A stretch of DNA of 64,000 bases, from positions 129,814-193,813 of the forward strand of contig OY762933.1 in assembly GCA_963666765.1 (NCBI GenBank), read 5' to 3'. A program made the position numbers and the translations under genes. Origin of the DNA: Gammaproteobacteria bacterium. GTDB lineage: Bacteria > Pseudomonadota > Gammaproteobacteria > Steroidobacterales > Foliamicaceae. Below the pieces are notes generated by a model, which saw only the letters and a list, made by a program, of their open reading frames with translations, ran no database searches and was not told the DNA's origin. Shown in pieces: positions 1-64,000 of the stretch (position 1 is its first letter; each line of letters starts with the position of its first letter).

Positions 1-17
1 GCTATATTCGACCGGCG

Positions 18-1088
18 ATGCAGCCCAAACGGAGCCGTCCAATGCAAAAGCAAACCACCCGTGAACATCAGGCCACCGAAGCTCCGGACCATGCCGCAGA
101 GGCTGCGGACCATCATGATCCCGTCAGCCATCATGACCCCGTGCGACGCAGCATGCTCGCTGCACTCGGCGGGACACTGGGGATACTGGCCGGTTCCACC
201 CTCAGCCCACTCGCCGCCCAGGAGGAGGACAAGGAATCCGAGGGTGTCTACCGGGACGGTGTGTTCAGTTCGTACTACCGCCCCAAGCGGTTCGAGAACA
301 ACGAAATGGACGGGCGCCCCTGGATCGCTGACGAAAAAGGCAACTTCGATACCAACGATCCCTGGCACAACCGCCTCGCCAGAATGAAAATGTCCAACAA
401 TCTTTCCGGTAAACGCACTTACGTGCCGATGCTCATAAGGAAGGTTCTTGCCAGGGACAACACCCCCGGCGGCGTGTTGCTGGGTTCCGCCGCGATGTTC
501 ACCTGGCAGCTCCAGGTTCCCGACCCGGATGAATTTCCCGATGCGCCGGAAGGCTCCATGGTGATGCGCACGGTGTATACGGCGCTCTATCTCGACCCGA
601 AGACCATGGAGCCGGTTGAGCGTCTCGTGAATCCCTTTAACGGCGTAGCGATGGAACTTGAGGATTATCTTTCCATCGAGACGTTTCTGCTGTATCCCAC
701 GGGCGGCTCACGCCTGGTGCAGGAACCGGAGTTCATGGACGACGATCCGGACGCCGCCAGGCTGACCCTGATCAAGCAATGGGGCGATGACGCCATATTG
801 TTCATGGGCGGCGCCTACAGCGAGCCCGGTCTTCATCAGCCCCGCTTTACCGAACTCCAGTGGCGTTGTTCCTTCGCCGACCTGATGGACCCGGAAAAGG
901 ACCTGATCGAGTCGGCCTACAGCTTTACGGGCGTAAGCAAGGCCTATGAGAAGCCGTGGACGGGCTACTCCCATGAAGACGGCGAGATGCTGGTCGATTC
1001 CGCCATCGGCAGGAAATATCACAGCGTCGAGGACATTCCCGACTACCACAAGCGCGTTCTGGTGGAGAAGTACCCGGATCGCGTTTGA
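18..1088 (+). CDS. Tat-signal periplasmic protein, DUF1838-like (paralog 1 of 4)
   Basis: 356-aa ORF. Twin-arginine-type leader (PVRRSMLAALGG...LAAQEE) follows a His-rich N-region. Blockwise similarity to 3951..4898 and 4891..5850 (NNLSGKRTYVPM vs NNLAGAKTYVPM; PDEFPDAPEGSM vs TDEFEDAREGSM). The family name is recalled, not searched. There is no in-frame stop between the window edge and ATG18, so the start may lie upstream. Confidence 0.75.
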   Translation: MQPKRSRPMQKQTTREHQATEAPDHAAEAADHHDPVSHHDPVRRSMLAALGGTLGILAGSTLSPLAAQEEDKESEGVYRDGVFSSYYRPKRFENNEMDGRPWIADEKGNFDTNDPWHNRLARMKMSNNLSGKRTYVPMLIRKVLARDNTPGGVLLGSAAMFTWQLQVPDPDEFPDAPEGSMVMRTVYTALYLDPKTMEPVERLVNPFNGVAMELEDYLSIETFLLYPTGGSRLVQEPEFMDDDPDAARLTLIKQWGDDAILFMGGAYSEPGLHQPRFTELQWRCSFADLMDPEKDLIESAYSFTGVSKAYEKPWTGYSHEDGEMLVDSAIGRKYHSVEDIPDYHKRVLVEKYPDRV

Positions 1089-1170
1089 GGGGCGCCCCCG
1101 GGAGCGAGGACGTCCTGTCCTCCCCTGGGACCGAAGGGTGTCCCGCCGTGGGGGCAGTGCCCCCACTCCC
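1089..1170. repeat. REP-like GC-rich palindromic element (copy 1)
   Basis: Fills the gap between two convergent stops. Contains CCCGGGAGCGAGGACGTCCTGTCCTC with hairpin GAGGAC-N5-GTCCTC. Shares the CCGGGAGCGAGG / GTCCCGCC modules with the other copies listed below. Confidence 0.7.
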
Positions 1171-2028
1171 TCAGCGGGCGGCGAGGCGTTTTACGTAGTT
1201 CTCGTAGGTGTTGGGCTCGCGGCCGAGGATCCAGCGCAGGACGTTGGGATTGCCGTGGAAGCCGAACCGGTCGTAGTGTTCGTTCATGATGAGCATCTGC
1301 GCCACCCGGTCTTCGCTCGCGCCGGCGGCGCGGGCGTTCTTCTCGACCTGCTGAAGGCTCACGGCTTCGGCGCGGATTTCCCGGCCCAGGACCCGGCTGA
1401 TCACCGCGGCCATGTCGCGCTGGTTCAAAGCCTCCGGTCCGGCCAGCTCGTAGGTGGCGTAGAGATGCCCCGGCTGCGTGGCAGCGATCGCGGTGGCTTC
1501 GGCGAGGTCGCGGAGGTCGGCGACATTGAACTTGAGATCGACATTGAACGGCATGGCGTGAACGCCCGTGTCCAGGACTTTCTTCCAGATCATCGCCAGG
1601 TGCTGCATGTAGCGGATCGGCTGCACGATGGTGTAGGGCAGGCCGGACTCGATCAGCTCTTCCTCGGCGTCCAGCTTGAGGCGGTGATGGCGCACCGCGC
1701 GCCGCAGCGGGTGCATGACGGAGTAATAGACGAAGCGCGACAGGCCGTGGGATCGGGCGGCCTTGATGAAGCGTCCGGTGATTTCGACCTCGTTGGGATG
1801 CATGGGCGGGCCGATATGGATGATCCCGTCGCAGGAATCCATCGCGGCGTCGATGGTGGACGCGTCCTCCATGTCGCCGAGGGCGAATGAAGCGGCGCCG
1901 AGTTCCTTCAGCGCGGGCCACTGGCCTTCGTCGCGCACGAACACCTTCACGTCGGCGCCCGCGCTTGCGAGCGCCTTTAATACCGCGCGGCCGGTTCGGC
2001 CGTTGGCGGCGGTCAGCAGGATGGTCAT
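1171..2028 (-). CDS. NmrA-family NAD(P)-binding protein
   Basis: 285 aa. N-terminal Rossmann-type MTILLTAANGRTGRAVLKALASAGADVKVFVRD, typical of NmrA/atypical SDR proteins. Confidence 0.75.
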   Translation of the reverse strand: MTILLTAANGRTGRAVLKALASAGADVKVFVRDEGQWPALKELGAASFALGDMEDASTIDAAMDSCDGIIHIGPPMHPNEVEITGRFIKAARSHGLSRFVYYSVMHPLRRAVRHHRLKLDAEEELIESGLPYTIVQPIRYMQHLAMIWKKVLDTGVHAMPFNVDLKFNVADLRDLAEATAIAATQPGHLYATYELAGPEALNQRDMAAVISRVLGREIRAEAVSLQQVEKNARAAGASEDRVAQMLIMNEHYDRFGFHGNPNVLRWILGREPNTYENYVKRLAAR

Positions 2029-2052
2029 GGTTGTCGTGTTCCTTTGCTTGTC

Positions 2053-2967
2053 TCAGCGGTCGACCTGCCACTCGCGGCAGGACTCCTCGATGACCGGGAT
2101 GATGTTCTCCACCGTCGGTCGCTGGGTTTCAGTCTGACGCAAGACCAGGCCGGCCTCGCGCACCAGCGCGGAGCCGTCCATGCGTATGGTCTTGATCTCG
2201 CCGTCTTTGAGCTCCTCTTCGATCCAGCGGCGCGGCAGCATGGCCACGTACTGTCCGAGCAGGACCAGCGACTTGAGTGTGTTGAGCGAGGTGGCCTCGA
2301 TCGCGACGGAAACCGGAGGGAGCGATTCCGCGGCGAAGAATTTATCCAGAAAATCAACAATATGCGGATGTTTTATGATGGCCCATTGAGCATTCCTCAG
2401 GTCCTCTGCCGTGATGTCTTCCCTGGATGCCAGGGGATGGGAAGCGCCGACCACGAACTCCGTGCGGATTTCGAACAGCGGTTTCAGGATCACGTCCGGG
2501 GGCACGACGCCGGGTGGGAAATTGGACAGCAGCACGTCGATTTCGCCTTCCACCAGGCCGGCCACGAGTTCTTCGAAGAAGCCTTCGGTAATGCGTACGT
2601 GGAGGGAGGGGAATTCCGCCGACAGGTGCGGAATGAGATGGCTGATCAGGGTAGGGGCGAACAGGGCGGCGATCCCGATATGGACGTGGCCCTGCTCGCC
2701 GTTGGATACCGCGGTGACGTCCAGAAGCGCGCGTTCCGCCTGGTTGATGATGATCTTGGCGTAGCGGTAGAGGACCCGTCCCGCCTCCGTGGGCGTGATC
2801 GAGCGGGGGCTCCGAATCAGGAGCCTGGCGCCGATGCGCTCCTCCATCTTCTTGATGCTGCGCGTCAGCGCCGGCTGGGTGATGTACTGCAATTCGGCGG
2901 CGCGCGTGATGTTGCCCGTGTCCACCACGCAGACAAAGTGGCGCAATTGCTTGATGTCGAATTTCAT
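2053..2967 (-). CDS. LysR-family transcriptional regulator
   Basis: 304 aa. N-terminal HTH (MKFDIKQLRHFVCVVDTGNITRAAELQYITQPALTRSIKKMEERIG) plus a LysR substrate-binding-type C-terminal part. Divergent from a DUF1838-like gene. Confidence 0.9.
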   Translation of the reverse strand: MKFDIKQLRHFVCVVDTGNITRAAELQYITQPALTRSIKKMEERIGARLLIRSPRSITPTEAGRVLYRYAKIIINQAERALLDVTAVSNGEQGHVHIGIAALFAPTLISHLIPHLSAEFPSLHVRITEGFFEELVAGLVEGEIDVLLSNFPPGVVPPDVILKPLFEIRTEFVVGASHPLASREDITAEDLRNAQWAIIKHPHIVDFLDKFFAAESLPPVSVAIEATSLNTLKSLVLLGQYVAMLPRRWIEEELKDGEIKTIRMDGSALVREAGLVLRQTETQRPTVENIIPVIEESCREWQVDR

Positions 2968-3034
2968 GAGAAGGCACGGATTAATATAATTATGAATTAT
3001 GGCTTGGTCAAATTCGCGTCCTGAAAATTATGAA
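2968..3034. promoter_or_regulatory. AT-rich divergent promoter/operator region between LysR and DUF1838-like gene
   Basis: Locally AT-rich in a GC-rich background. The 9-nt direct repeat AATTATGAA occurs at 2988..2996 and 3026..3034, and the palindrome ATAATTAT lies at about 2986..2993. This is the classic position for a LysR autoregulatory/activation site. Confidence 0.45.
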
Positions 3035-3892
3035 ATGCCTGCGACCGGCGTGTCGCGTCGCAGGCTGATCCCGCTTGCGGGCCTTGGGTTTCTGGCCCTC
3101 GGCCCGTTGCGCCCGCTTGCCGGGCAACTCCTCGCGGCGTCCGGCGCGCTTTCGGCAGAGGAACAGCGCTCGTACCTGCGGCTGGTCTATTCCGGGGTGG
3201 ACGACGAGGTGATCTGGTCGATCCTGGGTGTCAAGTACGGGCGCGAGGGCAATGAACTCACGCCACTGTGGAACACCAACACGATCGGGTTCTCCCGGAT
3301 CAGTTATCCGGAGCAGGGCGGTTATCGCGTGGATACGCTGGAAGTGGTTTTCTACACCGACCTCGTGAGCGGCGAACGGCTCGGAATCTGGCACAACCCC
3401 TACACGTCGCGGGAAGTCGAGGTAATCGTGCCCGCGCCGGTCGCCGTGACGTCATATCACTCCGGGGTCGGTCCATCCGAGCGCGCGTCCGCGGGCGGCA
3501 TTCGCATCGCCGAGTCGGTTCAGCCGCCGCGCACGATTGGAGGCGACACCTGGGTGCAGGTGGAGAAACGCGTCGCGGTCACGCCCGATCAGGCGCGCGC
3601 GCCGGTCTTCACCTCGACGGAGTTCATCGATTACCGCGGCCGAACCTCGGACCTGCATTCGGAAGCTCCGCGCGTTGCCTCAACGCTGCAGCTGGAGATT
3701 GTGTCGGACTGGCTGCCGTGGATGGAAATGAGCGACCGCCCCGGCGGCCTGTACACCCGCGCCGGGGGAGCCAAGCTGTTCGCACTGGACGACGCGCCGG
3801 CGGCTTCCCTTGAGCTGCTCGAACGCCACTACCCGGCAATCGCGGAGGACCCGTTCGGATACATCGCTGCGGCGCTGGCCGGCGGGCCGTGA
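3035..3892 (+). CDS. Tat-signal DUF1838-like protein (paralog 2, more divergent)
   Basis: The ORF track starts at 2999. I prefer ATG 3035 (MPATGVSRRRLIPLAGLGFLALG, a twin-arginine leader), which leaves a usable divergent promoter. Size and layout resemble the other three paralogs, but the similarity is weaker. Confidence 0.65.
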   Translation: MPATGVSRRRLIPLAGLGFLALGPLRPLAGQLLAASGALSAEEQRSYLRLVYSGVDDEVIWSILGVKYGREGNELTPLWNTNTIGFSRISYPEQGGYRVDTLEVVFYTDLVSGERLGIWHNPYTSREVEVIVPAPVAVTSYHSGVGPSERASAGGIRIAESVQPPRTIGGDTWVQVEKRVAVTPDQARAPVFTSTEFIDYRGRTSDLHSEAPRVASTLQLEIVSDWLPWMEMSDRPGGLYTRAGGAKLFALDDAPAASLELLERHYPAIAEDPFGYIAAALAGGP

Positions 3893-3950
3893 TCCGATCG
3901 GCGGGTGGCGGGGTTGTGGCGCCCCGCGGCCCAACGGGCGGACGGGACGA

Positions 3951-4898
3951 TCAGACCCGGTCGTCGTACTTGCTCAGCACGTGCTTGTGCAGCAGGTCCG
4001 GAATGCGGTCGATGGAATGGACCTTGCGGCCCTCGACGGCCCAGAGCAACTGGGTCTCGTCGGGTTTTTCGACGCCCAGCCAGGGTCGCTCCCAGGCGCG
4101 CATGAGTCCGGTGAAGTTGTAGCGGGTCTCCACCAGCGGCTGCTCGGGGTCGATGAGCTGCGCGTAGTTCGTGGTCCACCATGAGGAATCCGCCCGGGGC
4201 TGGTAATCGCCCTCGCCCTGGAACAGTCCGGCCAGCACGAACGCCACTTCGTCGCCGAAGCGGACGTAGGGCGTGTCCGGCTTCTCGTCGGGGTTGTAGA
4301 ACTCGGCAATATCGATGTCGCGGCCGCCGCCCATGGGGTGCAGCAGGTAGTTCATGGCGAACACCGAATCCTCCACCGTGATGGTCTCGCCGGTGTAGGG
4401 GTTCTCGAGCTGCTCGACGGGTTCGAAGGTGTACGGGTCCAGGATCGTTCCGGTGTACAGCGCGCGCTGAATCATGGAGCCTTCGCGGGCGTCCTCGAAT
4501 TCGTCGGTGGTCGCCTTGTGAAGCTGCCAGGTCCACAGGCCGCAGTGGCCGAACATCGGGTGGGCCGGCGCGCCCTGGGGGCAGATATAGGCGCGGGAGA
4601 ACATCGGCACGTAGGTCTTTGCCCCGGCCAGGTTGTTGGTGGCCTTGATCTTGGCGTACCAGGCGTCGCTCGGATCGGTGAGGTCGAGGGGACGGTCGAA
4701 CTCGACGACGGCCGGTTCGGCGGTCGCGGACGACCGGGGCAGGCCGTTGGGGAGCAGGTCGCTCGCTTCGTCCTGGGCTCGGGCCATCTCCGAGCGGACC
4801 AGGCCGCTTAAGGCAGTCATGCCGGCGATTGCGCTGAGCGAACGAACGATGTCACGGCGCTGTTCGTTGATTTCAGGGAGGTCGTTGCTGTCACTCAT
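3951..4898 (-). CDS. Tat-signal DUF1838-like protein (paralog 3)
   Basis: 315 aa. Leader QRRDIVRSLSAIAGMTALSG...ARAQ. Clear similarity to 18..1088 across the length. Confidence 0.8.
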   Translation of the reverse strand: MSDSNDLPEINEQRRDIVRSLSAIAGMTALSGLVRSEMARAQDEASDLLPNGLPRSSATAEPAVVEFDRPLDLTDPSDAWYAKIKATNNLAGAKTYVPMFSRAYICPQGAPAHPMFGHCGLWTWQLHKATTDEFEDAREGSMIQRALYTGTILDPYTFEPVEQLENPYTGETITVEDSVFAMNYLLHPMGGGRDIDIAEFYNPDEKPDTPYVRFGDEVAFVLAGLFQGEGDYQPRADSSWWTTNYAQLIDPEQPLVETRYNFTGLMRAWERPWLGVEKPDETQLLWAVEGRKVHSIDRIPDLLHKHVLSKYDDRV

Positions 4899-5850
4899 GC
4901 GAGGGTCCTCTTGGCGAGTGCTGTTTCCGGGGCACGCGCTCGGGGTGCTTTACGAGAATCCGTTCCCGCACCAGAGCGGGCAGTTCGTCGATCGTGTGCA
5001 CCTTGATGCCGGCCTTGCTGGTGACGATCCGCGTGGGGTCGTCCACGTCCAGCCCGGTCCAGGCATAAAGCGCGGCGTAGGACGATGCGGTGAACGAGTA
5101 GCCGGCCTTGAGCCGCAGGTGCGCGGGGTCCATCAGGTGGGCGTGCTTCACCTGCCACACGGAGGTATCCATGCGGGGCGGACGCGACTCGGTGGGGGTG
5201 AAAAGCGCGATGTTGGTGAAGTGGACGTCATCGCCGAAGCGGTACCACCTGAGGTCTTCGGTGAGCGTGGGGTCGTGCGGGACCGGGGCGAGATCCATCG
5301 GGATGCTCAGCGCGAACTGCGTGGGCGCCAGCGTCAGCTCCCGGTTCATGGCCGGTACTTCGATTGTTTCGACGGGGCGCAGGGTGGCGGCATCCAGGAA
5401 TGCCCGCGTGTACGAGCCGTGCAGCATCAGCTTGCCCTGCTCGTATTCTTCGCGGAAGTCCGGGCCGCCGGTCGTGAGGAAGGACACGTTCAGTTCGAGT
5501 TCGTTGACGAGCGGGTAGGGCGTTTGGTCCGGCGGCATGACGAAATGCCGGGTCATGTAGGCGCTGTAGGCGTAGTCGCCGTTGAGGCTGAACGAGGTCT
5601 TGATGCGCGCCAGCCGCAGGCCCTGGGGGTCGTCGAGGTCCAGCGCTCCCGGCTGCTCAAGCGTGGCGAGCGGCTCCTTCAGCGCTTCCGCGGGCAAGGC
5701 GTGGGGGAAGCCGGCCGGCGTGTAGGCCTCGGACGCGCCCGTTTGCGGATCGTCCGTTTGGCTGCGGGCGAACGCGGCGCCGCTCATCAGCCCGCCCATT
5801 GCGACGAGCAGAGTTCGCCGGCTGATTTCGCTGGTCGCAAAGTGAGTCAT
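4891..5850 (-). CDS. Tat-signal DUF1838-like protein (paralog 4)
   Basis: The track ORF extends to 6015. ATG at 5850 gives MTHFATSEISRRTLLVAMGGLMSGAAFARSQ (Tat leader). The 3' end overlaps the start of paralog 3 by 8 nt. Confidence 0.8.
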   Translation of the reverse strand: MTHFATSEISRRTLLVAMGGLMSGAAFARSQTDDPQTGASEAYTPAGFPHALPAEALKEPLATLEQPGALDLDDPQGLRLARIKTSFSLNGDYAYSAYMTRHFVMPPDQTPYPLVNELELNVSFLTTGGPDFREEYEQGKLMLHGSYTRAFLDAATLRPVETIEVPAMNRELTLAPTQFALSIPMDLAPVPHDPTLTEDLRWYRFGDDVHFTNIALFTPTESRPPRMDTSVWQVKHAHLMDPAHLRLKAGYSFTASSYAALYAWTGLDVDDPTRIVTSKAGIKVHTIDELPALVRERILVKHPERVPRKQHSPRGPSHE

Positions 5851-6013
5851 GCGTGTGGTTTCTCCACGCTCCGATGCGCGCAATGAGTTCATCGTATCGC
5901 GCGCCGGCGTCCGTGTCGCATAAAAACCGCTTATCAATGAATGTCGAACCTGCATTTTGAGGGCGCCCGCGCCGTCGTTGACAATGGGAGCGGGCTGAAG
6001 GCTGGAGGACGCC

Positions 6014-6925
6014 ATGCGTTACCTGCTGGGATTTTTCCTGGTGCTGATTTCGTTCTGGACGCACGCGGATGCGATTCGAACGCAGATGATCGAGGGAGGA
6101 GGGGGGCTGCCGATCGCGGTCACGAGCAACAACCGCGCCGACGCGCCGCGGATTGTCTTCGTGCACGGCTTTCTCGGCAGCACGCTCAACTGGCACAAGC
6201 AGTTGCAGTCCGGTCTCGCCGACGAGTTTCACCTGACCGCGCTGGACATGCGCGGGCACGGCGCCTCGGCCAAGCCCTGGCAGGCCGAGCACTACCTGGA
6301 CATGCAGCTCTGGGCCGACGACATCAGGGCGGCGCTCGAGGCCGGCGGCTCCGGCGCCGGCGCTGGCGCCGGCAAGCCGCTGCTCGTCGCCTGGTCGTAC
6401 GGCGGTCATTTCGTGCTCGACTACGTGCGCTATTACGGGACCGATGCCATCGCCGGGATCGTGTTCATAAGCAGCAATGCGGGGTTCGTGCCCCGGCCGG
6501 AGTCACCGATGACGCCGGAACGCGAACAGCAGATCGCGCGTTCGACGTCGGCGAACGCGGAAACGCTCATGGAATGGACGCAGGGCTACCTGGATCTGAT
6601 TATCGGGGACGGCGAGCTGCCGGCGGCCGAAATGGACATGCTGCGCGTGTCCGCCATGATGACGCCGCACTACGTTCGGGTGTTCAACCGCGAGCACCGC
6701 TCGGACAACAGCGACCTTCTGGAAGCGGTCGATGTGCCGGTGCTGTTCATCGTGGGCGGCAGGGACATACTGGCCAACCGCGAGCAGATCGAGTCGATCG
6801 CGGCCCGCCTGCCGCAGGCCCAGGTGTCGGTTTACGCCGACTCCGGCAACATGCCGTTCTGGTTTGCCTCCGAAAAGTTCAACCGGCACATCGCGGAGTT
6901 CGCGATGTCGCTGAACCGGCGCTAG
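6014..6925 (+). CDS. alpha/beta-fold hydrolase
   Basis: 303 aa. Signal-like N-terminus, HG oxyanion motif (IVFVHGFLGS), nucleophile elbow variant (VAWSYGGH). Confidence 0.75.
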   Translation: MRYLLGFFLVLISFWTHADAIRTQMIEGGGGLPIAVTSNNRADAPRIVFVHGFLGSTLNWHKQLQSGLADEFHLTALDMRGHGASAKPWQAEHYLDMQLWADDIRAALEAGGSGAGAGAGKPLLVAWSYGGHFVLDYVRYYGTDAIAGIVFISSNAGFVPRPESPMTPEREQQIARSTSANAETLMEWTQGYLDLIIGDGELPAAEMDMLRVSAMMTPHYVRVFNREHRSDNSDLLEAVDVPVLFIVGGRDILANREQIESIAARLPQAQVSVYADSGNMPFWFASEKFNRHIAEFAMSLNRR

Positions 6926-6953
6926 CAGTCTGCGGGACTTCTGCCACGGGCTG

Positions 6954-8108
6954 CTAGGTCCGCACGCGCCGGAAGTCTGTCAGCTTGCCGGTCTCGCTGA
7001 TGGCGAGGCCGATCCCGCGGGTCGGCTCGATCGTGTTCAGGACGTGGGCGAAGCCGTAGTAATACATGAACAGCCGGCCGTCGTCGTGCGGCACGAGCTG
7101 CGGGTAGGCGACGCCGCCGCTGTCGAAGTTGTTTATCGGCCCCATGTGGAGAACGGGATCGTCGAATTTGCGGCGCCAGAGCAGGCCGTCGTCCGACTCC
7201 GCGGCGCCGATCACGCGCGGATAGCGCGGCAAACGGGCGTCGAGCGCGGTATAGAGCATCAGCCAGCGGCGCCCGGCGGGGTCGGGGTTTGGCAGGATGT
7301 GGCGCGTGTTCGATCCGCCCAGTTCCCAGCGGGCCGGATCGGCGCTCCATTCAATGTTGCCCAGCACCCGCCAGTTCACCAGGTCGGTTGACTCGGCGAC
7401 CTTCGTTTCCCAGTAAACGATGCGCGGCGACAGCGTCGTGTAGTACATCAGGAAACGCTCGCCGTCGTGAATCCCGTTGGGGAAGGCGCCGTAGATGTTG
7501 TCGCCGATGTCCACCGAAGCGCCGCCGGTCGCGGCGCCGCGAATCCGGGTCCAGTGAATGCCGTCCTTGCTGCGGGCGATGCCGGGCCGGCAGCGGTAGC
7601 CCTTGAACTGATAGCCCTCCGACACGGGGTGTCCGCCCAGCTCCGTCGGCGTCGTGCTGTCGCCGCCGAAATACCACAGCAGCCACTCGTCGTTGTGCCG
7701 CAGGATGTCGCCGCTGCCGATGTGGGTGGAATCGAACGCTTCCGGATCGTCGCTCCAGTCCATGATCGCGCCGCCCGTCAGATGTCCCTTGTAGCGTTCC
7801 CAGGCAATGCCGTCGGCGGACTTGGCGAGCGCGATCCGGCCGGTGCCGAAAGCGGGGGCGACGCCCTCGGGGTAGTTGTTGTCGCGGGCGTAGTACCACA
7901 TCCACCAGGACTGGTCCTCGTCGTTCCAGCGCACCGTCGCGCCGCCGTTTTTGGCTTCGTCGCACCAGCCCTCCGGGCCCTTGCCGAGTATCAGCCCGGG
8001 GCTGGAAGCGGTTGCTGACTGCGCCCGGGCCCCTGGCCAGCGCCCGGGAAGCACGACGCTCGCCGCGGCAATCCCCTGTATCAGTCGCCTGCGTGTAGTT
8101 GCTTGCAT
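6954..8108 (-). CDS. Tat-signal five-bladed beta-propeller, glycoside-hydrolase-like (GH43/32/130-type fold)
   Basis: 384 aa. Leader MQATTRRRLIQGIAAASVV...ARAQ. Five recurring blade motifs (WWMWYYARD, WLLWYFGGD, FLMYYTT, WLMLYTALD, LFMYYYG). The function assignment is tentative. Confidence 0.5.
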   Translation of the reverse strand: MQATTRRRLIQGIAAASVVLPGRWPGARAQSATASSPGLILGKGPEGWCDEAKNGGATVRWNDEDQSWWMWYYARDNNYPEGVAPAFGTGRIALAKSADGIAWERYKGHLTGGAIMDWSDDPEAFDSTHIGSGDILRHNDEWLLWYFGGDSTTPTELGGHPVSEGYQFKGYRCRPGIARSKDGIHWTRIRGAATGGASVDIGDNIYGAFPNGIHDGERFLMYYTTLSPRIVYWETKVAESTDLVNWRVLGNIEWSADPARWELGGSNTRHILPNPDPAGRRWLMLYTALDARLPRYPRVIGAAESDDGLLWRRKFDDPVLHMGPINNFDSGGVAYPQLVPHDDGRLFMYYYGFAHVLNTIEPTRGIGLAISETGKLTDFRRVRT

Positions 8109-8119
8109 GGATTTGTCCT

Positions 8120-8890
8120 CTAGAAGCGGTCCTTGCGTTTTCGAACTTCCGCGAATACTTCCACGTCGTCGGCATCCTCCATGCCCAGTTGCAGGCGGAT
8201 TCCCTCGCTGTCCGGGCGCAGGAACGGGTTGGTGCGTTTCTCCTGGTGCATGGTGGTGGGCACGGTCGGGCGGCCCTCGGAGCGCAGGCGGTCCACTTCT
8301 TCCATGCGCTTGACCAGTGCGCGGTTATCCGGGTCCACGGTGAGCGCAAAGCGCCCGTTGGTGCGCGTGTATTCATGCGCGCAGTAGATGCGCGTGCGCC
8401 CGGGCCAGTGCATCAGCTTCTGCAGCGAGTTCCACATCTGCCCGGGCGAACCTTCAAACAGGCGGCCGCAGCCCATGGCGAACAGCGTGTCGCCCACGAA
8501 GGCGGCGTCTTCGTGGGGAAAGTAATAGACGATGTGGCCGCTGGTGTGGCCGGGGGTGTCGTAGATCATCGCTTCGGCGCTGCCGAATTCCAGCGTCTCG
8601 CCTTCGCCCACCTGGAGGTCGATGCCGGGGATGCGCGCGGCGTCGGCGCCGGGGCCGACGATGACGCAGCCGGTGCGCTCCTTCAGCCACAGGTTGCCGC
8701 CGGCGTGGTCCGGATGGTGGTGCGTGTTGAGGATATGCGTGAGGCGCCATCCCTTGCGCTTGAGCTCGCGGTGGATGGCCTTGGCGTCGGGCGTGTCGAT
8801 GGTGGCGGTCAGGCCGGACAGGCGCTCGTGGATGAGGAAGCCGTAGTTGTCCGACAGGCAGGGGAACTGGTGAATCTGCAGCAGCGCCAT
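8120..8890 (-). CDS. gloB: hydroxyacylglutathione hydrolase (glyoxalase II)
   Basis: 256 aa. N-terminus ...IHQFPCLSDNYGFLIHE and metallo-beta-lactamase motif THHHPDHAGG, typical of GloB. Confidence 0.9.
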   Translation of the reverse strand: MALLQIHQFPCLSDNYGFLIHERLSGLTATIDTPDAKAIHRELKRKGWRLTHILNTHHHPDHAGGNLWLKERTGCVIVGPGADAARIPGIDLQVGEGETLEFGSAEAMIYDTPGHTSGHIVYYFPHEDAAFVGDTLFAMGCGRLFEGSPGQMWNSLQKLMHWPGRTRIYCAHEYTRTNGRFALTVDPDNRALVKRMEEVDRLRSEGRPTVPTTMHQEKRTNPFLRPDSEGIRLQLGMEDADDVEVFAEVRKRKDRF

Positions 8891-8904
8891 GGTGTGTTCG
8901 CAGC

Positions 8905-9450
8905 TTACGTTTCCCTGAGCCGGGGCCTGAGCTCGGCCAGGTTGCAGGGGCGGGTGCGGGCGTCGAGCTGGGCCTCGATGAGCTTGTCCCAGCCGGTGGC
9001 CACGGCGTTGCGCGAACCCGGCAGGCAGAAGATGAAGGTGCCGTTGGCCAGGCCCGCCAGGCAGCGCGATTGCAGCGTTGACGTGCCGATGTCCTCGTAG
9101 GACAGCACCCGGAACATCTCGCCGAAACCCTCGATCTCCTTGTCGAGCAGCGGTTCTACGGCTTCGGGCGTTCCGTCGCGCCCGGTAAGGCCGGTGCCGC
9201 CTGTAGTGATGACGGCGTCGATGTCCTCATCGGCGATCCACTGCGACACGACTGCACGGATGCGGTAGCGGTGGTCCGGTTCCAGCAGGCGCTGGTGCAG
9301 TTTGTGACCGGCGCCCGCGATGCGCTCCACCAGAAGCGCGCCGGAATCGTCCGTTTCCAGCGTGCGGCTGTCCGAAATCGTCAGCACCGCGATGCTCAGC
9401 GGCAGAAAGGTGTCCGGCTTCTCGCCCAAGGTCGCGCCCTCCGTGATCAC
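8905..9450 (-). CDS. moaB: molybdenum cofactor biosynthesis protein B
   Basis: 181 aa. Near-colinear with E. coli MoaB as I recall it ([50 protein letters not shown]). GTG start overlaps the higA stop. Confidence 0.9.
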
Positions 9451-9737
9451 CGAGATTTTAGTTCAGTTGGTGAGGGCGGGACGCCCTCTCTCCTTCGCAC
9501 TCTGGACAAGTCGTAGTCGACTTGCCGGCGGAGCCAAAACTCTGCATTGGACCATCCGGCCTTTTCCAGCCGTACGGCCATTTCCGGTGATATGGCCGCG
9601 TGTCCGTGCAGTACGCGCGAGAGCGAGTGCCGTGCTACGCCCAGGATTCTTGAAGCGTCGGTGACGTTCAAACCCAGCGGTTCAAGGCAATTTTCCTTGA
9701 TGCTAAGGCCTGGGTGGGGTGGATTCTTCATGGTCAT
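9447..9737 (-). CDS. higA: HigA-family antitoxin (XRE HTH), orphan
   Basis: 96 aa. [45 protein letters not shown] is the canonical HigA N-terminus/HTH. The C-terminal tail reads through a REP-like hairpin (9469..9498). Confidence 0.85.
9469..9498. repeat. REP-like unit (copy 2), inside the higA 3' end
   Basis: GGTGAGGGCGGGACGCCCTCTCTCC with perfect hairpin GAGGGCG(9472-9478)-GGA-CGCCCTC(9482-9488). Same core as the other copies. Confidence 0.65.
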
Positions 9738-9752
9738 TGAGCTCGCCTTTTC

Positions 9753-9812
9753 TTAGGTGTTTCCTCTCTCGTAAAGTCGCTTAAGTCCACGGTGTTTGAA
9801 TCGTCGAATCAC
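9753..9812 (-). pseudogene. higB: higB toxin remnant (19 codons plus stop)
   Basis: The minus-strand frame reads (V/M)IRRFKHRGLKRLYERGNT then TAA. This matches the conserved HigB N-terminus (IxSFxHKGLxxLFxxGxT). The stop lies only 15 nt upstream of the higA ATG, so about 70 codons of the toxin are missing. Confidence 0.7.
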
Positions 9813-9910
9813 GCTTGAGTGAACCTCGTAACGGTACACTCATCAAGTTACTTTGCTTTCCAGTTTTCCTCTTGGCGCAGTCAAGCGTCAGCATCCTCAC
9901 CCAGTTCCCA

Positions 9911-10528
9911 CTACGCTCCACGCGCGTGCTCCACGTTGGTGTTGGCCATCTTCGCTTCCTGCGCAGCGTACGCGTCATTCTCCAGTTCTTCGGGAGCGCG
10001 GAGCAAGTCTTCCCGAATACCCAGTTGTCTGCATAACCGGTTCATTGCTGCGTCATGCGTCTCGATTTCTCCATCGGCCAGGATGTGATTGACCTTCTTG
10101 CCCAGGGCAACCAGTTCGCGTGTAACCAATATGGTTCGATGACAGTTGAGAGGGTCCTTTTCCGCGCACATCAGCGCAATGCGCATCTGCTGGCTTCCGT
10201 CCAGTACGCGCTTTATTCCGGACCGGAAAAGGCGGGTCGCGGCCAGCTTGCGAAACTGGACGCGCCCATTCTCGTAGCAGGTCGGATCGGCGCTTCGGGC
10301 GCCCAGTTCCTTGCCGAGAAACACATACGCGATTCCGTTTGCCCTCAGCGATTCCTTCAGCGCCTTCTTATTGAAATGGGGATGCCTGCGGCTGTAGGGC
10401 GTTGACCGCACATCGGCCACGGCACCGATTTTGCGCCACAACAGCAAGTCCACGAAACGCGCCAGTTCGTGCGCCGAATGACCGATCGTAAAGATTGCGG
10501 TTCGCCGTGCTGCTTTCTTCGTCATCAT
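9911..10528 (-). CDS. DUF488-family protein
   Basis: 205 aa. IFTIGHSAHELARFVDLLLWRKIGAVADVRSTPYSRRHPHFNKKALKESLRANGIAYVFLGKELG matches the DUF488 pattern as I recall it. Confidence 0.7.
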   Translation of the reverse strand: MMTKKAARRTAIFTIGHSAHELARFVDLLLWRKIGAVADVRSTPYSRRHPHFNKKALKESLRANGIAYVFLGKELGARSADPTCYENGRVQFRKLAATRLFRSGIKRVLDGSQQMRIALMCAEKDPLNCHRTILVTRELVALGKKVNHILADGEIETHDAAMNRLCRQLGIREDLLRAPEELENDAYAAQEAKMANTNVEHARGA

Positions 10529-10653
10529 ATTCTCAATACAGCAACCGCTCTTTGTTCCGGGACTCGGCCATTCGATTGTAAGTGACGGGCAGATTGGTTG
10601 TGTGTGTATTGATTATTGGTTATATTGCATACACTTTACTCGGGAACCGGCTT

Positions 10654-10920
10654 ATGCCACGTACGACAACTTTGACGGTTCGGCTTGGTGGTGCGCTTCG
10701 CGACTTCGTGTCGGCCAATGTTGGGGAGAACGGCTCTTACGAGAACGTGAGCGAGTATGTGCGTGATCTGATCCGGCGCGACAAAAAGCGGTCGGAGCGC
10801 GAGGCTTTCGAGCGATTGAAAGCTGAATTGACCCGCGCCTTTGCAGCACCGGATGATTCGTATCATCCGCTTTCCGCATCCCACGTTATTGCCAGGAATA
10901 AGGCTCGGGTCGAGCCATGA
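10654..10920 (+). CDS. parD: ParD/CopG-type antitoxin
   Basis: ATG 10654 gives MPRTTTLTVRLGGALRDFVSANVGENGSYENVSEYVRDLIRRDKKR (ParD/COG3609-type RHH). Overlaps the toxin start by 4 nt. Confidence 0.85.
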   Translation: MPRTTTLTVRLGGALRDFVSANVGENGSYENVSEYVRDLIRRDKKRSEREAFERLKAELTRAFAAPDDSYHPLSASHVIARNKARVEP

Positions 10921-11231
10921 CCGTTGTGCGCGTCCAGGGATCGGCCGCACTTCGCATCGACGAAATTTACCGATACTCATTCGAGCGTTGGGGAGAAGCC
11001 CGGGCTGATATCTACATCAGCGGCCTGTTCGATGCGTTCGAGAGGATCGCATCCGGTGGGGTCGCATCACGTCCGGTTCCGGCGGAATTCAGCGTGGACG
11101 GCTATTTCTTCCGCTACGAGAAGCATTACGTATATTGGAAGTGGCTGACCAACGGTGATATCGGTATCGTCACCGTGCTGCACGAACGCATGCACCAGCT
11201 GGGCCGGTTCCTGGAGGATCAAGGGGACTGA
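10917..11231 (+). CDS. parE: ParE/RelE-family toxin
   Basis: 104 aa. ALRIDEIYRYSFERWGEARADIYISGLFDAFERIA and C-terminal IVTVLHERM are typical of ParE. Coupled to parD. Confidence 0.85.
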   Translation: MTVVRVQGSAALRIDEIYRYSFERWGEARADIYISGLFDAFERIASGGVASRPVPAEFSVDGYFFRYEKHYVYWKWLTNGDIGIVTVLHERMHQLGRFLEDQGD

Positions 11232-11299
11232 CCTCGGGAACGAAGGCGTCCATGCAAGGGGGTGGGCGCGCGGCGCTCGGGCTGGTAGGCTACCGGCCC

Positions 11300-12634
11300 A
11301 TGGATACCAGCAAGAGTGTGATGACGGACCTGCCGGATTTGCAGGCCTACTGGATGCCGTTTACGGCGAACCGGCAGTTCAAGCGCGACCCGCGTTTCGT
11401 GGTCGGCGCCCAGGGGATGTACTACACGACGCATGAGGGCGAGCAGATGCTCGACGGCGTTTCGGGGCTGTGGTGCTGCGCCGCGGGGCACTGCCATCCG
11501 CATATCGTGGCCGCGATCCAGGAGCAGGCGGCGAAGCTGGATTACTACACGGCGTTTCAGATGGGCTATCCGCGCACCTTCGAGCTGGCCAACCGGCTGG
11601 CGGAGATGGCGCCGGAGGGCTTGTCGAGCGTGTTCTTCACCAATTCCGGTTCGGAGTCGGTCGATACCGCGTTGAAGATCGCGATCGCCTGGCACCGGGT
11701 GCGCGGCGAAGGGCAGCGGGTGCGGCTTATCGGGCGCCAGACAGGCTATCACGGCGTGGGTTTCGGCGGAATTTCGGTGGGCGGCATCTCTTCGAACCGC
11801 AAGCTGTTCGGTGCGCTGCTGGCGGGTGTGGACCATATCGGTCACACGAAGGACCTCGATCACCAGGCCTGGAGCCGCGGACAGCCGGAGTGGGGTGCGC
11901 ACCTGGCCGACGAACTGGAGGAGGTCGTGGCGCTGCACGACGCCTCGACGATCGCCGCGGTGATCGTGGAACCGATCGCCTGTTCGGGCGGCGTGCTGAT
12001 CCCGCCGAAGGGCTACCTGGAGCGTCTGCGCGAGATTTGCGACAAGCACGGGCTGCTGCTGATCTTCGACGAGGTCATCACGGGCTTCGGGCGCACCGGC
12101 GAGGCGTTCGCTTCGCAGACCTTCGGCGTGAAGCCCGACATCATCACGCTCGCAAAGGGGCTCACCAGCGGAGCGGTGCCGATGGGCGCAGTGATTGCGC
12201 GCCGCGACATCTACAACGACTTCATGCACGGCCCCGAGCAGCTCATCGAGTTCGCGCACGGCTACACGTATTCGGGCCACCCGCTGGCGGTGGCGGCCGC
12301 GCATGGGGCGCTGGACGTTTATGAGGACGAGGGCCTCTTCGAGCGCGGCAGGGAAACCGGCAAGCTGCTCGGCGACGCGCTGCAGGCGCTCAAGGGCAAG
12401 CCCTACGTCATCGACATCCGCGATTTCGGGATGCTGGGCGCGGTGGAACTGGAGCCGGTGCCGGACAAGCCCACGGCACGCGCCCAGGAAGCCTTTCGGC
12501 TGTGCTTCGACAACGGCCTGCTGGTGCGCACGACCGGCGACACCATCGCGCTGTGCCCGGCGCTCATCGCCGACGAGTCGCACATCGCCGAACTCGTGGA
12601 GAAACTCGCACGGGTCCTCGACTCACTTTCCTGA
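11300..12634 (+). CDS. class III (omega) aminotransferase, beta-alanine/omega-amino acid:pyruvate type
   Basis: ATG 11300 is preferred over the track start 11252. LQAYWMPFTANRQFKRDPRFVV...GLWCCAAGHCHP...FTNSGSESVDTALK...FDEVITGFGRTG are hallmark motifs. Confidence 0.88.
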   Translation: MDTSKSVMTDLPDLQAYWMPFTANRQFKRDPRFVVGAQGMYYTTHEGEQMLDGVSGLWCCAAGHCHPHIVAAIQEQAAKLDYYTAFQMGYPRTFELANRLAEMAPEGLSSVFFTNSGSESVDTALKIAIAWHRVRGEGQRVRLIGRQTGYHGVGFGGISVGGISSNRKLFGALLAGVDHIGHTKDLDHQAWSRGQPEWGAHLADELEEVVALHDASTIAAVIVEPIACSGGVLIPPKGYLERLREICDKHGLLLIFDEVITGFGRTGEAFASQTFGVKPDIITLAKGLTSGAVPMGAVIARRDIYNDFMHGPEQLIEFAHGYTYSGHPLAVAAAHGALDVYEDEGLFERGRETGKLLGDALQALKGKPYVIDIRDFGMLGAVELEPVPDKPTARAQEAFRLCFDNGLLVRTTGDTIALCPALIADESHIAELVEKLARVLDSLS

Positions 12635-14590
12635 TCAGTCGGCGCGTTCGACGCGCTCCTGCACGTCTGTGTCCGGCGGCCGCGGCTGGGTCGCCCGGAG
12701 TTCCTCAGCTTCCGCTTCGTCCACAATCCCGCTGGACAGTGCGAAGTCGATGTACTCGTCGGTATTCTGCGCGCCCAGCGGCACCGGGCGCTCCTCCCCC
12801 AGCACCGGCGGCGCCGGCGGGCCGTCGTAGCCGCTCAACTGGTAGCCGGCGCTGTCTTCCGAGTGATAGGCGCCCAGCGTCGGGATATTGTCCTTGTCCG
12901 GATACAGCACCGCCGCGGCGCCCCCGTATCCGGCGAACCGGCCCGCGTTGCGGTAGATGAACCAGACTGCGCCGTCGCGCGTGGTCGTGGTCTTGAGCGA
13001 GTCGGAACGGGTCGGGATGGGGTAATGGGTGAAGGTGTCGGCCTCCTGGTCGTACATGGTCAGGTAGTTGTCGTTGGCGGCCCAGATGTTGTCGTTGACG
13101 TCCGCTTCGGCGTTATACGAGGCGGCGTACGGAACGCCCATCTTGCGCCGGAACACCTCGCCGGTTTCAGGATTCAGCCGATACAGGATGGCGTTGTCGA
13201 AGGCGCGGTTGCCCCAGGTGGAGGTCCAGATCATGCCCTTGGAGTCTACGCCCAGCCGGCGTATCGACGAGGTGGCGTCGTCCTCGACCACGGGGTAGTG
13301 CCGGAACTCCTCGGTTTCGGGATCGAAACGCGACACGCCGCCGTTGTGGTAGTCGGAGAACCACACGTGGTCCTTGTGGTCGACGATGATCCCGTAGGGG
13401 CGGCTGCGCATGACCGGGACTTCCCAGTAGACGATCGAGTCCGTCGCGCGGTCCCATTTGCCGAGTGCGCCGCCGGGGAGCAATGAAAGCCAGAGGTTGC
13501 CCTTCGAATCGAAGATCTGCGTGTTGCTGCCCAGCAGCGGATCGTCGGCCACCCAATGATCCACCTTGCCGGTTGCGGGATCGAGACGGCGCACGACGTC
13601 GCCGGAATACCACACCGTGCCGTCGGTCTGGTCCACGACGATGCCGTGGCCTCCACCGTGGCCTTCGAAGGCGGTCTGTTCGCCGGTGCGCGGGTTGAAC
13701 TTCACGATGCAGCAGGCGGTGTAGGCAATCCACACGTTGCCGTCGAGGTCAAAGTCCACCTGGTGCGGCCAGGGCCAGACCTCGTACTCGTCGGACTCGC
13801 GGTAGATGTACTCGACGAACATGGCCTTCTTCAGCGCCTCGTAATCGAGTTCGGGTTCGCGCGTGAGCTGCACCACCACCGGAGGACGGTCCGCGGGAAA
13901 GGTCTCGGCGAGGTAGTCGACCAGGATGTCCCGGTCCTCCGGCGGCAGGAATTTCGGATCGAAATATGAAGCCTTGCCGGGCCGGCCGAATGCGGGGCCC
14001 TGGTACATGCGGTCCACCACGACTTCCCAGGCCTGCCGGTCCTTCGGCGCCCGCGAGCCCGGATACGCGCGCGAAAAGTCGTTGTATGAGAGCAGCTGAA
14101 TCGTGTGGCAGCCGTGGCAGGCGCGTTCGAGAATGTCGCGCCCCGGCCCCGGCGGATAGACCTCGTCGTAGGGCAGAATCTCGGCGCCGGGGTAGTTCAT
14201 GCCGCCGACGTAATCGACCACCGGGCCCACGCCCGTCAGTGAGAAATCGAGTTCCGCCGCATCGCCGGGTCCGATGTCGATGCTTACCGTCTGGCTGTCG
14301 AATCCCTCCAGCTGATCGACCGCCCGGCGTATCGTCACGTCGTAGCGGCCCGGGATCATCTTGACCGCGCGGTATTCGCCGTCCACGACGAACACGGTGT
14401 AGGCGAGGTCCTTGTCGGTGTTGTAGGCGTACACCACCGGGAGCAAACCGTCGACGGTTCCCGCGACTTTGCCGGATAACTGCCCGAGTCCGTCGTCTGC
14501 GGAGGCGGCAGGCGCTTCGGGACCGGAGGGCTCTCCGGAACAGCCGGCGAAAAGAAGCAGGCAAAGCCCCGCTGCAACACAATTACGCAT
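12635..14590 (-). CDS. lipoprotein: CarboxypepD_reg-like Ig domain + CXXCH haem-c motif + Vgb/streptogramin-lyase-like beta-propeller (paralog A)
   Basis: Lipobox MRNCVAAGLCLLLFAGC (ATG 14590). Ig-like block GKVAGTVDG...VVDGEYRAVKMIPGRYDVTI. CHGCH at 14105..14119. Six to seven blade repeats of the type D..G.VW......L.R.DP.TGE. About 80% identical by eye to 15718..17673. Confidence 0.8.
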   Translation of the reverse strand: MRNCVAAGLCLLLFAGCSGEPSGPEAPAASADDGLGQLSGKVAGTVDGLLPVVYAYNTDKDLAYTVFVVDGEYRAVKMIPGRYDVTIRRAVDQLEGFDSQTVSIDIGPGDAAELDFSLTGVGPVVDYVGGMNYPGAEILPYDEVYPPGPGRDILERACHGCHTIQLLSYNDFSRAYPGSRAPKDRQAWEVVVDRMYQGPAFGRPGKASYFDPKFLPPEDRDILVDYLAETFPADRPPVVVQLTREPELDYEALKKAMFVEYIYRESDEYEVWPWPHQVDFDLDGNVWIAYTACCIVKFNPRTGEQTAFEGHGGGHGIVVDQTDGTVWYSGDVVRRLDPATGKVDHWVADDPLLGSNTQIFDSKGNLWLSLLPGGALGKWDRATDSIVYWEVPVMRSRPYGIIVDHKDHVWFSDYHNGGVSRFDPETEEFRHYPVVEDDATSSIRRLGVDSKGMIWTSTWGNRAFDNAILYRLNPETGEVFRRKMGVPYAASYNAEADVNDNIWAANDNYLTMYDQEADTFTHYPIPTRSDSLKTTTTRDGAVWFIYRNAGRFAGYGGAAAVLYPDKDNIPTLGAYHSEDSAGYQLSGYDGPPAPPVLGEERPVPLGAQNTDEYIDFALSSGIVDEAEAEELRATQPRPPDTDVQERVERAD

Positions 14591-14635
14591 AGTCAGGCAC
14601 CACAATCCAGCCAGAGCCCCAAGTGTATGCGCTCT

Positions 14636-14707
14636 CTCCGGGAGGAAGGCGCCCCCCTGGCAGTGAGGGCGCCCCCCGAGGGAGGGCGTCCTGCCCTCCT
14701 GGACGGG
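14636..14707. repeat. REP-like element (copy 3) in a divergent promoter region
   Basis: CTCCGGGAGGAAGGCGCC...GAGGGAGGGCGTCCTGCCCTCC with hairpin GGAGGGC-N5-GCCCTCC. Confidence 0.65.
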
Positions 14708-14809
14708 CCTCCAGGTTGACAGCCGTGCCGCTCATGCCACCATTGAGCACAATTCGGTACCGGCGTCCCTGAGTGCCGGCCGGCAAGAGCGGGAGAGGGA
14801 GTCCTGGCC

Positions 14810-15721
14810 ATGTGGCAACCGAAGCTCATCATGATGAACGGCAAACTCATGCCGTTGGAGGACGCGCGCCTGCACCCGCTTTCCCTTGCCGTCACTTATG
14901 CGGCAACGGTTTTCGAGGGCGTGCGCGCCTACCATCTGCCCGACAGCGGCCAGTTCGCGTTGTTCCGGCTGGACGACCACCTGCGCCGCCTGCAGGTGGG
15001 AATGAAGCTGATGCGGTTCGACGGCGGCTACGACGCGGAGTATCTCACCGGGTGTCTCGCGCGGCTGATCCGGGCCAACGAGCCTGATTCCGACGCCTAT
15101 ATCCGGCTGCTCGCCTATATCGAGGGGACCGGATTGCTGGCAACGACCGGCCCGATCGGCTTCACGGCCGCCGTCATGCCGAGGAAGACCCCGGAGTTCG
15201 CCGCCACCGGTATGAGCCTGGGCGTGAGTTCCTGGCAGCGCCTGGCGGACAATGCCAGCCCGCCGCGGATCAAGACTACGGCCAATTACGTGAATGCCCG
15301 GCTGGCTGCCCACCAGGCCAGGGCGGACGGCTACGACGGCGCGCTGATGCTTACGCCGGATGGAAGAGTATCCGAGGCGCCGATCGCATGCTTCTTCATG
15401 GTTCGCGACGGGAAACTGATCACGCCGAGCACCGACAGCAACATCCTGGAGAGCATCACCCGGGACACGATCCTCACGCGCTACCTGGAGCTCACGGGCG
15501 AACCCGCCGAGGTGCGCACGATCGATCGCAGCGAGCTCTATTTCGCCGAGGAGGCCTTCCTGTGCGGCACCGGCCAGGAAATTCTGCCGGTCACTTCAAT
15601 CGACCGCCTGCCGGTCGGCGATGGCAAGGTCGGTCCTTTAACCGACAGGCTGCGGCAGGACTACTTCGACCTGGTTCGGGCCAGGACAAGCGACCACCCG
15701 GAGTGGCGAACGCTCATTTAG
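14810..15721 (+). CDS. class IV aminotransferase (branched-chain/D-amino-acid type)
   Basis: 303 aa. MNGKLMPLEDARLHPLSLAVTYAATVFEGVRAY and ...EAFLCGTGQEILPVTSID fit fold-type IV PLP enzymes. The start could be 14831. Confidence 0.85.
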   Translation: MWQPKLIMMNGKLMPLEDARLHPLSLAVTYAATVFEGVRAYHLPDSGQFALFRLDDHLRRLQVGMKLMRFDGGYDAEYLTGCLARLIRANEPDSDAYIRLLAYIEGTGLLATTGPIGFTAAVMPRKTPEFAATGMSLGVSSWQRLADNASPPRIKTTANYVNARLAAHQARADGYDGALMLTPDGRVSEAPIACFFMVRDGKLITPSTDSNILESITRDTILTRYLELTGEPAEVRTIDRSELYFAEEAFLCGTGQEILPVTSIDRLPVGDGKVGPLTDRLRQDYFDLVRARTSDHPEWRTLI

Positions 15722-17673
15722 TCGGCCCGCTCCAGGCGCTCGTCCACCGCATCCGCGCCAAGCTGGCTCGCTCTCATGACAGCCGCCTGCGCTTCGTCGA
15801 GCAGGCCTTTCTCCAGCGCGAAGTCGATGTACTCATCGGCATTCAGGGCGCCCAGGGGCACCGGCCGTTCCTCGCCCAGGACCGGGGGAGACGGCGGCCC
15901 GCTGTAGCCGCTCAACTGGTAGCCGGCGCTGGTCTCGGAGTGATAGGCGCCGAGCGTCGGAATATTGTCCATGTCGGTATACAGGACCGTTATATTGCCG
16001 CCGTAGCCCGCGTACTTGCCGGCATTGCGATAGAAGAACCAGATCCCGTCGTCGCGCGTGATCGTGGTCTTGAGCGTGTCCGAGCGCACCGGGATGGGAT
16101 AGTGGGTGAACTCGTCGGCTACCTGGTCGTATTTGCTCAGGTAATTGTCGTTGGCGGCCCAGATGTTGTCCTGGCTGTCGGCTTCCGCGTTGTAGGTGGC
16201 CGCATAGGGCACGTCCATCTTGCGCCGGAAGACTTCACCCGTGTCCGGGTCCACCCGGTACAGAATCGCGTTGTCGAACCCGCGGTTGCCCCAGGTGCCG
16301 GCCCAGATCATGCCCCTGGAATCGACGCCCAGGCGGCGTATCGAGGTCGCGGCGTCATCCTCGACCAGGGGATAGTGCCGGAATTCCTCGGTCTCGGGAT
16401 CGAAACGCGTAACGCCGCCGTTGTGATAGTCGGCGAACCACACCTTGTCCTTGTGGTCGACGATGATGCCGTACGGGCGGCTGCGCAGCACCGGCACCTC
16501 CCAATAGACGATGGAGTCGGTTGCCCGGTCCCACTTGCCGAGTGCGCCGCCGCCAAGCAGCGAAAGCCAGAGATTGCCCTTGGAATCGAAAATCTGCGTA
16601 TTGCTGCCCAGCGCACGGTCCTCGGCCACCCAGTGGTCCACCTTGCCGGTCTTCGGATCGAGATGGCGAACGACATCTCCTGAATACCAGACCGTGCCGT
16701 CAGTCTGGTCCACCGCTATGCCGTGTCCGCCGCCGTGGCCTTCGAACGCCGTCTGTTCGCCGGTGCGCGGATCGAACTTCACGATGCAGCAGGCGGTGTA
16801 GGCGAGCCAGACGTTGCCGTCCAGGTCGAAGTCCACCTGGTGCGCCCACGGCCAGACATCGTATTCGTCCGACTCGTGGTAGATGTACTCGATGTACATC
16901 GCCTTCTTGAGCGCCTCGAGGTCCAGTTCAGGCTCCCGGGTGAGCTGCACCACCACAGGCGGCCGGTCCTCCGGAAAATGTTCCGCCAGGTAGTCGACCA
17001 GTATGTCGCGGTCCTCGGGCGGCAGGTATTTCGGATCCATCAGTGTCGCCTTGCCCAGGCGGCCGAATCCCGGTCCCTTGTGCATCCGATCGACACTCAC
17101 CGCCCAGGCGGCCTTGTTCTTCGGCGCCCGCCCGCCCGAATAGGCGCGCGGGTAGTTGTAGGGGATGAAATTGACGTTGTGACAGCCGTGGCAGGTGCGC
17201 TCGAGGATCTCACGGCCCCGACCCGGCGGATAGACCTCGTCGTAGGGGAGTATTTCGGCATTGGGATAGTCCACGCCCCCGACGTAGTCGACAATCGGAC
17301 CAACGCCCGTCAGCGAGAAATCCACTTCGGCCTCATCGCCGGGCCCCAGGTCGATGCTGACCGTCTGCGGGTCGAAGCCTTCCAGCTGGTCGATCGCCGG
17401 CCGTATCGTCACGTCGTAGCTGCCGGGAATCATCTTGACGGCCCGGTATTCGCCGTCCACCACGAACACCGTATAGGCGAGGTCCTTGTCGTTATTGAAG
17501 GCATAGACCACCGGGAGCAGTCCCTCAATGGTCCCTTCCACATTTCCGGACAGGCGCGCCAGCCCTTCGTCCTCGGCGGATGCGGGCCCGCCGGGGCCGG
17601 ACGACTGTTCGGAGCAGCCGATCAACGCCAGCAGGCAGAACCCCGCTGTCGTCAGTCTCGTGAGTGAATTCAT
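15718..17673 (-). CDS. lipoprotein: Ig-like + CXXCH + Vgb-like beta-propeller (paralog B)
   Basis: 651 aa. Lipobox FCLLALIGC. CHGCH at 17179..17193. Colinear with paralog A. Its stop overlaps the stop of the class IV aminotransferase (TTAG). Confidence 0.8.
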   Translation of the reverse strand: MNSLTRLTTAGFCLLALIGCSEQSSGPGGPASAEDEGLARLSGNVEGTIEGLLPVVYAFNNDKDLAYTVFVVDGEYRAVKMIPGSYDVTIRPAIDQLEGFDPQTVSIDLGPGDEAEVDFSLTGVGPIVDYVGGVDYPNAEILPYDEVYPPGRGREILERTCHGCHNVNFIPYNYPRAYSGGRAPKNKAAWAVSVDRMHKGPGFGRLGKATLMDPKYLPPEDRDILVDYLAEHFPEDRPPVVVQLTREPELDLEALKKAMYIEYIYHESDEYDVWPWAHQVDFDLDGNVWLAYTACCIVKFDPRTGEQTAFEGHGGGHGIAVDQTDGTVWYSGDVVRHLDPKTGKVDHWVAEDRALGSNTQIFDSKGNLWLSLLGGGALGKWDRATDSIVYWEVPVLRSRPYGIIVDHKDKVWFADYHNGGVTRFDPETEEFRHYPLVEDDAATSIRRLGVDSRGMIWAGTWGNRGFDNAILYRVDPDTGEVFRRKMDVPYAATYNAEADSQDNIWAANDNYLSKYDQVADEFTHYPIPVRSDTLKTTITRDDGIWFFYRNAGKYAGYGGNITVLYTDMDNIPTLGAYHSETSAGYQLSGYSGPPSPPVLGEERPVPLGALNADEYIDFALEKGLLDEAQAAVMRASQLGADAVDERLERAD

Positions 17674-17724
17674 TGTTCGGTCGCTCCGCTTGTAGTGTCG
17701 CCAGCCCAGTGTAACCCCGGGGTG

Positions 17725-19203
17725 CTACCGGCGAGTGTAGGGGTTGGCCACGTCGCCGCCGGAGTAATACCAGACGCTCTTTGTCTGCAGGTATTCCTTT
17801 ATCGCCTCCATCCCGTTCTCCCGGCCCAGGCCGCTGGCCTTGTAGCCGCCGAACGGCGTCGTGTAGCTGGTGGAGCGATAGGTGTTGACCCACACGGTCC
17901 CGGCTTCCAGGCGCTCCGACACCTTGATCGCCCGCCGCAGGCTCTCCGTCCACACGCCGGCCGCCAGTCCGTAGTTGACGTCGTTGGCGATGGCGATCGC
18001 TTCCTCGTCGTCTGTGAAGCGAAGCACCGCGAGGACCGGGCCGAACACTTCTTCCTGGGCAATGCGCATGTCGTTGGTGACGTCGGCAAAAACAGTCGGC
18101 TGCACGAACAGGCCCTGGTTCCCATCCGGGGCCGGAACGCCGGCGCCGCCCAACACCAGGCGAGCGCCTTCGTTCTTCGCAATTCCGATGTAATCCAGGA
18201 TCTTGCGATATTGAGGCTCGGTCGTAATCGGGCCCACCTGCGTTTCCGGCGACATGGGGTCGCCGATGCGCGCGTTGCCGGCAAGACCGACAAGGCGCTC
18301 AAGAAACTCATCGTGAATGGAATCGTGCAAGAGGAGCCGGGAGCCCGCGATGCAGGTCTGGCCGCTGGCGGCGAAAATTCCGCTTATGGCGCCGTTTACC
18401 GCCTGGTCGAGATTGGCGTCCTCGAAGACGATGTTCGCCGACTTGCCGCCCAGTTCCAGCGTGACTCTCTTGAACCCGGGGGCCGCGTCGGTATTGACCC
18501 GTGCGCCGGCGGCCTCACCGCCGGTGAACGCGATTTTCCGCACCTTTCCGTGGCGCACCAGCGGTTCGCCGACTTCTTCGCCCAGTCCCGTGACCACGTT
18601 GATCACGCCCTTGGGAATGCCTGCCTGCTCCGCAAGCGCGGCGAACTCCAGCGTCGAGGCCGAGGTGTATTCGGATGGCTTGACCACGATGGTGTTGCCC
18701 GCGGCCAGCGCCGGCGCGGCTTTCCAGGCCAGCAGCAGCAAGGGCGAGTTCCAGGGCGTGATGCAGGCGCACACGCCGAGCGGCTCGTGGCGGGTCAGAT
18801 TGAGCACATCGGGCTTGTCGATGGGCGGCGCCGAACCTTCGATCTTGTCGGCCAGACCGCCGTAATAGTGGAACCACTGGGCCATGTAGCGGCACTGATT
18901 GAGGACCTCGGCATGCAGCTTGCCGTTGTCCCGCACCTCGATTTCCGCCAGCCGTTCTGCCTCGCCGGTGAGGATTTCCGCAAACTTTCTGAGCTTGAGT
19001 CCGCGCTGTGTGGGATTCAGCGCGGGCCACTCGCCTTGCCTGAACGCCTGGTCGGCGGCTTCCACAGCGGCCTCGACATCGGCGCCGCCGGCGCGCGGAA
19101 TGCGGGCCCAGGCTTGGCCCGTGTACGGGTTCACCGTCTCCATCCACTCCTCTGAGAGCGGATCGGCCCACGCGCCGTCGATGTACAACTGGTATTCCTG
19201 CAT
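17725..19203 (-). CDS. NAD(P)-dependent aldehyde dehydrogenase
   Basis: 492 aa. Catalytic motifs LELGGKSANIVF and GQTCIAGSR. Confidence 0.92.
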   Translation of the reverse strand: MQEYQLYIDGAWADPLSEEWMETVNPYTGQAWARIPRAGGADVEAAVEAADQAFRQGEWPALNPTQRGLKLRKFAEILTGEAERLAEIEVRDNGKLHAEVLNQCRYMAQWFHYYGGLADKIEGSAPPIDKPDVLNLTRHEPLGVCACITPWNSPLLLLAWKAAPALAAGNTIVVKPSEYTSASTLEFAALAEQAGIPKGVINVVTGLGEEVGEPLVRHGKVRKIAFTGGEAAGARVNTDAAPGFKRVTLELGGKSANIVFEDANLDQAVNGAISGIFAASGQTCIAGSRLLLHDSIHDEFLERLVGLAGNARIGDPMSPETQVGPITTEPQYRKILDYIGIAKNEGARLVLGGAGVPAPDGNQGLFVQPTVFADVTNDMRIAQEEVFGPVLAVLRFTDDEEAIAIANDVNYGLAAGVWTESLRRAIKVSERLEAGTVWVNTYRSTSYTTPFGGYKASGLGRENGMEAIKEYLQTKSVWYYSGGDVANPYTRR

Positions 19204-19263
19204 CCTGAAACCGTCCGAGCATCAAACAGTCCATAATACAGACAGCAGCTTCCGGAAACCCGC

Positions 19264-20925
19264 TTGCCAGCAGAACGATTTTCAGCGCTCCAGCTCGGGG
19301 TTGCATGGCGCCGCTTCAACGGTCTCATGGACGAAACCGCCCAGACCTTCGTGAGGACTTCGTTCTCGTCGGTGGTGCGCGACAACTGGGACCTGGCGGT
19401 GGGGTTGATGGACAGCCGGGGCCGCCAGTTCGCGCAATCGTCGCGCAGTATTCCCTCGTTCATCGGCACCATGCCGCGCACCCTGGCGGTGATGCTGCGG
19501 CGTTATCCCGCGTCGTCGCTCAATCCGGGGGATGTCCTGATTTCCAACGACGGCTATCACGGCACCGGCCATCTCAACGACATCACCATGGTTCGTCCGA
19601 TTTTCCGGCGCAAGCGCCTGATCTGCTTTATCGGCAGCGTATTCCACACGGTGGACATCGGCGGCGCGCCGTCCGTCACCGCGCGCGATTCCCATGAAGA
19701 AGGCCTGACCATACCGGTTTGCAAGATCGTGCGCGATGGGGCGGAAAACGAGGATGTCATTGCTTTCATTACCGAGAACCTGCGCGCCCCGGAAGAAACG
19801 CTGGGCGATATCCGGGCCCAGTTCGCCGCCTACGAAATGGGCCAGGCGCGTCTGCTGCAGATTCTCGATGATGAGCGCATCGATGACCTCGATGCGCTGG
19901 TGGAAGAGATCCTCGACCGCTCCGAGAACGCCATGCGCCGGGCGATCGAGGCGGTTCCCGACGGCGTATATCGCGACAGTATCCGGGTTGACGGGTTTGA
20001 GGAACCGCTGACCATCCGCTGCGAAGTCCGCATCGAGGGCGGCAGTCTCAGCGTCGATTACGCCGGCACTTCTCCGCAGATCAGCCGGCCGATCAATTCG
20101 GCCATGAATTTCACCCGCGCATACAGCGCCTATGCGATCAAGTGCGCCTTCGATCCGACCACGCCCAACAACGACGGTTCGTTCCGGCCGGTCACGATCA
20201 CGGCCCCCGAAGGCTGCCTTGTCAACCCGCTGCGCCCGGCCCCGATCTGGGCGCGGCACCTGTCCGGCCACTACCTTCCGCCGGTGATCTTCAGCGCTCT
20301 TTCGCAAGTGATGCCCGAGCGAGTGATCGCCGATTGCGGTTCGCCGCTGTGGAACGTCTATTTCTCGGGGCGGCACGGCGACGGGCGTCGTTTCGTGAAG
20401 ATGTTCTTCATGAACGGAGGGCACGGCGCGCGGCCCCACCAGGATGGCCCGGCCTGCCTGAGCTTTCCCAGCAACGTGGCGACCGTGCCGGTGGAACACT
20501 TCGAGAACAGCGTGCCGCTGCTGATCACCGAGAAGTCCTTGATCCCGGATTCGGGCGGCGCCGGGCGCTATCGCGGCGGCCCGGCGCAGCGGGTGGCCTT
20601 CAGGGTCACGTCCGAACATCCCGTCACGATGACCATACGTCACGAACGGGTGCGGTTTCCGCCGCGCGGCCTGCTGGGCGGCTCGCCGGGCTCGCCCGGC
20701 CGCGATTACGTCAACGGCGAGCGGATCGCGGCAAAGGTGCGCATGGATCTTGAGCCGGAAGACCTCGTGACCTTCGACACGCCGGGTGGTGGCGGCCTGG
20801 GTCCGCCGCGGGAGCGCGAAGCGGCCAGGCTCGAAGCGGACCTTGTGAGCGGAGTGGTGACCCCGGCTGGTGCGTCGGCCGCGTACGGTTCAGGAGCGGA
20901 AGCCGGGGAAGAGCAGGGTGGCTGA
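19264..20925 (+). CDS. hyuB: hydantoinase B/oxoprolinase-family protein (cluster 1)
   Basis: 553 aa from a TTG start (start uncertain). Typical HyuB blocks (SSVVRDNWDLAVGLMD, GDVLISNDGYHGTGHLNDITMVRPIF, GGGGLGPPRER). Confidence 0.85.
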   Translation: MPAERFSALQLGVAWRRFNGLMDETAQTFVRTSFSSVVRDNWDLAVGLMDSRGRQFAQSSRSIPSFIGTMPRTLAVMLRRYPASSLNPGDVLISNDGYHGTGHLNDITMVRPIFRRKRLICFIGSVFHTVDIGGAPSVTARDSHEEGLTIPVCKIVRDGAENEDVIAFITENLRAPEETLGDIRAQFAAYEMGQARLLQILDDERIDDLDALVEEILDRSENAMRRAIEAVPDGVYRDSIRVDGFEEPLTIRCEVRIEGGSLSVDYAGTSPQISRPINSAMNFTRAYSAYAIKCAFDPTTPNNDGSFRPVTITAPEGCLVNPLRPAPIWARHLSGHYLPPVIFSALSQVMPERVIADCGSPLWNVYFSGRHGDGRRFVKMFFMNGGHGARPHQDGPACLSFPSNVATVPVEHFENSVPLLITEKSLIPDSGGAGRYRGGPAQRVAFRVTSEHPVTMTIRHERVRFPPRGLLGGSPGSPGRDYVNGERIAAKVRMDLEPEDLVTFDTPGGGGLGPPREREAARLEADLVSGVVTPAGASAAYGSGAEAGEEQGG

Positions 20926-23011
20926 GCCTTTCCGCGTGGGTGTCGACATCGGCGGCACCTTCACTGACCTGGTCCTGCTCGATTCGCGCAACGGCGCGAT
21001 CTTCAACGAGAAGGTCCTGACCACACCGCAGGACCCGTCGATCGGCGCTCTCGAGGGACTGGAGAAAATCCTGGGCCGAAACGGGGCGCGTCCGGGCCAG
21101 GTGGGACATCTCATTCACGGCACCACGCTGGTGGCGAACGCAATCATCGAACGTCGCGGCGCCCGGGTCGCGCTGATCACCACGGCTGGTTTCCGGGACG
21201 TCCTGGAGATCGGCACCGAGTGGCGTTACGACACCTACGACCTGTTCATGGAATTGCCCCAACCGCTGGTGCCCCGGCACTGGCGCTTCGAGGTCCCGGA
21301 GCGTATCGGCCCCGAGGGCAAGGTGCTGGAAGCCCTCGACGAAGAGGCGGTCGTGGCCGTTGCCCGCGAGATCGCGGCGGCCGGGGTCGATGCGGTGGCG
21401 ATTTCGCTGCTGCACGGATTTCGCAACCCGGTGCACGAGCAGCGCGTGCGCGAGATCATCCGCAGGGAAGTCCACGGTCCCGTGGTATGCATCTCAAGCG
21501 AAGTGATGCCGGAGATCGGCGAGTACGAACGGACCTGCACCACCGTCTGCAACGCCTACGTGCTGCCCGTGTTCGACCGCTACCTGAACCGGTTTACCGA
21601 GGGACTGCGTCGCATGGGCATCGACAAGGACCTCTACCTGATGCTGTCGGACGGCGGCACCGTTCACCAGTCGACCGCGGTGTCGCACCCGATCCGGCTG
21701 GTGCAATCGGGCCCGGCCGGGGGTGTGCAGGCGACCACTGCAATCGGCAATCTGGCCGGTCACCGCGACATCCTGAGTTTCGACATGGGCGGCACCACCG
21801 CCAAGGCCTGCCTGATCGACAACGGCGAGCCGCTGCGCACGACCGAATTCGAAGTGGCCCGCGTCTATCGTTTCAAGAAGGGCAGCGGCATACCGCTCAA
21901 GCTTCCCGTGATCGAGATGATCGAGACGGGCGCCGGCGGCGGATCCATCGCCACGGTGGACCACCTGGGGCTGGTGCGGGTCGGCCCCGAGAGTTCCAGC
22001 GCCGACCCCGGGCCCGCCTGTTATGGGCGTGGCGGTCGCCACGCTACCGTCACCGATGCGGACCTGGCGCTGGGCTATCTCGCGGCCGACAGTTTTCTGG
22101 GCGGCGACATGCGGCTCGATGTCGAGGCGGCATCCGGGGCGCTGGTCCGCAACGTGGCCGAACCGCTCGGCGTTTCGGTGACGGAGGCCGCCTGGGCGGT
22201 GCATGAAACCGTCAACGAGAACATGGCCCAGGCGGCCATCATCCATGCCCTGGAGAAGGCCAGGAACATCGGCAGTTACACCATGCTGCCCATCGGCGGG
22301 GCCGGCCCGGTCCACGCCTGCAACATCGCGATGAAGATGTCCCTGCCCCGGGTGGTGTGCCCGCTGTCCGCCGGCGTCGCTTCGGCTTTCGGCTTCCTGG
22401 TCTCGCCCACCTCGTTCACGTTCGTGCAGGGTGGCGTCATGCTGCTGGACGCGCTCGATTTTTCCGGGATCGGCGCGATGCTCGCGGGCATGCAGCGCGA
22501 TGGCCGCGAACTGCTTTCGGCCGCAGGCGTGGACCAGGACAGCGTGCGCGTGGAGTGTCTGGCGGCGATGCGCTATATCGGCCAGGGCTACGACGTCGAG
22601 GCTCCGGTGGACGACGAGATGCTCGAGGCATGTGATCGCGCGGCGATTCGCCGGGCGTTCGAGCGTGCTTACGAGGCGCAGTTCGGCCGGGTCGAGCGGG
22701 ACATGGCGGTGGAGGTGGTGTCCTGGAGGGTCGTCGTTTCAGGCCCGCGCCCTTCTATCGAACTGGCCGCAGCGCCAGGCGCGCCGGCATTGGCCGAGGC
22801 GCTCAAGGGGCGGCGGCAGGTGTACTTCGGACCGGAAACCGGGTTTGTCGATTCCTCCGTCTACAATCGATATGCCCTGCTGTCGGGCGACGCTTTCGAA
22901 GGGCCGTGCATTTTTGAGGAACGCGAATCCACTACCGTAGTGCCGCCGGGCGCGCGGGCCTCAGTTGACCCGAACCTCAATCTCATCATCGACCTCCCGG
23001 CCGAAAAATGA
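20918..23011 (+). CDS. hyuA: hydantoinase A/oxoprolinase-family protein (cluster 1)
   Basis: GTG 20918 gives (M)AEPFRVGVDIGGTFTDLVLLD, the canonical HyuA N-terminus. It overlaps the hyuB stop (GTGGCTGA). Confidence 0.88.
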   Translation: MAEPFRVGVDIGGTFTDLVLLDSRNGAIFNEKVLTTPQDPSIGALEGLEKILGRNGARPGQVGHLIHGTTLVANAIIERRGARVALITTAGFRDVLEIGTEWRYDTYDLFMELPQPLVPRHWRFEVPERIGPEGKVLEALDEEAVVAVAREIAAAGVDAVAISLLHGFRNPVHEQRVREIIRREVHGPVVCISSEVMPEIGEYERTCTTVCNAYVLPVFDRYLNRFTEGLRRMGIDKDLYLMLSDGGTVHQSTAVSHPIRLVQSGPAGGVQATTAIGNLAGHRDILSFDMGGTTAKACLIDNGEPLRTTEFEVARVYRFKKGSGIPLKLPVIEMIETGAGGGSIATVDHLGLVRVGPESSSADPGPACYGRGGRHATVTDADLALGYLAADSFLGGDMRLDVEAASGALVRNVAEPLGVSVTEAAWAVHETVNENMAQAAIIHALEKARNIGSYTMLPIGGAGPVHACNIAMKMSLPRVVCPLSAGVASAFGFLVSPTSFTFVQGGVMLLDALDFSGIGAMLAGMQRDGRELLSAAGVDQDSVRVECLAAMRYIGQGYDVEAPVDDEMLEACDRAAIRRAFERAYEAQFGRVERDMAVEVVSWRVVVSGPRPSIELAAAPGAPALAEALKGRRQVYFGPETGFVDSSVYNRYALLSGDAFEGPCIFEERESTTVVPPGARASVDPNLNLIIDLPAEK

Positions 23012-23078
23012 GCAGTCGCGCCGCTGCTGCAACTGCCCTCCGGCATCGGCCAGGAGCCTCACGGCAATCGGCGGACTG

Positions 23079-24698
23079 ATGCAGCAGGTGACGATCGCCG
23101 AACTGCTTGCCGATGCGCTGGCCGCGCATGGCGTGTCGCGCATCTTCGGCGTGCCCGGCGGCGGAAGCAGCCTGGACGTGATGGAGGCGGCAGCCGGCAG
23201 GGGCATCGAGTTCGTGCTGACACGCACGGAGAACGCCGCCGTGATGATGGCGGCTGCAACGGCTGACCTCGCCGGCACGCTGGGCGCAGCGCTAACAACC
23301 AAGGGCCCCGGCGTGGCGAACGCGGCCAACGGGGTGGCTTGCGCGGCGCTGGACCGCTCGCCGGTGATGCTGATCACGGACGGATTCACCGCGCAGGAGA
23401 GCGGCTACGTCACGCACCAGGTGTTCGACCAGGCAGGCATGCTGGCGCCGGTCGCCAAGCGAAGCAGCCGCCTGGAAACCGAAGATGTAGCGGCGGAGAT
23501 TCTTGGCCTGATCGAGCTGGCGAAAACGCCGCCGTTCGGACCGGTGCACGTCGAGATCGCGGGGGCGCATGGGCGCCGTCCCGTCGCCGCCGGCAAGTCA
23601 GGGTTCAGCCCGGCCAATCGCGAAGCGGACACCGACGAGGATGCGTTGGAGCAGACCGGAGAATTGATCCGAAAGGCGTCGCGGCCGGTGATCGTCGCCG
23701 GGCTGGAGGCCAGGCCGCCCGGTGTTGCGTCCCGGCTCAGGGCCCTGGCCGAAGCGCTGCGCTGCCCGGTCCTGACCACCTACAAGGCGAAGGGTGTGTT
23801 GGACGATCAGCACGAGCAATTCGTCGGTATTTTCACCAGCGGCAATGCCGAGTCCGAGTGTGTTGAAAAAGCCGACCTGATCGTACTGGTGGGCCTGGAC
23901 CCGGTCGAGCTGCTGCGCATTCCGTGGCGTTACGAAAGCCCGGTGGTGGACATCGCCGAGGTTCGGCATCCGGTCCACTACGTGGAGCCTGCCGCGGGAG
24001 TCTATGGCCCGATAGCCGCGGCCTTGGCGCGACTGAACGGCGGGCTTTCGGAATCCGACTGGCGGCTTTCCGAAATCGCCGAATTGCGCCGGCGACTGGC
24101 GGCGCGCCTGGACTACCCTCAATGCGCCGGTCTGGGCCCGCAGCAGGTGGTCGAACTGGCGGCGCGCGCGGCGAGCGATGCGGGAGTGTCACCGCGCATT
24201 GCGGTGGACGCGGGCGCCCACATGTTCTCCGCCATGGCGTTCTGGCCGGCGGCGCGGCCGCAGGATGTCCTCATTTCGAACGGCCTGGCGACAATGGCCT
24301 ATGCCCTTCCCGCGGCGATTGCGTCCGCCCTGCACGAGCCGCAACGCCCGGCCGTTGCGTTTACCGGGGACGGCGGACTGCTGATGTGCCTGGGCGAGTT
24401 GTCGGTGGCCGTGCAACAGGCGGCCCGCCTGGTCGTGATCGTGTTCAACGACCAGTCCCTGTCGCTGATCGACATCAAGCAGCAGCAACGCGGCTTGCCC
24501 GAACGAGGAGTCCGCTGGCAGCCGCCGGACTTCGCGGCGACAATGGAGGGCTTGGGCGGCCGGGGTTTTCGAGTGGATAATGCCGACGATTACCATGCCG
24601 CGGTCGCGGAGGCCCTGAGGAACGAAGGACCCTCACTGATCGACGCCAGGGTGAACCCGGAAGGTTACCTGGCGCAAATGGAATCGTTGCGCGGCTAG
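23079..24698 (+). CDS. thiamine-pyrophosphate-dependent enzyme (acetolactate synthase-like large subunit family)
   Basis: ATG 23079 gives MQQVTIAELLADALAAHGVSRIFGVPGGGSS. ThDP motif FTGDGGLLMCLGELS...IVFNDQSL. Confidence 0.88.
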   Translation: MQQVTIAELLADALAAHGVSRIFGVPGGGSSLDVMEAAAGRGIEFVLTRTENAAVMMAAATADLAGTLGAALTTKGPGVANAANGVACAALDRSPVMLITDGFTAQESGYVTHQVFDQAGMLAPVAKRSSRLETEDVAAEILGLIELAKTPPFGPVHVEIAGAHGRRPVAAGKSGFSPANREADTDEDALEQTGELIRKASRPVIVAGLEARPPGVASRLRALAEALRCPVLTTYKAKGVLDDQHEQFVGIFTSGNAESECVEKADLIVLVGLDPVELLRIPWRYESPVVDIAEVRHPVHYVEPAAGVYGPIAAALARLNGGLSESDWRLSEIAELRRRLAARLDYPQCAGLGPQQVVELAARAASDAGVSPRIAVDAGAHMFSAMAFWPAARPQDVLISNGLATMAYALPAAIASALHEPQRPAVAFTGDGGLLMCLGELSVAVQQAARLVVIVFNDQSLSLIDIKQQQRGLPERGVRWQPPDFAATMEGLGGRGFRVDNADDYHAAVAEALRNEGPSLIDARVNPEGYLAQMESLRG

Positions 24699-24751
24699 CG
24701 TCGTGACAGGAGGCCAGGCGCCGGAGCGCCGGCAGTACCAGGAGCACCCGA

Positions 24752-25948
24752 ATGGAAAATGGGCATTTTCAATTGCCGCCCGATATTCAGGAGATCGTCG
24801 ATCTTGCGAAACGCATCGTCAGGAACGAGCTGATCCCGCTGGAGTCCGAGTTTCTGCCCCATCCGGCGCACGCCTTCGGCATCAAGGAAACGACCAACCT
24901 GAAAAGGGTCTTCGGGCCCGACGTGGTGCAGCGCCTGGTGGACATTTCGCGCGATACTGGCCTGTGGTATCTCATGGTGCCGGAGGAGCATGGCGGCTCG
25001 GGACTGTCGATGCTTGCTCAGATCGCCATTCTCGAGCAATTCAACTACACGGCGGTGCCGTTTCCGTTCGCGAATGTCGCCAACATCCTCTATCAGTGCG
25101 AGGGCGACCAGGTTGACCGCTTCCTGAAGCCGGTCATCGAGGGCGATATGACGACCTGCTTTGCCCAGACTGAGCCTAACGCGGGCTCCGACCCGGGCGG
25201 CATGATGCAGACGCGGGCCGTGAAGGACGGCAACGACTGGGTGCTGAACGGCACCAAGATGTGGATTTCGGGGGCCGCGGAATCCGACATGATCATGGTG
25301 CAGGCGGTGACCGACGCGGAAAAACGGCAGCGTGGCGGTATCACGATGTTCCTGGTCAAGCGCGACAATCCCGGCATGCTGGTCGAGGAGCCGGGGATCA
25401 AGACCTGGCTCGGACCGCATGCCTCGCAGTACATCGTCCACTTCGAGGATTGCCGGGTGCCGCAGTCCGACGTACTCGGCGAAGTCGGCAACGGTTTCCG
25501 GCTCGGGCAGCGCTGGCTGACGATCCACGACCGGCTCCTGCGCGGCCCCTATGCGCTGGGCAAGATGCAGCGCGCGCTGGACATGTCGATCGAGTGGTCG
25601 AAGAACCGGGTGACCTTCGGCAAGCCGCTGTCCGAACGTCAGGCGATTCAATGGCACCTCGTGGACATGTATATCGACCTGGAGGCGCTGCGTTCCCTGA
25701 CCTACCAGATGGCGGCTCGCGCCGATGCCGGCGAGGACATACGCACCGAGGCCGGCATGGTGAAACTCACCTCGATGGTGTGGGGCGCGCGGACGCTCGA
25801 CAAGGCCATCCAGATTCATGGCGCAATGGGCGAATCGCTGGAGTTGCCGCTCACGCTTTTCTACCGCTACCTGCGCCACGGACAGATCGGCGGCGGCGCC
25901 AACGAGATCCAGCGCATGCAGATTGCCCGCAAGCTGTTGCGCGGATAG
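24752..25948 (+). CDS. acyl-CoA dehydrogenase family protein
   Basis: 398 aa. FAQTEPNAGSDPGGM, WISGA and C-terminal GGGANEIQRMQIARKLL are typical of ACADs. Confidence 0.9.
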   Translation: MENGHFQLPPDIQEIVDLAKRIVRNELIPLESEFLPHPAHAFGIKETTNLKRVFGPDVVQRLVDISRDTGLWYLMVPEEHGGSGLSMLAQIAILEQFNYTAVPFPFANVANILYQCEGDQVDRFLKPVIEGDMTTCFAQTEPNAGSDPGGMMQTRAVKDGNDWVLNGTKMWISGAAESDMIMVQAVTDAEKRQRGGITMFLVKRDNPGMLVEEPGIKTWLGPHASQYIVHFEDCRVPQSDVLGEVGNGFRLGQRWLTIHDRLLRGPYALGKMQRALDMSIEWSKNRVTFGKPLSERQAIQWHLVDMYIDLEALRSLTYQMAARADAGEDIRTEAGMVKLTSMVWGARTLDKAIQIHGAMGESLELPLTLFYRYLRHGQIGGGANEIQRMQIARKLLRG

Positions 25949-25975
25949 CGGCGCGACGCGACACCAGTTTCGATA

Positions 25976-26974
25976 ATGAGTTCCCCGGCTCGATGCGCCC
26001 GCGTCCGCGTCCTGCGCCGGACCTTCGCCATCCCGATCGTTGCGGCGGCATTGCTGTTGGTGGCTTGTGCCGGGGACACGGGCAGCGACGAGTACCCGTC
26101 CAGGCCCGTCACCATCATCGTGCCCTATGCGCCCGGAGGCGGCGGCGACACGTTCACGCGCGCCATTGCCGCGCAGGCCGCGAATATCCTCGGCGTAAAG
26201 ATCTTCGTGGAGAACCGGACCGGCGGGGGCGGCACCATCGGGGTCGGTTCCGTGGCGCGCGCTGCCGCCGACGGTTACACGCTCGCGTTCATTTCGACCA
26301 GCCCGGTCGTGATGGCGCCGAATTTTCTCGACGTCCCCTACGACCCGGTGCAGGACCTTACCTACCTGACGCAATACGTCGTGTCCGTGCACCCGGTGCT
26401 GGTGGGCGGAGGGTCTCCGTTTGAATCGTTCTCGGCATTGCTCGAGTTCGGGAGGGCCAATCCCGGCCGGCTGCGGTGGTCCAGCGCGGGCATCAACGGC
26501 GCGCCCCATGTGGCGACGCTGGCGGCATTCCGCCAGGAGGGCGTGGCTGCCACGTTCGTTCCGATGCAGGGTTCGTCCGAGGTCCTGGCGGGCCTGCTGG
26601 GCGGAACCATCGACATGGGCGTCATCTCCGACTATTCCGGCGCGCTGGCGGCCGGCGACGTCCGCGTGCTGGCTGAAATCGGCCCCGAGCCGATAGCCGA
26701 ACTGCCGTCGGTGCCGACCTACGAACAACTCGGCTATCCGCTGGCGCCCACCATATTCTTCGGGCTGGCCGGACCGGCGGAACTGCCGGACGATGTGGTC
26801 GCCCGGTGGGACGAAGTCATACGCATTGTTACGGCGTCGGCGGCTTTTTCCGATATTGCAGGCCGATTGAACGGCAAGGTGGCCTACCTGGGCCACGAGG
26901 AATTCGAGCGCCACGTGCTGGGCGACATTGCGGCTGCGCGTGAGGCCCTGCGCTCTCTGGATGAAGGCGAGTGA
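25976..26974 (+). CDS. tctC: tripartite tricarboxylate transporter substrate-binding protein (Bug/TctC family)
   Basis: 332 aa. YPSRPVTIIVPYAPGGGGDTFTRAIA is the Bug-family signature. Followed by TctB and TctA. Confidence 0.9.
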   Translation: MSSPARCARVRVLRRTFAIPIVAAALLLVACAGDTGSDEYPSRPVTIIVPYAPGGGGDTFTRAIAAQAANILGVKIFVENRTGGGGTIGVGSVARAAADGYTLAFISTSPVVMAPNFLDVPYDPVQDLTYLTQYVVSVHPVLVGGGSPFESFSALLEFGRANPGRLRWSSAGINGAPHVATLAAFRQEGVAATFVPMQGSSEVLAGLLGGTIDMGVISDYSGALAAGDVRVLAEIGPEPIAELPSVPTYEQLGYPLAPTIFFGLAGPAELPDDVVARWDEVIRIVTASAAFSDIAGRLNGKVAYLGHEEFERHVLGDIAAAREALRSLDEGE

Positions 26975-27462
26975 TGCGGGTCCGCCCGGAATCCATCGCA
27001 CTGGGTGGTCTGCTGGCCGCAGCCGTGGTGTTCGGGCTCTGGATCCTGCCGCTGGGCATCGGCCTGAGCGCCGCCGGCGAGGGCACGGGCCTGTCTCCTC
27101 GCTTCATGCCGCAACTTGCGGCTGTGGCAATGGTTGTGGCGCTCGCCTGGGGCCTGTACCGCTCGTTCGTCGCGCCGCAGGCTGCCGATGGGCCGAATGG
27201 GGATCGAGAGGGTCTTGCACGAATACCGTTCGGCGCGTGGCTGATTTGCCTGGCGTTTGCCGTGTTTGGTTTCGACCTGGCGGGTTTCTATCCTGGCGGC
27301 ATCTGCATGGCGATCCTGCTGACGCTCCTGCTCGGTGAGCGAAGGCCCTGGATCATCGTGCTGTTTCCGGCCCTGCTGCTGGCGGCGATCTACCTGCTGT
27401 TCGAGTTTGCCCTGAACGTGCGTTTGCCCCGATCCGGCCTGATACCGGGCCTGCCGATCTAG
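26971..27462 (+). CDS. tctB: tripartite tricarboxylate transporter small membrane subunit
   Basis: 163-aa hydrophobic protein between tctC and tctA. Start overlaps the tctC stop. Confidence 0.8.
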   Translation: MMRVRPESIALGGLLAAAVVFGLWILPLGIGLSAAGEGTGLSPRFMPQLAAVAMVVALAWGLYRSFVAPQAADGPNGDREGLARIPFGAWLICLAFAVFGFDLAGFYPGGICMAILLTLLLGERRPWIIVLFPALLLAAIYLLFEFALNVRLPRSGLIPGLPI

Positions 27463-27476
27463 CAACGGTCGCCACC

Positions 27477-29006
27477 GTGGAAAACGTCCTCGAAGGCATT
27501 TCGCTGGCTTTCAACTTCAACGCGCTGGCGGGAATTCTTCTCGGCATCGTGCTTGGCCAGATCCTCGGCTCCATTCCCGGACTGACCGCGGCGATGGCCG
27601 TGGCCCTCTTGGTGCCGTTCAGTTTCTATTTCGACCCCTGGGTGGGCATCCCGATGATGCTGGCCATGTTCAAGGGATCCCTGTTCGGGTCGAGCATACC
27701 GGCCATCCTGCTTCGGACCCCGGGAACGCCGGCCGCGGCCGCCACGGTCATCGACGGCAATCCCCTGGCGCGCCAGGGCAAGGGCGGCAAGGCGATGCAC
27801 ACGGTGCTGTTCGCCTCGGTATTCGGCGATTCCTTCTCCGACATCGTGCTGATCTTCGGCGCCGGCACACTGGCGGCGGTAGCAATCCGCTTTGGGCCCT
27901 CCGAGTACGCAATCCTGGTGTTCTTTGCGCTGTTGAGCCTGATATCGCTGCACCGCGGCAGTTCCTGGAAAGGGATCGTGTCGATTACCGCCGGCGTGCT
28001 GCTCGCGTGTGTCGGGCTCGACCCCATCACCGGCACGCCGCGCCTGACATTCGGCAACGCGGAGTTGTTCGACGGGATCGGCCTGATCCCCATGCTGATC
28101 GGGTTTCTGGCAATCTCGGAAGTCTTCCGGCAACTGGAGCAGCCCGTCAGGCGTCTTGGAGAACGAACCATGAAGTTCTCGTCCCGGCCGGAAGACAACC
28201 ACTTGTCCGGCAAGGAACGGCGCGCGCTGCTGCCCACGCTTTTTCGCAGCTCGGCAATCGGCACCATCACGGGCGCCCTGCCCGGGCTCGGCTCTACGGT
28301 CGCGGCGTTCATCGCCTATAACGAGGCGCGAAGGACTGCGGCCAGGCCGGAAGAATTCGGGAAAGGGTCCCTGCACGGCATTGCGGCGCCGGAGGCGGCC
28401 AACAATGCGGTGGGCGGATCCAACCTGATTCCACTGCTGGCTTTCGGCATTCCAGGCGACGTGGCGGCCGCGCTCATACTCGGCGCGCTACTGATTCAGG
28501 GGATCACGCCGGGCCCGATCGCCTTTCGCGACAACCCGGCGCCGATCTACGCGATTTTCGTCGCCATGCTGCTGGCCAACCTGGTCAATTACCTGGTCGG
28601 CCTGGGCTTCATACCGCTGGCCAAGAAGATGGTGTCGGTGCCGAAGCGGCTGCTGTTTCCGGCCGTGCTGGTGCTGGCGTCCGCCGGCGCCTACGCGATG
28701 CGCGGCTCGCTGTTCGACGTCCAACTGATGTTCGTGTTCGGGCTGGTCGGCTGGGTGATGGCGAAGTACAAGTTCCCTTCGGTCCTGCTGCTGATCGGCT
28801 TCATTCTTACGCCGATTTTCGAGCGTTCGATCCGCCAGACGCTGATCCTGGTCGAAGCGGCGGATGGCTGGCTTGCTTTTGTGGCCAGCCGGCCCGTACT
28901 GATGATCCTGCTGGGCGCTCTGGCAATTCTGGCCGTCGTCGTTATCCGCCAGCGACTGAAGATGAATCGCTACCAGCTGCCTCAGGAACCCGCCGACAGC
29001 AGCTGA
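27477..29006 (+). CDS. tctA: tripartite tricarboxylate transporter large permease
   Basis: 509-aa polytopic membrane protein. GSIPGLTAAMAVALLVP and GALPGLGSTVAAFIAY are TctA-type motifs. Confidence 0.9.
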   Translation: MENVLEGISLAFNFNALAGILLGIVLGQILGSIPGLTAAMAVALLVPFSFYFDPWVGIPMMLAMFKGSLFGSSIPAILLRTPGTPAAAATVIDGNPLARQGKGGKAMHTVLFASVFGDSFSDIVLIFGAGTLAAVAIRFGPSEYAILVFFALLSLISLHRGSSWKGIVSITAGVLLACVGLDPITGTPRLTFGNAELFDGIGLIPMLIGFLAISEVFRQLEQPVRRLGERTMKFSSRPEDNHLSGKERRALLPTLFRSSAIGTITGALPGLGSTVAAFIAYNEARRTAARPEEFGKGSLHGIAAPEAANNAVGGSNLIPLLAFGIPGDVAAALILGALLIQGITPGPIAFRDNPAPIYAIFVAMLLANLVNYLVGLGFIPLAKKMVSVPKRLLFPAVLVLASAGAYAMRGSLFDVQLMFVFGLVGWVMAKYKFPSVLLLIGFILTPIFERSIRQTLILVEAADGWLAFVASRPVLMILLGALAILAVVVIRQRLKMNRYQLPQEPADSS

Positions 29007-29037
29007 CGATAGAGGCGAGAGGAAACGCCGACGGGCG

Positions 29038-29613
29038 CTAGTCGAGCTCGATCTCGGCGCTCGTCAGTATGGCGGCCAGCTTGCGCATGTTCTCAAGGCT
29101 GCGCTGCTGGTCTTCCTCGTTGGCCGCGATGCAGCAATCGGAAATCACGCTGACCGCGAAATCACGGTCATGAGCTTCCCGGGCCGTGGATTCCACGACC
29201 ATATCGGTGGCGACGCCGGCAAGGTAAACATGCGTTACGCCCATGTTGCGCAGTGACAGTTCCATCGGCGTGGCGTGAAAACTGCCGACCCGGTGCTTGG
29301 TAATGACCAGTTCCTCGCCCTCGGGTGCGACTTCATCGACGAATTCGCCGCCCCAGCCGCTGAGATCGAAAGCGCCGAATTCGTGCGCCTGTCCCATCAG
29401 CGGGGATCCCTTCGGACTCTGCGCGTAGCCCGGATAGAAACCGACCCGCACGTGAACCACGGGGAGGCCGGCTGCACGAAACCGGTCCTGGACGGTGCGC
29501 ACGCGCGCCAGGGTGCCATGCTCGGCATCGAAGGCCGCGTAGCCCTTGCCCGAAACCTTGCCTTCGGAGTGGACGATATCGTTCTCAAAATCAAGACAGA
29601 TCAGGGCTTTCAT
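29038..29613 (-). CDS. isochorismatase-family hydrolase (nucleophile Cys apparently absent)
   Basis: 191 aa. MKALICLDFENDIV..., ITKHRVGSF, GVATDMVVESTAREA. The usual Cys in the TD.CV motif reads Val. Confidence 0.8.
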   Translation of the reverse strand: MKALICLDFENDIVHSEGKVSGKGYAAFDAEHGTLARVRTVQDRFRAAGLPVVHVRVGFYPGYAQSPKGSPLMGQAHEFGAFDLSGWGGEFVDEVAPEGEELVITKHRVGSFHATPMELSLRNMGVTHVYLAGVATDMVVESTAREAHDRDFAVSVISDCCIAANEEDQQRSLENMRKLAAILTSAEIELD

Positions 29614-29784
29614 CGCAATGTCCTTGCAGGGCCAAGGGCAGGGAATTGCCCATCGTCCCGGGTGAATTGAGAGCGCATTCTAGGTGGGCCGGCAATCCTT
29701 TACAAACCCCAATGCGCGTGCGACCATGCGGAAAGCCTCAGGGACGCGCAGGCTGCATTATCACTACCTTGGGGAAATCGGGCG

Positions 29785-31617
29785 ATGTCATCATCCAACT
29801 GGAAATTCTTCCGCGGTGCACGCCGATTTGTCGTGTCAGCCGTGTTGATCATGTCGCTCGGCGCCGATTGGGCGCTAGGCGCACCCGCAATTCCGGGCAC
29901 GGCCACGCTCACCGGAACGGTATCGGCCGAAACGCCGTTCACCGCGGCGCAGGTTTATGCCAAGAACCTCGACCGGAACATGCTGTACACGGTGTTTACC
30001 CACAACGGAAAGTACCGCGCTCCCAACCTGTTGCCCGGCGGCTACCGGATCTGGGCCGAGAAAGACGGCCTGACGTCGCGGCACGAGATGCTGAGGATCC
30101 AGGGCGAGGGTGATATCGAGCTTGACCTCGCGATGGCCCCGGGACCGGACAATCCGCTGACCCTGAAGGACAGTTCCAAGCCGGGGCCGCAGTTCGGCGG
30201 CGTCGGCGGCGACGCGCAGCTGGTTTCCTATGACGAAATGTATCCGCCCGGGCCGGGCAGGGACCTGGCCGAGCCTTCCTGCCTGACCTGCCACGGCCAT
30301 TCCTTCCTGCCGGCGCACCGCATGGGACGTCCGCAGTGGCACGCCATGGTCGGCCTCATGATGGATCCCAGCGGGCCGTTCGCCGATCCCGATTCGGCCC
30401 GCAGCATTACCGACGAGGAGCACGACATCCTCGCGGATTACCTGACGGACAACTTCGGCCCGGACAGCCCGGCCAGGGTATTGCGCCTGGACGTCGAATA
30501 TCCGCTGGACGAAGAAACGCTGGCCTCGGCCATGTTCATCGAGTATCTGACTCCCCTGCATCCGGGTGCCGACCTGTCCCTGAGGTCCGCCAACGAGCCC
30601 TTCAAGCATCGCCTGCACCGGCCGATGATCGACAACGACGGGAATATCTGGGGTTCGAACAGCCTGATCGGCTTGAGCCGCGTCGATCCGCGCACAGGGC
30701 AGTGGAGCCACTTTCCCATCGGCTATGACGAGAACAATCCCGAAACGGACATGTACGGCAAGAAGAAGGGTGATCCGGATTCGGTCTGGTCGTACATCTT
30801 TCCGCATGACCTGACCATAGACCGCAACGGCCATGTGTTCTGGGCGGAGTTCCAGGGGCAGCACCTGGGGCGGCTCGACCCCGAGACAGGGAAGATCGAC
30901 CGCTACCCGATGGATCCCGAAGGCGTGGTGGTGGACGAGCGGGGCGTGGTGGGCAACATCCGCGGCCACAGCCCGCACATGGCCGAAAACGGCGACGTGT
31001 GGTTCACCGCGATTCGCGGCAACAAGCTCGGCAAATGGGACCACGAGACCGGAGGCATCACGCTGTGGGAAATTCCCACGCCGCACTCCTTCCCGTACGG
31101 AATTGAAGTGGACCAGCAGGGCTTCGTCTGGTTTGCCGAGCTGTTCGGCTGCGCCGTCGCCAGTTTCGATCCGGAAACCGAAGAATTCACGGAATACCCG
31201 TCGCTGATGAAGCCGTGCGCGATCAACCGTCTGGCGGCGGACTCGAAAGGCACGATCTGGTACTCGGTGATCAGTTCCGGAAGACTGGGCCGGCTGGATC
31301 CGGTGACCGGGGAGCAAACGGAATACGACGTCCTGCCCTTTACCCCGGTCAAGGCATCAATGCCCTACGGCATCGTGGCCGATCAGGATGACAAGATCTG
31401 GTTCGGGGATGGCGGACTGGGCGGCGCCCTGGTCCGGTTCGACCCGGACACGGAAGCCTTCACCTATTTCCCGGAGCCCCGCCAGGCCGACAATCCCAAC
31501 CTGGACGTCACCCGGGAAGGCGCCATCATTTTCTCGACCCGCTCAAACAACCAGGCGGCGCTGGGAATCTTCTATCCCGACGTCTCGAAGATGACCGGCT
31601 ACGGCGCCTACCGCTGA
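29785..31617 (+). CDS. secreted Ig-like + CXXCH + Vgb-like beta-propeller protein (paralog C, divergent)
   Basis: 610 aa. Sec-type signal. CLTCH at 30280..30294. Blades such as WFTAIRGNKLGKWDHETGGITLWEIPTPHSFPYGIEVDQQGFVWFAE. Same architecture as paralogs A and B. Confidence 0.8.
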   Translation: MSSSNWKFFRGARRFVVSAVLIMSLGADWALGAPAIPGTATLTGTVSAETPFTAAQVYAKNLDRNMLYTVFTHNGKYRAPNLLPGGYRIWAEKDGLTSRHEMLRIQGEGDIELDLAMAPGPDNPLTLKDSSKPGPQFGGVGGDAQLVSYDEMYPPGPGRDLAEPSCLTCHGHSFLPAHRMGRPQWHAMVGLMMDPSGPFADPDSARSITDEEHDILADYLTDNFGPDSPARVLRLDVEYPLDEETLASAMFIEYLTPLHPGADLSLRSANEPFKHRLHRPMIDNDGNIWGSNSLIGLSRVDPRTGQWSHFPIGYDENNPETDMYGKKKGDPDSVWSYIFPHDLTIDRNGHVFWAEFQGQHLGRLDPETGKIDRYPMDPEGVVVDERGVVGNIRGHSPHMAENGDVWFTAIRGNKLGKWDHETGGITLWEIPTPHSFPYGIEVDQQGFVWFAELFGCAVASFDPETEEFTEYPSLMKPCAINRLAADSKGTIWYSVISSGRLGRLDPVTGEQTEYDVLPFTPVKASMPYGIVADQDDKIWFGDGGLGGALVRFDPDTEAFTYFPEPRQADNPNLDVTREGAIIFSTRSNNQAALGIFYPDVSKMTGYGAYR

Positions 31618-31638
31618 TTCAACCTCACAAGGCGACTG

Positions 31639-34014
31639 TCAGAACTCGAAGCTGGTCCGTATGCCGTACGAAGGCCTTGGGAGCAGACCCGCCATCATCA
31701 TCCGGGCAAAGGGGCCGCTGAGCCCGGAAAGATCGGGGAACAGCTGGAGATTGGTATAGCCTTCTTCCTTGAGCACGTTGGTGCCGTACAGTTCTATCCG
31801 CCAGGCGTCCATTTCCATGCCCACCCTGAGATTCAGGGTCGCGAATGACGGGGTTTCGGTAACGTTGGCGTTGGTCATCCAGGTGTTTCCCCGATAGATC
31901 ACGTCGCTTCGCGCGAACCAGTCGCGCCCCGACGGCAGTTGGTCCTGATAGGTAAGCGATAGCGTGCCGCTGGTCTCGGGATACCGTGAAAAGGCGTTGT
32001 CCAGGCCATCGATAGTGCGGTCGCCGAACAGGTTCAGCGCGTCCGGACTCTCGAAGTCCTTGATCTCGGACTTGTTGTAGCCGAAAGTCCCGTCGACGAC
32101 CAGGTTCTCCGAAAGAAGCACTGTGCCCTGCAATTCAAGGCCGGACAGCTTGGCCACGCCGCCGGTCGCGTTGACCTGAACACTGTCGGATTCACCGGCG
32201 GCATTGATGTACGTGATGATTTCCGGAGCGATGACATTATCCCAGTCCGAGAAATAAACGGCCGCGCTAATCTGGACCCGGTCGTTCCACAAGAAAGTCT
32301 TTATGCCGAACTCAATGTTCGTAATCTCCTCCTCCTCGACGAAAATCCCGCCGCCTCCGGCAGCGGCAATCTGGTCCAGCTCACCCTGAGTGAGCTGGAG
32401 GAGCCCGGCGTTGAACTGGCCCGGGTTGGTACCCTGTGCAAAAGTTGCATACAAGGTTGTGCCTTCCCTGGGCTTCCAGTCCAGAATCACGCGTGGCGTG
32501 AAGCTCTTGAACGTATTCTCCAGCGGTGTGCTGCCGACCGTGCCCTCAATGACTTTGTCGCGCTGATGACGCGCCTCGACATTGAGCGTGAACTGGTCAT
32601 TGATGTCGTAACTGGCGGCGGCAAAGACAGCCGATGTTTGCGGGTCGAAGGTGCTCACATTGGGATTCGGATTCGGCTGTCTTCCCCAAAGTGCGGAGAA
32701 GCCCTGGAGTCTGGCCTCGATCTCCGTGTAACTCACGCCGGCGATCCAGCGCAGCCGCTGGTCGGCGGCGGAACTGAGGCGAAACTCCTGACTGAAGTCC
32801 TTGTTCGAAGTCAGGGACATGCTGTACGAATCCGCCGATGAGGGTGCGACCAGGTAGTTGCCGATCAGGCCCGCTGTCGGACGACGATCGAAGTCCTCGA
32901 AACTCACGTACTCGTTCTCGTGCGCGGCGGTGATCGATGAGAGTGTCAGACCGTTGGCGAATTCATAGTCCAGCACCAGACTGATTTCGTGGGCGTTGCG
33001 TTCCAGGCCGAACTCGCGCGGCACGTCAAAAATGAAGGCGCGCCTGATCGTATCGTTGAAAAACGTTGCCTGAAGTTCCGGAGTCAGGGTTGTGTCCATG
33101 CCGATATTCCCGTGGCCCAGAAACGGCACCTCGCCACACAGCCACGCGCCCCCGCCGGCCCCACGGCCGGATAGCATGCAGTTGAACAATTCTGGGTTGT
33201 CCGCGATGTTGACTGCCGCGCTGGCCGACGGACCGTCGTCATCCTTCCACTGGTGGAATCTGAACTTGGCGCTGAAATTGTCGGTCGGAGTCGCAAACAA
33301 CGACAGCGCAATGTCTCTTGTGGACTCGGCGCCTAGCCGCTGTGTTGCATTGGCGGAGTTGCGGTACTCGCCGTCGGTCTCGTACTGGCGGGCGCTCAAT
33401 CGAAACGAAAGCTTGCCTGCTACAAGCGGCCCTTCGATTTGCCCACCCATATCGGAGGTGCCGAACCGGGCCACCTCGGCCGAAATCCTGCCGGCCCACT
33501 CGCTGCTCGGCGTCTTGGTGACGGCGTTGATTGCGCCGGAAAACGTCGAGCGTCCGAAATAAGCGCTCTGCGGGCCCTTGATTACTTCGATTCGCTCGTA
33601 GTTTTCCGTGCTGCCAATCTCGGATCCGAGTATCGGAGCGCCGTCTATGAACACGGTTGCGCCTTGGCGGGTCTGCCGGTCGGTCCGCGGGTTCATGCCC
33701 CGAAAGATAAGACGGCGATTGAAGCGACCGCCCCTGCCGACCGAGTGCTCCGAATAGTGAAAGCCTGGGGAGAAATCAACAATATCGGGTAATTCATCCA
33801 GCGCCATGGTCTCGATGTCGCTGGCACCGAACGCCGTAACCGTCAGCGGCACCTCGAACAGCGACTCTTCGCGTTTGCGCGAAGTAACGATGATCTCTTC
33901 GATGAACAGTTCATTCTGGGCGCCGGCATCCTGCGCGGTGGCGACAGGCGCGAGCACTGGTGCGGAAAGAAGCAGTGCGAATGTGAACGGGACGGTGATA
34001 CGGGACTTGGTCAT
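31639..34014 (-). CDS. TonB-dependent receptor
   Basis: ATG 34014 gives MTKSRITVPFTFALLLSAPVLAPVATAQD. Plug motif EEIIVTSRKREESLFEVPLTVTAF. Terminal ...IRTSFEF. Confidence 0.92.
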   Translation of the reverse strand: MTKSRITVPFTFALLLSAPVLAPVATAQDAGAQNELFIEEIIVTSRKREESLFEVPLTVTAFGASDIETMALDELPDIVDFSPGFHYSEHSVGRGGRFNRRLIFRGMNPRTDRQTRQGATVFIDGAPILGSEIGSTENYERIEVIKGPQSAYFGRSTFSGAINAVTKTPSSEWAGRISAEVARFGTSDMGGQIEGPLVAGKLSFRLSARQYETDGEYRNSANATQRLGAESTRDIALSLFATPTDNFSAKFRFHQWKDDDGPSASAAVNIADNPELFNCMLSGRGAGGGAWLCGEVPFLGHGNIGMDTTLTPELQATFFNDTIRRAFIFDVPREFGLERNAHEISLVLDYEFANGLTLSSITAAHENEYVSFEDFDRRPTAGLIGNYLVAPSSADSYSMSLTSNKDFSQEFRLSSAADQRLRWIAGVSYTEIEARLQGFSALWGRQPNPNPNVSTFDPQTSAVFAAASYDINDQFTLNVEARHQRDKVIEGTVGSTPLENTFKSFTPRVILDWKPREGTTLYATFAQGTNPGQFNAGLLQLTQGELDQIAAAGGGGIFVEEEEITNIEFGIKTFLWNDRVQISAAVYFSDWDNVIAPEIITYINAAGESDSVQVNATGGVAKLSGLELQGTVLLSENLVVDGTFGYNKSEIKDFESPDALNLFGDRTIDGLDNAFSRYPETSGTLSLTYQDQLPSGRDWFARSDVIYRGNTWMTNANVTETPSFATLNLRVGMEMDAWRIELYGTNVLKEEGYTNLQLFPDLSGLSGPFARMMMAGLLPRPSYGIRTSFEF

Positions 34015-34138
34015 GGCAGACCCTCCGGCGGCGACTGGGCCGCGGTGCGCAGCGCAAGTCGCAAGGCCTCGGGCAAATCTGTCACAACCCGGTCCGGCAC
34101 TTCCTGAGGGGCCGCCGGAAAAAGAAGCCACACATTTA

Positions 34139-34173
34139 CAACAAGTTGCCGTCGAGAAATTCGCAGCTTGTTG
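34139..34173. promoter_or_regulatory. candidate operator: 11-nt inverted repeat upstream of the TonB-dependent receptor
   Basis: CAACAAGTTGC (34139..34149), 13-nt spacer, GCAGCTTGTTG (34163..34173). 10 of 11 positions are complementary. It lies about 125-160 nt upstream of the receptor start codon. Confidence 0.35.
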
Positions 34174-34249
34174 AAAGTGCCTCCATCCTAGCTGGACTTA
34201 CCAATTGTTACAAGTCAAGGTTAGTCCGCACCAGGCAAGGCTGGGCTGA

Positions 34250-35461
34250 CTAGCCGTTCCAGCGGAAGATGCGTGCCGTTGCTCCGGCGGGGAATTGAGT
34301 GCGACCTGCGGGAAGCTGGGCGAAGCCGTCGGTCTGGGCGATTGAAGCGAAGTCTCCCGAAGTATTTGTCTGGCGCGGTTGAGCGAGCAACTGCCCGTCC
34401 TTGCTGGTGGAAAACCGTGCCGGGAGGAACCAGGTCAATGCAGGTTTGAAGGAGACGGCTTTGGTAAGCGTGGCATAACAAGCGCTGGCGGGACGGGCGC
34501 CCTGGGCCTTGCCGAGAGCGGGGATGACGTAGCGGCGCAGGCAGACCAGGCTGGAGACGGGATTTCCCGGCAGGCCGAAGATGGGTTTTTCGCCGTGCAT
34601 GCCGAACCACAGGGGGAAGCCGGGGCGTTGGCGCACGCGATGGAGCGCCGGCCTTGCGCCCATTTCGGTCAGGACACCGGGCACAAAGTCCCGGGCGCCC
34701 TTCGAAACGCCGCCGCTCAAGATCATCGCGTCGCTCTCCGACAGGGCTTTGCGTATACGTTCCGCGAGCGCTTCCGGATCGTCGGGCGCATGCATGGCCG
34801 CGACCCTGCCGAATCCGTGGCGCTTGAGCAGCGCCGACATGGCGGGGCCGTTGCTGGAGCGCACCTGCCAGCCTTCGGGACGCGTGTCCAGCCCGACGAG
34901 TTCGTCGCCGGTGGACACCAGGGCGATGCGGGGGTCCGGGGCGACGCGTGGCCGCGCCACGCCGTTCGCGCTCAACAGCGCCATCTCCACTCCACCGATG
35001 CGCTGGCCCTCCTTCAGGAGCAGGGCGCCGGCCCGGCGGTCCGACCCTTGTCTGTGGATGAACTGGCCCCGTTTCGGACGGTAGCCGTCGTCCATGCGTA
35101 TTCCGCCATTCGTATCGACGAGCCTCTCCACGGGAACGACCGTGTCGGCGCCCTCGGGAATCGCCGCGCCGGTCGCGATTCGCCATGCCACGCCCGCGCC
35201 TGACAGGGCGCCGGGGGCCTGGCCGGCGCTTTGCACTCTCTCGACCGGGAATTCCCTCTGTCCGGACGACCAGGAGCGCCAGACCATGGCAATGCCATCC
35301 ATGGTGGCGCGGTCGTAGGGCGGCAGGTCGCGTTCCGCGAGTACGTTCTGACGAAGGATGCGGCCGGCTGCGGCGTCAAGCGCAAGCGGCTCGGCCGGCC
35401 AGGTTGGCACGGTCTGCAGGACAAGGCGCTCGGCCTGGGCGACGGAAAGCTCGGTTTGCAT
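34250..35461 (-). CDS. moeA: molybdopterin molybdotransferase
   Basis: 403 aa. Typical MoeA layout (...DLPPYDRATMDGIA..., ISGGVSKGARDFV, FGLPGNPVSS). Confidence 0.9.
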   Translation of the reverse strand: MQTELSVAQAERLVLQTVPTWPAEPLALDAAAGRILRQNVLAERDLPPYDRATMDGIAMVWRSWSSGQREFPVERVQSAGQAPGALSGAGVAWRIATGAAIPEGADTVVPVERLVDTNGGIRMDDGYRPKRGQFIHRQGSDRRAGALLLKEGQRIGGVEMALLSANGVARPRVAPDPRIALVSTGDELVGLDTRPEGWQVRSSNGPAMSALLKRHGFGRVAAMHAPDDPEALAERIRKALSESDAMILSGGVSKGARDFVPGVLTEMGARPALHRVRQRPGFPLWFGMHGEKPIFGLPGNPVSSLVCLRRYVIPALGKAQGARPASACYATLTKAVSFKPALTWFLPARFSTSKDGQLLAQPRQTNTSGDFASIAQTDGFAQLPAGRTQFPAGATARIFRWNG

Positions 35462-35476
35462 CAGCGTGTAGGTTAC

Positions 35477-35533
35477 CCCTTGGGAACGAGGACGTCCCGT
35501 CCTCGGCGAGGGCGGGAGCCCTCGTTCCTAGGG
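35477..35533. repeat. REP-like element (copy 4)
   Basis: GGGAACGAGGACGTCCCGTCCTCGGCGAGGGCGGGAGCCCTCGTTCC: two inner hairpins nested in an outer GGGAACGAGG/CCTCGTTCC stem. Spans the MFS stop codon. Confidence 0.7.
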
Positions 35534-36790
35534 AAGATTGCGAGCAGCCATGGCCTTGCGGTAGATGGGCAGCAGGCGCCACAGGAAGAACAGGCCCAGC
35601 AGGCCGCTGATCCCCCCGACAATCGCCATCGAGTAGTGCAGCTTCAGATCATTGGCGAACACAAAGTCCGTGATCAGCGCCACCGATGTGCTTCCGAAGC
35701 CCATGCTCACGAGGGCCACGATGAACAGGTAGATCGCGCTGGTCTGCGCGCGCATGGATGGCGGCGTGAACAGTTGCAGCGTTATCACCGCAAGGGGAAA
35801 TACCCAGCTTCCGAAGAACAGCAAGGGTGCGTACATGGCCAGCGAGTAATTGGCATCGGCAATAAGCGGAGTCACCGCGGCCGTCGGCACGAGCAAAATC
35901 GTGGCCATTATGGCCGAGCGGATGGTTCCGCCGCGATCGCCCTGACGGTGGAGGTAATCGGCATGCAGGCCGCCGACTATGGATCCGATGCAACCGAACG
36001 TGCCTACCACAAGGCCCAGCCTGAGTCCCACCGTGGCCCGCGGCATTTCGTGGATCCGAATGAAGTACTCCGCGCCCCACACCAGGACCGCGTTGAAGAG
36101 CAGCGAGAGCATGCAGAACGCGGAAACCAGGTTGCCGTAAATCGCAATGTTCTTTTTCAGGAATTCAATCAGTTGGGGTATTGGAACGCCGCCTTCGACG
36201 GCGCCCAGGCGGGCGGGTTCGCGGAAGGTAAGGCAGAGCAGGGCGATCACCAGGCCCGGCAGGCCCACGATCACCAGCGTTGCCCGCCAGGCGGACAGTT
36301 CTCCGAGCAGCGGAAATTCTAGCGGCGGGCCCTGTTCCAGCGTGCCCACCAGCCAGCCGCCCAGTATCACGCTCAGTCCGTAGCCCACGAACAGGCCGGT
36401 CTGGTAGGCGCCGATCGCCCGGCCGACCTTCTTGCGCGGGAACAGGTCGGTAATCAGCGAGAAAGCCGCGGGCGCCAGCGCGGCTTCACCCACGCCTACG
36501 CCCACGCGCGCCAGGAACAGGGAACCGAAACTCCGCGCCAGCCCGCAGAGCGCGGTCATCAGGCTCCAGAGGGCAATGCCGGCAGCCACGATGTTGCGGC
36601 GGTTCGAACGGTCGGCCAGCCGTGCGATGGGTATGCCCATCGTGCAGTAGAAAAGGGCAAAGGCGATGCCCTGCAGGAGGCTGAACTGGGTGTCGCTCAG
36701 ATTCAGGTCGGCCCGTATCGGTCCCACCATCAGGCCGATGATCCATCGGTCGATCAGCGCAAAGGTGTACGCCAGGGTGAGCAAAATCAC
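35528..36790 (-). CDS. MFS transporter (paralog 1)
   Basis: 420 aa from GTG. Colinear with 37851..39149 (LIDRWIIGLMVGPIRADLNLSDTQFSLLQG vs FIDRSVLGLMVGPIRAELGISDTQFSLLQG). The frame stays open upstream, so the true start is uncertain. Confidence 0.85.
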   Translation of the reverse strand: MILLTLAYTFALIDRWIIGLMVGPIRADLNLSDTQFSLLQGIAFALFYCTMGIPIARLADRSNRRNIVAAGIALWSLMTALCGLARSFGSLFLARVGVGVGEAALAPAAFSLITDLFPRKKVGRAIGAYQTGLFVGYGLSVILGGWLVGTLEQGPPLEFPLLGELSAWRATLVIVGLPGLVIALLCLTFREPARLGAVEGGVPIPQLIEFLKKNIAIYGNLVSAFCMLSLLFNAVLVWGAEYFIRIHEMPRATVGLRLGLVVGTFGCIGSIVGGLHADYLHRQGDRGGTIRSAIMATILLVPTAAVTPLIADANYSLAMYAPLLFFGSWVFPLAVITLQLFTPPSMRAQTSAIYLFIVALVSMGFGSTSVALITDFVFANDLKLHYSMAIVGGISGLLGLFFLWRLLPIYRKAMAARNLP

Positions 36791-36868
36791 CGCGTACCAG
36801 GCACCGTATCTATTCAGCCTGTCGATTTGTTTGGCCTCCCTCCGGTTTAGCCGCGTAGCTTACGCCAT

Positions 36869-37077
36869 CCCCGGGAGCGAGGGCGTTCGGTGCGCGGCGA
36901 TTCGATCCCGCCCCTCTTCGCCCCCTTCTTCCGCGAGACGCATGGATCCATCCATGGAGCTCGGTTCCGCCATCCATGGCTCACACGCTCCCGGAAGAAG
37001 GGGGCGAAGAGGGGCTACGGCCGGGCGAGAGGGCATCCCGCCTTCGCGGAGGGCGGTACGCCTTCCTTCCTGGGAGG
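36869..37077. repeat. composite REP/MITE-like element with a 24-bp perfect inverted repeat
   Basis: REP-type units at both ends (CCCCGGGAGCGAGGGCG...; ...GCGGAGGGCGGTACGCCTTCC). They flank perfectly complementary arms at 36910..36933 and 36992..37015. The 58-nt loop carries CCATCCATGG twice (36948..36957, 36970..36979). Confidence 0.7.
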
Positions 37078-37854
37078 CTATTCGGAAAATTGGAGGAGGA
37101 CGCCGGGAGCCTGGACAGTCAGTTTGATCGCGTCGCGCTGGTACAGCTTGCCGGCCGCGGCGAGCGTGTCAGCGGTCTGATCTAGGCTGCGGGTTTGCAG
37201 GTGCAGGGTGGTAAAGCCGCTGGAATCGTCTTCAGCCTGCCTGATTTCCAGGTATTCCGGCGCGTCCGCGCGGCTCAGCGGCCTGAACCGGCGCTCGGCA
37301 TCGCCCGTGTCGGTGGCGTGCAGCGTCATGCCGGTCAGCTCGACCGCGCCATTGGGATGCGCGTTCATTTCCTGCCAGAACACCAGTTCCGGCGTCAGGT
37401 GCTGCACGTAGCCGCACAGCGCTTCGGGAAAGCTCTCGGACGGCAGCGCCAGCCAGCGAAAGCGCGCCACAGCGCCGTCGGCATAGTGCAGCGCCCGGCT
37501 GGCCTCGCCCACGGGCGTGGGCTCCTGTCCGGCAGTTACCGCCTGCTGCCGGATCGCGCCGATATCCGCGGCGCGAAGGATCAGGATGCGAATGGCCGGA
37601 TCGTCCTCCAGCCAGGCGGCCAGGTGGTGGTCGGGCCCGGGCCGCGTGACCTCGCTCAGTTCCACGTAGGTCGAGCCGAAGATGAAATGCGCACTCTGCT
37701 GGCCGAGGCTTCGTTCGCTGCCGTCGGGAGCCGAGCCCATCAGCTCTACGGGGTCGGTAACCCGAAAGCCCAGCGCCCGGAACGCAGCCACGGTGCCGTG
37801 AATGTCCGGCCCCACCAGGCCGACGTGATCGATATCGAGCGCGATCCGCGTCAA
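37078..37854 (-). CDS. VOC/glyoxalase-like domain protein
   Basis: I prefer TTG 37854, which gives (M)TRIALDIDHVGLVGPDIHGTVAAFRALGF. It overlaps the upstream MFS stop as TTGA. The track ORF extends to 37926. Confidence 0.65.
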   Translation of the reverse strand: MTRIALDIDHVGLVGPDIHGTVAAFRALGFRVTDPVELMGSAPDGSERSLGQQSAHFIFGSTYVELSEVTRPGPDHHLAAWLEDDPAIRILILRAADIGAIRQQAVTAGQEPTPVGEASRALHYADGAVARFRWLALPSESFPEALCGYVQHLTPELVFWQEMNAHPNGAVELTGMTLHATDTGDAERRFRPLSRADAPEYLEIRQAEDDSSGFTTLHLQTRSLDQTADTLAAAGKLYQRDAIKLTVQAPGVLLQFSE

Positions 37855-39149
37855 GAAGCGCTCTCGGCGGCGATCTGCCGTTCGCGTTCGTCCATGCCAC
37901 GACGGTAAATCGACAGCAGGCGCCATAGCAGCAACAAGCTCAAGGCACCGCTCAGGGCGGCGGTTATGGCGATGGAATAATGGAGCATGCCGTCATCGTG
38001 AAACACGAAGTCGGTGATCAGCGCGACGGCGGTGCCGCCGAAGCCGATCCCTGTCAGGTTAACCACGAACAGGTACACAGCCGAGAACTGTGCGCGCATA
38101 TTCGGCGGCGAGAAGAGCTGGAGCGCGGTGGTGGCCGGCGCGAACACCCAGCTTGAAAAGAACATCAGCGGCGCCAGCAGCACCAGCGACAATTCGCCGC
38201 TGGGCATCAGGGTGGCGGCGGCGCCCAGGGGCAGCGCGATGGAGGCGGCCAGCAGCGCCGAGCGGATTGCTCCGCCATTGTCGCCGCGGCGCTTGAGCCA
38301 GTCGGTGTGAAGGCCGCCGCAAATGATCCCGAAACCGCCGAAGAATGTGACGATCAGTCCGATGTACCAGCCGGCGTCGCCCCGGCTCATCTCGTGGATC
38401 CGGATCAGGTATTCGCCGAACCAGGCCATGACCGCATTGAACAGCAGCGTCAGCATCGAAAACGCGCCGAAGTGCAGCACGTAAAGGCTCGCGTTCTGTC
38501 CGAAAAAGGCGCTCACCTGGCTCAAGGGCACGCCGCCGGTTCTGACGCCAAGCCGCTTTGGTTCCCGGAAGGTAAAACAGAGCGCGGCGATGGCCAGGCC
38601 CGGGAGGCCAAGGATGATCAGCGTCAGCCGCCAGGGCGTGAGCTCGCCCAGGACCGGCAGCGTCACCGTATCCAGCATCCCGATCAGCTTGCCGACCAGG
38701 ATGAAGCTCAACCCGATGCCGATGAACACGCCGGACGAGTAGATGCCCAGCGCCCGGCCCAGCTTTTCGCGCGGGAAGAGGTCGGCGATCATCGAGTAGG
38801 CGGCCGGCGAAAGCGCCGCTTCGCCCACGCCCACGCCCACGCGGGCCAGGAACATTGCGCCGAAGGTGCGCATCAGGCCGCAAAGGGCCGTCATCAGGCT
38901 CCAGACGGCGATTCCCGCGGAGATGATATTACGGCGGCTGGCACGGTCCGCCAGCCAGGCGATGGGGATTCCCAGCAGCGTATAGAAGATCGCGAACGCG
39001 AAGCCCTGGAGAAGGCTGAACTGGGTGTCGCTGATGCCCAGTTCGGCCCTTATCGGGCCCACCATCAGGCCCAGCACCGAGCGGTCGATAAACGACAAGG
39101 TGTAGGCGACCGTGAGGACGCCCACGACGTACCAGCTCCTGCGGCTCAT
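37851..39149 (-). CDS. MFS transporter (paralog 2)
   Basis: ATG 39149 gives MSRRSWYVVGVLTVAYTLSFIDR.... The longer track ORF would translate a REP element. Confidence 0.88.
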   Translation of the reverse strand: MSRRSWYVVGVLTVAYTLSFIDRSVLGLMVGPIRAELGISDTQFSLLQGFAFAIFYTLLGIPIAWLADRASRRNIISAGIAVWSLMTALCGLMRTFGAMFLARVGVGVGEAALSPAAYSMIADLFPREKLGRALGIYSSGVFIGIGLSFILVGKLIGMLDTVTLPVLGELTPWRLTLIILGLPGLAIAALCFTFREPKRLGVRTGGVPLSQVSAFFGQNASLYVLHFGAFSMLTLLFNAVMAWFGEYLIRIHEMSRGDAGWYIGLIVTFFGGFGIICGGLHTDWLKRRGDNGGAIRSALLAASIALPLGAAATLMPSGELSLVLLAPLMFFSSWVFAPATTALQLFSPPNMRAQFSAVYLFVVNLTGIGFGGTAVALITDFVFHDDGMLHYSIAITAALSGALSLLLLWRLLSIYRRGMDERERQIAAESAS

Positions 39150-39156
39150 GTTCTGA

Positions 39157-39254
39157 CTGGGAGGAAGAACGTCGCCGCCCCCCTGGGAACGAGGAGGTCT
39201 CGTCCTCGTCGAGGGCGGGACGCCTTCACTCCCGGGAGGGCGGGACGCCCCCCC
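39157..39254. repeat. REP-like element (copy 6, tandem units)
   Basis: CTGGGAACGAGGAGGTCTCGTCCTCGTCGAGGGCGGGACGCCTTCACTCCCGGGAGGGCGGGACGCC. At least two units lie between the TonB-receptor stop and the MFS start. Confidence 0.7.
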
Positions 39255-39259
39255 GTTAA

Positions 39260-41458
39260 TCAAAAGCCCACGTGAACCTGCAGCGCCATCGAGCGGCCTG
39301 CGCCGGGGTAGCCCAGGGCCGCGCCGATGCCGGCAAGGTCCTTGGTGCGGTCGTTCAGCGAGGTATACCGCACCGCGTTCTGGTAATACTCCTTGTCCAG
39401 CAGGTTGCGCACCACCATCGAGACTTGCACGCCGTTCAGGAAGGTGATGCCGGCGCGAAGGTTGGTGAGCATGACGCTTTCCTGACCGACTTCGGTCTCG
39501 TTGAACTGGTTGTGGTAAACCTGCGAGCGGTAGGCGACCTGGGCCGTGGCCGAGAACGTTCCGGGGCCGATGTCGGTGCTGTAATTCAGCGTGGACGTGA
39601 CCGAGACCTCCGGCGCGTTGACCAGGTTGTTGCCCTCGACGTTGATGACGTTGGGCACCCGCCCGGCGTCCGTCGTGATGAACCCGTAACGGCTTGCGAA
39701 ATCGTCATACTCGGCGTTGAGCACCATGGCGGACAGGTCCCAGGTGAACTGGTCGGAAAGCACCGTGGATACGTCCAGTTCAAGGCCCGTGACGGTGGCT
39801 TCCGCTGCGTTGGTTACGCGGACCGTGCCTTCGGTGAAGGTCGAAACCTGCAGGTCGGTGTAGTCGTAGTAGAACACCGCGACGTTTGCGATCGCGCGGC
39901 CGTCGGCCAGCGTGGACTTGCCTCCCGCTTCCAGGTTCCAGATGTACTCGGGATCGAACGCGGGTTCGGGCCCCAGTGAATTGGTACCGCCGGACTTGAA
40001 CCCACGGGTCAGCGTGGTGTACAGCAGAATGCTGTCGCTGTAGTCGAACTTGAGGCCCAGCTTGGGGGTGAATGCGCTCCAGTCGTCTGTGGAATTCCGG
40101 CCGCCGAAATTGAGGGTCAGGTTCATGGGATCGCTGGGACCGAACAGGCCGTCGAAATTGCCGGGGTTCAGGCCACGCAGGTTCCAGTCTTCCTTCTCCT
40201 CGTTGCTGTAGCGCACCCCCACGATGCCGTCGAGGCGGTCATTGAAGTGCCAGGTGAGCTCGCCGAAGCCGGCCCAGACATCGGTCTTGTTGGTGGCGAA
40301 AATGTTGAACGCGCCGCCGAAGTTGATGGCCGGGAGGCCGAGGGCCTCTTCCTTGTCCTCGGTGAAGTAGTACAGCCCGGCGATCCACTCGTAATCCGGG
40401 CAGTCGCAGGCCAGGCGGATCTCTTCGGAGAACTGGTCCGTGTCGCGCTCGAAATGCGTCTGGGTCACGAAGATCTCGGTCCCGTCGGTGTTGAACCGAA
40501 AGCTGTCCTCGAACTGGCGGTAGCCGGTAATCGAGGTCAGCGTCAGCCCGCCGCCCAGGTCCGCCGTCACCTCGGCGGTAATGCCGCCGATGGTCCACTG
40601 CTGGAAGCTGTCCACCTCGTTGCGCGTCTGGTCGAAGTCCGGAACCGGCTGTGCGCCTTCGGCCGCCGAGCGGTGTAGGTCACCGCGCGGGCGGATGGTG
40701 AGGTTGTCACCGTCGAAGTCCGTGTAATCGCCGATGACCTTGGCGCTGATCGTGTCGGAAAGCGCGAAGGTGACCGTCGCGCGGGCAGCTATGGTCTCGC
40801 CGCCGTCGATTTCGTCGCCGCCCCTGGGGTCCAGGTCCTCGGTGAAGCCGCCGTCGCTGCCGTAGCGCACCGCCAGGCGGAAGCCCGCGTTTTCGCCGAT
40901 CGGGCCGCCGTAGGCCGCTTCGCCGTCATAGCGGTTGAAGTTGCCGAGCATGAGGTTCACGTAGCCTTCGGATTCATCGCCGGGTTCGCGGTGGATGATG
41001 TTGATCACGCCGGCGGTGGCGTTACGGCCGTAGAGCGTGCCCTGCGGCCCGCGCAGCACTTCGACGCGCTCCACGTCGAGGAACTGGTTCAGGCCCATCT
41101 GCGCACGGCCCTGGTAGACGCCGTCCTGGTGCACGGCCACGGACGAATCCTGGCCGATGCCGAGCAGGTTGGTGCCCACGCCGCGGATGTAGAGCTGTGC
41201 TTCGCCGCCGAGCCGGCTGAAAACCAGCGAAGGCACGTCGAGGCTCAGGTCCTCGATTTCATCCAGCCCGCCACTCTCCAGCAGGTCGCCGCTGACGGCG
41301 GTGATTGCCAGCGCGGTGTCCTGGATCGATGCCTCGCGTTTTTCCGCGGTGACGATGATTTCTTCTAGGATGCTTTCCTGTGCCGCCACGTTTGCCGCGG
41401 TCATCATGCAGCCGCTGATAAGTGCGGCCAGCGATAGCCGCAGTAAACGAGTTTTCAT
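39260..41458 (-). CDS. TonB-dependent receptor
   Basis: ATG 41458 gives MKTRLLRLSLAALISGCMMTAANVAAQE. Plug EEIIVTAEKREASIQDTALAITAV. Terminal ...LQVHVGF. Confidence 0.92.
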   Translation of the reverse strand: MKTRLLRLSLAALISGCMMTAANVAAQESILEEIIVTAEKREASIQDTALAITAVSGDLLESGGLDEIEDLSLDVPSLVFSRLGGEAQLYIRGVGTNLLGIGQDSSVAVHQDGVYQGRAQMGLNQFLDVERVEVLRGPQGTLYGRNATAGVINIIHREPGDESEGYVNLMLGNFNRYDGEAAYGGPIGENAGFRLAVRYGSDGGFTEDLDPRGGDEIDGGETIAARATVTFALSDTISAKVIGDYTDFDGDNLTIRPRGDLHRSAAEGAQPVPDFDQTRNEVDSFQQWTIGGITAEVTADLGGGLTLTSITGYRQFEDSFRFNTDGTEIFVTQTHFERDTDQFSEEIRLACDCPDYEWIAGLYYFTEDKEEALGLPAINFGGAFNIFATNKTDVWAGFGELTWHFNDRLDGIVGVRYSNEEKEDWNLRGLNPGNFDGLFGPSDPMNLTLNFGGRNSTDDWSAFTPKLGLKFDYSDSILLYTTLTRGFKSGGTNSLGPEPAFDPEYIWNLEAGGKSTLADGRAIANVAVFYYDYTDLQVSTFTEGTVRVTNAAEATVTGLELDVSTVLSDQFTWDLSAMVLNAEYDDFASRYGFITTDAGRVPNVINVEGNNLVNAPEVSVTSTLNYSTDIGPGTFSATAQVAYRSQVYHNQFNETEVGQESVMLTNLRAGITFLNGVQVSMVVRNLLDKEYYQNAVRYTSLNDRTKDLAGIGAALGYPGAGRSMALQVHVGF

Positions 41459-41484
41459 GCGTACTTCTCCTGTTAGGGGTTCAT

Positions 41485-41511
41485 AAAAATGCGGCGGCCC
41501 CTGCGGCCGCC
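41485..41511 (-). terminator. intrinsic terminator-like hairpin (minus strand) 27 nt upstream of the receptor start
   Basis: Minus strand reads GGCGGCC-GCAGG-GGCCGCC-GC-ATTTTTAT: a 7-bp GC stem, 5-nt loop and T-run. The plus strand has no T-run. Confidence 0.6.
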
Positions 41512-41553
41512 AGAATCGGAGCATGATAACGGATTGCGCGTGCAATACCTAAT

Positions 41554-41622
41554 CCCCGTGAGCGAGGGCGTTGCCCTCACGGCGTCCCGCCCTCCACGAA
41601 GGCGAGACGGCTTCGCTCCCGG
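41554..41622. repeat. REP-like element (copy 7)
   Basis: CCCCGTGAGCGAGGGCGTTGCCCTCACGGCGTCCCGCCCTCCACGAAGGCGAGACGGCTTCGCTCCCGG. Hairpin GTGAGCGAGGGC/GCCCTCAC plus shared modules. Confidence 0.7.
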
Positions 41623-41625
41623 AAC

Positions 41626-42336
41626 TCACACCTTGAGTCGTACGTTGCCGTGCCGGCGAAAGGCGGCTGCGACCTGGTCGAACACCACGCCCACGCGGAT
41701 CACGCTGAAGTCGCGGAAGTCGATGATGGTGCTGGAGTGGCCTTGCGGGTTGGCGTATTTCGACAGCCCGTAGTCGAAATACACGCTGGCCGCTTCACGC
41801 ACCGGCGCCTCGATGTCCTCGTAGCGGTATTTCGAGCCCTGCAGCGACGTGTTGGCCGACGATCCGAATACCGGCATGCCGCGCTCCCAGGACTGGCGCG
41901 CGATCTCGTTGTGGAACTGCCCGGCGTTGAGCAGCATGTCCATGGTCTCGGCCTTGGTGGACGACTGCATCACGAAGGGATCGACGCGGGCGAAGAACTC
42001 GTGTTCCGTGCGAAACGGCGCGACGATGGAGAAGGGGATGTCCTCCTCGCGCACGATGGTCGCGGCCAGGTCGTGCTTCCAGTCGTCCATGACGTGGATC
42101 GCGCGGCTCATTGCGGTGTTGGCGAACAGTCCGCCCGGTTTCTCGTAGCTGCGCTTCTTGGCCGCGTAGATGCGCCGGATGCCCGGCTCGGTGCAGGCGT
42201 TGACCGCGTAGGCGACGTCCAGCGGCGCGATCGCGACTTCGCCGGCGGCGATGGTGTCAAGCAGCAGGGCCACGTCGGCCTGCAACTGTTCGGTCGGGAC
42301 CGGGTCGGCGGTGGTGCGTTCTTTGGACATAAGCAA
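41626..42336 (-). CDS. Sua5/YciO/YrdC-family domain protein
   Basis: 236 aa. AAGEVAIAPLDVAYAVNACTEPGIRRIYAAKKRSYEKPGGLF fits the YrdC-fold motif (..PTDT.Y.L......A...I...K.R...KP). Last gene of the hyuAB-prpD operon. Confidence 0.65.
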   Translation of the reverse strand: MLMSKERTTADPVPTEQLQADVALLLDTIAAGEVAIAPLDVAYAVNACTEPGIRRIYAAKKRSYEKPGGLFANTAMSRAIHVMDDWKHDLAATIVREEDIPFSIVAPFRTEHEFFARVDPFVMQSSTKAETMDMLLNAGQFHNEIARQSWERGMPVFGSSANTSLQGSKYRYEDIEAPVREAASVYFDYGLSKYANPQGHSSTIIDFRDFSVIRVGVVFDQVAAAFRRHGNVRLKV

Positions 42337-42338
42337 AT

Positions 42339-43715
42339 TCAGGAGCAGAAAGGCGTAAGAAGGGAATCAATCAGGCGAAGACCGGCCAGGTTATCCAGCC
42401 GTGCGGCAACCTCCTGGCCGCTGATGCCGTTGTCGCCGGTGGTCAGTCCGTCGAACTTCGCGATCAGGTCGGCGCGATGCATGGGGTTGGCCGGCGTGCC
42501 GAGGCTGTCCAGCACGTCGGAGCGGCGCGTCTCGCCGTTACGGGCCTTCAGTTCAAGCCAGCTCCCGAAGTGTGAGGGAAAGGCCGCCTGCATGCCGGCA
42601 TCGGCCACCGCCTCGACGCGGTCGGCGATCGCCAGCGTGCGGGGGTCCTCCAGCGCCTCGCCCATGAAGCCGGCCACCGAGCTCGGACCGTGGTAGAGCG
42701 CTGCGCCCAGCGTGAACGGCAGGCTGTATTGCGCGGCCATCTCGGAGGTCGGGCGGCGCAGCATGTGCTGGGTAACCATGATGTCGGGACCGCCCACCAC
42801 GATGGAATCGATCTCCCGCGGATCCAGGCTGAAACCGCCGGTAACCTCGGCGAGTGCGTCGAGCGTCGAGTGAAACAGGCGGCAGCAGGGGTAGGGCTTG
42901 TAGCTGATTCTGTGGATCTCCGGCCCGTCGGGGTGGGGGCGGTTGAGCCGCTCGGGATCGGAATTGGCGCCGAAGTTGCTGATCAGGCCGTAGCGGCCCT
43001 CCAGCGCCTGCTCGGGCCCGGCGATGCCCAGCGAGGCGTGTTCCGCGGCCATCACGCCGTGCAGCGCGGCGTAGCCGCCGTGCAGGCGCTTGACGGTGGT
43101 GCCTTCCGGTTCCTGGCTGAACTGCATGGAGCCGCCGGCCATGGACAGGACCAGCCCCCAGCCGCGCGCCAGTTCCCTGGGCGGGAGCTTGAGCAGCACG
43201 GCTGCCGCCGCCGCCGCGCCGAAGCCGACGAAAAGGCTGGTGGGATGAAAGCCCAGTTCGATGGTCTCGGCCGCGTTGGTGGCCGCGCCCACGCGTCCGA
43301 CCGCCTCGTAACCGGCGTAAATCGCCGCCGCGAGTTGCGGCCCGCCGAGCCCGTGGTGGGCGGCGAGCGCCAGGCTGGAGGCGATCACGGCCGCGCCAGG
43401 GTGGCTGACGGACTCGTCATGGGTGTCGTCAAGTTCCAGGCCATGGGCCGCGGTGGCGTTCACGAACGCCGCCAGGGCCGGGGCCAGTCGCATATTCGAC
43501 GCCAGCAGCGGAGCGTTGCCCGAACCACCGTGCGGCGTTGCCCATTCGTGCAGGCGCCGGCCCCAGGCCAGCAGCGAACCGGCGTAGCAGCAGCCCAGGT
43601 GGTCCAGTATCAGGTTCCGGATCTGCCCAAGGTCGCGCTCCGCAAGCGGCGTGTCGGCCACCGCCAGCAGTTCCTCGGCCAGCGCCAGGCTGCGCGCGTT
43701 CCCGGCGACGGTCAC
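42339..43715 (-). CDS. MmgE/PrpD-family protein (1)
   Basis: 458 aa. Typical family blocks (LILDHLGCCYAG, ATAAHGLELDDTH, HPGAAVI). GTG start overlaps the hyuB stop (GTGA). Confidence 0.85.
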   Translation of the reverse strand: MTVAGNARSLALAEELLAVADTPLAERDLGQIRNLILDHLGCCYAGSLLAWGRRLHEWATPHGGSGNAPLLASNMRLAPALAAFVNATAAHGLELDDTHDESVSHPGAAVIASSLALAAHHGLGGPQLAAAIYAGYEAVGRVGAATNAAETIELGFHPTSLFVGFGAAAAAAVLLKLPPRELARGWGLVLSMAGGSMQFSQEPEGTTVKRLHGGYAALHGVMAAEHASLGIAGPEQALEGRYGLISNFGANSDPERLNRPHPDGPEIHRISYKPYPCCRLFHSTLDALAEVTGGFSLDPREIDSIVVGGPDIMVTQHMLRRPTSEMAAQYSLPFTLGAALYHGPSSVAGFMGEALEDPRTLAIADRVEAVADAGMQAAFPSHFGSWLELKARNGETRRSDVLDSLGTPANPMHRADLIAKFDGLTTGDNGISGQEVAARLDNLAGLRLIDSLLTPFCS

Positions 43716-45562
43716 GAGCGTTTTTCCTGGGGAGGGCGGGACGCCTCCTTCCCGGCGCGCAGGGTTAAGGTTGCGGCCTCATCCGGCGCGCCGCTGTCGG
43801 GGTCGATCACTACGCCGTAGTGCTCGCGCGCCTGCTCGCCGGAAAGCAGGCCGTCGAGCACATCGGCGGTCACGCTGCGGGGATCACGCTCAAACGGGTC
43901 GCCGTAGCCGCCGCCGGACACCAGCGTGATCTCCAGCCGGTCGCCGGCGTTGAAACGGGCGTGCGACACCTTGGCCGGCAGTTCCTGTTCCTCCGCGGCG
44001 CCTGGATTGACCGTCACCCGGCCGGGCAGGCCGTCGCCGCCGCCGAAGATTCCCCGCGGCGGGTCGCCGGAGCGGTTGTCGCCGGTGGAACTCACCGCCG
44101 CGCCCTCGAGAAAGCGCCAGGTCTTGACCGCGCCCATGCCGCCGCGCCACCGTCCCGGCGCCGGCGCCTCGTCGCGCAGCTCGTAGCGTTCGCACAGCAT
44201 CGGCGCCGACAGTTCCATTTCTTCCAGCGGGTTGTTGCGGGTATTGGCCATCAGCGTATCCACGGCATCGAGTCCGTCGCGGCCGTGGCGGCCGCCGTAC
44301 GAGCCCTCGTTGATCTCCACGTTGATCTGGTACTTGCCCCGGTACGACTCGAACGAATACACGAAGCAGGAAACATTGGCCGAATTGCCCCCGGTGACCC
44401 GCTCCGGCAGGGCCTCGCTGAGCGCAAGCAGCACCTGGTCGGGAATGCGGTTGATCTGGGTGAAGCGGGCTTCGCAGCCGCGCGGGTAGATCGGGTTGAA
44501 AATGCTTCCTTTCGGCGCGTGGGCGTAAACCGGCCGGAAAACGCCGTCGTTCTGCGGCACGCCCGCGCCCTCGGCGGTCTCGTCCAGCAACAGGGCGCGC
44601 ACCGCGAAGTTCACCGCCGGCAGCACGCTGCCCTCGAAGGGGCAGTTGAAGCCGGTGGCGGTCTGCGGCGCGGTGCCGGTCAGGTCCACGCAGATGTCGC
44701 CGCCTCGCACCAGCACGCGCGTCGCGATCTTCAGCGGCTTGCCGAAATGCTTCCCGTCGTCCTCCAGCCAGGCGTCTGGCGCCGCGTACTCGCCGTCGGG
44801 CAGCTCCTCGATGCGCGCACGCATCCGGCGCTCGGCATAATTCATCCACTCTTCGGCCGCGCTCATGACACGGTCCAGGCCATGTTGTGCGACCAGCCCG
44901 GCAAAGCGCCGCTCGCCCAGCCGGCAGCAGGCGATCATCGCTTCGAGGTCGCCGGCGTTGGCCTCGGGCGTGCGCACGTTGTCCATGATGAGCGACCACA
45001 GGCCCTCGCTCCGCTCGCCGGCGGCGTGCAGTTTCACCGCGTCCAGGATCTGGCCCTCGGCGAAGAAGTCCGGCACGTCCACGGAAAACCCGGGATCGGC
45101 GGCCCCGATGTCCACCATGTGGCCGGTGCAGCCGGCGAACCCGACGTGTACGTCGCCCACGAACAGCGGCAGCAGCACGCCGTAATCGGGGCTGTGCGAG
45201 GCGCCGTAATAGGGGTGGTTGTGGAGATAGACGTCGCCGGGCCGGTAGTTTCCCCGGTGCTTGCGGTCGATGCCGCGCACGTAGGCGGGCAGCGAGCCGC
45301 AGTGCATGGGGGTGGAATCGCTCTCGCACAACTGCCGCCCGTCGAAGTCCAGCAGCGCCGCGCCGATGTCGCGGGATTCGCGCATCACGCTGGAATAGGC
45401 CATGCGCACCAGGAGTTCGGCCATTTCGCGGGCGATGGAGTGCAGGGCGCCGCCGATCACCTGCAGCGAGACCGGATCGACCTCCACCGGGTTCCAGCGC
45501 CGCTCGCCGTGCCGGCCCAAGCCGGTGCTGCGCGCCTGGTCGAGTCCGGGCCAGAGTTTCAT
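43712..45562 (-). CDS. hyuB: hydantoinase B/oxoprolinase-family protein (cluster 2)
   Basis: 616 aa. DPVSLQVIGGALHSIAREMAELLVRMAYSSVMRESRD, GDVYLHNHPYYGASHSPD. The C-terminal ~15 codons are encoded by a REP-like unit. Confidence 0.88.
   Translation of the reverse strand: MKLWPGLDQARSTGLGRHGERRWNPVEVDPVSLQVIGGALHSIAREMAELLVRMAYSSVMRESRDIGAALLDFDGRQLCESDSTPMHCGSLPAYVRGIDRKHRGNYRPGDVYLHNHPYYGASHSPDYGVLLPLFVGDVHVGFAGCTGHMVDIGAADPGFSVDVPDFFAEGQILDAVKLHAAGERSEGLWSLIMDNVRTPEANAGDLEAMIACCRLGERRFAGLVAQHGLDRVMSAAEEWMNYAERRMRARIEELPDGEYAAPDAWLEDDGKHFGKPLKIATRVLVRGGDICVDLTGTAPQTATGFNCPFEGSVLPAVNFAVRALLLDETAEGAGVPQNDGVFRPVYAHAPKGSIFNPIYPRGCEARFTQINRIPDQVLLALSEALPERVTGGNSANVSCFVYSFESYRGKYQINVEINEGSYGGRHGRDGLDAVDTLMANTRNNPLEEMELSAPMLCERYELRDEAPAPGRWRGGMGAVKTWRFLEGAAVSSTGDNRSGDPPRGIFGGGDGLPGRVTVNPGAAEEQELPAKVSHARFNAGDRLEITLVSGGGYGDPFERDPRSVTADVLDGLLSGEQAREHYGVVIDPDSGAPDEAATLTLRAGKEASRPPQEKRS
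43726..43755. repeat. REP-like unit (copy 8) inside the hyuB 3' end
   Basis: CCTGGGGAGGGCGGGACGCCTCCTTCCCGG. Same GGAGGGCGGGACGCC core. Confidence 0.55.
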
Positions 45563-47676
45563 GTCGGGAGGGAAGGCGTCCCGCCTTCCGCAAGGGCGGG
45601 GACACCCTCTTTACCGGGGGTCAGCCGGAGGTTGGAATAGCGGTCCACGCGTGCCTGCCAACCCGGGGGGATTGCGGTGGTGGTATCGGACTGCTCAACG
45701 ATGGCGGGGCCTTCGATCCGGTGGCCCGGCTTGAGCCGGGACCGGCGATAGAAGTCGGTAGGCCGGGGATCGGTCAAGCCGGGAAAGCGGCAGGGCGCGG
45801 TCAGCAGCGGCTCGGTGTCCACGGTGGCCGTCTCCGCGGCGTGCGCGGATACGAGAGGCTTGCCGGGCACGTAGGCGGATACGCCGAGGTTGATGACCCG
45901 CACCGGCATGTCCGGGTATGCGCGCAGATAAGCGCGCTCGTGCTCGGCATCGAAGCGTGCGCGCAACGCCCCGGCCCACGCGGCATTGATTTCGCCGGCC
46001 GGTGTCTCCACCGCCAGTTCGTTGCCCTGGCCGGCATAGCGGCACTCGGCCAAGAGTTTCAGGCGCACTTCATCCGCGCCGAATCCGTCGCCTGCAAGCC
46101 GCCCGGTGGCCTCCCGCGTCATTTCATCGAACTGGTCCGAGACCGCCCTGTAGTTCAGATCGTCCAGGTCGCTCCACAGCGTTGCCTTGAATTCGTAGCG
46201 CACCTGCGCGCACAGGAGCCCGCCGGCCGCGCCTACGCCGGGATGCGGCGGGACCAGCACTTCGCCGATGGCGAGCGCCCCGGCCACCGGCGCGGCGAAG
46301 GCCCCGCCTGCGCCGCCATAGGCTATCAGCGTGAATTCGCGCGGGTCAAAGCCCTTGGACACGCTGGCCAGGCGCATCGCCTCGACCATGTTGTTGACCG
46401 CGATATCGAAAATGCCTCCGGCGGCGTCCTCCGGCGTCAGGCCCAGCGGCTCCGCAACGTGCCGGCGGACGGATTCGCGGGCCCGGTCCGGCTTCAGGGT
46501 GGGCACGGCGTCCGCCAGGTGGGCGGCGCGGTACCAGCCGCTCACCAGCAGCGCATCGGTTACGGTGGGCTGTTCGCCGCCCCTGCCGTAGCAGGCGGGG
46601 CCGGGATCGGCGCCGGCGCTTTGCGGACCCACGCGGAACATGCCTTCGGGGTCCAGCCAGGCGATCGAGCCGCCGCCGGCGCCCAGCGTGGCGATGTCCA
46701 CCATGGGCGTCATCACGTCATAGTCGCCCACCTGGGTATCGAGCAGGCTGCGCATGCGCATTTCGCCGTCCGGCGCCACGCCGATGTCCGCGGACGTGCC
46801 GCCCACGTCCAGTGTTATGACGTTCCTGCGCCCGATCTCATTGCCGGCCTCGATGCCGGCGATCAACGCGCCCACCGGCCCGGAAAGCAGGAGGTTCACC
46901 GGCCGCCGGTAGGCCTCGGCCGGCGCGACCATGCCGCCGCCGGAGGTCATCAGGCGCAATTGCGCCGGCACGCCGGCCTCCTCCAGCGCGCCGGCGAAGC
47001 GGCGCACGTAGCGGCCGGTCACGGGGCCCACGTAAGCGTTCATCGCCGTGGTGGAAAAGCGTTCGTATTCGCGCACGAGTGGCGCGATCTCGTGACTGGC
47101 GGTTATGTACGCTTCCGGGAACTCGCGCCGGGCGATTTCCGCGATGCGCTTTTCGTGCTCCGGGTTCAGGAAGGAAAAAAGGCAGCACACGGCGACGGAT
47201 TCGACGCCCTGGTCCTTGAGACGCTCAATGGCCTCGCGCACGTCGTCCTCATTCAGCGGCACTTCGACTTCGCCGCCGGGAGCGCGGATCCTCTCCCGCA
47301 CTGTCATCCGCCAGCGGCGCGGGGCCAGGGGACGGCTCTGGCGGGCGATTTCCTGGTAGTGCGAGAAGTTGTACGGCCGGTCCTTGCGCCCGATGTGCAG
47401 GACGTCGCGAAAGCCGCGCGTGGTGATCAGGCCGGTCTTCGCTCCCTTGCGCTCCAGCAGCGCGTTAGTGGCGACGGTGGTGCCGTGACAGCAGAACTCG
47501 ATGTCGGCGAAATCCAGCCCCGCCTTGCGCAGCAGTTTCTCGGCGCCCTGCATGGCGGCGCGGGCCGGGTCCCGCGGGGTAGAGGCGAGCTTGTGGGTCG
47601 CCAGCACCTGTCCGTCGCGGCCGGCGGCTATAAGGTCCGTGAACGTTCCGCCGATGTCGATGCCGATACGCGCCAA
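45559..47676 (-). CDS. hyuA: hydantoinase A/oxoprolinase-family protein (cluster 2)
   Basis: In-frame TTG 47676 gives (M)ARIGIDIGGTFTDLIAAGRDGQ. The 1045-aa track ORF is an artefactual 5' extension. The stop overlaps the hyuB ATG (ATGA). The last ~20 codons are REP-encoded. Confidence 0.88.
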   Translation of the reverse strand: MARIGIDIGGTFTDLIAAGRDGQVLATHKLASTPRDPARAAMQGAEKLLRKAGLDFADIEFCCHGTTVATNALLERKGAKTGLITTRGFRDVLHIGRKDRPYNFSHYQEIARQSRPLAPRRWRMTVRERIRAPGGEVEVPLNEDDVREAIERLKDQGVESVAVCCLFSFLNPEHEKRIAEIARREFPEAYITASHEIAPLVREYERFSTTAMNAYVGPVTGRYVRRFAGALEEAGVPAQLRLMTSGGGMVAPAEAYRRPVNLLLSGPVGALIAGIEAGNEIGRRNVITLDVGGTSADIGVAPDGEMRMRSLLDTQVGDYDVMTPMVDIATLGAGGGSIAWLDPEGMFRVGPQSAGADPGPACYGRGGEQPTVTDALLVSGWYRAAHLADAVPTLKPDRARESVRRHVAEPLGLTPEDAAGGIFDIAVNNMVEAMRLASVSKGFDPREFTLIAYGGAGGAFAAPVAGALAIGEVLVPPHPGVGAAGGLLCAQVRYEFKATLWSDLDDLNYRAVSDQFDEMTREATGRLAGDGFGADEVRLKLLAECRYAGQGNELAVETPAGEINAAWAGALRARFDAEHERAYLRAYPDMPVRVINLGVSAYVPGKPLVSAHAAETATVDTEPLLTAPCRFPGLTDPRPTDFYRRSRLKPGHRIEGPAIVEQSDTTTAIPPGWQARVDRYSNLRLTPGKEGVPALAEGGTPSLPT
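45565..45620. repeat. REP-like element (copy 9) inside the hyuA 3' end
   Basis: CGGGAGGGAAGGCGTCCCGCCTTCCGCAAGGGCGGGGACACCCTC, with hairpin GGAAGGCG-TCC-CGCCTTCC. Confidence 0.65.
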
Positions 47677-47784
47677 GATGCCCGCGCCTCTCCGCGCGCC
47701 TGATAAGGACGGCGAATTTTCGCACAGTGGCGGTTGCGGCTGACACGCTGGCTCCGTACCAGGTCGTGTAAGGTTCCGGCTGCC

Positions 47785-49146
47785 ATGGGCGCGCTGACCG
47801 AATCCATACTCGACTTCCTGTGCGGCGACCTCCCCGCGCGCGCTCCGGTAGGGGCCCGCCGTGTCGCCATGACCGGGTTCGTCGACTGCCTGGGCGTCGC
47901 CCTGGCCGGAGCGGACCAGCCGGTGACGCGAAATCTGCTCAAGTCCGACGGCGGAGGCAATCTCGAATCCCGCCTGCTGCTCAGCGGCGATCGAATGCCG
48001 GCAGCCGCCGCCGCCCTGATCGGTTCGGCCGCGGCACACGCGCTCGATTTCGATGACTACGCCTTCGCCAATCACACCAGCGCCGTGCTGGTTCCGCCGA
48101 TCCTTGCGGAAGCCGAAGTGGTGCGGGCCTCGGGCGCCAGCATGGTCGAGGCCTACCTGGCGGGGTTCGAAGTCTGGAGCGTCCTGGCGCGGCGTGAGAA
48201 GGACTACATGCAAGGTGCGGGATGGCACCCGACCGGCGTCTATGGACCGGTGGGTGCGGCCGCCGCCCTTTGCCGGCTGCGCGGCATGTCCCGCGGCGAA
48301 ACGCGCAACGCGCTGGGCCTTGCCGCCGCCGCCGGGGGCGGCGTGATGGACAACTTCGGGACCCAGGCCAAGCCCTACCAGGCCGCGCGCGCGGCCGAGG
48401 CCGGCCTTGTGGCGGTTCGGCGCGCGCTGGCCGGACTGGACGCGGGGGCCCACGCGCTGGACGGGGCAGGGGGCCTCCTTCAGGCGGTATCGCCATCCGG
48501 GCGCGTGGACCGCGCCTCGGCGGCGCCGGAACTCGGCCATGATTGGTACATGGCCAGGCACGGGCTGAACATCAAGCCCTACCCAGTGGTGGGCGCGGCG
48601 CAGCGCTGCGTGGACGCGGCCCTGCAACTGCGCGCCGACCACGGACCGGGTCCCGCGGCGATCAGGCGGGCGACTGCGCGCGTCAGCGAGGGACACTCTT
48701 CGGTCATGCAGTTCCGGCTACCGGCCGACGCCATGCAAGCCAAGTTCAGTCTGGAGTTCGCGGTCGCTGCGCCGCTGATCTTCGGACGCCTGGGCCTTGC
48801 GGAAATGCGCGACGATTGTGTGCGGCGGGACGACGTGCAGGCGTTGATGCGCAAGGTGGAGCGCAGGGAAGGCCCGGACGACGATCCGGTTTACCCGGTC
48901 GGGGCGCGCCAGGACACTGTCGGAGTTGTGCTTGACGACGGAACCGAACTCGAGAGCCAACCGGTTCATCGCTACCGGGGGCACGGGCAGAACCCGCTTT
49001 CATCGGGCGAGCTGCGCGCCAAGTTCATGGATTGCGCAACGGCTACCGGCGCAGTTCCGGCTGAACTCGCAGCTGAACTGTTCGAGCAGTTGTCGCGTCT
49101 GGAGGAACTGAACGGTGTTGAGTCTATACCAGAAATGACGATATAA
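47785..49146 (+). CDS. MmgE/PrpD-family protein (2)
   Basis: ATG 47785 gives MGALTESILDFLCGDLPARAP.... SAAAHALDFDDY and WHPTGVYGPVGAAAA are family blocks. Divergent from the hyuA operon. Confidence 0.85.
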   Translation: MGALTESILDFLCGDLPARAPVGARRVAMTGFVDCLGVALAGADQPVTRNLLKSDGGGNLESRLLLSGDRMPAAAAALIGSAAAHALDFDDYAFANHTSAVLVPPILAEAEVVRASGASMVEAYLAGFEVWSVLARREKDYMQGAGWHPTGVYGPVGAAAALCRLRGMSRGETRNALGLAAAAGGGVMDNFGTQAKPYQAARAAEAGLVAVRRALAGLDAGAHALDGAGGLLQAVSPSGRVDRASAAPELGHDWYMARHGLNIKPYPVVGAAQRCVDAALQLRADHGPGPAAIRRATARVSEGHSSVMQFRLPADAMQAKFSLEFAVAAPLIFGRLGLAEMRDDCVRRDDVQALMRKVERREGPDDDPVYPVGARQDTVGVVLDDGTELESQPVHRYRGHGQNPLSSGELRAKFMDCATATGAVPAELAAELFEQLSRLEELNGVESIPEMTI

Positions 49147-49206
49147 AAGAGTGATATATCAATACATTGCTGAGTTATTCTTAATTTTTATTTAAGTTAA
49201 GGGTTA

Positions 49207-50484
49207 CTAGCCCGCCAGCAATTCCTCCAGCGCCGCGGCCACTGCCAGCACCTGCATGTCCGCGAACCGCGCTCCTACGAGTTGTACGCCTACCGGCAGA
49301 CTCGCCGGACCCTTCTGAGCCGGAACCGTCACGCACGGCAGGTGCAGCGCCGTGAACAGCCGGTTGAACGTGGCCTCGCCGTTTCCCTCGCTGCGAAGGA
49401 TCGCTTCACCCGGCACCGAAGCCGTAAGCCAGGCATCGTAATCGGCCAGGCGCTCGTCGAACACCGGGCGCAGGCCGCCGATCCCGTCGTAGGCTTCGGC
49501 CATCAACCGTGGCGTGATCCCGCGGTTGACCTCGACTTCCTCGATGATGTCCTCGTGCAGCCCCTGTTTGCCGGCGCCGTGTTCGGCCAGCAGCGAGATC
49601 CGCGCTTCGCCATGCATGATCACGTCCTGCCACTCGTTCAGGTTGTCGGCGGCCGGGATCTCGTCCACCGTATCTACGGTGTGGCCGGCCTCCGCCAGCT
49701 TCCCGGCGGCGGTCTCTACGGCCGACCGGCTGGCCGGTTCCGCGTCCGGCCAGTAGGGCGTGCGGTACAGCCCGATGCGCAGGCTCCGGCCGTCTTCCGG
49801 CGCCTGCCATTGGCCCAGGTTCAGGACTTCTGCGGTCCGCGCCAGCAGTTCCACGTTCTCCGCCATCCAGCCCACCGTATCGAGGCTGGGCGCGTGCAGC
49901 CACAGTCCCTGCACCGGCACCCGCCCGTAGGTGGGCTTGAATCCGGCCACGCCGCAGAACGACGACGGCCGGATCACCGAGCCGCCGGTTTGCGTCCCCA
50001 GCGCCATGGGCGCCATGCCGGTGGCGACGGCGGCGCCGGAGCCGGCCGACGAGCCTCCAGGGGTGCGCGCGGGGTCATGCGGATTGGTGGTGGGCGGGTC
50101 GCGGCCGATCCCGGCGAATTCAACGGTGTCCGCCTTGCCCAGCAGCACGCAGCCGGCCTGGCGCAGAAGGCGCACGCAGGCGGCGTCCTGCTCGGCCCGG
50201 CGGCCCTCGTAGCGCGGCGAGTTGCGCTGCGTGGGCAGGTCCACGGTATCGATCACGTCCTTTACCGCAAACGGCAGGCCGTGCAGGGCGCTGCGCGGCC
50301 CGCGCAGTTCGCGTTCGCGGTCGCGCGCGCGCGCCTCGCCCAGCGCCCGCTCGGCGTCGAAGGCCGCAAACGCCCGCACTTCCTTCTCGCGCCTCCCGTA
50401 GCGCGCAATGCAACGCTCGACCGCCTGCTCGCTTGACAGCTCTCCGCTCGCCAGCCTGTTCCAGATCCCGCGCTTTACTGCCAT
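49207..50484 (-). CDS. amidase (amidase-signature family)
   Basis: ATG 50484 gives MAVKRGIWNRLASGELSSEQ.... AS motif GGSSAGSGAAVATG. Confidence 0.88.
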   Translation of the reverse strand: MAVKRGIWNRLASGELSSEQAVERCIARYGRREKEVRAFAAFDAERALGEARARDRERELRGPRSALHGLPFAVKDVIDTVDLPTQRNSPRYEGRRAEQDAACVRLLRQAGCVLLGKADTVEFAGIGRDPPTTNPHDPARTPGGSSAGSGAAVATGMAPMALGTQTGGSVIRPSSFCGVAGFKPTYGRVPVQGLWLHAPSLDTVGWMAENVELLARTAEVLNLGQWQAPEDGRSLRIGLYRTPYWPDAEPASRSAVETAAGKLAEAGHTVDTVDEIPAADNLNEWQDVIMHGEARISLLAEHGAGKQGLHEDIIEEVEVNRGITPRLMAEAYDGIGGLRPVFDERLADYDAWLTASVPGEAILRSEGNGEATFNRLFTALHLPCVTVPAQKGPASLPVGVQLVGARFADMQVLAVAAALEELLAG

Positions 50485-50600
50485 GCCGGCATTATTCCAG
50501 CATGGCCGGCATATTGCAGCCGCCGGTTTTGGGGATTGCCGAATATCCTCCATCAGGACAGGGCTTGCGGTTACGATAACGCCCGGATCCGGCCGCAAAG

Positions 50601-51191
50601 ATGGAAATCAAGGGAGAACAAAGCCTGGCGCACCCGCGGGAAGACGTGTGGGCGGCGCTCATCGATCCCGAAGTCCTGGGCGCCTGCGTGCCTGGTTGCC
50701 AATCGTTTGAAAGGGTTGGCGAGAATCAGTACCGCGCTTCCATGCAGGCCGATATCGGCCCGGTCAGCGCACGATTCGCCGTCGAAATCCGGATTGCCGA
50801 TCCGGACCCGCCACGCTCGTACCGGCTGGAAGGCAGCGCCAGGGCGCCGGTCGGATTCGGCCGGGGCCAGGCCGACGTGCGCCTGGAAGAAGACGGCAAG
50901 GGCGGAACCGCGCTCAGCTATTCAGCGAAGTTGCAACTCGGAGGAAAACTCGCACAGGTCGGGTCCCGCCTTCTGTCGGGCATAACGCGGAAGATTGCCG
51001 CCAACTTCTTCGAGCGTTTCGCGCGGGTGCTCGACGGCAAGTTGCCGGCCGGCGCGGCGGCGAAACGGACCGGCGAATCGCAGTTCGGGACCGCGGTTCG
51101 TCGACTTTGGGAGAACCGTGCGTTGCGCTGGGTGGCCCTGGCCGTACTGATCGTCCTGGGCGCGCTGGCTGTTTTGCTGTCGTTGACCTGA
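50601..51191 (+). CDS. coxG: SRPBCC/CoxG-family protein with C-terminal membrane anchor
   Basis: 196 aa. MEIKGEQSLAHPREDVWAALIDPEVLGACVPGCQSFERVGENQY is CoxG-like. Hydrophobic tail WVALAVLIVLGALAVLL. Confidence 0.8.
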   Translation: MEIKGEQSLAHPREDVWAALIDPEVLGACVPGCQSFERVGENQYRASMQADIGPVSARFAVEIRIADPDPPRSYRLEGSARAPVGFGRGQADVRLEEDGKGGTALSYSAKLQLGGKLAQVGSRLLSGITRKIAANFFERFARVLDGKLPAGAAAKRTGESQFGTAVRRLWENRALRWVALAVLIVLGALAVLLSLT

Positions 51192-51363
51192 TGATTTTTC
51201 GCGGGGAGAAGATTCATTCCCGCACTCGATTTATGGAGGGCCCGGGGATACTCTCGCGCCTCGCATATGGAAGCGTTATGATCGGCAGTGCTGTGCCGGA
51301 ACAGCACAGTCGGCCCCGGCGATAGCCGGAAAAAATGTATTCGTAAGTTAAGGAGGGGCTGGA

Positions 51364-51843
51364 ATGGACGCAAAGGTTTCGTTCACGCTGAACGGCAAGA
51401 GCGTCGATGCCGAGACTACCGGCGCGACGCTGCTGGTGGATCTGCTTCGCAACCATTTCGGACTGACCGGCGCCCACGTGGGTTGCGACACCAGCCAGTG
51501 CGGCGCCTGCGTGGTTCATGTCGACGGCGTCTCGGTCAAGAGCTGCACCATGCTGGCGGCGCAGGCCGAGGGGCGAACGGTAGAGACGATCGAGGGCCTG
51601 GCCAGCAACGGCGAACTGCATCCCGTTCAGCAGGCGTTTCATGAGCACCATGCCCTGCAATGCGGATTCTGCACGCCGGGCATGATCATGAGCGCGGTCG
51701 ATCTGCTGCGCCGAAACCCGCGGCCCAGCGAAGTCGAAGTGCGTGACTGGCTGGAGGGCAATATATGCCGCTGCACCGGCTATCACAACATCGTGAAGGC
51801 CGTGCGCGCGGCGGCGGCCGCAATGGGTGAGGAGGCGTCATGA
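51364..51843 (+). CDS. coxS: (2Fe-2S)-binding small subunit of a molybdo-flavoenzyme
   Basis: 159 aa. [16 protein letters not shown] and [11 protein letters not shown]...GNICRCTGY cluster motifs. Confidence 0.92.
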
Positions 51844-54236
51844 GCGGCGAAATGGGAATCGGCGTCTCGGCGCCACGCACCGAGGACCGGCGCTTCATTA
51901 CCGGCAGGGGCCGGTATGTTGACGACATCAACCTGCGTTCGCAGCAATATGCCTGGTTCGTTCGCTCCCCCCACCCGCATGCCGAGGTGCGCGGCGTGGA
52001 CGCGGCGGACGCATTGAAGATGCCGGGCGTTACGGCCGTGCTGACGGGAGCCGACATGCAGGCCGACGGTGTCGGGCCTCTGCCCGTGGCCTGGGGCATA
52101 ACCAGCAGGGACGGCTCGCCCGCCTTTGAGCCCGAATTTCCGGGGCTGGCCACCGATCGTGTGCGCTACGTGGGCAACGCGGTGGCGGTGGTCGTGGCCG
52201 AGTCGCGGTCCCAGGCCCGGGATGCCGCCGAGATGGTGAGCGTGGACTATGGGGAACTGGAGTCCGTGGCCAGCGCAACGGCCGCGCTGGAGGAAGGCGC
52301 CCCCCAGATTCATGAAGGCGCGCCCGGCAACCTGTGCTTCGACTGGGAGTGGCTGCCGGCGGCCATGGCGCCGGACGCCAGGGCGAACACGGACAAGGCC
52401 TTCAAGGAGGCCGCGCACGTCGTATCGCTGGAACTGGTCAACAACCGCCTGGTTCCGAACGCCATGGAACCCCGCGCCAGCCTGGCGGACTTCAATCCCG
52501 CCACCGGTCAGCTCACGCTGTACACCACCAGCCAGAACCCGCACGTCAACCGCCTGCTCTTGTGCACCGCCACGCTGAAGATGCCGGAGCACAAGGTGCG
52601 GGTCGTGGCGCCGGACGTCGGCGGCGGCTTCGGGTCGAAAATCTATCACTACGCCGAAGAGCTGACTGTGTGCTGGGCCTCGCGGCGGCTGGGCGTGCCG
52701 GTGAAGTGGACCGCCGAGCGCAGCGAGTCGTTTCTGACCGATGCGCAGGCGCGCGACCATGTGACCCGCGTGGAACTGGCGCTGGATGCCGAGGCGCGGT
52801 TCACCGGCCTGCGGGTGGACACCATCGCCAACCTGGGCGGATGGCTGTCGGCCTTCGGTCCGGCCATTCCCACGGTGTTCTATGCGCCGTTGCTGGCTGG
52901 GGTCTACAAGACACCCAACGTCTACGTCACCGTCAAGGGCGTGTTCACCAACACCACGCCGACCGATGCGTACCGGGGCGCCGGGCGTCCGGAAGCCTGC
53001 TACGCGGTGGAGAGGGTCGTGGAAGAAGCCGCGGTGCAGCTCGACATGGACCCGGCCGAACTGCGCCGGCTGAATTTCATCCAGCCCGACGAGTTTCCCT
53101 ACCAGTCACCGGTCGGGCAGCTCTACGACTCGGGCGATTTTGAAGGCTGCCTGGATCTCGCCAGCAAGCTGAACGCCTACGACGAGTTTCCCGAGCGGCG
53201 GAGACAGAGCGAGAAAAGGGGCAAGCTGCGCGGCCGCGGCATGTGCTTCTACATCGAAGCCTGCGGCGCCGCGCCTTCGCAGGCCGCCGGGCAACTCGGC
53301 GCGCGCGCCGGGCTCTACGAGGTAGCCACCGTTCGGGTGCATCCCACCGGCAGCGTGCAGGTACTGACCGGGGCTCACAGCCACGGGCAGAGCCATGAGA
53401 CCACCTTCGCGCAGATCGTCGCGGAGCGCCTGGGCATCGATTTCGGCAATGTGGAAGTGGTTCACGGCGACACCGGCGAAATCCCGTTCGGAATGGGGAC
53501 CTTTGGCTCGCGTTCCCTGGCCGTCGGCGGAACCGCCCTTTACAAGGCCATCGACAAGGTGGAGGAGAAGGGACGCAAGATCGCCGCCCACTTGCTCGAA
53601 GCGGAGGCCGACGATATCGAGTTCACCGAGGGCGAGTACCGGGTGGCCGGCACCGACCGTGCGGTGTCCTTCGGGGATGTCGCGCTGGCGGCGTACGTGC
53701 CGCACAACTATCCGCTGCAGGAACTGGAGCCGGGGCTGGAAGAGACCGCGTTTTTCGATCCGGAGAATTTCACCTTCCCGTCCGGATGCTACATCTGCGA
53801 GGTGGAAGTGGACCGGCAAACCGGCCAGGTCGATCTGCGCGATTTCGTTGCCGCCGACGACTTCGGCAACATCATCAACCCAATGGTGGTGGAAGGCCAG
53901 GTGCACGGCGGGCTGGCGCAGGGCATCGGGCAGGCGCTGCTGGAGCATTGCCTGTATACGCCCGAAGGCCAGTTGCTCAGTGGTTCGTACATGGACTACT
54001 GCATGCCGCGTGCCGACGATTTGCCGAATTTCGTCGTGGCGACGCGCTGTACGCCCACACCCTTCAACCCACTGGGCGTCAAGGGTTGCGGCGAAGCTGG
54101 CGCGATCGGCGCGCCGCCGGCGGTCATCAATGCCGTTCTCGACGCGCTGCGCCCGCTGGGCGTCAGGCATATCGACATGCCGGCCACGCCGCAGGCCGTG
54201 TGGCAGGCGATACAGTCCGCGCGGTCCGGCGGGTAG
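51840..54236 (+). CDS. coxL: xanthine-dehydrogenase-family molybdopterin-binding large subunit, form-II CoxL-like
   Basis: 798 aa. Active-site loop AYRGAGR at 52968..52988, not the AYRCSFR of bona fide CO dehydrogenases. Confidence 0.88.
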
Positions 54237-54250
54237 AGGAGGATAGAGCG

Positions 54251-55048
54251 ATGCGCGAATTCAATTACTACCGCGCGGGTTCCGTGCGCGACGCGGCCAA
54301 GCGCCTGAGCGCGAGCGGGAACGCCATGCTGCTGGCCGGCGGAATGACACTGTTGCCGGCGCTCAAGATGCGCCTGAATCAACCCGGGGAACTGATCGAC
54401 CTGGCCGATCTCGGCGAACTCAAGGGCATCAGGCTGAGCCGCAAGGGCGCGCAGGTCGGCGCCATGACCACCCATGCGGAGGTTGCGGAGAACGTGGAGT
54501 TGCGCGCCGCGATTCCGGTCCTGCCGCATGCGGCGGAATCGATCGGCGATCCGCAGGTGCGCAACCGTGGAACGCTGGGCGGTTCGCTGGCCAACAACGA
54601 TCCCGCGGCCGACTACCCGGCGGTTGCGCTGGGACTGGGCGCCACCATCATCACCAACAAGCGCAAGATTTCCGCGGACGACTTCTTTACCGGGATGTTC
54701 GAGACGGCGCTGGGACGCGGAGAGATGGTCACCCAGGTGCTGTTCCCGATACCGCAGCAAGCGGGCTACGCGAAGTTCCCCAATCCCGCCACGCGCTACG
54801 CGCTGGTGGGCGTTTGCGTGGCGCAGTTCAAGACGGGTGTTCGGGTGGCCGTGACCGGCGCCGGCGCATCGGTTTACCGCCTGGAGGATTTTGAGGACGC
54901 GCTGAGTGACGAGTTCTCCGAAGTCGCGCTGGACGGGTTGACCGCTTCCTCGGCGAGCCTGAACGACGACATGCATGCTGGCGCCGATTACCGTGCGCAC
55001 CTGGTGGGCGTCATGGCCCGCCGCGCCGTTGCAATGGCCCTCGACTGA
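54251..55048 (+). CDS. coxM: FAD-binding medium subunit of a molybdo-flavoenzyme
   Basis: ATG 54251 gives MREFNYYRAGSVRDAAKRLSASGNAMLLAGGMTLLPALKMR, typical of CoxM/FAD_binding_5. Confidence 0.9.
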   Translation: MREFNYYRAGSVRDAAKRLSASGNAMLLAGGMTLLPALKMRLNQPGELIDLADLGELKGIRLSRKGAQVGAMTTHAEVAENVELRAAIPVLPHAAESIGDPQVRNRGTLGGSLANNDPAADYPAVALGLGATIITNKRKISADDFFTGMFETALGRGEMVTQVLFPIPQQAGYAKFPNPATRYALVGVCVAQFKTGVRVAVTGAGASVYRLEDFEDALSDEFSEVALDGLTASSASLNDDMHAGADYRAHLVGVMARRAVAMALD

Positions 55049-55057
55049 GGTTCGGCG

Positions 55058-55115
55058 CTCCTCCGGGAGCGAAGGCGTCTCGCCTTCGACGAGGGCGGAC
55101 GCCCTCGCTTCCGGG
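55058..55115. repeat. REP-like element (copy 10)
   Basis: CTCCGGGAGCGAAGGCGTCTCGCCTTCGACGAGGGCGGACGCCCTCGCTTCCGGG. Two hairpins nested in a GGGAGCGA/TCGCTTCC outer stem. Confidence 0.7.
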
Positions 55116-55124
55116 CAGGTGGAT

Positions 55125-56018
55125 ATGAATATGAACGCGTTACCGGAGTCCGTGGAGCAGGTTCACGGTCTGCTGGAAGGGCAGGACTACATCGCCGGCG
55201 AGCGCCTGAGCACTGCCGTTTTTCTGGCGCTAAGCCTCAAGCGCCCGCTTTTCCTGGAGGGAGAGGCCGGTGTCGGCAAGACGGAACTGGCCGTCGTGCT
55301 GGCCGCGGCGCTCAAGCGCCGCCTCATCCGCCTGCAGTGCCATGAGGGCCTGGACCTGGCCGGGGCGGCGTACGAATGGAACCATGCGCGGCAGATTCTG
55401 GCCATTCGTCTGGCCGAGGCGGAGGAGCGCGTGGACGATATGTCCGGGGACCTCTATTCGCGCGAGTTTCTGATCGAACGCCCGCTGCTCGAGGCGCTTT
55501 CGCCCTGTCCGGAGGGACCGCCGGTGCTTCTGGTTGACGAACTGGACCGGGCCGACGAGCCGTTTGAGGCCTATCTCCTCGAATTTCTGTCCGATTTTCG
55601 TATGAGCATTCCCGAACTGGGAGAGATCCGGGCGCCTGAGGCGCCCATCGTGGTGCTGACTTCCAATCGCACCCGCGAGGTGCACGACGCGCTCAAGCGC
55701 CGCTGCCTGTACTGCTGGCTGGACTACCCGACGCAATCCGCCGAGGACCGCATACTTCAGGCCCGCGTGCCGGGACTGCCCGATGCCCTTCGCGCCAGAG
55801 TTGTCGGCTTCGTCCAGGGCCTGCGCAAGGAAGGCCTGTTCAAGTCGCCGGGCGTGTCGGAGACGCTGGATTGGGCGGAATCGCTCATGGCCATGGGCGC
55901 CCGCGAAGTCGATACGAAAGCGGTCTCGGAAACGCTCGGCGCCCTGCTCAAGTACCAGGAGGACCTGGAGCAGGTCGACGAGTCCGTTGTCGACCGGCTC
56001 CTCGCAGCCTCAGTGTGA
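55125..56018 (+). CDS. coxD: MoxR-family AAA+ ATPase (CoxD-like)
   Basis: ATG 55125. Walker A GEAGVGKT, Walker B VLLVDELDRA. Confidence 0.9.
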   Translation: MNMNALPESVEQVHGLLEGQDYIAGERLSTAVFLALSLKRPLFLEGEAGVGKTELAVVLAAALKRRLIRLQCHEGLDLAGAAYEWNHARQILAIRLAEAEERVDDMSGDLYSREFLIERPLLEALSPCPEGPPVLLVDELDRADEPFEAYLLEFLSDFRMSIPELGEIRAPEAPIVVLTSNRTREVHDALKRRCLYCWLDYPTQSAEDRILQARVPGLPDALRARVVGFVQGLRKEGLFKSPGVSETLDWAESLMAMGAREVDTKAVSETLGALLKYQEDLEQVDESVVDRLLAASV

Positions 56019-57184
56019 TCAAGCGGGACGCTCTCGCTCCCGGGAGGAGCGACCCGGCCCTGTCGCATCGCATCGTCAGTTTCGTGCGCACGCTGCGCGC
56101 CGCGGGTTTGCCGCTGGGCGTGGGCAAGAGCGCGCTGGCGCTTGAGGCCGCGAAGCGCATCGACATCGGCAACCGCGCCGAGTTCTCCGCTGCGCTGCGC
56201 TCGGTCCTGACCGTCAGTCCCGCCGAGGGCGTGCTGTTCGATTGCGCTTTTCCCATGTTCTTCGGCAACTCCGCGGCCTTTGCGCGGCTTGGCGACCTGC
56301 ATGAGCTCGGTCTGCGTTCTCTGGGCGACGTCAAGCCCCCGCCGGGAGCCCTGCGCCTGCTGCGCGCCATGGACAGCGCATCCAACCTGATTGCCGCGCC
56401 CGGCGCCCAGCGGGCCATTGCGGGCGCCGGCTATTCGCCGCAGGAACGGCTCGCCTCCAGGGACTTCGCCCAGATGACGCCGGAGGAACAGGACCAGGCG
56501 CGCGAACTGCTGCGGCGCGGCGTGCTCTGTCCCAGGCGCAAGGGAAGGCGATACAAGGCCGCCGCGCATGGAGCGCGGATCGACCTGCAGGCCACTTTGC
56601 GGGCGGGCCTCGCGTCCGGCGGCGAGCTGGCGCAACTGAAGCGCAAGACGCGCCGTGACGAACCCATGTCGCTGGTGCTGCTGTTCGACGTTTCAGGCTC
56701 CATGACCACCTATGCACGCATGGCCATCCATTTCGCCCACGCGCTGTGCAGCGCCCGCCGCAACGTCGAAGTGTTCGTTTTTGCAACCCGCCTGACCCGG
56801 GTGACCCGCGAACTGCGCGGGCGGGATGGGGACGTGGCGACCGCCGCGGCGCTCGCGGCCGCCCCGGACTGGGAAGGGGGCACGCGCATCGCGTCCGCCA
56901 TTGGCCAGTTCAACCGGCAATGGTCGCGGCGGGTGCTGGCCCGGCCCGGCATGGTGCTGCTGTTCAGCGATGGCCTGGAGCGGGCCTACGTCGAAGAACT
57001 GCGTTTCGAGGCGGCGCGCCTGCGGCGATCCTGCAAGCGCCTGGTATGGCTGAATCCGCTGCTGGGCTATAAGGGTTTCCAGCCGCGGGCCCGCGGCGTG
57101 CTTGCGCTGCTGCCCGCCGTGCACGAGCATCGCGCGGCCCATAACGTCGAAAGCCTGCTGGGGCTTGCCGACGCGTTAGAGTAG
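56015..57184 (+). CDS. coxE: VWA-domain protein (CoxE-like)
   Basis: GTG 56015 overlaps the coxD stop (GTGA). MIDAS motif LLFDVSGSM. The last ~68 codons are duplicated at 62962..63174. Confidence 0.85.
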   Translation: MIKRDALAPGRSDPALSHRIVSFVRTLRAAGLPLGVGKSALALEAAKRIDIGNRAEFSAALRSVLTVSPAEGVLFDCAFPMFFGNSAAFARLGDLHELGLRSLGDVKPPPGALRLLRAMDSASNLIAAPGAQRAIAGAGYSPQERLASRDFAQMTPEEQDQARELLRRGVLCPRRKGRRYKAAAHGARIDLQATLRAGLASGGELAQLKRKTRRDEPMSLVLLFDVSGSMTTYARMAIHFAHALCSARRNVEVFVFATRLTRVTRELRGRDGDVATAAALAAAPDWEGGTRIASAIGQFNRQWSRRVLARPGMVLLFSDGLERAYVEELRFEAARLRRSCKRLVWLNPLLGYKGFQPRARGVLALLPAVHEHRAAHNVESLLGLADALE

Positions 57185-57279
57185 GCCGCTACACTTGCGC
57201 TGTAGAGTGGAGAACCATCAAGATCAGCACATTTCCATTGCCATAGTCACCGGAATGCCCCACAAGCTGGAATTTCCTG

Positions 57280-58929
57280 CTATTGATATAAGAATGCCGC
57301 GGCACTGGAAACTCGGTTCAGTGTGGAGCGCACCTCGTATAGCAAATCGTCTGCTGGAATATCAGGGTCTTGACCGGCCATCTCGTATCCCAGTGCCATT
57401 GAATATTCCGAGAAGGCAATTTCATACGACAAACGTCGAAACGCCAGATCCTCCGGACCACCCGTCTTGAGTGCTTTAGCTACGACTGGATGATCAAGAT
57501 TAATAATGATCCGCAATGCTGCATCGTCATATACAGATCGTGCTTCGTCAGAACCCAGGTTTTCGTAGCCAACGCTGAAGCCGCCTTTTGGTTTCCGGCG
57601 TTTTCCTGATCCTCCCGATGGTGATACGCTATCGACACCCGCCGGATTTGGTAAGCCGCTTGCTTGCAATTGAGGATTGGGGCGGTTTTGTGGTTTCCTC
57701 GACTCGGTGACGGTTGTCATTTCAGGCTTGTCCACATCGCCCGGAGTGTCAATTCCTTGGATCCAAGATGAATGGTCCTCCCCAGCTGATTGTCCAGAGC
57801 CAAACAGGGAGGTTGCCGAACCCGCTTTTGATGTGGCTGAGCGAATTTCCGCTAACCGATCTTGCACTCGCCGAAAGTCATCGTTCAGGACATCAGAGAT
57901 CTTATTTGCTTCCGCCGCCAACCTACGTGCCTGTTCTGATCGCTGTTCATTCCTATAGTCCTCAGCTAATTGTTTTCGAACCCTCTCCAGGTTTGCACCG
58001 AGAAAGCCGACCAAGACACGAACAACCGGGTGCTCTGGGTTTAGTTGTAAGGAGCGGGAATCGTCATAGGGCTCAATCCGAGATTCGAAAGTCTCTATTG
58101 CCGGCACGTCAATTTCGCCAAACAAATAGGAGCCGTGATCCTTCCGCGTTATTCCACAATCTTCGATTCCCACTAAATTCCCGACGCCTGCCGAGATGCG
58201 GATTCCCCGATCGAATTCTTCCAGAGGTATTTTCGAAACCTTGACAATTAGTTCAACATCGCCAATGACTTTGCTCTGCTGATCTGATGGTCGAAACGAA
58301 TGAGTTGCCGCCGTGTCTGGTTCTTTGTAGTCGCAGACATGGTCGTTGACAGCCACAAAAGGCGCTGAACTCCGAAACACCTGAAGGTGCCGTTCAATGT
58401 AATCTACTATCGCTGGCATCGGAATCTTGTTTACAAAGATGTCCGAAATCGTGACTAACGTACCGTTGGGAAGTGTCGTTGGCTCGCCAGAAACAATATG
58501 CGTAACAGGAATGTCTCCCCCATCCGAAGCTTCGATATCCTCGCGCGTGAGTGCCGTGACGTTGCGTAATCCGTCTCGGCGGGTCTCGATTTTGAGGCAG
58601 TTACCAATTCCGAATGCGGCAGATTTTCCCGTGCCGAATTTTCCTCTGCCAGGTCGTCCTCTGGCTCGCTCGATATTCTCCGCATGCATGGTGAAAAAAT
58701 GCTCCAGCCCCTTTTGGTCCATGCCGCGGCCGTTATCGTCTATTTGGATGACCTTCTTTCGCGGAAAGAGCGTCACCTGCACGCGCGGCGATACGCCACG
58801 ATCGAGGTATTGCAAACTGTTAACTACGTATTCCCAAATGACGGCGGGCACATTCTTGAAAGCCGCCGCGGACGAGAGTAAATCGCGTCCGACATGTGAC
58901 GTTAAAGCTAGCGGACTATTGGTATTCAT
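57280..58929 (-). CDS. GHKL-superfamily (MORC/Hsp90-type, HATPase_c_3-like) ATPase with coiled-coil and disordered basic region
   Basis: 549 aa. Bergerat motifs: I WEYVVNSLQY (E..N), II IQIDDNGRGMD, III GRGKFGTGKSAAFGIG. Charged helical stretch (RKQLAEDYRNEQRSEQARRLAAEANK), low-complexity S/G/P/K region, then an uncharacterised ~110-aa C-terminal domain. Confidence 0.75.
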   Translation of the reverse strand: MNTNSPLALTSHVGRDLLSSAAAFKNVPAVIWEYVVNSLQYLDRGVSPRVQVTLFPRKKVIQIDDNGRGMDQKGLEHFFTMHAENIERARGRPGRGKFGTGKSAAFGIGNCLKIETRRDGLRNVTALTREDIEASDGGDIPVTHIVSGEPTTLPNGTLVTISDIFVNKIPMPAIVDYIERHLQVFRSSAPFVAVNDHVCDYKEPDTAATHSFRPSDQQSKVIGDVELIVKVSKIPLEEFDRGIRISAGVGNLVGIEDCGITRKDHGSYLFGEIDVPAIETFESRIEPYDDSRSLQLNPEHPVVRVLVGFLGANLERVRKQLAEDYRNEQRSEQARRLAAEANKISDVLNDDFRRVQDRLAEIRSATSKAGSATSLFGSGQSAGEDHSSWIQGIDTPGDVDKPEMTTVTESRKPQNRPNPQLQASGLPNPAGVDSVSPSGGSGKRRKPKGGFSVGYENLGSDEARSVYDDAALRIIINLDHPVVAKALKTGGPEDLAFRRLSYEIAFSEYSMALGYEMAGQDPDIPADDLLYEVRSTLNRVSSAAAFLYQ

Positions 58930-58931
58930 TG

Positions 58932-59540
58932 CTATTCACCTTTACTCACTAACTGCGACATGTCTGTTAGGAAACTCGAAATCTCAGGGTCATTGCTAAA
59001 TAAATTCAACAATCGATCGATTTTTAGACTCAGCATATCGGGCTTCGTATAACTATCAATCCTAAATATTTCTTTGGCCTGAGTAGCCTTAACGGATTGC
59101 GGATTCTCCTGCCATTGTCGCCATGCTGCGGACGACTGCAGTCTCTTGGATTCTCGATCGGTCCGTACCGTATCGACTGAACCAGCACGACGAGATTCAT
59201 TGGATCCCAACGAAAAATCACATTCAAGTAGATTGAGGTTGGCCTCAATCCACTTGTTGCCTGTGGCTGTAAGCGCCCAGCCTTTCCGCCCTGATCCTCT
59301 CAATAGTGTTCCCTTGTCGGGCTTCTTTGCATTCGACAAGCAAACCCGGACTAACTCAAGATTTATCTGTTTCGGGTACTTGCGCCAGCCGAATCGACGT
59401 GGTGCAAGTTCGAAAGCCTTGATGGCAACATCTTCCGTGTCAATGAATCTCTGAGCGCCACCTAGCTGGTAGACTGCTAGTGTGACTATTTCTGATTGTC
59501 CAATCTCTTTTGTCAAGTGTTTATTTGAATATTTTGACAT
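58932..59540 (-). CDS. hypothetical protein, possible winged-helix N-terminal domain; co-operonic with the GHKL ATPase
   Basis: 202 aa. The stop TAG lies 2 nt before the ATPase ATG, with AGGTGA inside its 3' end. The N-terminal ~100 aa (EIVTLAVYQLGGAQRFIDTEDVAIKAFELAPRRFGWRKYP...GWALTATG) looks wHTH-like by eye only. Confidence 0.6.
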   Translation of the reverse strand: MSKYSNKHLTKEIGQSEIVTLAVYQLGGAQRFIDTEDVAIKAFELAPRRFGWRKYPKQINLELVRVCLSNAKKPDKGTLLRGSGRKGWALTATGNKWIEANLNLLECDFSLGSNESRRAGSVDTVRTDRESKRLQSSAAWRQWQENPQSVKATQAKEIFRIDSYTKPDMLSLKIDRLLNLFSNDPEISSFLTDMSQLVSKGE

Positions 59541-59590
59541 GGCAATATACTATAGCATCTACTTCAAGTATGTTTCTTGGGATGTAAACA

Positions 59591-61861
59591 TTGACAAATG
59601 GTCGGGCCTGGGGCTTACCAAGCGTCCAGCTACTTCCCGCATCTCTAGGAAAACTGTGGGCTGGCGAAGAGCTGCCGTCTTGGGTAGTTACGCTAGGGCA
59701 ACTACCGTCGGGTGCAAGAATAGAGGACCTATGTAGACCACTACCCCTTGAACTTGAAGCAAATCACTTTGGTCGTTTGGTGAGGTTTGTTCTTAATCTC
59801 GTGCGAGGGCGAATCGGATCGATTGACTCAATCCAAACCGTTGAAACTGATTTTTTCGCAGGACTTCGACCGGAAAAAGTACCGTGGTCCCGAAGAACTG
59901 AGAGATGCTTGCGACAAGCAGGCCTGATGGAACGGCCATCTGACCTATGTCGGCTCACCTTTGGTGACTTACTACGGATTCCAGGTATCGGAATTCGTTC
60001 CGCACTTGAATTTGCGGTCATGCTCGAGATTTATTCTCGACGCGCATCTGAAAGAACTGGAGTCGATACTATTGAGATGATTGATGAGAAAGAACGGAGA
60101 CGGGAACTTCTAGTGCAAGAAGCGAGTGATCTTGATCAGCCGAAGACATATGTCTTGACTCAAGATTCCGATCAGCAGGTCTTGACTCTAGACGGGGCGC
60201 CAAAAGAGCAACAAGAGGACATATTAATTGACGCGGCTATTCAGCCATGGGCAGATCAGATTAGCGGTAGTGATCGGCGTTTTTCGGATCTTCTTGGTTC
60301 TAGTTCTGTCGTATTGATTGAGCGCATCGAAGACGCGTTGGATCGAGATAATGCTGCCGAAGCCGATGCTCTTGCCCGTATTCTCGGCCCGTTAAAGGAA
60401 AGAATTGAGAGGATCGAATCTCTATCCTTGGAAGACGCGTTGCTGGAACTCTTCAATGCGGCCACTGGAGACTCGCGCGACCGAAATCGTGAATTGATTC
60501 GGCGGTTTGGATGGAATGGTGAGCCACCAGAAACGCTCCAGCAAGTTGGTGATCGCCTACGCGTAACGCGTGAGAGAGTCCGTCAAATTCAATCCCGAAT
60601 CGTTCGCAATCTACCAACGCATTCCGTGTTTCTGCCCCAGCTGCAAAGCGCGGTTGATGTCTTGGAAGAAGTTAGCCCGATAGCAATTGAAGATGCCGCC
60701 AAGTTGCTCCAGGAACGAGGAATCAGTCGGCGTCCTTTCCACCCGAAGAGCGTCATAGTTGCAGCTAGCGATTGCAACATTGTGACGCCCTTAAGAATCC
60801 AATCGATCCGCAGAAAGAAGATTGTCACAGCCAAAACTGGCGATAGAGTGGTAAGACGCTTGGCCTCTATAGCACGTGCGCAGAGCGGAGCAAGTGGCGC
60901 AACTGATGTGCTTGGAGTTTTGGACCAAGCCATGAAAGAAGAACTGATCTTTGAAGAAGAGCGCGCCGCCCGGTTGATTCGCAGCCTTCCGGACCTCCAA
61001 TGGCTTACAAACGATTGGTTTTGTGTCCGTTCAGTCCCAATTGAGCGAAATCGTCTTCGCAATGTTGCCCGGAAGATGCTCAGCGTAACCTCACCAATCC
61101 ATGCGGGAAAAATCCGAGCAGGTATGCGAAGAACTGTGACTTGGCGAAACGCAACTTGGAGCCAACACCGTTGGCCTATGCGTGCGCCACCCGAAGTTGT
61201 TGTTCGACAATTTCTTAAGAATCATCCGGAGTTTACGGTTGAAACTGAAGGCTTGGTCTATCCTGCAGAAGAATTGGACTACCGGAATGAGCTTGGCGCT
61301 GCAGAATGCCACATGGTTGATGCTATTCGTTCTACGCCTGCCGGAGTATTGGATCGACAATCAATTCGAGATAGTTGCATAAGAAAGGGGGTCAATCCGC
61401 ATACGCTAGAAGTGAGTTTGACCTACAGCCCGGTAATAGAACATCTTGGCGTTAACCTTTGGGCGATTGCAGGGGCGAACGTTGATCCCGCCGCCGTCGA
61501 AGCCGTTAGGAAAGCGAACGCTTTGCGGCCGAGGGAGAAACGCATAAGCGATTTCGGTTGGACCGATAAAGGAGAAATATGGATTTCTGTAATTATCCCC
61601 TCCTACCATACGTCATCATTTGTCTTCGGCGTGCCAGGCGGAGTCAAGAAGTTCCTAGTTGGCCAACGGTTTAGAGCAAGGGATGACTTGGGGAGAGCGT
61701 ATGGAGATGTTGTCGTGAACCCTGAAGGTACTGCCTATGGGGCAGGCCCCCTGCTTCTTCGAAAGGGTGCTGACTCGGGAGATATAGCCCTGTTCAGATT
61801 TGATCTGTCAGGAAATATTGTCACCATTAGCGTTGGTGGTGATGAATTATCAGAGGGTTGA
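59591..61861 (+). CDS. large protein with RNAP alpha-CTD-like HhH module and sigma-70 region-4-like HTH; C-terminal ~400 aa uncharacterised
   Basis: 756 aa from TTG (no in-frame ATG near the 5' end). Residues ~99-146 WSRRTERCLRQAGLMERPSDLCRLTFGDLLRIPGIGIRSALEF resemble alpha-CTD (..VRSANCLK.AGI....DL......ELLKI.NFGKKSL.EI). Residues ~301-341 ELIRRFGWNGEPPETLQQVGDRLRVTRERVRQIQSRIVRNL match sigma r4.2 (TLEEIG..FGVTRERIRQIE.KALRKL). No sigma region 2 is seen. Confidence 0.7.
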   Translation: MTNGRAWGLPSVQLLPASLGKLWAGEELPSWVVTLGQLPSGARIEDLCRPLPLELEANHFGRLVRFVLNLVRGRIGSIDSIQTVETDFFAGLRPEKVPWSRRTERCLRQAGLMERPSDLCRLTFGDLLRIPGIGIRSALEFAVMLEIYSRRASERTGVDTIEMIDEKERRRELLVQEASDLDQPKTYVLTQDSDQQVLTLDGAPKEQQEDILIDAAIQPWADQISGSDRRFSDLLGSSSVVLIERIEDALDRDNAAEADALARILGPLKERIERIESLSLEDALLELFNAATGDSRDRNRELIRRFGWNGEPPETLQQVGDRLRVTRERVRQIQSRIVRNLPTHSVFLPQLQSAVDVLEEVSPIAIEDAAKLLQERGISRRPFHPKSVIVAASDCNIVTPLRIQSIRRKKIVTAKTGDRVVRRLASIARAQSGASGATDVLGVLDQAMKEELIFEEERAARLIRSLPDLQWLTNDWFCVRSVPIERNRLRNVARKMLSVTSPIHAGKIRAGMRRTVTWRNATWSQHRWPMRAPPEVVVRQFLKNHPEFTVETEGLVYPAEELDYRNELGAAECHMVDAIRSTPAGVLDRQSIRDSCIRKGVNPHTLEVSLTYSPVIEHLGVNLWAIAGANVDPAAVEAVRKANALRPREKRISDFGWTDKGEIWISVIIPSYHTSSFVFGVPGGVKKFLVGQRFRARDDLGRAYGDVVVNPEGTAYGAGPLLLRKGADSGDIALFRFDLSGNIVTISVGGDELSEG

Positions 61862-62136
61862 TAAGGAAGGAGTTAAGGACATCATTCCTTTCGAGGAGAA
61901 AAACCCAATGCTCCACCGTGCCGCTAAGCGTCGCTCGCTATCCGCCCAACTGCTTGCCGCTGATCCGGTTTGGCCGTACCCGTTTCGCAATCCCCCAAAA
62001 CAAGAAGAGCTCGAAAATACGACCGGACATTTATGTGCTCTAAAATCGGACAAGTTTTGTGCTCTCTACACGAGCAAGGAAAGGCGAGCGTTGCCGCTAT
62101 ATGGTGGAACCCCTATAATCCGGAAAGACGGACGCA

Positions 62137-62511
62137 ATGTTGAAACCTCTCGAATGGATTGGGTCAAGCAAAGCGGATCTGAAGCAATTTCCCGATTCCG
62201 TGCAGGATCGCATGGGCTTCGCGATCTACCAGGCGCAGGCGGGTCTAAGGCACCGCGACACCAAAGTGCTGAAGGGCTTCGGTTCCGGTGTCCTGGAGAT
62301 TGTCGTGCGCCACGACGGCAATGCGTACAGGGCGGTTTATGTCGTCCGTTTCGAAGCTGCGGTCTATGTCCTGCACGCCTTCCAGAAGAAGGCGAAGCGG
62401 GGTATCGTCACACCCAGGAAGGAAATCGAGCTGGTCCGGAACAGGCTCGGTGCGGCCAAGAGGCATCACCGCGAAACGCTTGAGGGAAGACAAGACAATG
62501 AACCCATCTGA
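62137..62511 (+). CDS. RelE/HigB-like toxin (phage Gp49-like type)
   Basis: 124 aa. MLKPLEWIGSSKADLKQFPDSVQDRMGFAIYQAQAG...VLEIVVRHDGNAYRAVYVVRFEAAVYVLHAFQKKAKRGI matches this toxin family's consensus as I recall it. Confidence 0.85.
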   Translation: MLKPLEWIGSSKADLKQFPDSVQDRMGFAIYQAQAGLRHRDTKVLKGFGSGVLEIVVRHDGNAYRAVYVVRFEAAVYVLHAFQKKAKRGIVTPRKEIELVRNRLGAAKRHHRETLEGRQDNEPI

Positions 62512-62836
62512 TTCGAACGTGGAGGCCAGCAGCGGCAACGTTTTTGCGGACCTGGGGTTCCCCGGGGCCGATGCCCATCTTCTAAAGGCGGAACTCGTCA
62601 GCCGCATCGACGGCCTCGTGCGCCGGCGTGGCATCAGCCAGGCTGCGGCCGCGCGGCTGCTCGGCCTTGCCCAGCCGGACGTCTCGCGGCTGCTCAGGGG
62701 CGACTTCCGCGAGTATTCACTGGAGCGCCTGTTGCGCCTGCTGACTACGCTTGGCTGCGACATCGACATCGTTATCCGCCCGCAGCGCTCGGCAACGGGC
62801 GGCAGGCTGCGCGTGGCCGCTGCCGACACGGGCTAG
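62498..62836 (+). CDS. XRE-family HTH antitoxin (HigA2-like)
   Basis: ATG 62498 gives MNPSDSNVEASSGNVFADLGFPGADAHLLKAELVSRI...GISQAAAARLLGLAQPDVSRLLRGDF. Overlaps the toxin 3' end by 14 nt. Confidence 0.85.
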   Translation: MNPSDSNVEASSGNVFADLGFPGADAHLLKAELVSRIDGLVRRRGISQAAAARLLGLAQPDVSRLLRGDFREYSLERLLRLLTTLGCDIDIVIRPQRSATGGRLRVAAADTG

Positions 62837-62961
62837 ACGCGCAAGGGTGAGCGAAGCGAAGGCAGGGACGTCTTTCAGGAGTCAGGTTGGACTGCGTGCC
62901 GCCCGGAATCGTGCCCCGCGAGCTTGAACTGCCGCATAGGCACTATCACAACTCCGTTACC

Positions 62962-63174
62962 GAGCGGGCTTACGTCGAAGAACTGCGTTTTGAGGCGGCG
63001 CGCCTGCGGCGATCCTGCAAGCGCCTGGTATGGCTGAATCCGCTGCTGGGCTACAGGGATTTCCAGCCGCGCGCACGCGGCGTGCGCGTGCTGCTGCCCG
63101 CCGTGCACGAGCATCGCGCGGCCCATAACGTCGACAGCCTGCTGGGGCTTGCCGCCGCGCTGGAGGCTTGTTGA
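62962..63174 (+). pseudogene. orphan duplicate of the coxE 3' end (island-distal repeat)
   Basis: Reads ERAYVEELRFEAARLRRSCKRLVWLNPLLGYRDFQPRARGV..LLPAVHEHRAAHNV.SLLGLA, versus the same string at the end of coxE. About a dozen nt differences by eye. No upstream VWA body. Confidence 0.8.
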
Positions 63175-63231
63175 AATGCAGCCTGCTTTCGTCCGCCTTG
63201 AACGCTGCAACACCTGCAACGGAACGGCCAT

Positions 63232-63606
63232 TCAGGTCGTCAGCGTGAGTCCCGAGTTTTCCAGCCGGAGGAAGTCCGCTTCATTGGCGGTGGCGAGGGC
63301 CGCGCCGTAAAACAGGGCCGCGGCCGCGATCATGCAGTCAGGCAGCGAACCGCGGCGGCGACCTGATTCGTTGAACAGGCGGGCCGCGATTGCGGCCTGC
63401 TCCTCTGTAAAATTGTGGCGCTGTCCCACGACTTCCCCGGCGAATTCCAGTTCATCCGGCGTGAGTGGCCCGCATAGCAATTCGGCCCAGGCAACCGCGC
63501 TCATACTCAATGGTTCGCCGGCTTCGACCCACCCACGCAATCTCCGGTCTTCCGGCGACCCGTGGGTAAGAGCCCGGATCAGGAAGCTGGTGTCCAACTG
63601 GATCAT
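63232..63606 (-). CDS. vapC: PIN-domain toxin
   Basis: 124 aa. MIQLDTSFLI... (first acidic residue), ...LATANEADFLRLE (last acidic residue). Overlaps the antitoxin stop by 4 nt. Confidence 0.88.
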   Translation of the reverse strand: MIQLDTSFLIRALTHGSPEDRRLRGWVEAGEPLSMSAVAWAELLCGPLTPDELEFAGEVVGQRHNFTEEQAAIAARLFNESGRRRGSLPDCMIAAAALFYGAALATANEADFLRLENSGLTLTT

Positions 63607-63893
63607 TGCGCTTTCGAGAGCACCCGCTTGCCGGTTTCGAGGCGCTCATCGTTTACTTCCTGTTCCCACCCCGAGAGATCAACCCCCCGCTCCCGCACGG
63701 AGGATTGCAGCCGGTCCAGCGCGTGCAAGGGGCCTGTTTTCTCCGGGCGGGTACTGGAAGCTGCAATGCGAATGGCCCTTCGCAGGACTTCAGACTTGGA
63801 AACCCTCCATCGCTGCGCCAGCGCTTCAAGCGTACGGACTGAGCCCACATCGAGGGTGTAGGTTGACTTGATAGTGGGTATGGCCATACTCAA
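63603..63893 (-). CDS. vapB: RHH/CopG-type antitoxin
   Basis: 96 aa from TTG 63893 (or ATG 63887). ...LEALAQRWRVSKSEVLRRAIRIAA is a ribbon-helix-helix signature. Confidence 0.8.
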   Translation of the reverse strand: MSMAIPTIKSTYTLDVGSVRTLEALAQRWRVSKSEVLRRAIRIAASSTRPEKTGPLHALDRLQSSVRERGVDLSGWEQEVNDERLETGKRVLSKAQ

Positions 63894-63909
63894 AGTATAT
63901 GGCCATATA
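63878..63909. promoter_or_regulatory. tandem palindromic operators at the vapB start
   Basis: GTATGGCCATAC (63878..63889) and TATATGGCCATATA (63896..63909). Both are perfect palindromes sharing the core TATGGCCATA, with centres 19 bp apart. Confidence 0.6.
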
Positions 63910-64000
63910 TATGCTCGTCAATCTACATTGCCGTATCGGATTGGGGCCGGGCAATTGGGCTACCATTGAGGGTAATGTTTATCAGCATGCACATTCTGCC

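Follow-up and report, generated by a model that had tools for sequence, protein, structure and literature searches.

The question raised by this locus is why a single bacterial protein, encoded next to a GHKL ATPase, should carry look-alikes of the two RNA polymerase (RNAP) modules reading the upstream half of a promoter, namely the alpha subunit's C-terminal domain (alpha-CTD), which reads the UP element, and sigma region 4, which reads the -35 hexamer. The gene lies in a low-GC island of the window (the whole stretch of DNA analysed, 64,000 nucleotides). The original prediction, made from the letters of the window, proposed that the protein could be a decoy or guard sensing phage factors that hijack RNAP or, alternatively, a DNA- or UP-element-binding regulator of the island.

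Promoter-reading modules in a 756-residue protein

The segment 59882-60613, where the look-alikes had been noticed, corresponds to residues 98-341 of a 756-aa open reading frame (59591..61861, forward strand). This frame, hereafter the big-subunit gene, encodes a predicted multi-domain DNA-binding protein. It opens with a TTG codon; this choice of start is supported by the homologues, which open at the same conserved W-G motif. The family, delimited by a membership threshold of E <= 1e-30, comprises 1,147 representative clusters (ca. 1,150, counted at 50% identity).

Residues 296-345 (60476..60625, forward strand) form a helix-turn-helix (HTH) corresponding to sigma-70 region 4, with both subregions (4.1 and 4.2). 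The Pfam model PF04545 matches residues 303-341 with E 3.8e-8 and 33.1 bits, above its gathering score of 24.1, and it is matched by all 34 of the 34 aligned family members. In the PDB, the segment alone retrieves primary sigma factors at E 3e-7, and the family profile reaches E 5e-13. Residues 299-342 align without gaps with residues 556-599 of E. coli sigma70, so that T326, R327, E328, R329, R331, and Q332 are identical to T583, R584, E585, R586, R588, and Q589, respectively. The -35 hexamer is read by R584, E585, R586, R588, and Q589 of sigma70; their counterparts in the T-R-E-R-x-R-Q helix are invariant in the alignment, and the pattern (T/S)-R-E-R-x-R-Q is found in nearly all of the ca. 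75 family members, whatever their gene order. The claim of a region 4.2 HTH is thereby borne out, and the sequence comparisons show the domain to be a genuine homologue of sigma-70 region 4.

At the same time, the resemblance to sigma factors is confined to this domain. The models of sigma factors match via their C-terminal ca. 50-70 residues only and far below their cut-offs; no model of sigma region 2 or of the alpha N-terminal domain (NTD) from Pfam or NCBIfam matched the 756-aa protein, in line with what had been stated. Since it lacks sigma regions 1-3, the big protein is not a sigma factor. The position of the sigma C-terminal tail, past residue 599, is occupied by the next domain, a predicted winged-helix array. 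Conceivably, the sigma-like domain could still dock on the beta-flap of the RNAP core, or compete with sigma for it; the alpha-CTD-like part would then substitute for the alpha-CTD, and the protein would operate as a pseudo- or anti-sigma factor redirecting or blocking RNAP at orphan -35 hexamers. The completeness of region 4, its closeness to group 1/2 sigma factors, and the NCBI label of the analogous protein MzaA (a sigma-70 family factor) agree with such a role. However, the absence of regions 2 and 3 implies neither core binding nor -10 recognition, and residues 350-750, i.e., most of the protein, appear to be additional DNA-binding folds. We regard an RNAP-associated factor as very unlikely.

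The alpha-CTD-like helix-hairpin-helix spans residues 96-150 (59876..60040, forward strand). The window segment alone reaches alpha-CTDs of the PDB at a twilight level (E 0.13-0.6). The profile of the same segment built from 24 family members finds RNAP alpha chains as the best PDB matches (E 1.9e-6), every row down to E 0.24 being an RNAP alpha chain and only the weakest few matches differing. The Pfam model PF03118 is detected at E <= 0.1 in 10 of 34 family members, most strongly in an extra inserted domain of the member P0026. For residues 1-155 as modelled by AlphaFold (pLDDT 92), RNAP alpha chains take the first seven places among the PDB matches; the superposition proposed as a check in the original prediction was obtained with the isolated alpha-CTD 7vpd_S at TM 0.79 and an rmsd of 2.0 A over 55 columns with 27% identity. 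The alpha-CTD was not among the top 50 matches of the full-length Foldseek search, since the larger domains dominate it, a difficulty solved by modelling residues 1-155 separately. Thus, of the two Pfam assignments envisaged for the protein, that of PF04545 stands above the cut-off, whereas PF03118 gives no match at E <= 1 with the window sequence alone; the alpha-CTD look-alike is upheld instead by the family profile and the predicted fold, which together show it to be a genuine homologue of the RNAP alpha-CTD.

In E. coli, the DNA-binding determinant of the alpha-CTD consists of R265, N268, C269, G296, K298, and S299, and position 261 is a contact for activators and sigma. R102 of the window protein, correctly singled out as the equivalent of R265, never varies in the alignment and lines up with the Arg in V-R-S-x-N-C-L. 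G134 (invariant) and S137 (conserved in at least 90% of the sequences) correspond to G296 and S299, so the determinant is present in the family, the consensus of which reads R-T-R-N-C-L and retains the G-x-x-S hairpin. The window copy itself has R105 at the position of N268, where most homologues have Asn, and R136 at that of K298. In the register given by the alignments, P98 falls on E261, and this '261 determinant' position is not conserved. Residue by residue, the alignments show that both modules have retained their DNA-contact residues.

The same surfaces are targets of phages: Alt/ModA ADP-ribosylate alpha R265, and AsiA-type anti-sigma factors attack sigma region 4. Hence the idea of a decoy or guard, in which the modules mimic the attacked surfaces and their modification or capture signals infection to the GHKL ATPase. 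It is in accord with the presence of both surfaces and with the invariant R265-equivalent Arg. Also, the big protein evolves faster than its ATPase partner (32-57% vs 55-78% identity to homologues), as sensors often do, and in several loci the genes reside in mobile or defence-type contexts. However, DNA binding explains all of this conservation equally well, R265 and the TRERxRQ helix being DNA-contact residues; furthermore, the '261 determinant' position is not conserved, another domain takes the place of the sigma tail beyond residue 599, and most of the hosts are uncultured bacteria from soil and aquatic habitats, for which no T4-like hijackers are known. The decoy or guard is considered improbable as an explanation in its own right, and it would be compatible with operator binding (see below), since a hit on the mimic would free it from its operators.

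The remainder of the chain also looks DNA-binding, judging by its predicted winged-helix array and C-terminal barrel (see below). The N-terminal helical domain (residues 1-95; 59591..59875, forward strand) is modelled by AlphaFold2 with a pLDDT of ca. 90-96; it has no match to a known fold, the PDB fold search having aligned the alpha-CTD part alone. An acidic linker between the two modules had been described, and it was recovered as residues 156-201 (60056..60193, forward strand), predicted to be disordered (pLDDT below 50 at 156-166 and 180-201) and appearing in the alignment as an insertion relative to most homologues, with a poorly conserved length. It is followed by a conserved helical domain (residues 205-295; 60203..60475, forward strand) with high-confidence model helices and an invariant D228-x-R230-F231 motif.

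Past the sigma-like domain, residues ca. 350-645 (60638..61525, forward strand; pLDDT mostly above 88) are predicted to form a winged-helix-like array, for which Foldseek returns the C-terminal winged-helix array of SelB, AlkX/YcaQ, Roco COR, and forkhead domains. The C-terminal part (residues ca. 650-750; 61538..61840, forward strand) resembles the B3 barrel of plants: the B3 domains of VAL1, FUS3, and LEC2 are matched by Foldseek with a probability of 0.99-1.0 and E 0.01-0.07 over ca. 102 columns. Plant B3 domains and the N-domain of EcoRII share a seven-stranded pseudobarrel fold. The likeness to a B3/EcoRII-N barrel is one of fold, at a low TM of 0.46-0.53, with no support at the sequence level. 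An enzymatic domain was found in the big protein neither by the Pfam scan nor by Foldseek.

A three-gene cassette on a low-GC island

The big-subunit gene is accompanied by two genes on the opposite strand. The small-subunit gene (58932..59540, reverse strand) encodes a conserved 202-aa partner present in all cassettes. Sequence and profile searches of this protein gave no Pfam, NCBIfam, PHROG, PADLOC, or PDB match; its nine orthologues are 40-84% identical, and it may contain a winged helix, to judge from its sequence pattern. Directly downstream of it lies the gene of the 549-aa GHKL ATPase (57280..58929, reverse strand), assigned by PF13589 (HATPase_c_3) at E 1.2e-13; in the PDB, a profile of the ATPase matches HtpG, GyrB, ParE, MutL, and Top6B. 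In an alignment of 30 sequences, Bergerat motifs I-IV are intact: E33, N37, N66, G69, G96, G99-T100-G101-K102, and T157 are invariant, and at least 90% of the sequences retain D65, G67, and G94. With its catalytic motifs intact, the ATPase is apparently active.

The suspected link between the big protein and the adjacent ATPase is confirmed by synteny: 75 of 89 loci contain the big, small, and GHKL genes as a group, arranged in three gene orders, and no fourth gene is conserved across the loci. The hosts belong to Acidobacteriota, Pseudomonadota, Actinomycetota, Chloroflexota, Planctomycetota, Verrucomicrobiota, and other phyla. The 150 flanking ORFs were assigned to 146 Pfam families and include few defence or mobility genes; defence genes show a modest association with the cassette.

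The cassette looks both widespread and undescribed. A description of it was not found in the literature, and the family is absent from the curated family libraries and defence catalogues queried. PADLOC 2.0.0 matched no system; what it returned was a weak match to MzaA and a marginal one to REase_II (E 0.015). The big protein had no match in the phage collection; the plasmid collection contained only distant relatives with sigma region 4 and winged helices in unrelated contexts. Neither a nuclease nor an effector domain was recognised among the proteins of the cassette.

The surroundings of the cassette indicate an island, across which the GC content falls from ca. 66% to 49-52%. The island is bounded by a 204-nt direct repeat, which was found by a repeat search and has 93% identity between its copies. 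The left copy (56978..57181) is the 3' end of coxE, and the right copy (62962..63165), spaced at 5,984 nt, is a remnant of the same 3' end; the remnant ORF 62887-63174 matches positions 161-221 of the VWA_CoxE model. An integrase was not detected on the island.

The low GC content and the flanking repeat would suit a prophage or integrative element with an ordinary transcription factor that has no connection to the ATPase genes. Against this stand the conserved trio in its three orders, the lack of an integrase or a further conserved gene, and the absence of phage-collection matches. This explanation, which carries almost no probability, is for practical purposes refuted by the synteny data.

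TTGACA sites at the starts of the divergent genes

The shared TTGACA sites at the divergent gene starts are a new finding of the present analysis. The counts below cover the clade of the window, in which the big and small genes are divergent, represented by 33 non-redundant loci. In an unbiased tally of 2,080 strand-symmetrised hexamers, TTGACA/TGTCAA ranks first by the number of loci, occurring at the two gene starts in 31 of 33. Its density there (60 copies in 5.8 kb) is about 35-fold higher than elsewhere in the same loci (0.29 per kb).

In the window, two of the sites, both confirmed in position, point outward and are separated by ca. 80 bp, one at the 5' end of each divergent gene. Site 1 (59511..59516, reverse strand) coincides with codons 9-10 of the small gene (Leu-Thr), following two A-rich tracts, and recurs at this fixed position in 29 of the 33 loci, whereas codon usage predicts 1.2 of 33. 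Site 2 (59591..59596, forward strand), which here consists of the TTG start codon plus ACA, lies no more than ca. 12 nt from the start of the big gene in 18 of the 33 loci, in differing reading frames. The sites are conserved at the DNA level. A further TTGACA, confirmed in position (59534..59539, forward strand), overlaps the ATG of the small gene and faces the big gene, an arrangement also seen in loci L002, L010, L014, L019, and L022; it may be a third operator, or it may provide the promoter of the big gene with its -35 element.

The consensus around the sites, aATGaaAAAAa.t.caaAAAAA..cTTGACAA, places A-tracts where UP subsites fall relative to a -35 hexamer. In the divergent loci, no TAnnnT is present as a -10 element 17-18 bp past TTGACA. 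Ordinary outward promoters with TTGACA as their -35 element were rejected on this ground, and also because their transcripts would begin inside conserved coding sequence. A scan of 57100-62200 for sigma-70 promoters and terminators revealed no more sites than a shuffled sequence would give, the divergent region yielding none.

As the hexamer matches what sigma region 4 is known to recognise, we infer that the sites belong to the big protein. The explanation favoured on balance, and held with somewhat more belief than doubt, is that this protein is the fast-evolving DNA-reading subunit of a self-contained cassette, autoregulated through UP/-35-like operators. The alpha-CTD-like and sigma-4 modules would be employed as ordinary DNA-binding modules; in the clade of the window, they would bind the two outward-facing 'A-tract + TTGACA' sites lacking a -10 element, and the resulting roadblock or loop would autoregulate both divergent transcripts. 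The winged-helix array and the B3-like barrel would make contact with further DNA, and the GHKL ATPase would act as a clamp or switch driven by ATP. The DNA- or UP-element-binding regulator initially offered as an alternative is in this respect partly vindicated, being consistent with the retained DNA-contact residues, the predicted DNA-binding folds, and the A-tract + TTGACA sites. If the explanation is true, the two promoter-reading modules of the cell's own RNAP have been fused and reused as the DNA-targeting head of an ATPase system.

Conversely, TTGACA may not be the operator of the big protein, being bound instead by the 202-aa partner or the host sigma70 holoenzyme while the modules read other, e.g., invading, DNA. 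The small protein is highly conserved, with its suggested winged helix, and the TRERxRQ helix is kept in the co-directional cassettes of types B and C, which show no TTGACA enrichment nearby. The loss of TTGACA does not covary with changes in the sigma-4 helix, which stays invariant also in the absence of the sites. However, the most widely shared of the 2,080 hexamers is exactly the consensus target of sigma region 4, and the A-tracts flank it in a UP-like register. In addition, the clade with the sites is also the one in which the alpha-CTD-like domain is conserved best and which has the extra N-terminal domain; the latter is missing from the co-directional type B relatives, which begin near profile position 90. 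The assignment of the sites to another protein is judged unlikely. Under the favoured model of autoregulation by the big protein, this cannot be the only role of its sigma-4 domain, because types B and C keep the helix without the enrichment.

More speculatively, the cassette would be a horizontally mobile conflict module serving in defence or against mobile elements. Since no nuclease domain was recognised in the three proteins, the effector may be the GHKL clamp itself. A GHKL-based cassette without a recognisable nuclease joins the list of candidate conflict systems. There is only a small chance that operator binding and mimicry are combined in a guarded autorepressor or, in a related version, that the protein is a scanner of incoming promoter DNA. 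In the former, the modules seated on UP/-35-like operators would keep the cassette silent; an invader factor altering the alpha-CTD by ADP-ribosylation (in the mimic, of R102, the R265 equivalent) or remodelling sigma region 4 would also strike the mimic, which would leave the DNA, and the GHKL ATPase module would be switched on or licensed. In the latter, the protein would find strong 'UP + consensus -35' modules and load the GHKL clamp to silence them. The cassette would provide a natural test case for the notion of immune sensors that may mimic the host targets of phage takeover factors.

Comparison with known systems

The closest counterparts of the two modules are those of RNAP itself. 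The alpha-CTD (PF03118) shares with the window domain the helix-hairpin-helix, the R265-equivalent Arg, and the G-x-x-S hairpin, and the candidate sites follow A-tracts; the window domain differs in not being attached to an alpha NTD, in R105 replacing N268, in the unconserved position 261, and in the sub-Pfam score of the window copy alone. The likeness to sigma-70 region 4 is supported by a score above the gathering threshold, identical contact residues, and a TTGACA adjoining the gene, whereas regions 1-3 are missing, the tail gives way to a winged-helix array, and the hexamer has no -10 partner.

Among defence proteins, MzaA is also a large protein with sigma region 4 encoded beside a GHKL/MutL-like ATPase. 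It belongs to the anti-phage system Mza (mzaABCDE; Gao et al. 2020, cited in PMC9523054). The window protein weakly matches the MzaA models in its region-4 part, with 20.9 bits in PADLOC and 36.1 bits in NCBIfam (NF041931), the cut-off of the latter being 800 bits and the alignment spanning only positions 606-705 of 726 (ca. 100 residues); the GHKL protein barely matches MzaB, at E 0.064 (NCBIfam). Moreover, Mza consists of five genes, whereas the present cassette has three and lacks Z1, the AIPR-type protein, and the other Mza components.

The GHKL ATPase brings the cassette close to the MORC/paraMORC systems, with which it shares an ATPase of the HATPase_c_3 type on a mobile island. In their neighbourhoods, helicases, methylases, and nucleases accompany the ATPase (Iyer, Abhiman & Aravind 2008, PMC2292703); none of these is conserved beside the cassette. 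The N-terminal part of the GHKL partner also resembles restriction enzymes of the BbrUII/HgiDII family (NCBIfam E 4.5e-13). Neither CapK/CapS (a GHKL-type kinase with a STAS repressor, PMC13373217) nor VcSduA (a GHKL-Shedu fusion, PMC12137116) was accepted as a relative of the ATPase, because of their different architectures.

A similar 'grammar' of domains, likened here through the described domains alone, is encountered in PglW of BREX type 2 (Pgl), where an alpha-CTD-like helical domain precedes three winged-helix modules, and in BrxL, which has a sigma-HTH-like domain; these modules were interpreted as DNA-binding (PMC12839542) and, together with MzaA beside its GHKL ATPase, offer a precedent for the favoured explanation. 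PglW differs as an enzyme containing a kinase, and BrxL as an AAA+/Lon-like protein; neither of them joins an alpha-CTD-like domain and sigma region 4 in one chain or partners with a GHKL ATPase.

The pairing itself recurs in an independent family, the P0041-type proteins. Here, 875 residues accommodate an HTH_3, two alpha-CTDs, and a sigma region 4 in one chain, with PF03118 at 64.5 bits and PF04545 at 53 bits. The extra XRE-type HTH and the identity of 27% over 23% of the query set this family apart from that of the window protein. The combination of an alpha-CTD with sigma region 4 is, thus, found in more than one protein family.

RNAP-like domains of the big protein

The big gene (59591–61861, + strand; 756 aa with a TTG start in the ORF listing) contains the region 59882–60613, where the original prediction had placed look-alikes of two RNA polymerase (RNAP) surfaces, the alpha-CTD and sigma region 4. 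In alignments, its homologues from other organisms begin at the same place and carry a conserved W-G motif shortly after the start, which indicates that the long form of the ORF is real.

Both RNAP-like domains are genuine and have conserved DNA-contact residues. For the sigma-4 part, PF04545 matches residues 303–341 in Pfam with E 3.8e-8 and 33.1 bits (gathering score 24.1), and the NCBIfam RpoD, RpoS and RpoH models align to the big protein through their last 50–70 residues only. The segment alone retrieves primary sigma factors from the PDB at E 3e-7, and the family profile reaches E 5e-13 in this part. Residues 299–342 align without gaps with E. coli sigma70 556–599; in this register, T326, R327, E328, R329, R331 and Q332 correspond to sigma70 T583, R584, E585, R586, R588 and Q589, the readers of the –35 hexamer. 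All six are invariant in an alignment of 34 sequences and nearly invariant among about 75 genome cassettes. Past residue 599, the next domain stands in place of the sigma70 tail.

The alpha-CTD-like domain, including the proposed equivalent of R265, is upheld more firmly by the family than by the single sequence: the window protein alone gives no PF03118 match at E ≤ 1 in Pfam, and its excised segment matches PDB alpha-CTDs weakly (E 0.13–0.6), but with a profile built from the homologous 65-residue segment of 24 family members every match down to E 0.24 is an RNAP alpha chain (best E 1.9e-6). In the AlphaFold model of residues 1–155 (pLDDT 92), the seven best PDB matches are RNAP alpha chains, one of them the isolated alpha-CTD chain 7vpd_S (TM 0.79, rmsd 2.0 Å over 55 columns, 27% identity). 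The invariant R102 aligns with the Arg of V-R-S-x-N-C-L, i.e., E. coli R265, with G134 falling at G296 and S137 at S299. Across the family this motif has the consensus R-T-R-N-C-L, the window copy having R-T-E-R-C-L.

The linker between the two domains (residues 156–201) is indeed acidic, varies in length in the alignment and is predicted to be disordered, and Pfam and NCBIfam scans detect neither sigma region 2 nor an alpha NTD, also as originally claimed. The remainder of the protein appears, in the full-length model (mean pLDDT 86), to be made of DNA-binding folds. Region 4 is followed by an array of winged-helix-like domains (residues about 350–645), which Foldseek relates to the C-terminal winged-helix array of SelB, AlkX/YcaQ, Roco COR and forkhead domains, and the C-terminal beta-barrel (residues about 650–750) to plant B3 DNA-binding domains (probability 0.99–1.0, TM about 0.5). 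Since the Pfam, NCBIfam, PHROGs and PADLOC scans found no enzymatic domain, the big protein is best regarded as a chain of DNA-binding modules. The architecture varies among homologues: P0026 carries an extra canonical PF03118 domain (residues 155–210, E 1.3e-16) in the linker after the native one, and the N-termini of P0029, P0031, P0032 and P0034 harbor a tandem duplicate of the N-terminal domain plus alpha-CTD-like unit.

The three-gene cassette and its genomic setting

Divergent from the big gene, on the – strand, lie a small gene (58932–59540, 202 aa) and a GHKL ATPase gene (57280–58929, 549 aa) starting 2 nt past the end of the former. The ATPase matches HATPase_c_3 with E 1.2e-13, its profile matches HtpG, GyrB, ParE, MutL and Top6B in the PDB, and nearly every residue of the Bergerat motifs is invariant in 30 sequences, the others being conserved in at least 90%. 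It is much better conserved (55–78% identity) than the big protein (32–57%). At its residues ~375–450, a low-complexity stretch rich in Ser, Gly and Pro separates a coiled-coil-like segment from a well-conserved C-terminal domain of ~95 residues (N477, F497, Y502, E503 and Y509 invariant). That domain has no known homologue and may be the effector or interaction domain that is otherwise missing. The small protein, 40–84% identical among orthologues, has no match in Pfam, NCBIfam, PHROGs, PADLOC or the PDB.

Eight contigs with a homologue of either the big protein or the ATPase were inspected, and all had the same trio. A scan with the small-protein alignment (one genome per species) yielded 80 loci in Acidobacteriota, Alpha-, Beta-, Gamma- and Deltaproteobacteria, Actinomycetota, Chloroflexota, Planctomycetota, Verrucomicrobiota, Gemmatimonadota, Nitrospinota, Eremiobacterota and others; HMM searches of the locus ORFs showed the trio to be complete in 75 of 89 loci, and most of the others are cut contigs or decayed copies. 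Three gene orders occur: the divergent type A of the window (big gene on one side, small gene followed by GHKL on the other), type B (small, GHKL, big; loci L033, L035, L040, L045–L049, L051–L053, L056–L065 and others) and type C (big, small, GHKL; L032, L036, L043 and L054). In the co-directional types B and C the big protein lacks its first ~90 residues, and in type C also the alpha-CTD-like domain. A linkage that outlasts gene rearrangement argues strongly for joint action of the three proteins, and the suspected connection with the adjacent ATPase is thereby supported.

The big family comprises 1,147 representative clusters of 50% identity at E ≤ 1e-30 in an exhaustive profile search. No conserved fourth gene was found, the 150 cassette-flanking ORFs being spread over 146 Pfam families. 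Housekeeping genes are numerous there, and Cas1, integrase, Eco57I-type methylase, PIN and ParAB genes occur in small numbers; single loci adjoin restriction–modification genes, toxin–antitoxin pairs, transposases or integrases. Decayed cassettes (L009, 4336–6428; L026, L050, L081), with the big or GHKL gene broken into two ORFs or matched only by fragments, suggest frequent inactivation. No copy was found in the phage collection. The plasmids searched carry only distant relatives (21–25% identity) of the sigma-4 plus winged-helix core, lacking a GHKL partner, namely on a conjugative plasmid of Rhodoferax ferrireducens T118 (L090, 4822–7380) and a megaplasmid of Pseudomonas sp. Leaf58 (L091, 5968–7047); one such relative is annotated as an XRE family regulator among many small hypothetical genes, and another lies between megaplasmid dnaE and dnaG.

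In the window, the big ORF and the rest of the cassette sit on a low-GC island of about 6 kb (49–52% G+C, about 66% elsewhere), bounded by a 204-nt direct repeat (56978–57181 and 62962–63165; 93% identical, 5,984 nt apart) in which the 3' end of a coxE-type VWA gene is duplicated; the space between the two copies contains no integrase. The insertion lies at the end of an apparent carbon-monoxide-dehydrogenase-type cluster (51840–57184, +) comprising a large molybdopterin subunit-like ORF, a MoxR-like AAA ORF and a VWA_CoxE gene, which matches PF05762 (E 1e-57). The closely related cassette L005/L006 directly adjoins a VWA_CoxE gene as well. Downstream of the big gene, the island harbors a Gp49/HigB-type toxin gene (62137–62511, +; PF05973, E 4e-22) followed by an HTH_37/XRE antitoxin-like ORF (62288–62836, +; PF13744, E 5e-24), and similar Gp49 or HigB/HicAB pairs flank the cassettes of L004 and L009. 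Just past the right repeat, two small overlapping ORFs (63232–63606 and 63603–63893, –) look, by eye, like a VapC (PIN)/VapB pair. The patchy phyletic spread, the low-GC island and the occasional defence-island neighbours suggest, with moderate weight, that the cassette is a mobile conflict module.

Orphan A-tract and TTGACA sites

On either side of the divergent promoter region, the window's clade has conserved A-tract and TTGACA sites that lack a –10 element. Three TTGACA copies fall within 86 bp between the divergent starts (13 in the whole 64 kb): site 1 at 59511–59516 (–, the small-gene strand), a middle copy at 59534–59539 (+) and site 2 at 59591–59596 (+), the latter being the TTG start codon of the big gene plus ACA. 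In 33 non-redundant type A loci, taken from widely differing organisms, all strand-symmetrised hexamers were counted over the region between the small and big gene starts plus the first 60 nt of either gene. TTGACA/TGTCAA came out on top, in 31 of the 33, the runners-up being its overlapping neighbours; its density is 10.3 per kb (60 copies in 5.8 kb) versus 0.29 per kb in the remainder of the same loci.

Site 1 holds a fixed position, codons 9–10 (Leu-Thr) of the small gene, in 29 of the 33 loci, whereas the codon usage of each cassette predicts TTG-ACA at a Leu-Thr pair in 1.2. In 18 loci, site 2 occurs no more than about 12 nt from the start of the big gene, on the strand of that gene. It comprises the TTG start codon and ACA in the window, L001 and L005, while in L007, L009, L013, L016 and L025 it straddles the codons in another frame (nTT GAC Ann); hence, it is the DNA of the hexamer that is conserved and not the encoded protein. 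Sites 1 and 2 face outward, about 80 bp apart. Upstream of site 1, the consensus reads aATGaaAAAAa.t.caaAAAAA..cTTGACAA, with its two A-tracts at about –39 to –45 and –50 to –56 if TTGACA is set at –35 to –30, close to the positions of the proximal and distal UP-element subsites. No TAnnnT was seen 17–18 bp past the TTGACA sites in type A loci, which makes them incomplete as promoters; transcription from them would start inside conserved coding sequence.

Proposed function and comparison with known systems

We infer that the big protein binds the orphan sites through its RNAP-like modules and autoregulates the cassette. The flexibly linked alpha-CTD-like and sigma-4 modules would engage A-tract and TTGACA in the manner of an UP element and a –35 hexamer, and the protein bound at both gene 5' ends would act as a roadblock or form a loop, repressing both transcripts. 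Alternatively, the sites could be occupied by the small protein or host RNAP; the main argument for the big protein is that the top hexamer of an unbiased count is the consensus target of a domain with invariant reading residues. The DNA-contact residues and the conserved sites likewise favor the alternative offered originally, that of a DNA- or UP-element-binding regulator.

The other proposal, that the RNAP-like domains are decoys mimicking the targets of phage enzymes or anti-sigma factors, is considered improbable. It would be compatible with the big protein as an autoregulator, since a phage factor hitting the mimic would free the operators, but the conserved residues behind it, the R265 equivalent and those of the region 4.2 helix, are DNA contacts, so that DNA binding already accounts for their conservation. 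Moreover, the counterpart of alpha E261, a sigma and activator contact, is the non-conserved Pro98 in the register used here, and the swapped sigma tail also speaks against mimicry.

Type B and C cassettes gave no TTGACA sites and no enrichment of the hexamer although their sigma-4 helix is equally conserved, which implies a sigma-4 role beyond local autoregulation, most simply the recognition of similar sequences elsewhere. As no nuclease, methylase or other effector was recognised in the cassette, the ATPase itself may, by analogy, serve as a DNA clamp or switch driven by ATP, as proposed for MORC/paraMORC proteins (PMC2292703).

PADLOC 2.0.0 contains no matching system, and no description of the cassette was found in open-access papers and bioRxiv. 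The closest catalogued system is Mza, where the sigma-like MzaA is encoded with a GHKL ATPase of the MutL type. Only region 4 of the big protein matches the MzaA model, however, scoring 36 bits where the cut-off is 800, and the cassette lacks the other Mza genes. The alpha-CTD plus sigma-4 pair also occurs in another, unrelated-looking family, represented by the metagenomic P0041 (875 aa) with HTH_3 (XRE-type), two PF03118 domains (64.5 bits) and PF04545 (53 bits). In a 2026 comparative analysis, the alpha-CTD-like domain of PglW, followed by three winged helices, and the sigma-HTH of BrxL were interpreted as DNA-binding modules of defence proteins (PMC12839542), a precedent supporting the same ordinary reading of the big protein. 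Overall, the finding is classed as a GHKL-ATPase conflict-type cassette with a sigma-like DNA-binding partner, unusual and testable in that one protein combines both upstream-promoter-reading RNAP modules beside conserved orphan UP/–35-like sites.
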